Position numbers and translations under genes: made by a program. A stretch of 55,792 bases of DNA, the filler included, from Asterionella formosa (Eukaryota), in the NCBI GenBank assembly GCA_002256025.1. It is 4 parts of 4 records of this genome, joined end to end, with 100 filler letters (N's around TTAATTAATTAA, not from the genome) between each part and the next. Parts side by side here need not be neighbours in the genome. Positions count along the whole stretch, not along the records: positions 13,979 to 27,856 come from NKIB01006357.1; 3 more parts are not named here. One strand, 5' to 3'. The notes beneath the pieces are model-generated. The model did no database searches. It was not told where the DNA came from and saw nothing but the letters and a program-made list of their open reading frames with translations. Of the stretch, positions 1 through 55,792 are shown in pieces (position 1 is the first letter of the stretch; every line of letters begins with the position of its first letter).

Positions 1-270
1 AACACCAGTATACATGTAATACTGACTATGGGTGGGTCTCCTGTTGGAAGCAAGTTTTTGATCATAAAAATCGCATGTAGAAACTTCACCAATCCGGTAC
101 ACCATCATTAGGGACAATACCAGGTACACTGGTACATGGTACCAGGGTAGACTAAAATTACCTTACGCACACATCACCGATACTCCGTATATTATTTTAG
201 TCGTCGAAGATCATTTTACAACTTGTTGTCTGGTTCAAATATTTTGTTTAGATCTGATTGCCATTCCATA

Positions 271-1335
271 ATGGCGAACAGTATTCCCAACCACCTTGTT
301 CTTCAGCTGGTTTCCTTAAGCGAGAACGTTCCCTGGTACGACCTGATGGACCTGAAACTCGTTTCCAAAGAATGGAAGCACGCGGTCGACACGACGATCT
401 CATACAATTCCGTTTGGAAGCAAATGGTCGACTTTTTGAATTCAGAAAACAGGCTTCACGAGTGCAATAGTTGTCATCGTCCAATGGCAAACGATGGGTC
501 CACGACAGATATTTGTGAATCGACCCTTTGTACCTGCGGGTGTGGGATCCCACAGACAGGCTTTCTCGGACAGTTCCTTGTCTCTTATGCCGCCATTACT
601 TCCAACGATCCGAGGACCTTGAGCATCATCAATCCCATGCTTAAAAATTTCTGCGATATTGATGCAAGCCTTCAAGCATATTCATTGTTCCGATATCATC
701 AGGCTACAATAAAGGCGATTGTTGAATGCTACCAGGACATGTACATTGAAGGTCATTTTCTGGACTTTATTGATGAAATTCATGGCGAGGATTATGGAAC
801 CAATTTGCGGTACGTCAAAGACCGAAATACAATGGCCTTTCGATTAATGACTAAATTGGTGAGTTTGATGGTGGCGAAAAATTGCCTAAAGAGCCGTGCT
901 GGTTCCTTAGTGTTCGAAATGATCTCAGAGGATCATGATGTTCACTTTCAAAATTTTGTTTGCGCCGTTGAAGACGAAGGCCTTCTGTCGCTAGTCTTTG
1001 GCTTTGAGCGCAAGGTTACCAATATGTTGAAACTTCTTCACTGTGATACTGCTGAACGTTTATTTGGAACAAAGTTAGCGAAGTCGATTGACATCCATAA
1101 CAACATCCGAGAAATCATGACCCTTCGAAAAGACGAAATCTTTCCGAAGGACTGGAATGCTACATATTGCCCGTCTGGCGTAGGTTTCTATTCTGATGAG
1201 GACGAAGAAGCCAACGAATCCGATGATGACAGAGAATATGAGATTGATGATCAACATGGGGACTATTTGGACAATTTGGTACCTAGTGACTCAGCATGCG
1301 AACGAAGCGGGACGAACAGGTTAATGGATGTGTGA
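271..1335 (+). CDS. Hypothetical protein with F-box-like N-terminus, Cys-rich segment and acidic C-tail
   Basis: Intronless ORF 223-1335, first ATG at 271. SIPNHLVLQLVSLSENVPWYDLMDLKLVSKEWKHAV resembles the F-box pattern (xP..L...L....DL..L.LVSKxW). Followed by CNSC...CESTLCTCGCG and a D/E-rich tail. Confidence 0.6.
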   Translation: MANSIPNHLVLQLVSLSENVPWYDLMDLKLVSKEWKHAVDTTISYNSVWKQMVDFLNSENRLHECNSCHRPMANDGSTTDICESTLCTCGCGIPQTGFLGQFLVSYAAITSNDPRTLSIINPMLKNFCDIDASLQAYSLFRYHQATIKAIVECYQDMYIEGHFLDFIDEIHGEDYGTNLRYVKDRNTMAFRLMTKLVSLMVAKNCLKSRAGSLVFEMISEDHDVHFQNFVCAVEDEGLLSLVFGFERKVTNMLKLLHCDTAERLFGTKLAKSIDIHNNIREIMTLRKDEIFPKDWNATYCPSGVGFYSDEDEEANESDDDREYEIDDQHGDYLDNLVPSDSACERSGTNRLMDV

Positions 1336-1938
1336 CGAAGCAATGGAACCCGACGAAATATGAGCTTCTGCTTTCACTCTCCCTCCCTACGTAGGGTAAA
1401 GCGCCGACAAGCCATTGTACCGGTATCGGTTCCAGGTAGTATGGTTAATCACATATCATACAGGTCGTATACTTTTCGTCAAACTATCCTTCAACCATTT
1501 ACAATCATCGCCTACTTGCTCTGAAGTGGATTACTGGATTCCTACAGTCTATGTGTGTAACGGTACCTGGTACATACCTTCCGCAAAAAGAAAATTTGAC
1601 CCGGTCCCTTGCAAGTTGCGGTAATTGCACTGAAACTAAGTATTTAGTTATCTTCATCCAACTTTAAATTGTTTATTTAAGCAAAATGACCGCAATTTGC
1701 TGGTATCATAAGCAGAGACTACCGGACTACCCGTATGTATATCGCGGTCACACTTTTTCGCGGTACCCTGGTACCCCTTGTACCTGGTAGGTAGTGTCCT
1801 TTGCAGGGCAGTAACGACCGTGTCATCTTGTCTCACATCACCATACCGGGTATCACCACACCACAAAAACCACCATCCAATGAATTGATCACGGAGCTAA
1901 GAATTCTGCTCGGATGTAAATACAAATAAATCAATGAG

Positions 1939-4900
1939 ATGGACGCCGTTTCACCTTCCAACGACCATCCAATCGCATTGAAGAAGCAATTCATAATCGG
2001 TGGCCCTGTGACTTGCGTTTATTTGCCTTCCAAAGAGTACTGTTGGGTCGGCAAGGGATGTTTTCTCGAGAGGTTCACGTTGGAGGGCTCGCATGAGAAT
2101 TGCCAACGATATACCATATTTCCTGACGGAGGAACGGTCCATGGATTGCGCCAAAATGGAGAAATTATGGTGATATTCGGAGGTCGCAAGGTTTCTGTCT
2201 GGAAGTCACGGGATGATACAGACTTGGCGAAATTGTCTCTGAAATCCTCGTGTTCATCATCCAAGCAAGACTATATCTTGGCCTCGGATTGGATTTGGGA
2301 TCTACGGATATCGCCAACGCAACAGGAGCATGTACTATCGAAAATAGCTCTGGCTCTCGCAAACAATGCATGCGAAATTTGGATTATTTGCAACGACTTA
2401 TCAGTCCAACGTACTCACAAGATCAATGGATCCACGCGCTCCCTAACGTATTCAATGTCGCTCCATGGCTGGCAAAATAGATCACCTGAACTGATACTTG
2501 CATCAGGAACAGTATTCAATGAAATTATTATATGGACTGTGATGGATGCTGCTGAGGCAGTGCCTGTGACAACACGACACGATACACATAGACTTCGAGG
2601 CCACCACGGAGTCATTTTGTCGGTTCAGTTTTCTGAGGACGGCATGATGCTGGCGTCCACCTCTGACGATCGATCGGTGAGACTTTGGAAATATGAAAAT
2701 GCAGGCTGGCAGTGTGCTTGGGTGAGCTGGGGTCACTCGGCTCGAGTGTGGAGCATAGCGTTTTCTTCTGTAGGCTTGGTAAGTACTGCAGAAGATGCAT
2801 CAGCACGAATATGGGATTTGTTGAACGGAAATCAGTTGGGAGAAATTCGAAGCTATACTTGTCACTCACTATGGAGGGTAAATGTATTCGAGAATTGGGC
2901 TCTGATAGGAGGTAATGATGGGTCTGCGAAACTCTACGATTTGGAGTCAAAGGCCTTTCGACAGGAGAATACCAATAATATTGTCAAAACGTACAGTACG
3001 GTCTTGTTGGTTCCCGATGATCGCAAACATTTCTCATATCTAGCTCCCGAGGTTGAAGACGTTGATGAAAATACATTCAAAAATGGAAAGAAGAAGTCAA
3101 AACCAGAACTTGCGAGTCAGGTGATTTTTGGGATGGAGTTTTGTGTTGTTCAAGGGCATCGCTGTCTCATCATAACCACGAGATCTGGTAGTACGTTATC
3201 GTTGTCAATGGACGATCTGAACTGGTCAAACATTTCACCGTGGTGGCTTCCCTCTATAGATAACGTTGAGGCAACCGATGGCTCGTGTATCGCCGTCAAT
3301 GAGAAACTCGGTACTTTGGTCGTTGGAACCACGAGGGGTGACATCCTGATATCTCCGCTTGTTGGTGAAAACCATAATATACCAACAGTAGGGACGGCTC
3401 ACAAATATAAATCAATCCACTCAGTATCTTGGATTGAGACGGACTCCTTTGTCGCAATGCACATCAATGGCATAGCAATTCTTTGGTGCGTTTCTGACAA
3501 AGGCCAACTGCTCCGAAAAAGAATTTTCCGTACAGGTCTGGGTGCTATTCCGACTTGCTGTTGTGTTGACCGTAGAAACAACCTAGTTGTTGGTGACAGT
3601 CGTGGAAATCTGATCGTCTTTGAGATTGACGGGCAGGGCGCTGAAAATAAAGAGATTCCACCAATCAGCCTAGGCAGCAAGTTTCACAAGAAAGAACACG
3701 TAAACGCAGTTGTCTGTCATCGTGACCGCTTCCTATCTGTGGGAAATGACGGGTGTGTGCATGAGAGCTATTTGGGTAAAGATGGAGTGTTGAACAAGAG
3801 TATATCTGTACCTTGTGCTACACTTTCGGGGTTGACTCATATTTGGGCCAACAACGATTCCGTGGTTGTTGCTGGTTACCATGGAAATATATTCATTGCT
3901 TTAGATCGCGTCACGGGATACGAAGAGTTTCGCGTTGAAACGGGAGGACGACAACGCAATCTAGCTTGCGTAATGGCTCACACAGGGTACGGTGTAGGAG
4001 TTTGTGTCAGCAACAAGGACGGGAGTAACAGTATCTCGCTCCATGTGGCTGTGGCTATGGCAGTCAACAAAGGGGGTCTTATTGTGCCCTCACGACGCAA
4101 TCTCGGTGCCGTGCTACATGGCGAGCCAGTCTTCGATATATCCATCTTTTCTTCTGCTCCCGACGCAAACTACGCCATGCTACTCACAGGAAGTGAGGAT
4201 TGCTCATCGAAAGTTATGGTCATCAAAGATGACTTAGTGATCCATTCAATACTTCTGCCACCACAAGAGAGCGGCATACGTGCTGTGTCCACAAGTCGCC
4301 ACCACAATTCTCGTTCGACATTGCTGGTCCAATGCGGTGGAAAACTCGTTATTAATTTCTTCCTCCTCGTAGATTGCACAGATAACAAGGAGGCCATGGT
4401 GACATTCGACCTGTCTGTTTCATTCCTGAAGACTGGCCGCTTCCTGTCGAAATCAACGGTTGATCATAGAATCAATGCGGTGTGCTCCGTCCCCCTTGAG
4501 AGTGAAGACGGTAAACGTTGGCACGCAGTAGCGACGGGGGATTCCAATGGCTGTGTCAACCTCTTTCTTGTTTCAGAAAATGTAGATCAACGCTCTGCAG
4601 CCACGAGTTTGCTGTTGTCTGGGGATTTGCGCGCTGTGTTGTCGTTGTGTTTCCTAAGGGTAGGTAACCGCCTTCTAATATTTGCTGGTACAACAGGTGG
4701 AGATATCATTATATGGAGCCTGCATAGCACTTGGGAGCACTATGAAAACCAACGTTTCGACTGCGCCCCTATCTGGTCGTACAAAGCGCACCAGTCGGGG
4801 ACTAATTCAATCGATGCCCGGTTAGTATCGACTGAGGCGACAAGGTCTAACATTCGAATCTGCAGTGGCGGAGATGACCAAGCCATCACAGTTTGCAGCG

Positions 4901-5238
4901 CTATTTTGAATAACAACTATGGAGAAAATTTAGCTTTTAATGCCTTATCGCTTCACACGACGAACAACGCAAGTCGCTCTGCAATCAAAGGCGTTAAACT
5001 TATCACCGTCGATCGATTATTGTCAGTTGGTTACAGCCAAAGACTTGCGATGTGGGAGATCAACACCGAGTCTTGTGAACTAACATTATCAACCTCCACT
5101 CCAATCGACATAGCTGACGTAAGTAGCCTCTCACTTTTCTTTATCGGCGGAGCTGGGGAACTGGAACGAAGCGTAGCAGTAATCGGAGGTGAAGGCGTTG
5201 AATTGCAACAAATTATGTCTTCCAATATGAACCCCTAA
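1939..5238 (+). CDS. WDR6: WD40-repeat protein WDR6/Trm734 (regulator of tRNA 2'-O-methyltransferase Trm7/FTSJ1)
   Basis: 1099-aa ORF with WD40 repeats and WDR6-type motifs: ASGTVFNEIIIW, LRGHHGVILSVQFS...STSDDRSVRLW, WGHSARVW, ETGGRQR, LHGEPV, TGSED, AHQSGTNSI, SGGDDQAI. Confidence 0.85.
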   Translation: MDAVSPSNDHPIALKKQFIIGGPVTCVYLPSKEYCWVGKGCFLERFTLEGSHENCQRYTIFPDGGTVHGLRQNGEIMVIFGGRKVSVWKSRDDTDLAKLSLKSSCSSSKQDYILASDWIWDLRISPTQQEHVLSKIALALANNACEIWIICNDLSVQRTHKINGSTRSLTYSMSLHGWQNRSPELILASGTVFNEIIIWTVMDAAEAVPVTTRHDTHRLRGHHGVILSVQFSEDGMMLASTSDDRSVRLWKYENAGWQCAWVSWGHSARVWSIAFSSVGLVSTAEDASARIWDLLNGNQLGEIRSYTCHSLWRVNVFENWALIGGNDGSAKLYDLESKAFRQENTNNIVKTYSTVLLVPDDRKHFSYLAPEVEDVDENTFKNGKKKSKPELASQVIFGMEFCVVQGHRCLIITTRSGSTLSLSMDDLNWSNISPWWLPSIDNVEATDGSCIAVNEKLGTLVVGTTRGDILISPLVGENHNIPTVGTAHKYKSIHSVSWIETDSFVAMHINGIAILWCVSDKGQLLRKRIFRTGLGAIPTCCCVDRRNNLVVGDSRGNLIVFEIDGQGAENKEIPPISLGSKFHKKEHVNAVVCHRDRFLSVGNDGCVHESYLGKDGVLNKSISVPCATLSGLTHIWANNDSVVVAGYHGNIFIALDRVTGYEEFRVETGGRQRNLACVMAHTGYGVGVCVSNKDGSNSISLHVAVAMAVNKGGLIVPSRRNLGAVLHGEPVFDISIFSSAPDANYAMLLTGSEDCSSKVMVIKDDLVIHSILLPPQESGIRAVSTSRHHNSRSTLLVQCGGKLVINFFLLVDCTDNKEAMVTFDLSVSFLKTGRFLSKSTVDHRINAVCSVPLESEDGKRWHAVATGDSNGCVNLFLVSENVDQRSAATSLLLSGDLRAVLSLCFLRVGNRLLIFAGTTGGDIIIWSLHSTWEHYENQRFDCAPIWSYKAHQSGTNSIDARLVSTEATRSNIRICSGGDDQAITVCSAILNNNYGENLAFNALSLHTTNNASRSAIKGVKLITVDRLLSVGYSQRLAMWEINTESCELTLSTSTPIDIADVSSLSLFFIGGAGELERSVAVIGGEGVELQQIMSSNMNP

Positions 5239-5279
5239 ACATCTTCCAAGAATAGTAAAATTCAATCCTTGCTGACTGT

Positions 5280-7403
5280 TTAGAAGACGACGATCGAGGT
5301 GATTCGTGTGAACGGCACTTTCCCCTCTTTTTCGGCTGTTCCGATTAAAACTCGTAATTCAAATTGGCCCTCACTGTTGGGCTTGAAGTGATAGTCTCCA
5401 GTGCTGTGTTGCAAAATACCACATTCTTCAAGTTTGGTGACATTTGTGACCATAACGCCATTCACTTCGAGCTTCAATTGTCCGTCCACTATCTCATTGG
5501 TTTGCATCTCGCCTTCCGGACACTTACCCCAATCACACTTCACGAAACAAAGCACAATGACTCCTTCAGGTTCATATGCCCCTTCACCAATGTAATATTC
5601 CATTTCAGCTTTGTTTGGAACCGTGAGCGATGTCCATCCATCATTTTGAGTTGTGTAAAAGAAATCTTTGTAATCCCACTTCACATCAACGGGACAATTG
5701 GCTTGTCGCGTCGAAGTGTCAAAGGTCAAGCGCATCTGGCGTTTGTGTTTCTCGCTTTCGCTGGCTACATCGGAATCTGCTTGCATCTGTGAAACTCCCT
5801 TCTCATAACCATGAGTACCCACCATGTCCGTCTCTGTCAAGATACCCAAATATCGAATTTCTGCTGGAAGGAGGGCAGTATGGCAAATTATTCGAGTCTT
5901 TCGAAACATCCTGGCAATGACATTCACCAGGACCTCATCCTCAAATTCAAAAAAATCACCGACAGAAGCTCCTGTGATCTGGGGCTGTGAGACATAAAAA
6001 GTTGAATATTCTGCCTCTTCTTCCGCAATCAACGATCCTAAATTTTTCGCTGAATCATATGGTTCCAGCCCTAATTCCTTGATCGCATCAATAAGCATGT
6101 CAGATAAGAAAAGACCCATAATGGTACCGTAAGCAGCATGGACGCGCCAGCCTGGATGCCAGCTGGTCATCCCCTCGCGAAGCGGGCAAATAGCTTTATT
6201 GAATTTTTTATCGCCACAAGTAGGGTCTCCCTTCTCCAAGATGCCCTTGCATTTTAAATCACGAGCATATGGAGCGATTTTCGACATCTGATCTTCAGAC
6301 ATACCGAACATGTCCGGGATGCCTTTTTCTAAATCCTGCCATTTTTCGGGATTCATATACATGGCCGTCAAACCTTGATCTTCCACAATTTTGATCTGTT
6401 CTAGTCTGTTGTTAAATTGCCTTCCGGCAATGTTTAGATCAACAATAGCAGGCTTGTTGCGGTTCATTCCAATACGATTGGCATAAAATAGCTTCTTAAA
6501 GTAACTGCGACCGTCGGTCATTCCGAAGTCCCAGCTGATCAAGTCAACATCAATGCCAAACAAGGATTCGAGACATAGAGAAATCTCGGGACCACTACTC
6601 ATTCCTCCCATGGCATAATTTCGCCCAACAAAGTCAATCCCAACCGCTAGAAAGACATTCATCACCGACCTCTCCATATATGCTGTGTACGACTCATTGT
6701 ATAAGTTACCATGACCAGCGGCAGCAGAGTGACCACCCGTCGCCCACACAAACTTAGAATAGGATCTGGGTATTTCAGGCAAGGTGACTTCGTCATTGTT
6801 GGTATTTCCGTCTTGATGTCGACTCCCGATCATTGTGGCGACACAATTACAGCCCAACAGACTCGATTCTTCCTTAAGAACCGCGCTCTGGACTTCCAGA
6901 AGTTTTATCTTAAGCTTGCGACGGAATCGTGCTTTAGATGGCCCCTGATCCGTAGGATTTGAACTTTTGTCCCCAGCTCCCCAGAATGCGGTGTAGCCAC
7001 GAGAGGTTCCGTCTGGTTCTTCAAACATGGCCTTGAATACATCCTCGCCGTAGTCTTGCTTTAAAGTTTTTATCATCTCCTCACGCGCCTTGGTGGCCAG
7101 GGCAAGAACGTCTTGGGGAAGGAGCAAATTTCCCCCGTGGTGACTGATTCGCTGGGCCAAGCGCGCCTCGCAAAAGTTGGAGCATTGCATCGGGGGTATT
7201 TTGGAATGCCTATCCCTTTCATTATAGGATGGATTGGCGGTTTCCTCTTTGTTATTTTCTCTGGGAATAAGAATCAAGGTGACCGCAGCGATGGCAGTGA
7301 TGATGCCAAGGACGCGCTGGATGACTCCAACACGGAAGCGATAGCCGGAATTGCTACCTTGCATTGCTGTCAGCGGGACCGCTTCTTGTTTAGAAAAGCT
7401 CAT
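5280..7403 (-). CDS. Type II membrane protein with SGNH/GDSL-hydrolase-like domain, paralog 1
   Basis: 707-aa ORF with one N-terminal TM helix (VLGIITAIAAVTLILIP). SGNH-like blocks WATGGHSAAAGHG, NYAMGG, WDFGMTD, SWHPGWRVH. Strongly similar to 11620-13764. Confidence 0.75.
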   Translation of the reverse strand: MSFSKQEAVPLTAMQGSNSGYRFRVGVIQRVLGIITAIAAVTLILIPRENNKEETANPSYNERDRHSKIPPMQCSNFCEARLAQRISHHGGNLLLPQDVLALATKAREEMIKTLKQDYGEDVFKAMFEEPDGTSRGYTAFWGAGDKSSNPTDQGPSKARFRRKLKIKLLEVQSAVLKEESSLLGCNCVATMIGSRHQDGNTNNDEVTLPEIPRSYSKFVWATGGHSAAAGHGNLYNESYTAYMERSVMNVFLAVGIDFVGRNYAMGGMSSGPEISLCLESLFGIDVDLISWDFGMTDGRSYFKKLFYANRIGMNRNKPAIVDLNIAGRQFNNRLEQIKIVEDQGLTAMYMNPEKWQDLEKGIPDMFGMSEDQMSKIAPYARDLKCKGILEKGDPTCGDKKFNKAICPLREGMTSWHPGWRVHAAYGTIMGLFLSDMLIDAIKELGLEPYDSAKNLGSLIAEEEAEYSTFYVSQPQITGASVGDFFEFEDEVLVNVIARMFRKTRIICHTALLPAEIRYLGILTETDMVGTHGYEKGVSQMQADSDVASESEKHKRQMRLTFDTSTRQANCPVDVKWDYKDFFYTTQNDGWTSLTVPNKAEMEYYIGEGAYEPEGVIVLCFVKCDWGKCPEGEMQTNEIVDGQLKLEVNGVMVTNVTKLEECGILQHSTGDYHFKPNSEGQFELRVLIGTAEKEGKVPFTRITSIVVF

Positions 7404-7706
7404 GGTGTCACTGTCCTTGAATCTGCACGATTGAACAGAGTGAAAAATCTAGATGTCACGATCCCAATAGATGGACAAAGCAAGTAACAGGGTACCACTG
7501 TAAATACCCATCATAAGGTGCTGTATTCTATCGATGCACAAAAGAAGGAGACCAATAGAAAATGGGCCGAGAGTGTCGGATATTGTATCTCCTCAAAATA
7601 TTGCACAGGCGCCGAGAAAACGGTACCAGGTACCAGGTACACCAAATTGGATGACCTGCTTTGGTCAAATAACGTTAAATGGCGCCTCGTCTAGCGCGCT
7701 TTAGCA

Positions 7707-9980
7707 CTGCTGAAGACAATACACGCACGAGGTGGTCTCATGCCTGCGAGAACACATGTATTCGAGAAGGCAAGTAAGTAGCCGCTGAGAAGGGCGTCGG
7801 GTCATTCGCTTACCTACTGCCCATAAATAAAGCATAAATGTCAATTTTAGCCTACTATTGCCCATCATACAAAGTATATTTCGTATATTTCCTATATTCA
7901 CCTCGAAAATTGCCAAAGGTCCGATATTGCCCATTATCAAATCATCAAAATATATTTTGTCTATTTCATATCATCGCATTTTGGCAAGACAACAGACGCC
8001 AATTGCCCCCCGGTTTTCCAGCCCTGGGATTGCCAAAATCGGCAAGGGGTCTACTTAAGGAAACTGTTTCATATACTCAACAGCTTTTAATAAATTTACA
8101 TCTAGAATTCACCTCGTTTTTATTTGTCTCCTGAAAAGTGGACTCCGGCAATTCACCTTTCACCATGCCAATTGTTGTCCATCATGACCGGTTTGAAGCA
8201 AAATCAGTTCAGTGATGATGCCAGCAGCGATTCGTTGTCTAATGGATGTGTTTGGTTGTGGTTGTATTGCTTGTCTTCTCGAGGGATTCATGTAGTTGCA
8301 TCATCCATATTTCGTCGGACGAACGATGATATCAATACATCTAATGTTGGTGGCAAGTTTTTGCTCCAGTCATGCATCTGATGATGCTGCCTCAATGGAT
8401 ACTCTACCGGTTGTCATCTAGTCTAGATATCTACGTGGTACTAAAACCAAGCATCCATGGTTTAAGCTAAACTTTAACACTTACTTTGAACACGTTATTA
8501 TATTATCTCTGTAGACTCGGTATTATTTTTACGAGACCAGAATGTTAAATTATATCATTCACTTTTTATTGATTGATTTTATGTACCCTGATAATGTATG
8601 CCCAATTTCGTCCTCACAATTATAATTCTCACTCTATCCTAGTACCTGTTTTTGCTCAATTCGGGCTTGCAACAGGAACTTTCAACTTTCTTATGAGCCC
8701 ATTGTCTGCTGCGTTAGAGCGGACTGGTGAGTACAACAGTCAAACACTGAATGTGATCATAGATACGATTGTCGAATTTCCGATTTGATTGCTTCCATAG
8801 TCTGTTTTGATCGCTTCTATCGTTCTTTGTCGTTCCGCGCTGTCGTTTTGATTCGATTGTAACTATCTACACAAGGGCATTTGTATTTATCAATGACTAN
8901 NNNNNNNNNNNNNNNNNNNNNNNNNNNNNNNNNNNNNNNNNNNNNNNNNNNNNNNNNNNNNNNNNNNNNNNNNNNNNNNNNNNNNNNNNNNNNNNNNNNN
9001 NNNNNNNNNNNNNNNNNNNNNNNNNNNNNNNNNNNNNNNNNNNNNNNNNNNNNNNNNNNNNNNNNNNNNNNNNNNNNNNNNNNNNNNNNNNNNNNNNNNN
9101 NNNNNNNNNNNNNNNNNNNNNNNNNNNNNNNNNNNNNNNNNNNNNNNNNNNNNNNNNNNNNNNNNNNNNNNNNNNNNNNNNNNNNNNNNNNNNNNNNNNN
9201 NNNNNNNNNNNNNNNNNNNNNNNNNNNNNNNNNNNNNNNNNNNNNNNNNNNNNNNNNNNNNNNNNNNNNNNNNNNNNNNNNNNNNNNNNNNNGAGGAAAG
9301 ACTGCTACTGGTGTCAGGCTACTACAGCGATGTGAATGGTTGCAGCAACCAGATCATCTACACTACATAATGATGCAGGTATAAATGGGGTTCAGCTTTT
9401 TTCTTCTTATTTCGGTCTTCGATTGTGTGGTGATGGAAAGTCAATGTTGCCTGTGTAAGTACTAAAATATCACAATGCATACTACATTTCCATTGAAACT
9501 CCTATAAATTGGTTTCTGCTTTTTCTTGTTATTTCGTTCTTTGATTCTTGTGTAGTAATAGAAAGTCAATGTTGCCTGTGAAAGTACTACAATATCACAA
9601 TGCATACTACGTCTCCTTTGAAACTCCTATTTTTTTACTTCCTTTCTAACCCAAATCAATTTTTTCCATTTCTTATTTGATGCTACTTATTACATGATCG
9701 CATTTCCTACTTTGGTGCTTGCCCCAAACATCATGTTCAATTTTCATTGATGTTGCATGTTACAATCATTCTCGTGTGTTTTACGCTTGTTGTACCATCT
9801 CTTTGCATATTACCGTTATTCTGGTTGTCATGCTAAAATCAGCAATTTTAATGCCGAAAAATTCGATGTGCCCCATATTGCCCCTAAATAAAAATTACTT
9901 AACAAATTACTTCAAGCCTAAAAATTACTTAGAAGTACCGGAATGGCAAGATGATAGCTGAAGCGGGAAGCGGGAATTGC
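7707..9980 (+). mobile_element. Non-coding dispersed repeat, putative non-autonomous transposon, copy 1
   Basis: Collinear with the reverse complement of ~39861-41712 (e.g. CACCTCGAAAATTGCCAAAGGTCC, CCTGAAAAGTGGACTCC, CATCATGTTCAATTTTCATTGATGTTGCATGTT). No long ORF. Contains an N gap at 8900-9292. Confidence 0.8.
9381..9630. repeat. ~125-bp tandem duplication (2 diverged units) inside repeat copy 1
   Basis: GAAAGTCAATGTTGCCTGTG..AAGTACTA.AATATCACAATGCATACTAC...TTGAAACTCCTAT occurs twice. Copy 2 (~40200-40330) has a single unit. Confidence 0.8.
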
Positions 9981-10049
9981 CCTGGAATGACCAGTCAAGA
10001 TCTTTCTCACACCACTCGTTTGCGTCTTGTTCTGCTATATAGATACTGT

Positions 10050-11600
10050 ACTGAATATATCCGTTTAGACATTCCTCAGACTACATCTAGCTAGTCTTCG
10101 GACACCTGCTGACATCAACAGGCTAAGAGACACACTCTGATGCTGCTTTGGTATCAAAATATTTGATGTCACAGAAGTTTGGTTGCTCATTCTTGTGCAT
10201 TGGTCATGAAACATGCATGTGACGCCAATTCGGCATCCATATTAAGCTGAAAGTTCCCAAATTGGTAGGTTTGATACCAATCTGCAAGAACTGAATGATA
10301 TTTCCAGTAAAAGAGTATCATCAGCAATGCCTTTGATCTGGGGTGTATGGCTGGGTGCAAGAGATGACTAAAGGTTGAGTAGCCATGGTAGAGCTGGAAC
10401 GTTTTTTTCTGCTTTCGGTTGGATGCAGATTCTATCATGTCATTATACTTGCTTCATTCCCTCCAACAATGGTGGTGAATATCTCCAGATCTACTTGGTC
10501 TCCTGCATACACAGAAAACTGTGTCAGACCATCTCAACCATCATGAGCCAAAGAGACATCAGTGTACACAGCAAACAATGCACCCATCTGTTTATATTGA
10601 CTTATTCCAAGGCTATCATAATCGAATATGCTCTTCGTGACTGATGGCTACTGGCAAACCAATTGCAGCTATACATGCTCCAGAAATACTCAATTGAGGA
10701 TAAAGCACAGTTTAATTTAGCTTCAATGATAAGGGTGGTCAACAAGGTGCTTCCTCTAATGAGTTCTGCACCCAACATTCTGGAGATTCCAGGTGGACCA
10801 ACAAGCACAGGTATATAGGCATTCCTTCCAAAACTGGAAATGTCGCTTTTTCTTCATTGTTACCACCAAATTGAAAGTCATTCCTACACTCCCCCCTCCA
10901 CAGTTGAAACAGATATCTTCACAATTCCATCTAGTACAATGCTGATTACTGGTACAGCCACCACAAAAAATGCTATTCAAATATGATCACCACCCAAATT
11001 AATAATTTGGGTGGCTCAAAATGACGAATTTGGCTACATACATAGTAACTAAAAGGTTTGACATCACACATAAAATGTCATGCATCATATAATAGTATAT
11101 AGCAGCCTTGGTGAGGAGAAGGGAGGCTTTCGCTGGCTGGTTTCCTTTGATCAGAGGATGACAACATCATAGCAACATAAACAGATGACAATCAATGTAC
11201 ATATTTCATATGTATGTACATATGTCCTCAAGGAGGATTGATGGGTATTTGTGTATGTTTGCACCTTGAGGTGTGGACCAGAGTTACCAAATTTGGTCAA
11301 CCACAGTAACACATGTCTTGGGATTATTTGCCCATCAATTGATGTTGTAATAAATGTGCAATAATAATATTTTATCTCAGAGTGTGCCCACTGTCAAAAC
11401 TTTAAGAAATGATACAAGAATGGACTGTATATCAGCACAAATTCACTGCATGAACAGCCCTAAGGGAATGGAAACTGAGTCTTATGATGTTCTAACCATT
11501 TATCCTTATTAAACATGACCGACATCATTTGTGCATATAATGAATAAACAAAGAACATAATGAAAATATTGAGCTTGAATTGATTCACATGTATCTAAAT
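10050..11600. other. CpG-depleted degenerate region, probable transposon relic
   Basis: Only about a dozen CG dinucleotides by manual count in ~1.5 kb, with abundant TG/CA and only short broken ORFs. Confidence 0.4.
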
Positions 11601-11619
11601 TTGCTTGGGCTGCCTTCTT

Positions 11620-13764
11620 TTACATTACCACAATTGTCGTGATCCGGGCAAATGGCTCTCGCTTGCCTTGCTCCGCTATTCCGCCAATTAGAACTCTGAA
11701 TTCAAACATACCATTACTGTTTGCCTTGAAGTGATAGTCTCCGGTTCCGTGTTGCAAAAGACCACATTCATCAAGTTTGGTAAAATTTGTCACGACCAAG
11801 CCATTAACTTGGAGTGTCATGTTGCCATCCATGAGCTCATTCCATTGCATCTCGCCCTCTGGACATCTTCCCCAATCACACTTCATGAAACAAAGCATGA
11901 TGACTCCTTCAGGTTCATATGCTCCTTGACCAATGTAATATTCAATTTCTGCTTTGTTGGGAACAGTGAGTGATGTCCATCCATCACTTTGAGTGGAGTA
12001 AAAGAAATCTTTATAGTCCCACTTCAAATCAACGGGACAATTAGGTTGTCGGGTCGCACTTTCGTAGGTCAATCGCATCTGACGTTTGTCTTTCTCACTT
12101 TCGACAGCTTTTTTGGCATCAGCTTGTTCCTCGGAGATTCCCTTCTCGTAACCATGAGTACCCACCATGTCCGTCTCTGTCAAGATACCCAAGTATCGAA
12201 TCTCTGCTGGAAGGAGTGCTGTGTGACAAATAGATGTATTCTTATGGAATACGCTGATAAATTGTTCCACGCTTGCGGCATCTTCACTGAACAAGGGAAA
12301 ATAACGTCTAAGGAAATCTTCGGTGATCGGAGGTGGCGTGCTGTAAAAAGTTGCATATTCCGCTTCTTCTTCCGCAAGCAACGAGATTAATTCCTCTGCT
12401 GGATCATATGGTTCTGATACCAATTCCTTAATTGCTTCAATTAGCATGTCAGATAAGAATAGAGCCATAATGTTACCATAAGTAGCTTGGACGCGCCAAC
12501 CTGGGTGCCAGCTAGCCTTGCTCTGACGATCTGGACAAATACCATCACTGTACTTTTTATCATCGCAAGTAGGGTCTCCTTTCTCCAATGCATCCTTGCA
12601 CTTGAAATCACGGGCGAATGGAGCGATTTTCGACATCTGTTCTTCAGACATGCCGAACATGTCCGGAATACCTTTTTGTATCTCCTGCCACTTTTCATCT
12701 TTAAAATAAATGGCAGATATGCCTTGGTTTTCGGCTTTCTTGAATTCTTCCATTTGGCCCTCGCCGATGTTAATTGCCACAGCCGCGGGCTTGTTGCGGT
12801 GCATTCCAATACGGTTGGCATAAAGAAGCATCTTCCAGTAATTTCCGCCATCTGTCATTCCGAAGTCCCAGCTGATCAAGTCAACATCAATGCCAAACAA
12901 GGATTCGAGACATAGAGCAATCTCGGGACCACTACTCATTCCTCCCATGGCATAATTTCGTCCAACGAAGTCAATCCCAACAGCTTGAAAGACATTCATC
13001 ACGGACCTCTCCATGTATGCTGTGTACGACTCATTGTACAAGTTACCATGACCAGCGGCAGCAGAGTGACCACCCGTCGCCCACACAAACTTAGAATAGG
13101 ATCTGGGTAGTTCAGGCAAGATGACTTCATTCTTGTTGGCAGTTTGATTTTGAAGACGACGCCCTCCCGTCGTCGCGGGGACACAATTACAGCCCGACAG
13201 ACTCGATTCTCCCTTAAGAACCGCGCTCTGTACTTCCAGAAGTTTCATCTTGAGCTTGCGACGGAATCTTGCTTTAGACGGTCCAATATTAGACTGATTC
13301 AAACTTTCCTCCCCAGCTCCCCAGAATGCGGTGTAGCCACGAGAGGTTCCGTCTAGTTCTTCAAACATGGCCTTGAATACATCCTCGCCGTAGTCTTGCT
13401 TTAAAGTTTTTATTAAATCCTCACGCGCCTTGGTGGCCAGGACAAGTAAGTCTTGGGAATGGAGCAAGTCCCCACCTTGGTGGCTGATTCGCTGGGCCAA
13501 TCGGGCCTTGCAAAACTTGGGGCATTGTTTCTTGGCAATTTTAGTACGATTTTGGCTTTCGATATCGGATGGAATGATGCTTTCATCTTCCCTCTTTTCC
13601 ATGAAAACGAAAATCAAGGCGACTGCTGCGATGACAGTAAGGATACCGAGCAAACGCTGGATGGGGCCAGCGCGGGAGCGACTGATGGATTTGTTGGAAC
13701 TACCTCCATGAATGGCTTTCAACGGAACGACTTCCTCAGCTTGTTCTTCTTTGGACAAGCGCAT
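11620..13764 (-). CDS. Type II membrane protein with SGNH/GDSL-hydrolase-like domain, paralog 2
   Basis: 714-aa ORF with TM helix LLGILTVIAAVALIFVFM and the same blocks WATGGHSAAAGHG, NYAMGG, WDFGMTD, SWHPGWRVQ. Same orientation as paralog 1. Confidence 0.75.
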   Translation of the reverse strand: MRLSKEEQAEEVVPLKAIHGGSSNKSISRSRAGPIQRLLGILTVIAAVALIFVFMEKREDESIIPSDIESQNRTKIAKKQCPKFCKARLAQRISHQGGDLLHSQDLLVLATKAREDLIKTLKQDYGEDVFKAMFEELDGTSRGYTAFWGAGEESLNQSNIGPSKARFRRKLKMKLLEVQSAVLKGESSLSGCNCVPATTGGRRLQNQTANKNEVILPELPRSYSKFVWATGGHSAAAGHGNLYNESYTAYMERSVMNVFQAVGIDFVGRNYAMGGMSSGPEIALCLESLFGIDVDLISWDFGMTDGGNYWKMLLYANRIGMHRNKPAAVAINIGEGQMEEFKKAENQGISAIYFKDEKWQEIQKGIPDMFGMSEEQMSKIAPFARDFKCKDALEKGDPTCDDKKYSDGICPDRQSKASWHPGWRVQATYGNIMALFLSDMLIEAIKELVSEPYDPAEELISLLAEEEAEYATFYSTPPPITEDFLRRYFPLFSEDAASVEQFISVFHKNTSICHTALLPAEIRYLGILTETDMVGTHGYEKGISEEQADAKKAVESEKDKRQMRLTYESATRQPNCPVDLKWDYKDFFYSTQSDGWTSLTVPNKAEIEYYIGQGAYEPEGVIMLCFMKCDWGRCPEGEMQWNELMDGNMTLQVNGLVVTNFTKLDECGLLQHGTGDYHFKANSNGMFEFRVLIGGIAEQGKREPFARITTIVVM

Positions 13765-13878
13765 GGTTGGAATATAGTATTTTCTAAATATAACACTGTA
13801 TATGCTAGGCTACCGGTATTATTAAGTTAATCCCTCGGTCAAGTTGTTGGCCGTAGCAATGGGAAGAACAAGCAAGTA

Positions 13879-13978
13879 NNNNNNNNNNNNNNNNNNNNNN
13901 NNNNNNNNNNNNNNNNNNNNNNTTAATTAATTAANNNNNNNNNNNNNNNNNNNNNNNNNNNNNNNNNNNNNNNNNNNN
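13879..13978. other. Artificial contig-join spacer (44 N + TTAATTAATTAA + 44 N)
   Basis: Exactly 100 bp with a six-frame stop linker at 13923-13934. Identical structure at 27857-27956 and 41827-41926. Confidence 0.95.
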
Positions 13979-15678
13979 GTTGATATATTCGAGAAAGGAG
14001 CAATCGAATCTGGAGCCATGTCCATCTAGGATGAGGAAAGGGTTTATTCCATCACTGCGGTCAAACAATTCCAAAGTATCCATTTGGGCCAACATTCTCA
14101 CCAACAGTTCTGCAGTAATGCTTCCTGATTCCGAACACAACACAAAATGGGCACATGCTTTCCATTTAACACACACACAGGTCCCTGGGGATATCGCTTT
14201 CCTTTGCCAGTGTTTAGGTTGAAGTCGTCCTCATTGCCATGCCATTCCACAAACGGGTCAAGCCCCTGTACCCAACTAAGTTCAAGCTCTTTGGCAGCAA
14301 ATATTATAGCACACATCACTGGAGTTCCTTCGGCAGCTGTAAATCCCAAGACTGTAAAATGCGAATCCTTCATAGCACCAATACATAACACTTTATCACC
14401 CCCCTTCTGTCCATCTTTTGCTTGAGTGGTGATACTTCCGGCTTCATTAACAAATATGAGTTTGTTGGGATGCTTCAAAATGTACTTTGTTTTCATTCCC
14501 AGGGCTCCTTCCTCATTTGCAACAACATCTCCTGATTTATTCAACCACAATTCTTCATCCAGCTTTTCCGCAATACCCATCTTGGCCATTTCTTCATACA
14601 CATCTCTATACATCTGCTCAAAGTTCCGTAATTTGCACCAGTCAGCACGCTTCCTATCGAATTTGACACCTTTCTTTGCCTTGACATGAAGCCAATTGCG
14701 ACTCATGAATCCCCTCCAGTACCCTGATCCCATTGGTTTAGACAATGTTGGATCCTCTCTTAATGAAAAGCAATGTTTCTGCCTCCACAGCACAATATTT
14801 TCCATCATGGATTTACCAGACACAAGTGAGTTAGCAAGTTCCAGTCCCTGCTGACATGTAATTGGGACTCGCATTTTGGAGAGTTGGTCAATCAGCACAA
14901 TAATGTATGGCTCAACTTCGAGCATTGGTGACATTGAAGCTTCGTTTTTCCCTGTTTTTTTGCGTTTTTTCCAAGATCTCACTGTTTCTATATTTATTTC
15001 AACTCCAGGAGGAATACCAAGCGCCTCTTTTCTCACCCCAATTATGCAGGCAATTGTGAATCTACTTGCTTTCTTGTTCTTTTGCTGCAGTTCTTCTCTA
15101 ACCCTCATGTATTCTGTGGCCGACTCGACAATGCATTCTTCGATTTTTCTCTGCATCGATGCTGATGCCATTTGAGTGGTTCCCTTTGGCCGGCCTCCAG
15201 TAAGCATGGTTGTCATGGGGACAATGACTGCAGGAACACTAACTGCAGCACTAGTCATAGTTGTAGAAAATAATTCAATACTATTAATAGCATTGATATT
15301 TTTATCATCTACTGTCATGTTGCTTGTCATCCTCTTCTCTTGTAAAAATAGATTTTCCACTACTTGAATAGTAAAATGAGAGCAAATCTGCCTGAGAATC
15401 TCCTGATACTAGTAAACCCATGTTGGGAACAGCACTAGCACCTGCCTTTCGTAACCAGTAGTCGACTTTTTTTTGGTCAGCCAAGGTAAGTATTCCTTCT
15501 GAGCCTTCACCATGTTGGTAATGGCTCCGTATGGAAGCTTTCCATTATTGTTCGCCTTGATTGCTTCAAGTTCTGTAACAATGCCAAGCATGTTGCATTG
15601 AATAACGACCTGAGCATCATGAAGTGCTTCTGTCTCCGTCTTGATGTTGGAAGCTCGACTTTTTCTTGACTTCGGCAT
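13979..15678 (-). pseudogene. Frameshifted pogo/CENP-B family (HTH + DDE_1) transposase
   Basis: Three ORF pieces in different frames. 15678-15409 is a probable N-terminus. 15360-14098 has the HTH_Tnp_Tc5-like stretch (QLSKMRVPITCQQGLELANSL...GYWRGFMSRN), LIFVNEAG (normally xDETG) and FTVLGFTAAEGTPVMCAIIF. 14176-13979 has SESGSIT...PFLILDGHGSRF. Confidence 0.8.
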
Positions 15679-16173
15679 GGTGGTGCTGGTTTGCGTGATA
15701 GCTGTGTACTGTTTTTCATATTTTGTGGACTGACAGATACATATATATCAAAATCCTCAATCTGATATAGGCACGCCCATATCATTTACCATCTCTGTAC
15801 AATTCAATGCCAAAACAAAATCTTTATTGCTGTAAATGTGATAAACGTTCAGACACTAACTAAATCAATGTCGAAATATTTGTATTTATCATTGTACATT
15901 ATATGATGATGAGAACTCCAAACCTACCCTAATCCGTGTTCTCTATGTTTTTTGGTCGATTCACTATTTCCGGCAATCTCAAGAGATGAACAATTGACTC
16001 CAAATCTCAAACTTACTTCATAGTTGACTAGCCTACATGCTTGAGAAGGAGCCAGAGCGAACTCTCAGAATTTACATTTGCTTAAGTTTTGATAGCAAAA
16101 GGTGTCATTCTGCGTTCAATGGGTCACGGCAGTTCAAAAATATTCTCAATGGGTCATGGCAGTTTTTTACTGG
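13979..16173 (-). mobile_element. pogo/Tc5-like (Tc1-mariner superfamily) DNA transposon, one end lost in the gap
   Basis: Carries a disrupted DDE_1-type transposase. Candidate terminus at ~16173 next to TA (16174-16175), with a 19-bp subterminal direct repeat TCAATGGGTCA(C/T)GGCAGTT at 16116-16134 and 16146-16164. Confidence 0.65.
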
Positions 16174-16871
16174 TACCACCTTCTAAAAACTGAGAGTCAA
16201 CGTTTGGAAGATTTTGAACTGAGTGTCAATGTTAAATCGAGTAATTTCACGTTTTGGGCCAAATATGCTAGATAAGAACATAATTATTCAAGCAATGTTG
16301 TAGCGATTTATGTACGCACTACCGGTAATCAAAAATGATCGTGCTTCGAATATTTTAGAGATCGTGCCATGATCAGTTTTAGTTAGTACCAGGTACCTTG
16401 TACACTACCGGGTAAATATATACCGGTACATTATTATTAAGGAATACTGAGTACCAGGTACTGCTCTATTTAATAGACACGACGATGTGATGTGGTGTGA
16501 TGTGATGTATTTGTTCCACNNNNNNNNNNNNNNNNNNNNNNNNNNNNNNNNNNNNNNNNNNNNNNNNNNNNNNNNNNNNNNNNNNNNNNNNNNNNNNNNN
16601 NNNNNNNNNNNNNNNNNNNNNNNNNNNNNNNNNNNNNNNNNNNNNNNNNNNNNNNNNNNNNNNNNNNNNNNNNNNNNNNNNNNNNNNNNNNNNNNNNNNN
16701 NNNNACTAGTACCTGGTGTGATTGAAAAATCAACAGAGAAATAATTTCAAACTGTTCTCAAAGCATTATACGATTGAAAACTCGCTTTCCTCAGCTTGTG
16801 AAATCAAACTCCTGCAATACAATGCAACAGCTTCAAAAGTAGAAACTACCTTAATCAAAGAACTGCCCAAT

Positions 16872-17663
16872 ATGACATGGATATCGATGATGCACATCAC
16901 AGGGTCGATGCCTCTCGTGGCAGTGCGACCCGGGGCAAACAAGAAAACTGTCGTGGCAATGAATACAAAGAAGATGCTCATATCGGCAGAAAACACGAAA
17001 AAATCGGAAGTGAAAATAAATAAACAGAAGGAGATCGACGAACTTGTCGGTTTCGCGTTGAGTGAAATGGCGGAGGCGCATGCACACCTTGGCCTATGGG
17101 ACAAGGCATTTCAAATGTGGAGTGACGCCCTGCAATTACAAATTGAGAAATATGGAAAACAGAGCCAGTTGGTGGCTCAAACATTGAGGCGTAGAGGTAA
17201 TGCATATGCGAAGATTGGAGAGTATTTTCTTGCCGTCACAGATCTGGAGCATGCCGTGCACCTTATGAAGGAAATTGCGAAGAATGGACTTACTGACAAG
17301 TGGGCTATCAACGGCTTAGCCAATACATTAGTAGAACTTGGAAATGCGCAGCAAAATAGGCTTTTCTATATCGAGGCTATGCGTAATTACCAGTCCGCAC
17401 TGGCTTTGAAAGAGGAAGTCCTTGGGGCAGAACATGTCGATGTCGGTGACATTCATTTAGCGATTGGACGCGCATTTCACCAGCGTCGGCGATACAGGGA
17501 ATCAAAACGTGCACATCAGAAGGCTCTAGCGGTGTATAAGGCAGCTCTTCCTCCAAATCACCCTTACATTGTTAGAGTGGAACGAAGCAAAAGAGATCGC
17601 AACATGATTGCACAACAATTCTTCGACCTTACTGTAAGGCTCGATGAATTTGGATCAATTTAA
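16872..17663 (+). CDS. Tetratricopeptide repeat protein (kinesin-light-chain-like TPRs)
   Basis: ORF 16722-17663, first in-frame ATG at 16872 (start uncertain, N gap upstream). Repeats such as VAQTLRRRGNAYAKIGEYFLA, LANTLVELGNAQ, YQSALALKEEVLGAEHVDVG, LPPNHPYI. Confidence 0.75.
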   Translation: MTWISMMHITGSMPLVAVRPGANKKTVVAMNTKKMLISAENTKKSEVKINKQKEIDELVGFALSEMAEAHAHLGLWDKAFQMWSDALQLQIEKYGKQSQLVAQTLRRRGNAYAKIGEYFLAVTDLEHAVHLMKEIAKNGLTDKWAINGLANTLVELGNAQQNRLFYIEAMRNYQSALALKEEVLGAEHVDVGDIHLAIGRAFHQRRRYRESKRAHQKALAVYKAALPPNHPYIVRVERSKRDRNMIAQQFFDLTVRLDEFGSI

Positions 17664-17878
17664 ATTTGAAAGAAATCAATTATATCCCCCTGTTTTAGAG
17701 CATCAAACGATAGTATCATGACAATTATTTCTTGTAAACGGATCTAGACGATTTTGAATGGCAAAAACGTTGAAAAAAGGAAAAGTTTAGTGCAATGTAT
17801 CACAGGAAAGTCTGGACAAAATTTTGTATCTTAACATCGCAACGGCCCATTCTGAGCGTAATGCTTATTGTTCTAGCA

Positions 17879-20800
17879 TCACAGGTTTCCATATTCCTCG
17901 GCAAATCGGAGAACAACGTCGCTTTCTGAAATGGAGGCATTCTGTTCGAATTGATGAAGCTTCCATAAATCTTCGAATATATCCATAAGTGCACTAGAGG
18001 GCAGTTCGCCAGTCGAACATCTACCTAAAATGGAAAGTACTATTTCCTTGGCAATATCTCCAAGCTGGAAGGCAGTTTGACGAAGAGACGTTTCGCAGCA
18101 AAGTTGAACATCATCAGGATGACAGATTCGCAACATTGAGTATAGCAAGGAAGCTGCAGGGTCTAATACGGCCTGTTGCATACCCCCGCACGCCCCTGCC
18201 ACAAGCATGTTGGTTGCACTTTGGCGCTCTCCCTCAAGTAATCCGCGAATTATACTTTGCGTTGAATTTTGCGTGACTTGTGGGAGCAATAGCTCAACCT
18301 GATACATAGGTGCAGAGATCAGTCAGCTGCTATAACTACAATGAAATTTGATCATGCATGTTTGCTTACCGTTGATTTGAGGAAGAGTATTGCGTTTCGA
18401 CTGACTTCGACATCTTCATCCATAAGCGACGATACTGCTGACTGCACTGCACAGCCGAGCAATAGATTGATATCTCTGTCCAATCCAGGAGCACTTGGTA
18501 GGTGAGCCAGAAAAGTGGGGCAGCAACGTGCACATGTCTCCAAAAGAGAAAATATCTTTGCAAGTGCTTCCGGGGCTGTTGTTCTTTGGACGGGGTCAGG
18601 TTTGCTTCTCTCGAACGGATTCTGCCCTTGGCCTTGTTCCTTTGGTCGACTCCATGCTGATCCGAGATTCGAACTTGCACTTTGAATCGTAGATAACACC
18701 AAGGTCTCAACAAGGTGCCCAACTTCTACATCTGGTTTCGAACTTTGAGCTTCGCAAGATTCGTTCAGCATGTTTTTTGTCGTCACATCTATTGTTGCAC
18801 CGTGAACGTCTAACAGTTCTCGTCCAAAATCTAACACAACCAATAAAGCTGGGCTATTTCCGTCTTGTTGTATACTTAAATTCGACGAAAGTGAGCAAAG
18901 TTCACGGAGCATTGCAACGTCTTCCTCCCGGTCCAAAGCTACAGGAATGCAAGTAATTAAGAAAAGGCCCAGGGCGTTTGACAGTGTCTGTACATTGTGG
19001 TGAGGACTATACTATAAGGCAGAGCGAAATTGACAAAGCTAGGCCTTCTCCTTACCTTATCATAACCAAATGATATCGCTGCGTGAGAAAAGGAAGGCCA
19101 AGCCTCCCGTAGCAATCCAATACGTGGATCGTCAATGTTTACTAATTCTTCGTGAAAATTTCCTTCACTTTTCAATGCGCTTTGGTACGACAGAAGCATT
19201 GAGGAAAGAAGAGTTATTTCATCTGCCATCCTCACCAGCACTGGGTACAGTCGCCCCTCGACGCTACCATTCGTTCGTGAAAGCATGTCCGCCATTCCAA
19301 GCATAGATTTCAGACAGTCTAGTGTAGGTAATGAGAAGGCATGATACGGAATCGCTCGTTGCTGCGGAGGAAGAGAGGCGAAGACGTGGCAGATTCCTGT
19401 GGCAAATGCAATGCGGTCATCAACTGATAATGCTCCAGCTTTGTTACTTGCTGCATATGAGGCTTCCCAACCTCCTATAAATCAATAAGAAAATGTTAAA
19501 TGTCTCCGTCCGATAAAAAGGAACATGAACAAGGCCGATTGGTACATACCTCCTAAGACCGATAAGGCTTGCTGCGATGTGAAATGCTTTGGTTTTCGAC
19601 TTAGCATAATTCTCAACGCTTCCGCAGCCTCTGCGAAAGGAGTTGACGACATTTCGCGGAGTATATCTCGGGCTGGTTCCCCAGGAGCGAATGCGCTACC
19701 GGCCATAGAAAATGTTGACAAGGCAAGATCAGCACCAATGTCCAAAGCAGCCTCGTTTTTATCACGAGCATACCAGCTTCCATACTGTGACAAAATGATA
19801 AAAACAGTAATAGGTGAGTATTCGCTGTAAGATTTTCTTCAAATGCGAAATTATGTGCTGCCTACCTGTCGAAGGAATCGGTTCAATTGCGCCAGTGTCA
19901 ATGGGTTGGCAGTGATACAGACAGGCTTTTTCCCCAATGCATTCGTACACCTTAATAACTGAGAGTCGTGAATCCCATCTGACGCTGCCACATCTTCTGA
20001 GCACATTTCATTCTTCTTCGAAGCTACAACTTCTAGCGAGACAGCGCCAACGCAAAACAATGCAGCTTCGAGCTGGAAAGAAACTTCGACGGTGCCTTCT
20101 GCGCTACAGAACTCTTCAATAGCGGATGTGCATGAATCCATATAGTACTTCGCATTCTGGCGAAAGCAAGCCTGCAAAGCTTCTGTTAATGTGTTTTCTC
20201 GGAAGCTTTCGAATTCGTGGAAGTCGACACCGCATAGATCAGCTGCTAGAATAGTGGGAACGCCTCCTACAACAATATGTGGAATAATTGCTCGGTGCTG
20301 CAAAACCGGGAGTAGTCGCAGTGGGAATCCAGGTTCGAGTGGAACAAATTGGGAGAGAACATTAAGAGCAATACCGCAAATGTTAACAGATGGATGAGCG
20401 GCAGCCTTCATTAACAAATCCAAAATACCTGTCCCACCGCCTTTGATTTCTCCTGAAATCAGAGCCAGCATAGCAGCACTTCCAACAGCAGCAGCAATCC
20501 GAGTCAAATTCCGGCAGAGATTATTGTCGCCTACTCAAAAACTGATGAGTGTTTAGTGTTGACATAACCTGATTGCATGCACACTTCCTGGCTTACCATG
20601 CTTTTGTCGCTCGACAAAACGATACCGCTGAAGTCCTACGGCAGCAACAAGCTCCCCTAACACAGTATACATCTCTTTTAATTCAATACGGAACAAATCT
20701 TCAGCGGATATCGATCGAAAAGATTCCTCGTCAACTTCCATTATATATCTTGCTTGTGTCATTCTGTCTTTTGAGACTTTCTGCTCGTTATTCTGTACTA

Positions 20801-21829
20801 GGCATAGTTCTAGTAGTTCCGCCATGGCGTCGACGACGAAGTGAGAATCAGAGTATAAAGCGTCACTGATGACCTCGACGATATCAATCTTTTTTTAAAG
20901 CAGAATTGAGCAATTCTTTGAGAAGATGGGGTAAACCTGTACGAGTCTGAGTCGATGCTACGTACCTGTACTTTAGCGCAAATGTGCTTCACTTGCGGCA
21001 GACTCATGTCAGTGGCAGCACACCATCGATCTAGCGCTCGAATGCTAACAGCCGCGACTCTAATTGTCTGGTCCCGATTTGAGAGGCCATTTGACGCATC
21101 GCGCTCGTCACTGACCGCTTCAACCAAAACAGGAGCTAGGACGATGGAAACAACTGGATGAGACAGTCTCTGTAGTACATCCCTTGTACCTGCTGGCGCC
21201 CCCTTCCTCAGGGCCTCGATTGCCAAATGACAAGTCACGCTCGCGACGGAGAAAGGTGGGAGAGACCGTGCACTGGGAATGACCCATTCCACCATGAAAT
21301 GATGGACTGCCTGAGGGCCACTTGACACTGCATTTGCAGCTAGTACTGCACATAACTTCTCCATGGCTACAGGATCTGAGAAAGCCGACACGTGCGGTCC
21401 GGTTAGGTTGTGAAAGGAAAAGTCGAAAGCCATGGCTGCGATTCTTCCCATTACGATCTCGCGAATCTCGACGTTCAATGCAATCAGTCCCTCGGCGTCG
21501 GCCTGGCTGCCTTGCGAGGCATTGGCTATGCAAGTCGTCACCAATGTTTTATCTACAGCGGGTGATCGTCGAGCGACCCGTTCAGCTAAAGTCGTCAAGA
21601 GTTGCACATGCCCATTGAGGCCGACCTTGGACCCACTCGCGTAATGCAGAGCTTCGTGGCGTTCAACTTCATTCAATGCCTGATGGATGAAGTTCCATCC
21701 TCCGTAGGTTTTTGGTTTAAAGGGGTCTGTGGCATCTAGAATGTAAATTGAAGAAGTCCGATCCAGGAACGAGAGGGCGCCGTGATCACCAGCCAACGCC
21801 CTGTTCAAAACATCCAGGGCAGGGTCCAT
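17879..21829 (-). CDS. Importin-beta family HEAT/ARM protein (transportin-SR/importin-13-like), 7 exons
   Basis: In-frame GT-AG splicing joins exons 21829-20966, 20888-20597, 20530-19866, 19784-19550, 19474-19056, 18987-18370 and 18298-17879. Helical-repeat sequence with ILDLLMKAAAHPSVNICGIALNVL, FESFRENTLTEALQACF and QLEAALFCVGAVS. Confidence 0.65.
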
Positions 21830-23004
21830 GACGTTTGTGTGAGTGTACGTTGCCTTCTCCTCTGTTACCCTGACTTGACTGCTTCACAATTGCAGACTCC
21901 GGGCTGATATCAGCTGTGGGAAAATGAGTACCAATCGGAGGCCCAGCGCGGAAAGTTCCTTCGACGCAATTCAGACGAAGACCAATGATGGAAACTGGGG
22001 ACTCTGGAGTCAACAAACAAATCCAAAAGCGCTTGCTTTGCTTGTGACGAGCCAAGCTAGTTGGGGCTTGCTTCCCATTGAAAGATGAGAAACGATGATG
22101 ATGACAGTTGACATCACTTCCCTGATGTCGCAGGCATATCAACAGGACGTCACATTCTGGAGCGCGCGCTCCAGTTACTACGTTTTGCGCGCTGCTACGT
22201 ACGAACTCCAAGCAGCATCACTACCGGCATGCACGCATAGCCTCGCTGACTTCGTACCCTGGTACACGTATGGTACCTGGTACCCACCTGAAGCACGCGG
22301 TCGCACATTCCATTGGCTCCAAGGGGCTCCGACTCGAGCCGTAAGAACCTGAGTTTTGCCTCAGAGCTAAAGATTCAGTCGAAATTCCATCCTATGTTCT
22401 ACTACAATGATAGAAATAAATTTGATTGTATTTCCATTTGAAATCCTATAATTTACAACAATTACACAAAACCGTTTCACAATGTTTTGAATATTATTGA
22501 TCAATTTACTTGAATAAACTTATTATATCCAACAGAACAGTAGTAGCAGTTCGTGTTTCTGTATTGCTTACATTTGTGGAAGAATGAAAGTAATCTGCCT
22601 AGAACTCAATCACTTCTTTGCCATGGTTGTCAATAATTTATTTGTTGTCCCAGCCTCAATCTTCCACTTCTTTTCAGCTGCCAGGGACTTGATTACATTT
22701 AATCATACAACAAATCAAAGTGGCTGGTTCTAAATGACAACCAGGTAGGATGCTCAATGCATGTCAACAATCATTGAAAAATTTGAAAAATTTGTATTGT
22801 TCACTCATTTCTTTCCAGTTTGAATGGTTCAATTATTTATCTGTGAGACCTATCTGATATTATCAACTACAGATTGTTTGAATGCTTGTATCAAGCATGA
22901 ATTGACGGAGAAAAATGAAAGGATTTGATTGTCAATATTTTTTGTGTCATAATGTTGATGTTTATCATTATAATATTTACTCACATTTGGATCAAACTTC
23001 CTAA

Positions 23005-23810
23005 CTAAACCAAGGATGGCATGTTGACAATTTCGCCAAGTGCAGGGTCCCATTCCTTTTGATTTAATTCATTCTCTTCGAGAATCTTCGATCTAACTGC
23101 AGCGACGGCTGCGGGAGGAAAGAAAGCCAAAAAATCATCAATACTTTGCCTTGCAGAGTCCAATCCTCTCAACACCAATTTTTCCTTCCCAGCCATAGAA
23201 TCTCCCACCTACGTTCAAAAGAACTTCCTTAGTATAATTCACATTACATATGCAGTCGCAACGATTACTTCATCCTCACCTTTAAGTTCGCCACGTCGGC
23301 ACTATCGAAATATTCCAGAATCGTTTGAAGATTCTGGACCACTGACGATCCGACTTCACCAGCACTAATACGCTTGTTGTTATCCTCCAGGTAGGCACTG
23401 GCAGCAATAAATGTATCTGCCAATCGGTAATTTTTCAGCATAAAACGAATAGCAAGCTTGACATTGGCACGTTGGACATCCTTGAACTTTCCCGAGTTGA
23501 TCAAACGAGCTTCTTGCAAGGTGGCTTCGCGGACGCGGAGAATTGTATATAGGTTCGATCCCAATGTTGTTTCACCCTCCGCAGCGACCAGTACGGGGCT
23601 AACAACAAGGGCGGCAATACCAGAGGCAGCAGAGGACATGAAATTCCGTCGACTCATTTCCTCGATGTCCTTCGCCATGCTGAGGTCCGATGAGTGCTTG
23701 TTACCTGTGGTTAATCTCAATGTCAAACACGACGACGAGGCAAAAGCGTTTGACGGTACAGCAAGGAACGCTAAAAGCGCCAAGACTTTGGTGATCAAAT
23801 TCATGTCCAT
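23005..23810 (-). CDS. Plastid thylakoid-lumen protein (PsbQ/MPH2-like helical bundle), 2 exons
   Basis: Exons 23810-23280 and 23208-23005 (phase-0 GT-AG intron). Signal peptide ending SNA|FASS, transit peptide, then the twin-arginine Tat signal MSRRNFMSSAASGIAALVVSPVLVAA. Mature part looks helical. Fold assignment is tentative. Confidence 0.7.
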
Positions 23811-23945
23811 GTTTCTCTTTGTCACTTGTTTACTGTGTTGTAGCGGCTTGAATTGTTAAAAATACCAAAAAAAGTACAATATTGGTTTTCTTCGATTCTC
23901 CGCAAGTATGCTAATCTCCTCCTTGTCGCTGATTCCTCTCCCAAC

Positions 23946-24420
23946 TACCGGTACCGGTACTCTAACCCGGTATGTAATATGAATCCAATGCATGCAAAAA
24001 ATGTCATCGATCAGTACCTGGTCCAGGTACCAGGTACTGGTACATCTTGGTCCTTGTACCTGGTACCTGGCACAACCACAAGATGCTAACAGGTGCCAAT
24101 ACACAAATGATGCATACCTTCCTACACGTGGTATACGTTCCCTGACGTCACTGTCAGTCGCCGATGGCGGCATGCTATCTGGCGGCGAAGAAATCGATGA
24201 GCACCACCCACCATTTACGGACCAGTACCCTGGTACCTGGTGGCAGCTACCGGGTACTAGTACAAGCATTCTTTTGAACGAGTAACAGTACCTGGCACCT
24301 GGTCGTACCGAAAGAAGGTCCGGTACCTGGTACCAGGTACCAGGTACCATGTACACTAACGATGAAAAAAGGAATAAAAAATAGCTACCTGGGATGGTAC
24401 TGGTACCAGGTACCTGGTAC
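23946..24420. repeat. Cluster of self-complementary (GGTACCW)n / TACCGGTA motifs in a divergent intergenic region
   Basis: E.g. GGTACCT GGTACCA GGTACCA GGTACCA at 24322-24349, TACCGGTACCGGTAC at 23946-23960 and GGTACTGGTACCAGGTACCTGGTAC at 24396-24420. Confidence 0.85.
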
Positions 24421-24668
24421 TCGGAGTGACACACATCCACTGGTGTGTGTAGCCCAGCCAACAACAGTAACAGACCTATACGTTGACGTATCACTGATGT
24501 ATCCTGTATGTACTGAATGAGTCTCCACCACACTCAAATCAGAAATTGCTCATGACTCTGAATGAGCGAGCTGGAATCACACTGTTGCCATAACCCGCCA
24601 AAAAGTGATAGGATTGAGTTGCTAATAGAGTCTCCCCTTCAAATTATCTTCTTTATCGTTATACTGCT

Positions 24669-26750
24669 ATGAAGCTGGGAAAGTCGTCCCTACTGGTGAC
24701 TCTCTCGGGCATTCTGGCGACGGATACCCTTGCATTCGTCGCCAGATCAGCCAGAACATTTTCCTCGTTTTCCAGTTGTTCTGTTGCTTTCAAACCTCTT
24801 GCGGTCGACAAAGACTCCTCCTTGTATATGTCAGATGTGCAGGAACAAAGTAAAACGATTGATGAAGTTTCCGATGAACTTCGTCGCGTGAAGGAAGAGT
24901 TTGACGAGAAATTGGCCGCTACTACGACAGTAGTAGAAGCAGAAAACTTGCGTCGGGAATACATGAGCAAGAAAGGACCAGTCAATGATGCCATGGGTTT
25001 CATGCGATTGCTCTCCAATGAGGACAAGCCCAAACTTGGCGCTGTTGTTAATGCTATCAAGTCAGAAATGGAGAATGCCATTAACAGTCAAATGGAGGCT
25101 CTTGAGCTTTCCGAAATTGAATTGCAAATGGAGAAGGACCGTATTGATGTAACTCTGCCCGGATTGGGATATCCTGCGGATGTTGGACATCGTCATCCAT
25201 TAAGTATGACCATGGAAAAGGCTGTAGACATATTTACTGCACTAGGATATGACACTGTCACTGATTGCAATGATACTCCGGAAATCGAGACCGATTACTA
25301 TTGCTTCGAAGCCTTGAATTGTCCCAAAGACCACCCAGCCCGTGATATGCAAGATACATTCTACTTGTCGCAAGATATGGAGTTAATGCTTCGAACTCAC
25401 ACATCATCTGTTCAGATTCGCCAGTTAGAGAATCGCAAGCCTCCGCTTCGCGTCGTTGCTCCAGGGCGCGTTTATCGAAGGGATGACATAGATGCAACTC
25501 ACTCCCTCATGTTTCATCAAGTGGAGATTCTCGCCATTGAAAAGAAGGGAGAACTCACCTTGGGTCACTTAAAGGGCACAGTGGAACACTTTCTTAGGAA
25601 TATGTTTGGACCTAACATTAAGGTTCGATTCCGCGGATCTTACTTTCCTTTTACCGAACCCAGCATGGAGGTAGACGTCTTCTTCGGTGGAAGGTGGCTG
25701 GAAGTTTTGGGATGCGGTATGGTGGATCCTGCTGTCCTGACCATGGCAGGCGTTGACCCTGATGAATACTCGGGCTTCGCAGCTGGTTTCGGTGTGGAAC
25801 GTTTCGCCATGGTGATTCACGGAATATCTGATATTCGGGAGTTCTACAAGAACGATATTCGGTTCCTAGAACAATTTCCATTCTTTCATGACGATGGTAA
25901 GCATGTTTCGTTTTCCAATGGCGGTTGATAAATCCATCGATATTCTAATGAGTTATATTTTTGTTCCTTGCAGGTCTATACACTTTCTTGAATGGGATAC
26001 CTCCTAGTGAAGGACTTCAGGAAGATATGAATGGCAACTTCCCAATGGACTCACTAGAAATCAGCATGGATGAACAAATTGACCAAATTAACAACGCCCC
26101 TGTTGCAACGATAGTTGTACCCGAGGAAAATTCCCGACCGATGGCGGACAAGAAAACCACGGCACCTGCTGGAGAGATTGATGTGTCAAAGTTAGATATT
26201 CGCGTTGGTGTCATCAAAAGGGCATGGGAGCATGAAGAGGCTGATAAGCTCTTCTGCGAAGAAATTGATATTGGTGAAGCTGAGCCTAGACTTATTGCTT
26301 CTGGTCTTCGCGCGCACTACAAAGTCGAAGATCTTGAAGGCCAGCGCGTGCTCGTTCTTGCCAACTTGAAGTCTCGGAATCTAGTGGGATTTCCTTCGCA
26401 TGGAATGGTGATGTGTGCTGCCTCTGGTGACAATGTTGAATTCGTTGAGCCTCCTGTCGATGCTGGTAAGAGAGTCGTTTGGCTAGTCCCAGGCCCTTGG
26501 TGCGATCCCCTTTTTTTCTAACACCTCATCTAAATCTTGTGCAGTTATTGGTGAACGAGTGATGGTAGAAGGGTTTGATGGAGAGCCGGCAACTGAGAAT
26601 CAAATTATTAAAAGAAAGATGCTCGATGCCGTCTTCCCTGATCTCAAGACCAACGCTGCAGGTGTCGCTTGCTACAAAGGAGTTCCGCTGTCAACAAGTG
26701 CTGGCGTTTGCAAGGCCCAGAATGGAATGGCTGGTGCTAATGTTGCATAA
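24669..26750 (+). CDS. pheS: Plastid-targeted bacterial-type phenylalanine-tRNA ligase alpha subunit fused to a C-terminal EMAP II/Arc1p-type tRNA-binding domain, 3 exons
   Basis: Exons 24669-25896, 25974-26465, 26545-26750 (two phase-1 GTAAG...CAG introns). Presequence TLA|FVARS. N-terminal coiled coil LRREYMSKKG. Catalytic motifs GHRHPL, HPARDMQDTFY, LRTHTSSVQIR, GRVYRRD, FHQVE, FPFTEPS, WLEVLGCGMV, GFAAGFGVER. Then KLDIRVG...ADKLFCEEIDIGE...IASGL...LANLKSRNLVGFPSHGMVMCA. Confidence 0.9.
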
Positions 26751-26763
26751 ATAGGAAGATGCA

Positions 26764-27138
26764 TTACAAGAAAATGAGAGGGTCATCAGGATCTTCGGCT
26801 TCCTCCCCGAGTATACATTGTTCGTCGTTTTGGGAATTTTGATTGTTGGCTTGCTTGCTTATTGTCACGCTTAACCTGGATGAAGAGTTCGCCTTGGTGT
26901 GAGCCTCCCAAAGGGCAGATAGGGTATCATGTGGAACTGCACTGTCAACAATCCCATTCATGTTGATAGTAAAGCATTTGAGTGCTGAATCTAGCTCCTT
27001 CATTAGTAGAGCAATATTCGCATAGTCCCTTGCCAGCGCCTCCTCTCCCACCAGGTTGGTATTGTTGGTGTCGTCCTCAGCCGTTTCATCAAACTTGTCC
27101 CGCCCTCGGTTCACTTTAATCTCTTCATCCATCGTCAT
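26764..27138 (-). CDS. Small coiled-coil protein, possible DASH/Dam1 complex subunit Dad1-like
   Basis: 124-aa ORF with ATG start. Central helix IALLMKELDSALKCFTINMNGIVDSAVPHDTLSALW with acidic, disordered flanks. Family call is from remembered Dad1 spacing only. Confidence 0.5.
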   Translation of the reverse strand: MTMDEEIKVNRGRDKFDETAEDDTNNTNLVGEEALARDYANIALLMKELDSALKCFTINMNGIVDSAVPHDTLSALWEAHTKANSSSRLSVTISKQANNQNSQNDEQCILGEEAEDPDDPLIFL

Positions 27139-27856
27139 TATATTTATTGGGTGGTTGGCAGCCTTGGCTGAAGTCTTTATTTTATATTGCTCGATGGTTC
27201 GCCCATAACGACACGAAGATATGGAGAATGAAAAGTAGTGCCATTACGACCAGTACCTGGTACCGGTACCCTGGTACCAGGTAGCAGCGGGGAATCAAGC
27301 ACTGATCTTCCATTGGACTGGCATAAGAATCTTCCACATCAGCATGTGGTATGTGCGTACCTTTATATGTAATGTCGATCTCGTTCCTGTGGTCCTGGTA
27401 TGGTACCTGGTACCCTGGTACTCGGATTACCTGTGGTACCAGGTACCATGGCTGTTTGTATTATCCGCGTCATCTTAGCGCCGGGTCCCGGTGAACGTTT
27501 CCATGCTGGCTTCTGTGCATTATGGTCTACCACTGCACTACTAACTATGTAGCTAATTTGGTTATTGCTGGAGTACCATGTACTAGCTACCAGGATTCTA
27601 CACCAGCGGCCAATGAAGGTCGGCTAATCGAGAGATTTAGTCTTAATCTTTTCCAAAGTAAAAAGTGTTTTACCGGACCTTCCACAGGGGATCTCTGTGC
27701 GCGTGCGATGAGATATGATTTTGATATACTGTGCTAGTATTGACAATTAATTCTACCCCCAATACTACCATTTTTTGCCGTAGTGAAAGCTAGTGCACTA
27801 GTAGTTTACTAGCATGACATACAAAGCATGCACTGGAGTATGGTCTCGATCATTTT

Positions 27857-27956
27857 NNNNNNNNNNNNNNNNNNNNNNNNNNNNNNNNNNNNNNNNNNNN
27901 TTAATTAATTAANNNNNNNNNNNNNNNNNNNNNNNNNNNNNNNNNNNNNNNNNNNN
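27857..27956. other. Artificial contig-join spacer
   Basis: 44 N + TTAATTAATTAA + 44 N. Confidence 0.95.
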
Positions 27957-28655
27957 AGACCATCACCAAGATAATGAGCAATTTCAATACCAATGCCTTT
28001 GTTTACCTTTCGTCTGTAAATAGGAAATTGTTGAGTTGAAGGGTTAAGCAGAATAGTAAACAAGTCAGGAAAATATATTGAAATAACTGCACGTTGAAAC
28101 GAATCTCCTGACTTACATATCAGCACTACTCAACGCCATGACGCCAATTGCTATTGCATGCTCTTTTCCTTCCGCGAAGATTACTACCCCGGCGCCCTTG
28201 TCCAAGCCCATCGTGACATTGCCATCGTCGTCAGTTGTATCTTCAGGCAGGGAACCACCTGGATTGGTCAAACCCGGGCACATAACATTTGCACCTCCCA
28301 ACAAAAAAGGAATCGCACCCTTATCAACTGTTACAGAAGTAAATTCCAAGGTGGGATATTGATGAACAAGCTTGAGAGTCGGCAAAACAGGTCCATCGCG
28401 ATGTTGGAAAAACACAGGAATATCAGACGCGCTGACCCCTTCTTCCTCCGAGTCCACGTGCTGACAGTAAAGCATCAGGTGCGACCCTACCTTGTATTGT
28501 ACAAGAGGTGTCTTCTTGGGAAATAGCTCGTCCAGGATTTCCTCGGTTAATGCTGGGTTCGCGTCGCCAATCTGTGATTTGATGGCTCGTTGCACGGAGG
28601 CTTTCACTTGAGAGGACGTTGAGACATCTGCGGATGGATCGAATTTCCTGAACAT
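27957..28655 (-). CDS. MCTS1: MCT-1/Tma20 translation factor (pre-PUA + PUA), 3' end cut by gap, 2 exons
   Basis: Exon 28655-28117, intron 28116-28014 (GTAAGT...TTTACAG), exon 28013-27957. MFRKF...VKASVQRAIK, FFQHRDGPVLPTLKLVHQYP, VDKGAIPFLLGGANVMCPGLT, AEGKEHAIAIG, NKGIGIEIAHYLGDGL. Confidence 0.9.
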
Positions 28656-29067
28656 TGTGATACTATCTATTGAAGAGAATTGAGTTTAGCGCGGAGATTG
28701 TCTTCAAGGAAATTAAATATTTGTGCGTAGCGAATGCAACATGAACGTCTGAAACGTCAACAAGCAAGGTTTCTGGTTTGTGTCGGCAATGTCAAGGTGT
28801 GCTTGTAATACTCGGGGGCGAAATATGTAGGTCGAAAAAGACTTTTTATGTACTCCGGTTTACAGCATGTAGTATGTTCGTACTTCTTGCGAGTCTTGAC
28901 AGCTAGCCTTTCTTTTCCTGTAAACCAGTACCGGTACACTTATTCAGGTCTACCGTGTTTGTCTAATACCAGTAGCTGGACCGATTCGTGGTCGACTGGA
29001 GAGTTTGTACTTTAGAGGGGGACACCAGTGTGAATTGAAGGATAGCATTCTGAATGAAAATCTATAT

Positions 29068-30789
29068 TTAAAACTCTATGGGTGTGTGGGAAAAGACTTT
29101 TGGGATTGGCACAGAACCGTAGTCACTTACGATTGACACAAACTTCACCGCACCTTCTTCATCTCCCGGAGTAGCTTGGGTATCCAATCCAAACTTTTGG
29201 CAAACAATGTGGATTACAACACCAACAATAATCCCATATTCAACCCCAAACAGTTGAATACATCCAAAAGTTCCAAGGCATATTGCATATTCACTTTGTT
29301 TCACTTTCTTTCGAACATCCCATAGCCACTCGTACATCAAATCAATGCAAATCATGATCAACAGGCTTCCGAAGAAAAAGTTGGGAATAAAAGAAAGGAC
29401 ATTGAACGGGAGAATAAGTACCAATAACTCGCAAAAGGCCAAGACAAATCCAGCAACTCTCGATGTAATTCCTGCTCTCAACGAAAATATACTTTGTGAA
29501 AAGATATACGATCCAGTATATCCTCCTGTCAAACCAGAGACAACGTTGCTGAGACCAACCATGGTTAGCTCACTATTGTAATTTAGAGGCTCGTTCAATT
29601 CCAGCTCAATTGCCGCAACGTCTAGTGAGCTGGACAGTGCAACGACAAAGATCATTCCAATCAAAGTTAGGGCCTGCGGAGGTAGGGCGCTCCAGACGAC
29701 TTTGTCGAATGCAAGGTAGTCCCAAGTATGATACCAGACTGGAGGAGGATCAGAGGGTCTTATCCATCCATATTCTGTTGCTGATTCGACACTCGTGCCT
29801 GTCATGAGTAAGACAGTGTAAAATCCTGAAATTAACAAAAATATGCAGGAAGGCAAGACAGCCATGTGGCGTATTCTTCGAACAAGCAAATATATCAACA
29901 GTCCTCCAATTAGGCCGGGTAAAATGAATTTAGCGTTTTTCCACAGAAATGAAAGTGTAATGCTGGCTCCTCCGCCATTTGCCATCAAGGCAAAACCAGA
30001 AACCCCACAAAACCATCCAATGAAAGCAAGATACCCGGCAATCACAGATACTGGCAACATCTGCACGTACTGTGCCAATTGAAGTTTTCCCAAAATCGCT
30101 AGACCTATTCCTAAGAGTGCTGTAGAAATGCTCAGACCTATTGTCACAGTGGCTAGTAGGGCTTCGTCGTTGTGACCATGACTTTTGCAATATTGCACAA
30201 TATTTGCTGCCATCCCCGATAGGAAAATTAACCCTGCATCTTGCACTTGCCCAACGGCAAACGGTAAGCTTGAGAGTGCGGAAAAACATATCTGGTGCAT
30301 CATACCTGAAATCACCGTCAGCTTGATCAAGACTGGCATGTATGGCCCAAAAGCTTCGTCGCGATAAATGATGCTTCCAAATGACATTAATACCGGAAGC
30401 ACAATAGCAGCATTGATTAATCCATACAGAAACGAAATCCACAACGGGTTTTGCGCTCCTTTTTCTATTTGTTCTCCTCGTTTTGATAGTGCTTCCTGGG
30501 AGTCTTTGGTCACAATGGAATTCTGTGATTGAATTGGTCGAAGCAGGCTGCCTGCGTCAACGATTCGTGGATAATCATACTCGTTTCCGAGCGAACGCGA
30601 TCGATTTCGGTGCATACATCCATCTGAAGGGCTCCGACTGTCTTCAGCATTAGGAATTTTCAGCATGTGATGTGTCACCATGGGCGACAAATGTCCCCAT
30701 TCGAGTTCTTGTGATGGCATTGTCGGTGAACGGCGGAATAGAGCAGATTCTTCGCCAGACACGCCATTACGCTTTTGTTTCTTCTTCAT
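29068..30789 (-). CDS. SulP/SLC26 family anion transporter (Vsb1/YGR125W-like TM core), no STAS domain
   Basis: Multi-TM ORF with SSLPFAVGQVQDAGLIFLS, VIAGYLAFIGWF, FVVALSSSLDVAAIE and ELTMVGLSNVVSGLTGGYTGSYIFSQS. First ATG at 30789 (ORF open to 30825). Confidence 0.8.
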   Translation of the reverse strand: MKKKQKRNGVSGEESALFRRSPTMPSQELEWGHLSPMVTHHMLKIPNAEDSRSPSDGCMHRNRSRSLGNEYDYPRIVDAGSLLRPIQSQNSIVTKDSQEALSKRGEQIEKGAQNPLWISFLYGLINAAIVLPVLMSFGSIIYRDEAFGPYMPVLIKLTVISGMMHQICFSALSSLPFAVGQVQDAGLIFLSGMAANIVQYCKSHGHNDEALLATVTIGLSISTALLGIGLAILGKLQLAQYVQMLPVSVIAGYLAFIGWFCGVSGFALMANGGGASITLSFLWKNAKFILPGLIGGLLIYLLVRRIRHMAVLPSCIFLLISGFYTVLLMTGTSVESATEYGWIRPSDPPPVWYHTWDYLAFDKVVWSALPPQALTLIGMIFVVALSSSLDVAAIELELNEPLNYNSELTMVGLSNVVSGLTGGYTGSYIFSQSIFSLRAGITSRVAGFVLAFCELLVLILPFNVLSFIPNFFFGSLLIMICIDLMYEWLWDVRKKVKQSEYAICLGTFGCIQLFGVEYGIIVGVVIHIVCQKFGLDTQATPGDEEGAVKFVSIVSDYGSVPIPKVFSHTPIEF

Positions 30790-31447
30790 TTTCAAAGCAA
30801 ACGCGCTATCTGCAGGATCAGTCACAGAATGACTAACAATTTCCTATTCATCAGTTGACAAACTTTGAAATGCGAGTGAATAGGATGAACTAGAAGGTGC
30901 TGATGGCTGAACTATTATTGCGACGACAACATGGCGAACAATTGGCTGAAGCAAAAAAAGCAGTTGCGGTAAACTACCGTACCAGTGAACCGGTAGACAA
31001 CAATATAGCGGTGGACTTCCTGGAGTACCAGGTAACGTACCGGTACAGCATATTCATCCGTTCAGCATGAATAATATGTCATCCATTTCATACATAACGA
31101 AATACATGGACTCTCGAATTAGATATAAACCGTCTTTTGTACTTCCAATCGCTCACACATGCACGTGGGGTGCCGGTACCAGGGTAATGCCAGTTCACGT
31201 GTCACCGTGCCTGGTAATAACCTCGTGCCAGGTACCCCTGGTACCGGAGTATCCTGGTAGAGCACGAGGTACCAGGTACTGCCGGCATGCTGATAGGAGC
31301 TACTCCGGAGTACTTTTTATCCGGATTATCGTCTTTCTACAGCCATGAGCGAATAAATAATCGAAAATACCTATGATGTGATACTCGAGTACTTGACTCC
31401 GGTACCGTTAGGTAGTGGGGTAAAATTACCTATTGGTATTATTTTAC

Positions 31448-34400
31448 CTAGTCGAATCGTTCCACTTCTCCTCTTCTTCGAATCTCGCTTTCCAGATTGG
31501 GATTATTTTCGATGTCTCTGCCGGCTTTGAGTCTCTTTTGGGTCTGATTGCGAGCTTCCATCATCTTTTCTTTCTGCCTTGCCGCCCATTCATCGGCGTC
31601 CCTGGCCATGATATCGATTCGCTCAGGAGGTAATATATCATGGACATCAAGGCGAAGCTGTAATAGTTTGTTCGTCATCTCTCCAATATCAGCAGGGTCG
31701 AAATCTCCACGGACTGCATCCCCGAGAGAACTAGCGATGTTGTCAACCACTTGCACAAATGGTCGCACATCCATTGTCGGCAAGTTGTCAACAAACTTTT
31801 CTAAGAGAATCCTTCGTTGAGCTCTCGTGTTCATTCTCAAGACATACCAGATGTGATCCACGTAGCGACTTATGCCTTTACTGATCTCATTGTAAACACC
31901 TTGCTGAACAATCTGTAGAACAAATAGCCACTGATTGTGGTCGGGGTCATCCAAGAGACCTGCTCGAGCCAAACGACCCTTTTCCTCTGCAACAGCATAC
32001 TTCAGGTAGGCAACAAAGACATCGTCAAACATGGGTCGCAAGTCACGAACCACGTCACTCAAGGCAATGGCTGTGTCTTCTTCGGTCACATGAGATGGAT
32101 CCATGGCAACTTTGCAAATAGATCGAACCAACTCAAGTTGCTGAGCTTCCAGTTCGGCACCAAGCGCTTTGGTTTCTTTGACAAGGAGCTGTGTAAAGGT
32201 AACCAGCTGCCCAAGAATTTCTCGCTCTCGCCTGTGATCATCTTCCAACATTGCTGTCGTGCCCCTTGATCGTGCTTCCATATCTCGGTCGGCCATTTGA
32301 GTAAGTCTTTCCTTTATAAGGTTGACAAAGTTCTCTGACAAGAGAAGGTCCTTGTAATTCTCAGCGATCTCTTTAAATCGTTCATCTGGTTGATTCCAGA
32401 GCTCGTCCAGGATCATTTGAAGTCTCGAGCGTTCGGCCAAGTATTCCAAGGGGTCATCAATAATGCCAATCTTCACACCTTCATCCACAACTTTCCGGAG
32501 GTTCTTGACCTGTTCCTGAGACAACTCTCGACTACCAACAAAATAACGAATCGATTTCCTCCCAATTTCATCCACGGATTCATCTTCACGCATTTTGAGC
32601 ATGACATCAGCAGCAAACTTTGCTTGTTTCAATGCCTCATCGAGCTCCTTTGGTAGTCTCACGTTTTTCGTGCCAGGTAGAGCCCCGGGCCAATTAACAG
32701 CGGTTTCTGGGTCCACGTTTGGACTGTAGACCTCCGGGCCAGACATGACGTCAAACAAAGGATTCTTCCTTGGCCCATCAAACTCTTCGCCTGGAGACTT
32801 ATTAATGCGGACCTCCAACTCTGTCAGTTCATCGTCCAAAGATCGGGCATACCCTGACACTGTCCTCTCAGATGCAATGAGTTCATCAACCCTTTCATTC
32901 TCTGACCTTGTCAGTTCCACCTCTCGTTCCGCCTTCAACTGAATGCGTTGATCAGCTAGACGCTCACCAGCCTCAAAGAGATCCTTCAGTTCATCCTCAA
33001 TAGATTTCTCGTCTGGATCCGTAATATCTAGCTTAATTCCAATATCTCCAGAGTTGGAAAGTTCCTTGAAGCGTAGACGCTCTTCTCGTTGGCGTTTCTG
33101 CTCTTGCAAAATTGTCTTTGCCTTTTCGAATGCCCCGGTCGCAAAACCTGTACCGACGGCTTCTTCTTTTTCCTTTTCCTCGCCGAACTGCATCACGTTC
33201 CGTAACATTTCTTCTGCAGACATATCATCTGCTTCGGCGGCGATCTCATCCATTACCTGCCGAGCAGTCTCTGCAATTTCAAGTTCAAGACCTTTCTTTG
33301 AGGGTAACTTAGCCGTTGAAAGCTTTTCGTTTTCTTGCAACTCATTAGAATTTTTGGATGGCAGTTCGTCATCCATCTGGATTTCTTCGTTTATGTTATT
33401 TTCGGTCATAACTTTCAAGTTCAATTTGCGCTGTGTTGGAGGTTTGCCATCTGCTGTTGCCCTGGAAATTGGAGTTTCATCATCTGATGAAATCTCTGTA
33501 GGCTTATTGGAAGTTTTTTCTAGTGTCTTTTCGGTAGTCATCTTTTGTTTCTTAGCTTTTTGCACGTACGCATCAGGCGTTGAAATGACTTGTGAGAAGC
33601 GTCGTGAATTAGTATCTTGTGGTGTTGATACGGCAGGAACGTCATTTGTGGGATTCGTGATGGAAATTTTCGTTTTAGACTTTGTCTCGCCCTTGATTTT
33701 TGTACTCTCCTGTACAGCTGGGGTTTCGGACGTTCCTTTTGCAAACTTTTGCGCAGCAACAATTCGCTTGGCAGCTTCGACCGCAAAATCTCCATCAATA
33801 TTCTCTGTTGCATTTATTCTTGTTTGCTCTTCCTTTATGCTACGTTTTTTAGCAGCATTCCTTGCTGCTTGTACAGCATAGTCATCTTGTCCGAAACTAC
33901 TAGTAGCCATTTTTGAAGGGATTTGGGAGGGCGCTGGCTCATCTTCAATGGCAGTTGTATCGATAACCATTTCTTGAATTTTCGCCACTGGCTCAGGTGA
34001 GTCCTCCATTACTAGCTCTGCTTCAATACATTCCTCCAAGGTACTTATTCTCTTTTGTGGTTCTTCTGTTGACGACGAAAACTTGATTCGACCAGCTTCA
34101 AAGTCTTCCAAGCCCCGGTCAAGTGCTTTAACAATCTTCTTCTCCGAATCAGCAAAGAGAGATTGCATCATTGGTACAGACGAAGAAGTAGTCTGACATG
34201 AATGCTTGCTCACAACTACCATGGCCAAACTAGGAAATCTATCTTCCTGTCCCTTGTATATTCCTAAAACTTCCACATCCAGCTGGGTTTCTTCCCTTGA
34301 CGTCGAAATTGGTGAGTCCCATGCAACGACCGACTTTTCGTTTGATGATGAAAGCTGAATAGGAGTGTATACCATAGGAAGGTTGGATGGTATCTCGAAA

Positions 34401-34687
34401 TGATCTTGAAGATACTCCACCAATTGTCCTAGAAAAAACGATGGGGATCCATCTTTAGGAGGTCGAACAATCTTTTCATACAGAACTTGATTCTTGGACG
34501 AAGTCGATGATGACGATGACGACATGGACAAAGTAGTGAAGGTTCCCTGTATTTCATCGAACGTTCCAGGCTTCAAAAATAGAGGTCTAGGCAGGAATGC
34601 AACAACAACGGCGCACGGAACAATCGTCAAAATTGTCATAAAGAACATGGACCTCGTTTTTGATCGGACGCGTATCCTCGACATCAT
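31448..34687 (-). CDS. Large plastid-targeted hypothetical protein
   Basis: 1079-aa intronless ORF. Hydrophobic signal ending VVVA|FLPRP, then a Ser-rich transit peptide, an E/K/S/T-rich middle and a helical C-terminal ~450 aa. Confidence 0.75.
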   Translation of the reverse strand: MMSRIRVRSKTRSMFFMTILTIVPCAVVVAFLPRPLFLKPGTFDEIQGTFTTLSMSSSSSSTSSKNQVLYEKIVRPPKDGSPSFFLGQLVEYLQDHFEIPSNLPMVYTPIQLSSSNEKSVVAWDSPISTSREETQLDVEVLGIYKGQEDRFPSLAMVVVSKHSCQTTSSSVPMMQSLFADSEKKIVKALDRGLEDFEAGRIKFSSSTEEPQKRISTLEECIEAELVMEDSPEPVAKIQEMVIDTTAIEDEPAPSQIPSKMATSSFGQDDYAVQAARNAAKKRSIKEEQTRINATENIDGDFAVEAAKRIVAAQKFAKGTSETPAVQESTKIKGETKSKTKISITNPTNDVPAVSTPQDTNSRRFSQVISTPDAYVQKAKKQKMTTEKTLEKTSNKPTEISSDDETPISRATADGKPPTQRKLNLKVMTENNINEEIQMDDELPSKNSNELQENEKLSTAKLPSKKGLELEIAETARQVMDEIAAEADDMSAEEMLRNVMQFGEEKEKEEAVGTGFATGAFEKAKTILQEQKRQREERLRFKELSNSGDIGIKLDITDPDEKSIEDELKDLFEAGERLADQRIQLKAEREVELTRSENERVDELIASERTVSGYARSLDDELTELEVRINKSPGEEFDGPRKNPLFDVMSGPEVYSPNVDPETAVNWPGALPGTKNVRLPKELDEALKQAKFAADVMLKMREDESVDEIGRKSIRYFVGSRELSQEQVKNLRKVVDEGVKIGIIDDPLEYLAERSRLQMILDELWNQPDERFKEIAENYKDLLLSENFVNLIKERLTQMADRDMEARSRGTTAMLEDDHRREREILGQLVTFTQLLVKETKALGAELEAQQLELVRSICKVAMDPSHVTEEDTAIALSDVVRDLRPMFDDVFVAYLKYAVAEEKGRLARAGLLDDPDHNQWLFVLQIVQQGVYNEISKGISRYVDHIWYVLRMNTRAQRRILLEKFVDNLPTMDVRPFVQVVDNIASSLGDAVRGDFDPADIGEMTNKLLQLRLDVHDILPPERIDIMARDADEWAARQKEKMMEARNQTQKRLKAGRDIENNPNLESEIRRRGEVERFD

Positions 34688-34865
34688 TTTGATTCTTTTC
34701 TACTCTCTCGTTTCCTCTATCTAATAACGCGTGAAGGTAGGTTATCAACTAATAGGAGGTACAGTGTATATCAGGGCAGTATAGACCGAAGGATTTGACG
34801 AGTTAATTTAGCAAAAGGGGAGTGATGTTGATGAACAACAAATGCATCGGAAGAATGTGACAGTG

Positions 34866-34887
34866 CCATACCATACCATACCATACC
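34866..34887. repeat. (CCATA)n microsatellite
   Basis: CCATACCATACCATACCATACC. Confidence 0.7.
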
Positions 34888-35846
34888 AAAGCATCCGACC
34901 TTTTATTATTATAGAGAATCAGATTTTAATTTTTATTCTTAAACTCCAGTATTATTCATACATACAGTTTCAGGACTTTTTATTTATATTCATAAAAAAT
35001 CACTCTAATGTTACGACACAAGCGAGTTATTTATGAGATGTCCTGAAGCATCCTCATCCATTTTTATAGGAGTGTACCTGGCTGGTACTGTCATCTATCG
35101 TTGGTGTCATATATACTGGTATACCTGTAAATGTAAACTTGGAACGCCTCCTTTTCCTCTACATGTATTTTGGTTGGTCCTGGGTGAAGCAAGCGAATGG
35201 AACAAATATACTAACTGGGCGGAGTCGTACATGCCACGCGATAAATAAATGAAGCAAGGCAGAAGGAGGCTCGCTGTCTATGCCTGCTGTTCGCTTGGCT
35301 GCAGTCAATCACATGGCGATGGCGGCATTCCTCTGGCAAAGCCCTAGTACATTGTTGTGCATTTTATTTTCACATGCAACCTTCTTTGCCATACTAGTCA
35401 AACCTTTGTTTTTCCTGGGGTGTTTAAGCCTGTTTTTCCTATAGGTTAAACTTCTTCGAGTTTCACCAAAATTTTAGGTGAGCCATTCAACAAATGCCTA
35501 TAGTACTTTATGTTACTCCTTGCTTATTTTGGAAAAATTGGCCACAAAGTACCCCTCGAGCACAATAAACCAAGACAAAACCACTAGCAATGCTAAATCA
35601 ATCAATTGATCAACAATGGTGGTGCATTTGATAGTGTCTGTGACCTCATAAACAGCAGGGTAAATTATAGCAAACTATAAGAATTCATTATTAGAGACTA
35701 TAACATGCATGATTTGGGGCACCTTGTCAATCTGATGGATCTTTAGTCCATTTGCTAGACAATTTGTATGCAATGGGATTCCTATTTTTGATTTCCCGGA
35801 AATCCATCTGCAAATCGCAATTTGCCACTCTTGCATTGCTACAGCT

Positions 35847-35962
35847 GTCCAGAGAACTACCAATTTGTTGCTTCCCTTGTCCCTGCTGACCTGCTGTTGA
35901 TGTAACAGTCCATAGAACTACTAATTTGTTGCTTCCCTTGTCCCTGCTGACCTGCTGTTGAT
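35847..35962. repeat. 55-bp direct repeat, 61-bp period
   Basis: GTCCA(G/T)AGAACTAC(C/T)AATTTGTTGCTTCCCTTGTCCCTGCTGACCTGCTGTTGAT at 35847 and 35908. Confidence 0.85.
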
Positions 35963-36538
35963 TGTAGCATTGCTTGAAATCTTCGTCATTTGGTTCTTTG
36001 TCTGGTTGCTGATGGCCGCCTTGAAGAATGTTTCCTTGACTTCCAAGACACCAGTTTTTTGCGCATCATCCCATTCCTCATATCATCATTAGCGCTGCTT
36101 CCACAAGAAAGAGAAGGAATGAAAGTGCATAACTGAGTGAGATTCTGGTGCACAAAGATTGAGAGACAATATCTGGTCTGCTGCTTGTTGTCACTCAGCC
36201 ACTGCCTGTTGCTTGGAAGGTAGCTATTGCCATTGTTTGTTTGCCATGAAATCATTGAATGAGTACAATTCTCTCAACTGCAAGTGGCCACCATGCAAAC
36301 CCTACATTCAATCTGTGTGATGGTGCTATGAGACACCATCGATGCAAATGACATGACATGCTTACAAAAATGACGATGCAGGTGAGGTATGGTGGTACAA
36401 TCATATTTATGGTGTATTGTACATTGTACTAGCTTTAACAATGTTGCTCTCACAGGGAGAACAAAGTCTTCGAAGGTTTCTATGGAGGAACATATGAGTG
36501 ATGAATCTCTGAAATAATGAAATTCTTACCACAATTTG

Positions 36539-36665
36539 CAATTTTTGATTTCTTTGTCTCTTGGCGAATCTTGGCAGCATTCCAGACTTATGCTTTCTCA
36601 TCTGAAGATAGTATAAGTCTGGAATGCTGCCAAGATTTGCTGAAAGATGAAAAAGTTGAAAATTG
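36539..36665. repeat. Long inverted repeat / hairpin
   Basis: Perfect 25-bp arms AATCTTGGCAGCATTCCAGACTTAT (36567-36591) and ATAAGTCTGGAATGCTGCCAAGATT (36613-36637), extendable outward by 28 bp with transition mismatches only. Confidence 0.85.
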
Positions 36666-37103
36666 AAATGACAGCAATTGACCCCTCATTTCGCATCGCT
36701 TGATTGGCATGATGAAACTGTTTTAATTTAGCTAAGAAAAAACAAGACTAACTAGGATTCTTTTAACATTGATTTTCTATTGCCCTTTTCGTCTACAAAC
36801 TTTTGAAGCGCAAAAGGTTGCATGTGTTCTACCGGTATTCCTATTAATTAATTATTAACATGCAGGCAGAGTTCCTATATAAATGGAGGTGTGTCTATTC
36901 TATATGATGAAGTTTGTTATTTTTAAGAGAACATGATCATCTGCTCCGAGGTTTTAGTCTAGTGACCGTAAGCAAGCGATGTTGATGTCAATAGGGGAGA
37001 GAACTTCAGAGGAGTGCAGCGAAGGAAGAGCCAAGGCCACAATTCGCCATCGGTGAGGGATGCACAAGAAGTTCCAAAACGAACGAGTCGTCCTCAAAGA
37101 AAA

Positions 37104-38989
37104 ATGACGTTTCTGATTGCATTGGCGGGTGGGTTCTTGTTTGGTTATGAACGAGGTGTTATAAGTGGTGCCATGCTAAGTTTAGGACGGGAAATGGCAT
37201 TATCGGACCAACAGAAAGAGATAGTTGTTAGTTCGACGGTCGTCGCAGCCCTGATGGCGTCGTTGCTGGTTGGTGGAATATGGTCCAATGGTGGCAGGCG
37301 CACCAAAATCGCTACGGCGGCATGGACATTGACACTGGGGAGTCTACTATGTGCATTGGCTGTTAACTACTATTTTTTGGTGGTAGGAAGACTCTTGTTT
37401 GGAGCAGGAATCGGAATAGCTCAAGTTACAATCCCAATGTACCTTGCCGAAGTGGCATTGCCCGAAACACGAGGACCATTGGTCACAATTAATGCACTAT
37501 TGGTGACGATTGGCCAATGGTCGGCTGGTATGATGGACGGACTATTGGAATCTCAGGGATGGAGATGGATGTTAGGAGTGGCAGGAGTACCATCCTTGAT
37601 TATGGGGATTGGAGTGGGGATGGGTCTAGTACCAGAATCGCCACGGTGGTTAGTTGCCGTGGGTCGACACGAGGACGCTCTAGTCACTTTGAACATGCTG
37701 CGAGTGTCGCCACAACTTGCACAAGAGGAATGGAAGGATATTATTGAGTCTTCCAGAGAATCGCTTACCATCAAGCGTACCGAGAATGGAACTTTGAGGA
37801 AAGTGCAGTCGATGCTATCCAATCGTGGATGTCGACAAAACCTGTTGATTGGCTGTGGATTGATGTGGATTCAACAATTGGCTGGTATTAATGCCGTCAT
37901 GTACTATGCCGGAACTATTTATGGTGCGTGAGTTTCTTGATCGCTATCAAAACTCATTCCAAACCATCCCATTTCTTACAATGAACTATGTATATAAACA
38001 GAGATGGCTGGATACAATGAAGTCGATGCGATCTGGCTCAGTGGGTATACAGCCTTAGCACTCGTAGCGGGATTGGGTCTCAGTGTTTGTCTCGTAGAAC
38101 GAGTTGGGCGCCGGACTCTAGTGTTGACCTCTTTGGGGGCGGTTACGGTTTGCCTCATCGGTCTTGGAACGAGCTTTACTTTGGTCTGGAATACATCTTC
38201 CCTGGTTTCAAGGTCATCTCCAGCTTGCGAAATACAGCCATCTATATTTTGGAGCGGAGTGACAAAATATTGTTTTGATTGTGTCAACATTGAAGGATGT
38301 GGGTATTGTGAAACTAGTGGCGTCTGCGTCGAAGGAAACGACAATGGACCTGAGAGTCCCAATGAAATAAACGAATGTGCTTCTTCAGACCAGACGCACC
38401 CATGGATATTCAGGACGTGCACCAACTCATTCGGGCGGTTGTCAGTTGTCTTTATGGTTCTCTATTTATTCGCTTTCGGGATTGGAATGTCCGGTAAGCA
38501 GTCTACTCTTTTATCGTTCTTGATTTCATTGTGACTTGAATGGCTTTGTTGTTTCTATATTTCATCACTGTTTTGGAGTCTGAACAGCTTAATGCTAATA
38601 CAATTTCATCATGTGTAGGTCTGCCATGGACTATAAATTCTGAACTTTATCCTCAGGATTATCGGTCGTTGGCTGTTAGTCTCAGTACGACCACAAATTT
38701 GATTGGAAACTTACTCGTTACCTCCACGTTTTTATCTTTGAGCAGCCCGATGGTATTGACGGTATCTGGAGTATTTTGGGTGTATGGTCTCATTGCGTGT
38801 TTAGGATGCGCATGGCTTTACGTTTATCTTCCAGAAACGAAGGGATTGTCGTTGGAAGATATTGAAAGAAAGCTACGAATTGATGGTACTTCTACTTTGG
38901 AGAAAGGAGACATGTATATGAATAATCCAATTACCGGAATATTGGATGATTACGGTAGCTGCGAGAGTGAGGCTTTGGCGAAAGGCTAA
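37104..38989 (+). CDS. MFS sugar porter, myo-inositol transporter (INT/HMIT-like), 3 exons
   Basis: Exons 37104(ATG; ORF open from 36972)-37923, 38002-38493, 38619-38989. GGFLFGYERGVISGA, GGRR, PMYLAEVA, PESPRWL, QQLAGINAVMYY, VERVGRR, a Cys-rich PSI-like loop CFDCVNIEGCGYC...GVC, LPWTINSELYP and PETKGLSLE. Confidence 0.85.
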
Positions 38990-39242
38990 TCGGGCATGTC
39001 TGTTATCTTTGTTGGGACTGAATCAATTCTTTGTACACCTTCTTCGTCCATGTCGAATTCAATCTTTTTTGTCAATGACATTGGGTACCATATTGCTAAG
39101 CAAGTAATATTGAATATCTAGTATAGTTCCGGTGATTCCAAAACAGAAAGGTGACAATTAATACCGCAAACGAGGAAGATTTACTCCATGATGATGTTTG
39201 CTTCAATCTTTGTTGTCTCGACTACAGAACATCCCCAACAAA

Positions 39243-39651
39243 CTAATTTGGCTTTGAATCGTAATTAAATTTCGCCTGAAGCTCCTTGTCTTTCTCTGCC
39301 TTATGAATGTCTCGCTCCTTGGCACATACAACTGTATAGCCGTATACAAAGTCAACCGCGGTCCCTGCGGCACCTGCCACAAAGAGTGGCATGGCACCTT
39401 TTTTGTATTTGATTCCATACGCGCCTCCCATTAATCCTGCCGATAAGCAAAATCTGTATTGAGAGAAAAGGCTAAAACGGAGAGAAACAATGAGTTCAGG
39501 AAAGACAACATCGGGATATCTACAATGAATAAAACCCACGACTATACTGTACCCTCAAAAGAGGCATACCAGTAGTCTAGTCTTGTGCCCCTTACCAAGC
39601 GGAGAGTGCTTCTGCTGATTGTTTTGATGCTTCTATCTTTTCATCAGGCAT
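39243..39651 (-). CDS. Small membrane protein (~94 aa), splice model uncertain
   Basis: Model with exons 39651-39596, 39541-39524 and 39453-39243 gives MPDEKIEASKQSAEALSACRGFYSLFCLSAGLMGGAYGIKYKKGAMPLFVAGAAGTAVDFVYGYTVVCAKE..., with two Gly-rich hydrophobic helices. Confidence 0.5.
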
Positions 39652-39860
39652 CCTTCTCTTCCCTACAGCCTTGTTCTATCAATCGATCAATCAGCAGAAA
39701 GGATTTCTTGTTGAATTGGCTGCAGCATTTACTGTAGTTAATTTTTACTTACCGGTAGTCGATTGCGAGACGACCAATTCGAACCAACTGTACTACAGGT
39801 GCACGAACATACTTCTGTAAGTCGACCGAATGTGAGGAGTCGTGATCGAGCGTTGCTGGA

Positions 39861-41712
39861 GCAATTCCCGCTCCAGCTCTCGTCTTGCCATTCGGATACT
39901 TCTAAGTAATTTTTGGGCTCTAAGTAATTTCTTAAGTAATTTTTATTTAAGGGCAATATGGGGCACATCGAATTATTCGGCAATATAATCGCCGATTTTA
40001 GCATGACAACCAGAATATCGGTAATATGCATAGAGACAGTACAACAAGCGTAAAACACACGAGAATGATTGCAACATGCAACATCAATGAAAATTGAACA
40101 TGATGTTTGGAGCAACCAAAGTATGAAATGCGATGTAATAAGTAGCATCAAATGAGAAATAGAAAAAATTGTTTTGTGTTAGAAATGAAATAAAAAATAA
40201 GAGTTCCAATGTAGACGTATGCATTGTGAATCATTGTAGTACTTACACACCACCAGCAGGCAACATTGACTTTCCATCACCACACAATCGAAGACCGAAA
40301 GAAGAAGAAAAAAAGCTGAATCCAATGTAGACCTGCATCGTTATGTAGTGTAAATGGTCTGGTTTCTGCAACCATGCGCATCGCTGTAGTAGCCTGACAC
40401 CAGTAGCAGTATTTCCGCTACAGTCATTCCTCTCCGCCGCCCACCAAACAAGCAACCCTGATCATTCCATTCTGAGCAAGCGTGATCGCCACACTGCTCC
40501 AGCACTATTGACTCTCTCTAGCTGAGTATTCATGTAGCTTCTGATACAAACTCGTAGTAGAAATGTAGAAAAGCGCATTAGTACAAGAAAAGCATTGCTT
40601 GGCGGCAATATTGACATCATTGTCAATGACTATACAAATCAACAACGGCACAATACCACATCTTCAATGAGTAGTCATTGATAAATTCATTGGTTCTTAT
40701 GTAGATATGTATAATTGAAACAAAACGATAGTAGTGCGTAACGACAAACAACGATGGAAGCGATCAAAACAAACCACGGAAGCAATCAAATCGGAAAGTC
40801 GATAAATATGATCTACAATCCACATTCAGTGTTTCTCTGTTGTACTCACCGATCCGCTTCAAGTAGCATAACAAGCAGCAGACAATGGGATCAATGAAAG
40901 ACGAACGTTGCCTATTGCAAGCCCGAATAGAGCTAGCAAAGGCAGGCAAGATAGAGTATCCGTTCAGGCAGCATCATCAGATGCATGACCGAAGCAAAAA
41001 CTTGCCACCAACATCAGATGTATCGATATCATCGTTTGTCCGACGAAATATGGACGATGCAACTACATGAATCCCTCGAAAAGACAAGCAATCCAACAAC
41101 AAACCGCATCCTTTAGACAACGAATCGCTACTGGCTGGTGTCATCGCGTAACCGATTTCGCTTCAAATCGGTCATGATGGACGACGATTGGCATGGTGAA
41201 AGGTGAATTGCTGGAGTCCACTTTTCAGGAGACGAACAAAAATGAGGTGAATTCTAGATATAAATTATTAAAGTCTGTATAGTATATAAAATGGTTTCCT
41301 TAAGAAGACCCCTTGCCGATTTCGGCAATCCCAGGGCTAGAAAACCGAGGGGCAATTGGTGTCTGTTGTCTTGCCAAAATGCGAACATATGAAATACACA
41401 AAATATATTGTAATGATGGGCAATATTGGACCTTTGGCAATTTTCGAGGTGAAGATAGGAAATATACAAAATATTTTTATATATGATGGGCAATAGTAAG
41501 CTAAAATTGACATTTATGGCAATAGGTAAGCGAATCTCGCGACGAGAGCTAGAGCGGGCATTGCCTCAACAATACCCTTTTCGGCGGCTACTTGCTTTCT
41601 CGTACCGGCGCTGCGAGAAGGTCACCCAACGAGTGCCATCCCAGCCGAGTACCAGGTACACATGTATACTCGCAGGCAAGAGACCACCTCGGGCGTGCAT
41701 TGCCTTGAGCAC
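39861..41712 (-). mobile_element. Non-coding dispersed repeat, copy 2 (inverted relative to 7707-9980), with asymmetric inverted repeat
   Basis: Reverse complement aligns along copy 1. GCAATTCCCGCTCCAGCTCTCGTC (39861-39884) pairs with GACGAGAGCTAGAGCGGGCATTGC (41541-41564), 22/24 matches. Confidence 0.8.
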
Positions 41713-41826
41713 TTCTTGGCCTTACCGTCGTGGTATGTGCGTATGTGCTACACACTGTATATACCTGCACGAGCTGGGTCGACTGATCAGCTAAATCGAT
41801 GTCATATATAAATGGCTGTGCGTACC

Positions 41827-41926
41827 NNNNNNNNNNNNNNNNNNNNNNNNNNNNNNNNNNNNNNNNNNNNTTAATTAATTAANNNNNNNNNNNNNNNNNN
41901 NNNNNNNNNNNNNNNNNNNNNNNNNN
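41827..41926. other. Artificial contig-join spacer
   Basis: 44 N + TTAATTAATTAA + 44 N. Confidence 0.95.
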
Positions 41927-42422
41927 CCAGCTAAAAACACAAAAGGCAATTTTTTACAAGACTCCTCCACGAGGGAGTGACCACCCTCACCCTCTCGACT
42001 GCTCCTGCTCCTGCCCGCCCACACAGTTCTGGGCCAAGGAGCGCCATGAAGACAATCTTGTAGTTATATACTGTATATAAACTATATACCGGTACATATA
42101 GGTAACTAATACTAAGAATCCGGTAAAATTTTTTTTGATTCTAAATCTATATATTTACATGTCTATATGTAACATCTCTCTCCTTCAAATTTGGGTATCA
42201 CCGCTTGTGGCATCGAGAATCAAGCATAGAGCATCATACAGAGTATACAGGCGGTACAACGGTACAGCATGTTGCATCCAACAAAAGGCAATAAATAAGG
42301 TCAACCGGTGCGTAGTCAATGGCTTTATAGCAACACCAGGCAGTCTTCTCCACTTCCCAACACACAAGCCGAAAAACGTCTTGAGCAATCAAAAAAGCAT
42401 CATCTTTGCAAGCAGCAAAATA

Positions 42423-45400
42423 ATGCAAGGCGAACACACACCAATAATTAGTCACAAAAGGCAACGATCCGAAATTACACAGAAACAGTATCAGTCTACG
42501 AATGATGACGATGGCGACGACAACGATGAGAATCAGCAACCAGAGAAAGCCCCTCCTATTTTGACTCCGCATATAGTACGACTCTTGAAAGTGCTCAAGG
42601 AAGGAACGTCTGCTCACGCCGAAGTGGCCGCCTCGCATATCCGAGATATTTGCCGTCAGTCATCTCCAGAGGTATTGTGGGATATCTTGGGTCGTCTACA
42701 AGGGTATTTAGTCAGCGAGGACTTTACATCTCGTCGGAATGCTGCAACAGCGATGGAAGGAGTTGCAGCTTGCTTGCCAGAAAGGAATCAAACAGAATTT
42801 CTGGAGAGTGCGATTGACGGGGAGAAGGGCCTGTGGTTGAATGTCCACGACTTGGCCAAGTTAGACGACAAGAATGAAACTGGACTACAAACTATCTTGC
42901 GAAAAGGACGACAGCTGCTTGTATCATCTGGTAACGAATTTGATTTAGAAAACAATGAGGATTTGTTTCAACGAGAGCAGAGCCAACTCGATACTTTGGA
43001 TCAATCACGAGGGCAGCAAGATTTCCTGGAGCACCGAGTTCGACTTCAACGTCAAATTTTGGCTCAGCGACTTGGATTAGCGGGAGTCATGGATGCGGTC
43101 GGATCGAGTGTGTTGCCAAATGAAATTACTAGCGAAGATTTAATTGAATGCAGTCCTGGTGTGTTCGAAAGTAAAAAATGCATCAAATTGTTACCAAAAA
43201 TAGAAGCAGATGATGATGATGTTTCGTCTATTCGAGCCCTATTAGTTTTGGAAATGCAAGGACAATGCTTGTCACAACGGGGCTCGGAATCTCACAAGAA
43301 TCCACAAACATTGCTTGCCACAGAACTACTCTATCGCATGTTTGATGCCGACTGGAAGAAACGACAGGGAGCAATAATGGGAATTTTGGCGTTACTCAAG
43401 GCATGGAACGGTTGCTCAACCGAGACAACGACGTTCGGCAGTTGGCCCAGGGATATACTAACAAGGTGCTTGTGCGTCTTGGCATTAGATCGCTTTGGAG
43501 ATTATGGGGAAAATATGATGGCACCTGTTCGCCAAATGGCTGGACAGTTATTGGCAGTATTGTACCGAAAAGCACCAATCCAGGTGCAAACCGAATGTCG
43601 AGCCGTACTCATGGAATTGACACGGTACGATGCAGAATGGGAAGTGAGGCATGGTGGAATTGTTGGGTTGACATTTATTGCAGCCTTATCAGACCAGGCA
43701 ACTGAAGTAGAGGGGATCTCGGCTGTCGCTATTGGCTGCTTGTCTGACGACAACGACGACGTCAAGGGTGCTGCGGCCACGATTTTGATGACCTTCTTCC
43801 ATTCCAACAAAACAATTTATTTAATCCGGGCTTGTGTAGGACCACTCTGGAAAGCAATATCAACTGTCAGAAGCGTTGCTTCGTGTGCAGAAAATTTGAT
43901 ATCATTGTTCTCCGCAATGTTGTGTCAAGAAACTCAAATAGTTTTGGACGGAATTGATGTAGGATTGCATCATGTTTTGACAAAACTTGTTGAATTGCTT
44001 GAGTTTGAGTCACTTTCGGTTAAGCTTGCTAGCTTGCAAGCTATTGGGAGCCTAACAAGACAAATTTCTGCGTTGGACTCAGTGAACGTGGTTAACGCCC
44101 TTATTTCACCCCACTATGCCCTCATGACATACTTGTTTGAAACGCACTGGAATTTAGCAACATGGACCGACGATGAATCGACTTTCGGAACATTGAAGAA
44201 GGCAAGAGACCAAGTTTGGATTCAGGTGGTCCAGCAAGTTTCGTTTCTTTTTCAGTACCTGACTCCACTGTCGCTGCAAAAGGTTCCCTTGAACGCACTC
44301 TTGCTTCGCCTCACACTGCGGTATTTCGGAATTTTATATGAGCTTCATTCCTGGACTGAGCCAAAACGACTGGATGAATCATCCATATCCATTCAAGAGG
44401 ATGCGGCGAATGCTCTCGCCTATTTCTGGGTGGTTATGATGAAAACATTCGAAATCGACCAGTTCGTTCGCTGTACTGTGTATTCTCTCATTCATTCACC
44501 ATGGATCTTTCTTTGTGAATCGGCCTGCATTTTGCACGCAGTACTCTGTCGAAGTGTAGGCTTACTTCCATGGATGGAGACTAGCCATCTACGGTTGAAC
44601 GAATTTCTTCAGCAGGCGCCTGTTTGTATGCGATACCAGCATCAAGTCCAACTTGCACGAAACGTACATGGCTTTGACCATGATTTGGTTCAGCACCTTC
44701 AACGAGCCCTCCAAGCCTCTCAGCAAGTAGTCAGCGACTCCTTGATATTCACATGGACTGAAGATTTGTCGGAGGTCGTAATGATGGACACACCTGTAGG
44801 TATTGCTCAGATGAGACTGTCAGCTGTCATTGCGGGTGCCATTGCTGCGGGTGGCAGTAATAACCTTCCGGCCAAGCTCACTCCACTTGTACGAGCGCTA
44901 ACGACATCAATTAAGAGTGAGGCCGACAACGGGCGACGAGAGTTTACTTGTAAAACTTTCTTCTGGATGCTGCAATCATTGTCTGATGAACAACATTCCA
45001 AGGTCAAGGCGAAGGTGCTATCAAACCTTTGCATGATGTTAGTGGAGAGACCTCTGGTGTGTAGCGGGAAAGCGGCGGCCCTAGTGATCAAAACGATGGT
45101 AGCCCATATACCTAGGACTCAAACTATTGAAACAATTCCACCAGTCTGGTTGCTACTAGATCCACTAACGACTGGGAACCCAATAGCATCACGAAACGAT
45201 GAGGCCCTTGACCAATCTCTGGATGTTTTGAAGGTGCTTTCTGAATCACTAACGGTTGGAAGTCGTGCGACATTCCATGTTATTGAATCTACAACGTCGA
45301 ATCTAGTTGGTATTGCATGTACTCACAAGTCCTCCGTGCGACGCCTATCTGCTGAATCGACAATCAAATTGCTTTGCAAATTAGCCGCTGGTTCGGTGCT

Positions 45401-47621
45401 TCGCCAATGTATTCCATCTCTACTGATTCATCTAAAAGACATCGATAATATTGCCTTTAGAATTGGAGCTTGCAGGCTTTTACATTCCATCATCGAGGCC
45501 GTTGATATGGAAATATGCCCGTTCGTACGAATACTCCTTCCCGTAGTCATGTCTTTGATGGCAGACCCAGAGGAAACATGCGCGAAACAAGCATCTCAAA
45601 CTTTTGCTATTCTCGTTCGAGTCGCTCCTCTTGTCCGCGAAAGTGTTCCGCCGACTTGGCAGACAGGAGGGTTTGACGATCATTCTGTTGCAGTCATGGA
45701 TCACCTCATTCATGGAATGCCCTTGCCCCCATGTCAGTTTCCTTCGCTATTGACTGTAGAAATGGAGTCTGCAGGGATTTCGTTGAGAAGCTACCAGCAA
45801 GAAGGGATTTCTTGGTTGCGGTTCCTACAATCAGTGAAATTGAATGGAGCTTTGTGTGACGACATGGGTGTTGGGAAAACGGTACAAGCCCTACTTGCCG
45901 TGGCTTTAGCTCACGCCGATGCCAATGAATCATTTCCATGTTCGCTTGTTGTATGTCCATCAACTTTAGTCGGTCTTTGGCTTAATGAAGTGAAGAAGTT
46001 TTTCCCCAGCGATTCTGTGTTTCGTCCTTTTGCCCTTGTTGGAAATGGTAAAGAACGTACCTCCCGTTGGAAGGCGCGACCTTGTGATTGCAATCTTGTT
46101 CTTACCAGCTACGCCGTTTTGCGGAGTGATATCAAGATACTAGAATCCACTTGTTGGAAGTATTGCATCCTCGACGAAGGTCATCTTCTCAAAAACCCAA
46201 GGACTGCGACAGCCATCGCTGCGAGACGATTGCGAGCAAACCACAAACTCATCTTGACAGGCACACCAGTACAGAACCATGTCAGTGAGTTATGGGCAAC
46301 ATTTGATTTTCTATTGCCAAACTTTCTTGGTTCACAGGCAGCATTCTCGAAAGCTTTCGCTCGACCAATTGCCAACAGCCAGCGTCCAGGGGCATCATCA
46401 GAAGCCATTAGTGTTGGGATGGAGAGGTTAAAAATTCTTCACCAGCAGGTACTACCATTTATTCTTCGTCGTGAGAAATCTCAAGTGTTGAAGGACTTGC
46501 CCCCAAAGATAGTCACGGATATTCCATGTTCACTGAGTGAAATGCAGAGTATTCTGTACAAGCAAATCTGTGAAAGCACGTCCGCACGAAAGTCACTTGC
46601 AGTTTTCGATCAAGCAATTGATCAGGTCAGTAGAACTGAATCTGCTACGAAAGAAGTGGAACTTGGATCTGAAGTATTCAAGACGCTTCTGTGCTTGCGT
46701 CTTTTATGTACGCACCCTTCCCTTGTGGTGGGCCGTGTTACGGGTCTCGGAATAAATGATTACCGGACAAGTAACCATCTGGAGGCAAGTGGGAAACTCT
46801 TAGCATTGAACGACCTACTACGTACCGCAGGTGTTGGTGGAACAGAACTCACAGCTGCTGACAATGACACGTCATTGATGTATGTTGGGTTTAAAGATTC
46901 AAAAGACACTGTTACAACAATTCTTGATGAAGATGATAACGATGATGAGTTCCCTACAATTAGTAACGGACGATCAAATCAAGGAGACAATGAAAATCCG
47001 AAATGTTTAATCTTCGCTCAGTTCTCTCAAAGTCTTGATATCGTAGAGACTCTTCTCTTTAAACCTCACATGCCCTCCCTTAGATATCTTCGGCTAGATG
47101 GCAGCATTCCACAAGACAGGCGATCTGAAGTAGTGGACACATTCAACAATGATGATAGTATTCGCGTCCTCCTTTTGACAACGCGAGTTGGAGGGCTCGG
47201 TTTGAACTTAACATCTGCCAGCATGGTTGTTTTTTTAGAACATGACTATAATCCACATGCTGATTTGCAAGCAGCAGATCGGTGTTACCGTCTCGGACAA
47301 TCGAAAACGGTGAATATCTATCGCTTGATAACAACAGATACCATTGAAGAAAAGATTCGAACGCTTCAAAAGGTGAAGCTTGCCATGAGTGATGCCATTG
47401 TTAACACTGAAAACTCCTCCATGTACTCGATGGGCACTGATCGATTGCTGGATATCTTTACCTTTCGTAGTGATCAAGATGACGAGAAGCTGAACACGAA
47501 GGGATCTAAAGCAAAACGAATCGACACGGATTCAATCGACAATGTATACAGTTCTAACGAATATGAATCGCTTTCAGTCCAGGAGTTTGTCAAGGGATTC
47601 GCCGTGAATAGGAAAAATTGA
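42423..47621 (+). CDS. BTAF1: TATA-binding protein-associated factor BTAF1/Mot1 (SNF2 ATPase)
   Basis: N-terminal HEAT region with VLALDRFGDY, APVRQMAGQ, WEVRHGG, KLTPLVRAL. SNF2 motifs LRSYQQEGISWL, GALCDDMGVGKT, ILDEGH, LTGTPVQN, LHQQVLPFILRR, LLTTRVGGLGLNLT, DLQAADRCYRLGQ. Likely start ATG 42423 (ORF open from 42135). Confidence 0.92.
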   Translation: MQGEHTPIISHKRQRSEITQKQYQSTNDDDGDDNDENQQPEKAPPILTPHIVRLLKVLKEGTSAHAEVAASHIRDICRQSSPEVLWDILGRLQGYLVSEDFTSRRNAATAMEGVAACLPERNQTEFLESAIDGEKGLWLNVHDLAKLDDKNETGLQTILRKGRQLLVSSGNEFDLENNEDLFQREQSQLDTLDQSRGQQDFLEHRVRLQRQILAQRLGLAGVMDAVGSSVLPNEITSEDLIECSPGVFESKKCIKLLPKIEADDDDVSSIRALLVLEMQGQCLSQRGSESHKNPQTLLATELLYRMFDADWKKRQGAIMGILALLKAWNGCSTETTTFGSWPRDILTRCLCVLALDRFGDYGENMMAPVRQMAGQLLAVLYRKAPIQVQTECRAVLMELTRYDAEWEVRHGGIVGLTFIAALSDQATEVEGISAVAIGCLSDDNDDVKGAAATILMTFFHSNKTIYLIRACVGPLWKAISTVRSVASCAENLISLFSAMLCQETQIVLDGIDVGLHHVLTKLVELLEFESLSVKLASLQAIGSLTRQISALDSVNVVNALISPHYALMTYLFETHWNLATWTDDESTFGTLKKARDQVWIQVVQQVSFLFQYLTPLSLQKVPLNALLLRLTLRYFGILYELHSWTEPKRLDESSISIQEDAANALAYFWVVMMKTFEIDQFVRCTVYSLIHSPWIFLCESACILHAVLCRSVGLLPWMETSHLRLNEFLQQAPVCMRYQHQVQLARNVHGFDHDLVQHLQRALQASQQVVSDSLIFTWTEDLSEVVMMDTPVGIAQMRLSAVIAGAIAAGGSNNLPAKLTPLVRALTTSIKSEADNGRREFTCKTFFWMLQSLSDEQHSKVKAKVLSNLCMMLVERPLVCSGKAAALVIKTMVAHIPRTQTIETIPPVWLLLDPLTTGNPIASRNDEALDQSLDVLKVLSESLTVGSRATFHVIESTTSNLVGIACTHKSSVRRLSAESTIKLLCKLAAGSVLRQCIPSLLIHLKDIDNIAFRIGACRLLHSIIEAVDMEICPFVRILLPVVMSLMADPEETCAKQASQTFAILVRVAPLVRESVPPTWQTGGFDDHSVAVMDHLIHGMPLPPCQFPSLLTVEMESAGISLRSYQQEGISWLRFLQSVKLNGALCDDMGVGKTVQALLAVALAHADANESFPCSLVVCPSTLVGLWLNEVKKFFPSDSVFRPFALVGNGKERTSRWKARPCDCNLVLTSYAVLRSDIKILESTCWKYCILDEGHLLKNPRTATAIAARRLRANHKLILTGTPVQNHVSELWATFDFLLPNFLGSQAAFSKAFARPIANSQRPGASSEAISVGMERLKILHQQVLPFILRREKSQVLKDLPPKIVTDIPCSLSEMQSILYKQICESTSARKSLAVFDQAIDQVSRTESATKEVELGSEVFKTLLCLRLLCTHPSLVVGRVTGLGINDYRTSNHLEASGKLLALNDLLRTAGVGGTELTAADNDTSLMYVGFKDSKDTVTTILDEDDNDDEFPTISNGRSNQGDNENPKCLIFAQFSQSLDIVETLLFKPHMPSLRYLRLDGSIPQDRRSEVVDTFNNDDSIRVLLLTTRVGGLGLNLTSASMVVFLEHDYNPHADLQAADRCYRLGQSKTVNIYRLITTDTIEEKIRTLQKVKLAMSDAIVNTENSSMYSMGTDRLLDIFTFRSDQDDEKLNTKGSKAKRIDTDSIDNVYSSNEYESLSVQEFVKGFAVNRKN

Positions 47622-48131
47622 CGTGAGCGTTTCTGGATTTCTGGATGGCAAGCAAGCCTCCCTGATAAAAAATGAGCATTTTAAGAACGAGGTTCTTACA
47701 TGAACTGTATGTAAAACCACCATAGTTGAATGTTGATATGTTGCGCTGATGGTAGCTTTTCAACAAAGAATTGCATATTTTCAACGTCAATGGTCTCTTC
47801 CTCATCGCAAAACACCATGCCGACTGCATTTTCCCTTACTGATGACTGTGGAGTACGAATCAATCAACCTTCTATCATGTGATGACAAGGAAATATTCTA
47901 ATACCGACTATAAATTTTGAAATCAGAAATTGCTGAAGATGAAGTGAAGGGTCAGAGAGAACTGGAACTTAGAGCTGTTTCATCAGGTAAAGTGAAAGTA
48001 AATCTCGTTTTTGGATTGATACCACAAAAACGAACGTTCTCATGCACATAAAAAAGATAGGATACATTGTCATGAAACCGTAGCTCCAAAATAGATACTA
48101 GAGGAATACTAGTCAATAGTGCAGCATTCGA

Positions 48132-48728
48132 TTAATTTATCCAACCCATAGCCTCCAAGACTAGACCTGAGCATCGTCGTCTAGCTGCATCAAAGTCATC
48201 CAAAGAATCCGGTAAGTCATCCCACAGACATTGCATTCTTCTCAAGGCATCGTCCGCCGGTTTCAGCAATGGAAAACGCAGTTTCATATCTTGAATCAAT
48301 CTTCGTGAACACTCTTGTTCGGTTCCAATCTCATACCTTGTAGCACCTGCCATGGCAGCCAAGACTTCCGAGTATCCGCCAGGTCCGCCATCTGTTCCAT
48401 CCCATTTTCCATTTTGCCACGCCAGCGCTAATACTAACTTCACTTCTTCAAACGGAGGATCCGCAGATATAGCTTCTATCAATTTCTTAACCAATTTATC
48501 CCTCGACTGTGGCGTATCATAGGTTCGTCTCGAGATCATGGCGCAATCATGGCCCGTCCCCTGACCATAACCCCAACGCCAGGCTTCCGACGTCCAACCA
48601 GATCGGCGGATGCCATAAATTTCTTTGCTACTACTCATACTCAACGAGAAGGCGCTGGATAAGGACGTAACAAGTGTAACGAGGAGGAAGGTATAACCCA
48701 AGCTAAAGGAAGATATGCAGGCCATCAT
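48132..48728 (-). CDS. Hypothetical protein, probably plastid-targeted
   Basis: ORF with hydrophobic signal ending LSSA|FSLSM. Globular part with WRWGYGQGTGHDCA and WDGTDGGPGGY. Start uncertain (48764 or 48728). Confidence 0.65.
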   Translation of the reverse strand: MMACISSFSLGYTFLLVTLVTSLSSAFSLSMSSSKEIYGIRRSGWTSEAWRWGYGQGTGHDCAMISRRTYDTPQSRDKLVKKLIEAISADPPFEEVKLVLALAWQNGKWDGTDGGPGGYSEVLAAMAGATRYEIGTEQECSRRLIQDMKLRFPLLKPADDALRRMQCLWDDLPDSLDDFDAARRRCSGLVLEAMGWIN

Positions 48729-49248
48729 AATGATAAACCATGATGATCCTGTTGAAACAAACATTATGAAAAAGAATTTTCTTTGAATGTTGTGAGTCAT
48801 TGGCCAAGTACCTGGTACTAGGTGCCAGGTATCAGCAACCATACCAGGTACTACCTGGTACCAGGTCTGCTCTCGCTCAAAGCAACTCTCTGCCTGCTGG
48901 TATCAGCCAGAGGGGACCCGGAATCAGGTACTGGTATCTGGTATCAGACATGCGTCTTTTTAGTGAAATTAGATCTTTGTCTACAGCATACATCATAACG
49001 GTAGTCTATCATGATAATGTACTTAGACTAGACTAGGTATCAGTACCCTGGTGCCCGATACCTGGGAGGCTAGTTCAGACATGCATGAGATGATTTGTGC
49101 CTCAAATCCAATCCCACCAAACGTGTTAATAACGATACCATGAACAGCATGTGAAATATGACATAGATGATAGGTAAAGGATGTAGAACTGAAACCCATA
49201 AGGAAAATCAGAACACATTATTAACTGCACAAACAAGTTGAAGGCAGA

Positions 49249-49974
49249 ATGGCCGATGATATTGCTCGCATAATATTTGACTCCGCCCAGACCATGGAGC
49301 AGCAGTACTACTCCACTGTAGTAACTGACACTGGGGCGCCTAGTGGCTTTCAAGTGTTGGGACTCGAGCCCGGGAGTTCTATTCACTTCCACGATATTGA
49401 AGCAGCAGTCAACTGTCTGCATCATCGTGCATTTTCACGTTTGGAAGAGAATGAAGAGAATCGATGGCTATTGAGCTACAATGGACGACCACTACCAGAT
49501 AAAAATGCAATAGTGGGCCCTGGTCTTACAGTGGGAGTTTTTGCAACAAATAACCATATTGCAATTACACAAACATATCCGAGGGCCTCAATCATTTGTC
49601 ACCAGGAACGAGACCCAGGTGTTGAACTTGTCGAAGCTCTCGTCGAACGATCACATCAGCATGAGCACACGGCCCGTCACTATCCTAGTATTGCTACAAT
49701 TCGCTTGTTGCCAGAACCAGCAATATCTGCACATGGAGTTGAACAGAATTATGCCATTTATGGGCTTGGTACTCTGTTGCCGAGGCACGTGTCAGTCATG
49801 GTAGATGCAGTGAATGAATTGACAGCTCAGGGATACAAAAGGATGAGGCAGGACGATGAAATGAAGTGGAAGGCGTTCCTCAACAGAGCAGTTAACTTTG
49901 TACCCGACTCAGGCTATCAATATTGTTGCGGCAAAATCAATAGCATCTATTCCAAAGCAAGTCTAGACCAATGA
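49249..49974 (+). CDS. Hypothetical protein
   Basis: 241-aa ATG-initiated ORF with ordinary globular composition, divergent from the 48132-48728 gene. No recognisable motif. Confidence 0.55.
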   Translation: MADDIARIIFDSAQTMEQQYYSTVVTDTGAPSGFQVLGLEPGSSIHFHDIEAAVNCLHHRAFSRLEENEENRWLLSYNGRPLPDKNAIVGPGLTVGVFATNNHIAITQTYPRASIICHQERDPGVELVEALVERSHQHEHTARHYPSIATIRLLPEPAISAHGVEQNYAIYGLGTLLPRHVSVMVDAVNELTAQGYKRMRQDDEMKWKAFLNRAVNFVPDSGYQYCCGKINSIYSKASLDQ

Positions 49975-50522
49975 TTTCACTTGTCGGATGAAGAACGAAC
50001 AACAGAATCCGTCAATATGAACCATCACTCCACCTTGTCTGTTCGTTCTGCTTATAGGCTGTTGGTGTTAGGATTAAGCCTCCAACAGCATAAAATATAC
50101 CTGTGTTTCCAGCCTGCTGATACCTTTCAAATTCTTGGATACACTCATAACCAAGAATCATCATACACTAGTAAGGAAGAGAACTATTTTGTCATCATAA
50201 AGCCCAGATGATATGAATGTACCTGGTATACCATTGGACGAGGTGCAGGTCGAGGGCAGGATGTGATTACACGTGGACGGTAGAAAGTTGCTTTAATCAT
50301 TTCTGGGAGAAGGCTTCAGTCACGACCTTCAGTTGACCTGAATTCCGGCCAATCGACGATTCTTTCCACTCATGACCCTTCCCGTCTGCCATGATCGGTT
50401 CCAAGAATACCATGTGATTTTGATGAAATTTCCATCAAAGCAATTCAAAAAATAAAATAAAAAGACATTTAGCAGCATTTATTCTTTAGTGATAGAAATA
50501 GAGGCTGCGTTCCTTGACTACT

Positions 50523-52259
50523 TCAAAAATCAAAAGTAATCTTAGTGGCCTTCTTCATTGGGCCACTGGTAGGTCCAAAATTCCCATACAGCTTGTGCTC
50601 CTTTTTCTTGATGGTTGATCCAAACTTCATCAGGGCATCTGGAACCTTTTGGCCAGCTTGTTTCATGACTTGTTGCAATTCACCGGCATGTGACTTGTCG
50701 CCTGGTTGAAAGAAGGTATGGCTGATACCAGTTTTTCCGGCGCGTCCTGTTCGTCCAATCCGATGCACATAGTCTTCAATCGTCAAGGGGAAGGTGTAAT
50801 TAATGACGGCTTCGACGTTTGGAATATCCAATCCTCTGGCAGCGACATCCGTCGCTATCATGAGCGGACATGTTCCATCCTTGAATTGTGCCAAAGCAGC
50901 AGTTCTTGCAGCTTGTTGCTTGTTTCCATGGATTGAACAGCATTTCCACCCATCCTTGGACAGTGAAAACTCCAATCGCTCAGCTTCCTTTTTATAAAGC
51001 GCGAAGACGAGTATACGATCTTGTCTGTCTTTCCCATGATGCTGCTTTAATAATTGTCTCAATCTCGCATCGCGCGCCCGGTCTTCAATGACTTCCACCG
51101 TCTGTGTCACCCTTTTGTTAGCACTCAAACTATCATCCATTGTCCCATCTCCCGAACTTCCCACAATGGCTTCAAATCCAACATACACACGAATTGGTTT
51201 CACCATGTACTCAATAGCAATCTTTTGAATTGCAGCCGGCCATGTTGCACTAAACATTGCGGTCTGACGACCATCTTCTCGTGACTTGCATTGCCCAATA
51301 ATGTATCTCACATCTTCTTCAAAACCCATGTCTAGCATGCGATCGGCTTCATCCAAGACCAAGTGATGAACCTGACTCAAATCACACGCTCCTTGATCTA
51401 TAAGGTCCTTGAGTCGCCCAGGAGTTGCCACAATGCAATCGACAGTGCCCTTTTTCAGTTCCGCCACTTGCGTGTATTTGGGGACACCTCCATATACGAC
51501 CAATGATGTCAACTGTACGACCGCTCCAAATTCTTCCAAAACGTCATGAGATTGCATGGCCAATTCTCGTGTGGGCGCCAACACGAGCATACGAGGAGCC
51601 CTCTTTTTGCTGGCATTGGTTCGCATCTCTTTTGACATTTGAGTGAGGGCCGGCATGGCAAAGGCCAGTGTCTTTCCGGAGCCAGTCTCAGCAATGCCCA
51701 CAACGTCACGTTGGATTGTGCATTCGAGCATGACAGGCCAGCATTGTGCTTGTATAGGAGACGGTGTAGTGAAGCCGTTCTTGGCGGTGCAATGGGAAAG
51801 TAGGGATTGTGGGATGGTGCCACTGGCAGCGTGAAAAGTAGTGTAGGGGTAATATTCCTTCAAGTCGTTCAAGGCAGTGGAATCGTCTTCGATGGTATCT
51901 TTCAAGACAATCTTGTGTTGCTTGCGCCAGGCATTCATGTCGGATGGAGGCATGGCGTCTTCCTCCTTCTTTGGTTTCTTGGCAGATGCAATATTTCCTC
52001 CAGCAGCGACATCAGCGTCATCATTCCCAACTTCTTTGCGCTTGTTGTTGATGTTGCTCAATGAAATGATCTTGCCATCGACGGAAAACTTGTCGCTCTT
52101 GGAAAGAAACTTTTTGACTTTCTTTGGAGTCACGTCGTCCAGCTTTTCCGCAACTTCCTTGGCCAGTTCCTTAATCTTCATGCGCCCATCGTCGTGCTTC
52201 TTCAAGCACTTCTTGGCAGCCTTAATGGCCACTTCTGCCATTTCTACTGATAAGCCCAT
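50523..52259 (-). CDS. DBP3: DEAD-box RNA helicase Dbp3 (rRNA processing)
   Basis: Q motif GFTTPSPIQAQCW, AETGSGKT, PTRELA, TPGR, LDEADRMLD, SAT, ARGLD, HRIGRTGR. Lys-rich N-terminus and the Dbp3-type C-end FGSTIKKKEHKLYGNF...KATKITFD. Confidence 0.88.
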   Translation of the reverse strand: MGLSVEMAEVAIKAAKKCLKKHDDGRMKIKELAKEVAEKLDDVTPKKVKKFLSKSDKFSVDGKIISLSNINNKRKEVGNDDADVAAGGNIASAKKPKKEEDAMPPSDMNAWRKQHKIVLKDTIEDDSTALNDLKEYYPYTTFHAASGTIPQSLLSHCTAKNGFTTPSPIQAQCWPVMLECTIQRDVVGIAETGSGKTLAFAMPALTQMSKEMRTNASKKRAPRMLVLAPTRELAMQSHDVLEEFGAVVQLTSLVVYGGVPKYTQVAELKKGTVDCIVATPGRLKDLIDQGACDLSQVHHLVLDEADRMLDMGFEEDVRYIIGQCKSREDGRQTAMFSATWPAAIQKIAIEYMVKPIRVYVGFEAIVGSSGDGTMDDSLSANKRVTQTVEVIEDRARDARLRQLLKQHHGKDRQDRILVFALYKKEAERLEFSLSKDGWKCCSIHGNKQQAARTAALAQFKDGTCPLMIATDVAARGLDIPNVEAVINYTFPLTIEDYVHRIGRTGRAGKTGISHTFFQPGDKSHAGELQQVMKQAGQKVPDALMKFGSTIKKKEHKLYGNFGPTSGPMKKATKITFDF

Positions 52260-53135
52260 GTTTGGTTGGAGATCAATTCCGTCAACTGCTACTATACTCT
52301 GTTAAGTACCGGTCCTAATACGGCAATTCTGACAAACAAATGTTAACACTATTATGTGTACATCACAAAAGTATCTGTACACTTGTATATTTACTGGTAT
52401 GCTGTAAGTGCAGTACAACGAAACTCAAAATCACACTGATTGGAAGAACAACCGGCCGTACATTGAGAGTTTTACCTCTTCACTCTTGCTGTATGGACAT
52501 GTAAGATATGTACCGGTAGTTCGTGAATAGAATGGATGATACTATCATATCAATTACGTCCGATGCTGCTTGCTGTTCGAGTGCTATGATTGTACTCGCT
52601 CCTGAAAATCATTTTATATTTTGGTTGGCTTTGAGGGTGCACTGTCTGTACGACGCTCAATGAGCCCAACAGAATCCACCACTCCTAATCGACGCTTGAA
52701 GCTATCCCGGACATTAATTTGGATAACCGGGAGGGTTGACCTTTTCACTGTCCGTCGTGCGCAAAAATAACAATTGTTTTAATAATTTCTTGCAAAAGCA
52801 ACCACAGCATTCCGGTACTGTGGTATTGCCTACTTGGTACCTGGTACCTACTCCTACCATGGTACCGTGGTACCAGGTACCAGTATCGTTATCATTCACA
52901 TACCGGGTAGTAGTCATGGCACTATTTATTACATTCGGTATTGTTCACTCACTCTGCCCCTAAATAAATATGAAATCACCTTTCATCGGAAAGCACTTGT
53001 AAATATTATCACATACATGTGATTTCAAACGACCATATCATAGTCTACCAGAAGTCGGGTACCGGTAGTCCTGGTATACAATTTTCTCGACTCCGCTGCT
53101 GGCAGTTTAGTCCACCTCTTCTTCCCTCCACAATC

Positions 53136-54578
53136 ATGACAATGAAGACCGATACGGTCACAGCAACACGCGACAAGCGGTCCACGGCAGGGAAGCGAAT
53201 GTCGCATCTTGTGGGGGAGGCACAAGACGCAGACGACGCCTTTTGGGGCCACGACACGTGGGCGGAGGATGATTCCGGGAACGAGTCATTTCGGGAATCA
53301 GATGAAGATTCCGAAGTCAGAAAAGATCAATTCGATAGTGACTTTGACGAATCAGAAGAGGACTTCAGTGATGCCGAGGCAGCAGCGGGACGGGACGAGG
53401 AAGTCAACTTGCGACAACAAGAGAAACTGGAGAGTAGGAAGAAGACATTCGATGTTGCGAAGGCAGGAAGGGATTTGCTGCAAAAGAAGAAGGGAGCGAA
53501 AGGAAGAATGAAGGGTCAACGAATTTTTGGAGATGGCGATAATGCCGGGTTGGTCTTGAACATGCCCAATGCGGCACAGCCCCTGCTTCGTGTTCAAAAG
53601 GTGGGACCCACTCCCACTACAAAGATCACGTTGGCATCGACTCGGTTGAGACGAAACCGTTCCAAATCACTGCGCACTACGACACAGCTCAAGTCAACGA
53701 ATGAGCTACCACCAAAGCCATCCAAAAAGGGCACGTCCACGAAGAAATCGAGAGCCCAATATTGGACACAAGAACAATTGCTATTGGAGGCAGCCACTGT
53801 CACAGAGCCGGAAAACGAGCGGTGGCTTCTAGGTCGCAAACGACTGCACGAACAAGCTGAAGCAGTTACGAAGTTGCAAGATTCCCAGCAGCGGAATGGC
53901 AAACTGATTTCTAAATATCGATCGAGGCGGGGAATGTTAACTACTCTCACGTTTTCGGAAATGGATGCTGTTCCAGAAATTTTAGTGCAGATAGGTGGTG
54001 CACCACCTAGGCCAAGGCCAGTTTATTGTGCCATTACTGGAAGGAGAGCAAACTACAAATGCCCCAAGACAGGAAAAGGATATTATGACATGATGGCATT
54101 TAAGGAGTTGAGACGACGATTGGAAGCGGGGGAAGCGTTGGATCAACGGAAGCACAAACAGGAAGAGTTATATTTATTACAAGTGGAAAAAAATGAACGT
54201 TCTCTGAATGACAAAGCATCGTCAGTGATATCGTCGCCATTCGCAATATCATCCACGACAGAAAGAACTATTACAATGGCTCAACAATCAGTCGAATCTC
54301 CTTCTCGGAGTATCACCATGACGACAAGAATGGCCACTAAATTTCCGATGAAACACAATGTTCCCGAGCAGATTTCTACATACACTCTGCCTCCCACTTT
54401 ACCTGTCGTTGAGAGCAGTACTATTCCCATGGAAAAAACAGCTCAAAATAATCCAAAAACATCGGCGCAAATAGTGACACCATTTTCAATGCTATTGGAC
54501 AATCCCTTTGCAGCGGCGGCGGCTCTCGCTGCCTCCTTAGCAGAAGAATCAATGAAACTTGCCGAGAAACGAAAATGA
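53136..54578 (+). CDS. VPS72: Vps72/YL1 (Swc2) H2A.Z chaperone subunit of SWR1
   Basis: RSTAGKRMSHL plus an acidic DQFDSDFDE segment, TQEQLLLEAATVTEPENERWL, and YL1_C CAITGRRANYKCPKTGKGYYDMMAFKELR. First ATG at 53136. Confidence 0.85.
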   Translation: MTMKTDTVTATRDKRSTAGKRMSHLVGEAQDADDAFWGHDTWAEDDSGNESFRESDEDSEVRKDQFDSDFDESEEDFSDAEAAAGRDEEVNLRQQEKLESRKKTFDVAKAGRDLLQKKKGAKGRMKGQRIFGDGDNAGLVLNMPNAAQPLLRVQKVGPTPTTKITLASTRLRRNRSKSLRTTTQLKSTNELPPKPSKKGTSTKKSRAQYWTQEQLLLEAATVTEPENERWLLGRKRLHEQAEAVTKLQDSQQRNGKLISKYRSRRGMLTTLTFSEMDAVPEILVQIGGAPPRPRPVYCAITGRRANYKCPKTGKGYYDMMAFKELRRRLEAGEALDQRKHKQEELYLLQVEKNERSLNDKASSVISSPFAISSTTERTITMAQQSVESPSRSITMTTRMATKFPMKHNVPEQISTYTLPPTLPVVESSTIPMEKTAQNNPKTSAQIVTPFSMLLDNPFAAAAALAASLAEESMKLAEKRK

Positions 54579-54809
54579 CTATAGTTACGATGAGTGATTC
54601 GATTCGCACTCGTATCTGGAATACTAGAAATTCATGTATAGAACTAGTAGTGTTGTACGTTTTTTCGAACATCAAATTAATTATTGCCCTATTACTTGTA
54701 TTTTCAAGGACGATTTCAAATCAATACTTATTGTGCGTTACAAACAGCCTCAGATTTACAAGTAACTGTGATGTTTTGAACGAGCTAGTCTGTAACTGGT
54801 ACAGTGGAA

Positions 54810-55619
54810 TTACTCCGAATCTACAATAATATCCTCCCCTGTCACTGTCCAGTACCTTCCATCGTGCCAGTACACATGTCCTTGTGCCACAACCTTTTCT
54901 GCTCCCGACAAAGCATCTTCTTCCATCATCGTTGCTCCCTCTTTCATGCCAATAACAATAACAGTTGCTTCTTGTTCAGGAAATTCCTTGTACGACATGG
55001 AATGGACGGATACTTTGGCCTTGGTATTGATATCACTGCTGAGAACAAAATGTTGACATGCTTCCAACACTTCCATAACTACCAAATCATCCCCTCCACA
55101 AAAGTTAATGATAATTTTATCATAGTCCATAGCAGGTCCTGCCGCGGCCATGGCGTTCTTAATCGCATCATCGGGAGAGTACTGGACGGACTTTGTGGTG
55201 GTCGCTCCTGGATCTGCGTAAATTTCTAGTCCCTTGCCAGTACAAATGACAGTACCTCCTACCTTGGTCAATGTTGCTTGGACCGTGGCTTCAGGAACTT
55301 GCGTTAGTTTGGAGTAATGTTCCAAGTTTGTCAAATCTGGTTCTGCACTTCCTGGCTTGTGCGTAATTCGACCCTCCAAAACAACCACATTTTCCAAGGC
55401 AAATCGAACGCCACCCTGTTGGAAGTCAATAATGAATTCACTTTCCTCAATTCCCTTGATGACACCTGTTTGGAAACTGGAACTAAAGAGTTGCGTAGTA
55501 GAGGTCGTTGAGCGACTACTGGTAGTGACACTCACAGGCGGATGGATTTGAAAGGCGCCTACCGATGCTGGTAAAATGCTGAGAGAGAGGAGCTGCGCCA
55601 GTAACAGAGAGTTCTTCAT
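54810..55619 (-). CDS. Plastid-targeted protein with FtsZ/tubulin C-terminal-like domain
   Basis: Signal MKNSLLLAQLLSLSILPASVGA|FQI plus an S/T-rich transit peptide. KIIINFCGGDDLVVMEVLEAC...AKVSVHSMSYKEFPEQEATVIVIG matches the FtsZ C-domain pattern (LxNITGGxDLxLxEV...A.IIFG...VTVIATG). No GGGTG[ST]G motif. Confidence 0.65.
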   Translation of the reverse strand: MKNSLLLAQLLSLSILPASVGAFQIHPPVSVTTSSRSTTSTTQLFSSSFQTGVIKGIEESEFIIDFQQGGVRFALENVVVLEGRITHKPGSAEPDLTNLEHYSKLTQVPEATVQATLTKVGGTVICTGKGLEIYADPGATTTKSVQYSPDDAIKNAMAAAGPAMDYDKIIINFCGGDDLVVMEVLEACQHFVLSSDINTKAKVSVHSMSYKEFPEQEATVIVIGMKEGATMMEEDALSGAEKVVAQGHVYWHDGRYWTVTGEDIIVDSE

Positions 55620-55792
55620 TGTCAGAAAACGAGATGGCAAGGACTGTGTGTGGTCTTGACAGAGCGAATGAATCAGTAAAATCTAAAAAGACATATAAGT
55701 GAGTTCGAATTTTATTGAAAAAATTATTGTCATAAATGGAGACAGACGACGAGAAAAAGCTCCTCCAGTGATGGTCAGTCATGTGATCGTTT

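Follow-up and report, generated by a model that had tools for sequence, protein, structure and literature searches.

Among the synthetases of the eukaryotic cytosol and their cofactors, appended EMAPII domains are a textbook trait. Human AIMP1/p43 (4r3z, 1e7z), yeast Arc1p (4r1j) and the C-domain of human TyrRS (1ntg) contain the same two-part domain, and TyrRS is itself a synthetase that carries it C-terminally. All three are cytosolic proteins of the host lineage. A homologous tRNA_bind OB fold is known within PheRS itself, as domain B2 of the bacterial beta subunit PheT, where it occupies an internal position and has no EMAPII-like C-terminal lobe. For the organellar enzyme of diatoms, the accessible portions of Gile et al. 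(2015; PMC4494062) describe Phaeodactylum tricornutum pheRS3 (Phatr2 56835), a nuclear, plastid-targeted, prokaryote-type alpha subunit whose beta subunit is the plastid-encoded syfB; it is listed there as plastid by prediction. The words 'EMAP' and 'tRNA-binding' do not occur in the available part of the main text of that paper (PMC4494062), and although appended EMAPII domains are well known, no earlier description of one on plastid PheRS alpha was found in the literature searched.

Here we report a gene of Asterionella formosa, located in a window of 55,792 nucleotides (filler included), that encodes such a fusion. Judged by the description in Gile et al., Phaeodactylum pheRS3 is probably its orthologue. 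In contrast to AIMP1/p43, Arc1p and TyrRS, the diatom domain is carried by an organellar bacterial-type class II heterotetramer subunit. In contrast to B2, it is placed on the other subunit of the same holoenzyme, and it is far nearer to eukaryotic EMAPII than to bacterial PheT B2.

Results

The gene model, checked on the sequence, has a CDS of 1926 nt encoding 641 aa, in which the only stop is the terminal one (Table 1). RNA evidence came from assembled contigs of four runs from four studies, one of which (X6) is only presumed to be RNA. Each run contained one contig spanning 245xx-268xx or beyond. All four contigs start upstream of 24669, the first in-frame ATG, and the joints 25896/25974 and 26465/26545 are present in all four. 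Since every run has one contig that holds the complete message and from which both introns are spliced out, the two parts are carried by a single mRNA. The initial annotation, which had proposed one chimeric gene joined at 25896/25974, was thus borne out to the exact nucleotide. Intron 1 sits exactly on the boundary between PheS and the linker. The X2 and X6 contigs also extend past the 3' UTR, across an adjoining minus-strand ORF.

Table 1 Features of the fused PheS-EMAPII gene; positions are those of the window.
Feature	Position	Strand	Details
Whole gene	24669-26750	+	3 exons, 2 GT..AG introns, 641 aa
5' UTR, minimum extent	24527..24668	+	RNA contig starts 24527, 24570, 24600, 24630 in 4 runs
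Exon 1	24669-25896	+	sequence and RNA joints
Predicted ER-type signal peptide	24669..24734	+	aa 1-22, ends TLA, F at +1 (ASAFAP-like motif)
Transit-peptide-like stretch	24735..24827	+	aa 23-53, S/T/R-rich; Met (24828-24830) directly after
PheS N-terminal coiled-coil domain, PF02912	24933..25127	+	aa 89-153, E 1.5e-15
PheS class II catalytic core, PF01409	25143..25877	+	aa 159-403, E 8.5e-95, profile 2-246 of 246
Intron 1	25897-25973	+	77 nt, GT..AG, phase 1; joint in 4/4 RNA runs
Exon 2	25974-26465	+	sequence and RNA joints
Acidic linker	25974..26176	+	aa 410-477, 68 aa, 12 D/E, 3 K/R
EMAPII OB-fold part, PF01588 tRNA_bind	26177..26465	+	E 5e-23
Intron 2	26466-26544	+	79 nt, GT..AG; within EMAPII domain; joint in 4/4 RNA runs
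Exon 3	26545-26750	+	ends TAA
EMAPII C-terminal subdomain and TAA	26545..26750	+	human EMAPII residues 102-159, E 5e-8
3' UTR, minimum extent	26751..26892	+	contig of run X1 stops at 26892

The N-terminus resembles the bipartite presequence type of diatom plastid proteins, for which the ASAFAP motif is defined, in agreement with the plastid presequence first annotated: the predicted signal peptide is followed by a cleavage-site motif, MKLGKSSLLVTLSGILATDTLA and then F, with a small residue before the Phe. Among 103 non-redundant N-extended homologues, 84 passed a crude home-made test (hydropathy plus [AGSC]F, used in place of dedicated predictors such as SignalP or ASAFind). A Met lies 35-50 aa, mostly 39-43 aa, upstream of the RxEYxGKKGP motif in 85 of 106 N-extended homologues. 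These features suggest that the protein is located in the plastid.

The following region is, as the initial annotation had stated, a complete bacterial-type alpha subunit: PF01409 is matched over its full length, PF02912 is present, and the NCBIfam pheS equivalog TIGR00468 scored 331 bits (cut-off 237). The archaeal/eukaryotic model PRK04172 reached 201 bits, below its cut-off of 350. A monomeric mitochondrial-type PheRS was considered and rejected, as TIGR00469 (pheS_mito) gave 153 bits in two partial stretches, below the cut-off of 258, and the C-terminus of the diatom protein carries an EMAPII domain instead of FDX-ACB. Bacterial homologues stop at query residue 403-404. The subunit is predicted to act in the phenylalanylation of tRNA-Phe. 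In a FastTree phylogeny of 123 rows, from which 29 of 152 candidates had been dropped because their coverage was below 280 query positions (P0125 and P0208 among them), the 11 algal rows formed one clade with support 100, and the bacterial sister of this clade had a support of just 26. No cyanobacterium was found among the nameable ones of 150 PheS representatives, the only names being Silvanigrella, Sulfuritalea/Rhodocyclales, Enterococcus and Binataceae. Given this low support, we take the cyanobacterial origin of PheS solely from Gile et al. (2015; PMC4494062), as given in the accessible portions of that paper.

Downstream of PheS, the linker is probably flexible, and its length ranged from 35 to 96 aa (median 50.5) among 88 fused homologues. 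The PF01588 match covers exon 2 residues 75-162 and profile positions 1-90 of 96; the remaining positions fall across intron 2. Compared with PDB entries, the OB part was closest to AIMP1/EMAPII (E ~5e-22), followed by Arc1p (8.5e-20), the TyrRS C-domain (1.7e-18) and Trbp111 (8e-14); the corresponding bit scores were 82 for AIMP1, 75 for Arc1p, 71 for TyrRS and 55 for Trbp111, with 63 for the Pyrococcus MetRS C-domain and 50 for YgjH. Exon 3 alone (residues 2-59) aligns to EMAPII 102-159, and all five of its PDB matches are EMAPII/AIMP1. The C-terminal lobe is what separates EMAPII from Trbp111. Since exon 3 matches human EMAPII 102-159, the appended domain is of the full two-part EMAPII type. 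As judged by the ranking of scores and not by a rooted tree, it appears nearer to the EMAPII proteins of eukaryotes than to Trbp111, CsaA and MetRS C-domains of bacteria. The eukaryote-type appendage of the initial annotation holds in that, among solved structures, human AIMP1/EMAPII, Arc1p and TyrRS rank above Trbp111. From its family membership, the appended domain would be expected to bind tRNA.

PF01409, PF01588 and PF02912 occur together in at least 54 homologues among the 120 matches listed (hand count). The fused diatom proteins include those of Seminavis, Fistulifera, Mayamaea, Chaetoceros and Cylindrotheca, and PheS of Triparma verrucosa (Bolidophyceae) is also fused (626 aa). Fused proteins are annotated in the genomes of at least six named species, and others come from mmetsp/eukprot-labelled sources, some of them marked complete; MMETSP records are transcriptome-derived. 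PheS is unfused in the orthologues of Ectocarpus (450 aa) and, on a complete transcript, of the red alga Timspurckia (397 aa). Database entries for "unfused" diatom PheS were rejected as such: all 60 short diatom calls with the boundary motif diverge right behind the boundary Gly, the next residues fit donor sites, and the calls run into intron 1. The fusion is therefore lineage-wide, shared by many diatoms and Triparma, and not peculiar to one genome. A 471-aa bacterial-looking protein (P0222) also has PheS followed by tRNA_bind (PF01409, PF02912, and PF01588 at 376-468). In contrast to the diatom proteins, it lacks a presequence, its linker is short, and the appended part is just a 96-aa Trbp111-type OB fold with no EMAPII lobe; its fusion is independent of that in diatoms.

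The EMAPII module is not restricted to PheRS alpha: it is 70-76% identical across PheRS alpha, diatom organellar MetRS and small stand-alone proteins, with 73-76% identity between the modules of 12 MetRS sequences and that borne by PheS. The organellar MetRS proteins (e.g. P0166, P0171) have a signal peptide with G or A before F at the cleavage site and are bacterial-type, scoring 782 bits with PRK12267 (cut-off 598), and the stand-alone EMAPII proteins bear a plastid-type signal. In these MetRS proteins the OB part takes the position that the bacterial enzyme fills with its own C-terminal tRNA_bind domain (profile positions to 647 of 648). No such C-domain is native to PheS, whose case is therefore a true gain. 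In an unrooted tree of 89 module domains (7 identical rows merged, built without an outgroup), 11 of 12 MetRS modules fell in one clade and four of five free modules in another, each with an SH-aLRT of 95. These results suggest that the MetRS-borne and free modules are old, separately kept paralogues.

That diatom plastid genomes encode the beta subunit, as the initial annotation had stated, is documented in the accessible portions of Gile 2015 (PMC4494062) and Ruck 2014. According to the available parts of the plastome literature, syfB is retained in rhodophyte plastids and in those of the diatom and Triparma lineages, and nearly all remaining red-derived plastid genomes are reported to have lost it (Ectocarpus is not named). 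The gene is a hotspot of variation in Chaetoceros plastomes. The available parts of the plastome papers searched give the presence, absence and variability of syfB, and not its domain content. An rbcL barcode primer matched 119 diatom plastid loci in metagenomes, several of them 60-167 kb, no viral contigs, and one genome contig, a 3.8 kb piece in a Bacteroidales MAG in which only its own bacterial pheT is present. An Atlas search with the Bacteroidales PheT, with PF01588 clusters excluded, returned bacterial clusters only.

Discussion

The gene probably encodes the nuclear alpha subunit of the plastid bacterial-type (alpha-beta)2 PheRS, with the EMAPII domain as a tethered, non-specific tRNA-binding arm. 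The signal peptide would direct the protein into the secretory route, its cleavage leaving an N-terminal Phe, and the transit-peptide-like stretch would mediate import into the plastid. There, alpha would pair with the syfB beta subunit, still plastid-encoded in many diatoms. The alpha subunit of diatoms and Bolidophyceae presents an OB fold and a C-terminal pseudo-dimer lobe on a tether of variable length, and this arm would hold tRNA close to the enzyme and lower the apparent Km for tRNA-Phe. By analogy with other EMAPII, Arc1p and Trbp111 appendages, a role as a non-specific tRNA-binding helper is most likely. A cis tRNA arm is not obviously needed: the tRNA-binding N-terminal coiled-coil of PheS is intact, and the red-algal and Ectocarpus enzymes do without the domain.

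The idea that adjacent separate genes, or a faulty assembly, were misread as one gene can practically be dismissed. It is refuted by the single spliced RNA contigs of four runs from four studies and by the fused proteins in annotated genomes and in mmetsp/eukprot sources, and nothing in its favour was found in the RNA contigs or the homologue listings. It is also very unlikely that transcripts keeping intron 1 provide an unfused PheS alongside the fused form as a regulated isoform. The ORF 24618-25928 does read into intron 1 and meets a stop ten codons in, at 25926-25928, just where the initial annotation had placed it, and the intron lies at the domain boundary in a conserved position. However, the two isoforms suggested there gained no support, as contigs with intron 1 were present in none of the four RNA runs, although rare forms drop out of contigs. 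An early stop is moreover expected by chance in any retained intron, and the intron-read tails of other species, from 1 to 109 aa, have no conserved sequence.

The remaining readings concern the role of the domain. If diatom plastid SyfB had lost its EMAPII-like B2 domain, or retained it in degraded form, the nuclear alpha subunit could have taken over through the host EMAPII domain, the compensation that the initial annotation had suggested for a shortened beta subunit. B2 and the appended domain are indeed homologous (a weak match of exon 2 to pheT_bact positions 45-122, E 0.0064), and bacterial PheT clusters without B2 exist (650-656 aa, without PF01588). The fusion is found in diatoms and Triparma, lineages reported in the accessible plastome literature to keep plastid syfB (which varies strongly in Chaetoceros), and is absent from Ectocarpus, a lineage not named in the reported loss from nearly all other red-derived plastids. 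This compensation is nevertheless unlikely. It is weakened because the same module occurs on organellar MetRS and in a free plastid-signal protein, which argues for a general tRNA helper and not a PheRS-specific repair, and because the red-algal alpha subunit is unfused while rhodophyte plastids reportedly keep syfB. B2 is also not known to contact tRNA in the Thermus PheRS-tRNA structure. Somewhat less likely still is that the module serves something other than aminoacylation, such as assembly of a plastid synthetase complex, Arc1p-like sequestering or channelling of tRNA, or binding of another RNA, with PheRS alpha merely one carrier. The sharing of the module by three kinds of proteins with plastid-type signals, and the separate clades of the MetRS-borne and free modules, would fit such a role, but EMAPII-type domains are monomeric tRNA binders, and the same observations also accord with a simple cis helper.

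Besides the tRNA-binding arm on PheRS alpha that we favour, we infer that its module is one of a few related EMAPII modules directed to the plastid, the others being those on organellar MetRS and in the free-standing protein. A tentative extension, which we hold possible but doubtful, is that diatoms and bolidophytes equipped the plastid with a tRNA-handling module of the Arc1p/EMAPII kind, taken from the host and used at once on PheRS alpha, on organellar MetRS (replacing its bacterial C-domain) and as a free protein. It would be the organelle's equivalent of the EMAPII cofactor system known from the cytosol. Its selection may reflect poor tRNA binding by plastid-encoded partners, for example the fast-evolving SyfB. 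Where syfB and alpha were lost, such as in Thalassiosira, the free protein might be a remnant of the EMAPII system.

Because many "PheS" entries from diatom contigs end early at the conserved intron, domain surveys based on them would miss the fusion. With diatoms and Bolidophyceae having it and Ectocarpus and the red alga not, the fusion provides a dated, lineage-specific marker. It also raises the simple biochemical question of how an (alpha-beta)2 PheRS benefits from a tRNA arm in cis. A long-fixed EMAPII domain on an organellar bacterial-type PheRS subunit indicates that enzymes of the endosymbiont received domains from the host once secondary endosymbiosis had taken place, and the occurrence of the module on organellar MetRS and in a free protein directed to the plastid points the same way.

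The fusion is encoded and transcribed as one gene

The nuclear PheS gene, which specifies the bacterial-type alpha subunit of plastid phenylalanyl-tRNA synthetase (PheRS), consists of three exons, and its spliced coding sequence of 1926 nt encodes 641 amino acids with no internal stops. RNA contigs were placed on 24400-27100 from four runs, each belonging to a different study; one of these runs was only presumed to be RNA. In each run a single contig covered the entire coding region, and the joints 25896/25974 and 26465/26545 were present with GT..AG ends in all four. The contigs started at 24527-24630, always 5' of the first in-frame ATG. The initial annotation had read the frame across both introns as a fusion; with both spliced joints found in every run, the fusion is one gene.

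The 5' UTR carries a short upstream ORF of 13 codons, from ATG to TAA, which lies within the longest RNA contig. A 159-aa ORF without a Pfam match faces the PheS gene tail-to-tail. In two runs, RNA contigs continued from the PheS 3' end over this ORF, and separate low-depth RNA contigs were observed over 26958-27100; the two genes probably meet or overlap at their 3' ends. The palindrome GGTACCWGGTAC occurred 28 times in the window against 0 expected (100 shuffles), often within short heptamer runs (GGTACCW)n. Every site falls in a space separating long ORFs, and the motif is present on either side of the PheS gene. It may represent an intergenic repeat particular to this species, or an element of promoter regions.

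Positions of the PheS gene, its parts and neighbouring features
Feature	Position	Strand	Remarks
PheS gene	24669-26750	+	three exons
Exon 1	24669-25896	+	
Intron 1	25897-25973	+	77 nt, GT..AG, phase 1
Exon 2	25974-26465	+	
Intron 2	26466-26544	+	79 nt, GT..AG
Exon 3	26545-26750	+	TAA at end
Upstream ORF	24553-24594		13 codons
159-aa ORF	26764-27243	-	no Pfam match
GGTACCWGGTAC sites	1562, 7622-7640, 16386, 22272, 24026-24420, 27253-27446, 31268, 52836-52881		

The PheS portion is followed by an EMAPII-type domain

Pfam placed Phe_tRNA-synt_N at residues 89-153 and the class II core at residues 159-403 (profile 2-246 of 246, E 8.5e-95), and the NCBIfam pheS equivalog scored 331 bits (cut-off 237). 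Identity as a monomeric mitochondrial PheRS was rejected, as that NCBIfam model stayed below its cut-off (153 vs 258). After an acidic linker of 68 residues, 12 of them acidic and 3 basic, a tRNA_bind match lies within exon 2 (Pfam, E 5e-23). In the PDB ranking this OB part was nearest to human AIMP1/EMAPII (E about 5e-22), Arc1p and the TyrRS C-domain, with archaeal and bacterial MetRS C-domains and Trbp111 below them. Exon 3 has no Pfam match of its own; it aligned with human EMAPII residues 102-159 (E 5e-8), and all five of its PDB matches were EMAPII/AIMP1. Because exon 3 fits EMAPII 102-159 and the OB part is nearest to AIMP1/EMAPII, the appended piece is classified, from its matches, as a full EMAPII-type domain (hereafter the module), bearing out the initial claim of such an appendage on PheS.

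Predicted plastid targeting and ancestry of PheS

The N-terminus comprises a short basic start, a hydrophobic core, TLA|F and then an S/T/R-rich stretch, the pattern of diatom plastid presequences. A crude signal test rather than a dedicated predictor (a hydrophobic 10-mer and an [AGSC]F dipeptide within residues 11-45) was positive for 84 of 103 non-redundant N-extended homologues. In the accessible text of Gile et al. 2015 (PMC4494062), the Phaeodactylum counterpart is listed as plastid-targeted and described as a prokaryote-type alpha subunit branching with cyanobacteria, its beta subunit being plastid syfB, a gene retained by roughly half of the 22 diatom plastomes available at that time. 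In a FastTree tree of 123 PheS cores, 11 algal rows formed one clade (support 100), split into red-alga-like rows on one side and Ectocarpus, Triparma and diatoms on the other; its sister relationship had a support of 26, with Silvanigrella, Rhodocyclales, Enterococcus and Binataceae as named neighbours.

Met54 (24828-24830) lies at the beginning of the mature-looking part. Of 106 N-extended homologues, 85 possess a Met at a distance of 35-50 residues (mostly 39-43) before the RxEYxGKKGP motif. This Met may be left over from the start codon of the ancestral gene, reflect a residue preferred at the processing site, or serve as a second start codon for a form that lacks the targeting signal.

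Spread of the fusion and false unfused entries

Among the best 120 homologues of exon 1, PF01409, PF02912 and PF01588 occurred together in 54 (manual count; 520-684 aa), among them proteins assigned to Seminavis robusta, Fistulifera solaris, Mayamaea pseudoterrestris, Chaetoceros and Cylindrotheca, with some transcriptome-derived entries flagged complete. A further homologue listing included Chaetoceros tenuissimus, Amphora, Eucampia and Cylindrotheca closterium. The bolidophyte Triparma verrucosa carries the complete fusion (626 aa, PF01588 at 470-564). Only a short tail follows the core in Ectocarpus PheS (450 aa) and in the PheS of the red alga Timspurckia (397 aa, complete transcript), and three other algal representatives (54-56% identity) carry short, mostly acidic tails. 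On the simplest reading, the module was acquired once, by the ancestor that diatoms and bolidophytes share. P0222 (471 aa, on JGI/Logan contigs up to 290 kb) is a bacterial-looking PheS without presequence that ends in a plain Trbp111-type tRNA_bind domain of 96 residues (PF01588 at 376-468), an independent fusion of the same two families; therefore, a tRNA_bind tail on PheS arose more than once.

The remaining 66 of the 120 homologues were 350-517 aa long and lacked PF01588. In 150 collected proteins with the boundary motif QFPxF[YH]DDG, at least 150 further residues followed it in 90, and the sequence ended after 1-109 residues in 60. All 60 short entries diverged directly past the boundary Gly, and therefore the position of intron 1 is conserved at the exact domain boundary. 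The next residue was K, T, M, A or E, as expected from translating a GTAAG, GTAYN, GTATG or GTGNG donor. Unfused diatom PheS entries (e.g. P0004-P0013, 350-517 aa) were thus rejected as artefacts of gene calls running into intron 1. As judged from these tails, prokaryote-style gene calling on diatom contigs yields false plain PheS, including P0004, the entry for the gene studied here, and domain surveys built on such calls would under-count the fusion. As a separate observation, L120, a 3.8-kb contig of a Bacteroidales MAG (G001), contains a diatom-type rbcL primer site and is probably a piece of plastid DNA that was assigned to the wrong bin.

Related modules on MetRS and free proteins

The nearest non-PheS relatives of the module fell into two groups, diatom MetRS and small stand-alone proteins. 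The MetRS entries P0166, P0171, P0175 and P0185 have a signal peptide with G/A|F and end in a full EMAPII-type module that replaces the plain bacterial tRNA_bind domain. These organellar enzymes are bacterial-type (PRK12267, 782 and 768 bits vs cut-off 598) and fit the plastid/mitochondrial metRS2 of Gile et al. 2015 (PMC4494062). The stand-alone proteins (287-329 aa; P0187 of Thalassiosira profunda, P0182, P0190, P0191 and P0143) carry a plastid-type signal peptide (A/G|F) together with a Lys-rich stretch, and tRNA_bind is their sole domain. Plastid syfB is reported absent from Thalassiosirales, and T. pseudonana is reported to use a monomeric plastid PheRS. The stand-alone proteins could function as an unattached tRNA-binding cofactor in the plastid, or they could be what is left of the fused gene.

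Compared with 71 other PheS-borne modules, the module of the PheS gene showed 67-82% identity (median 78%); the range was 73-76% for 12 MetRS-borne modules and 70-75% for 5 free ones. In a rapid IQ-TREE analysis of 89 domains without outgroup, 11 of 12 MetRS modules grouped in one clade (SH-aLRT 95) and four of five free modules in another (95), and PheS-borne modules showed no resolved branching around the free ones. The three kinds of module are old paralogues. Because the MetRS OB part sits where the native bacterial C-terminal domain would (profile positions to 647 of 648), MetRS is a plausible entry point of the module into plastid enzymes.

Possible roles of the module

Domains of the EMAPII, Arc1p and Trbp111 type bind the body of tRNAs regardless of sequence and increase the efficiency of the attached or associated synthetase. 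The linker varies from 35 to 96 aa across 88 homologues, and Pfam shows PheS to have an intact core and an intact coiled-coil arm of its own. Because of this family property, the variable linker and the intact PheS portion, the module probably serves the plastid (alpha-beta)2 PheRS as an additional arm that captures tRNA from a tether.

The initial annotation had also proposed that the module possibly compensates for a shortened plastid-encoded beta subunit, syfB, and that retention of intron 1 would give an unfused PheS, making two isoforms possible. According to plastome papers, syfB is present in some plastomes and lost or a pseudogene in others, and it is highly variable. Compensation is weakened by the same module being present on MetRS and as a free protein, and by the unfused alpha subunit of the red alga, though rhodophyte plastids are reported to retain syfB. 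As for the second isoform, the stop at 25926-25928 in the read-through of intron 1 is real, but no contig containing intron 1 or intron 2 was found in the four runs, in which a rare, minor unspliced form could have dropped out of the contigs, and the read-through tails of other species are not conserved.

In public databases the fused proteins bear the plain alpha-subunit name, and the domain is visible solely in precomputed Pfam columns. Full-text searches of a literature collection with few subscription journals found no account of plastid-directed EMAPII modules or of an EMAPII domain on a PheRS alpha subunit; the words 'EMAP' and 'tRNA-binding' are both absent from the main text of Gile et al. 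2015 (PMC4494062). The fusion is a lineage-wide chimeric plastid PheRS alpha subunit, a variant of the known synthetases with appended EMAPII domains, and it would matter more if the plastid EMAPII modules form a functional system.
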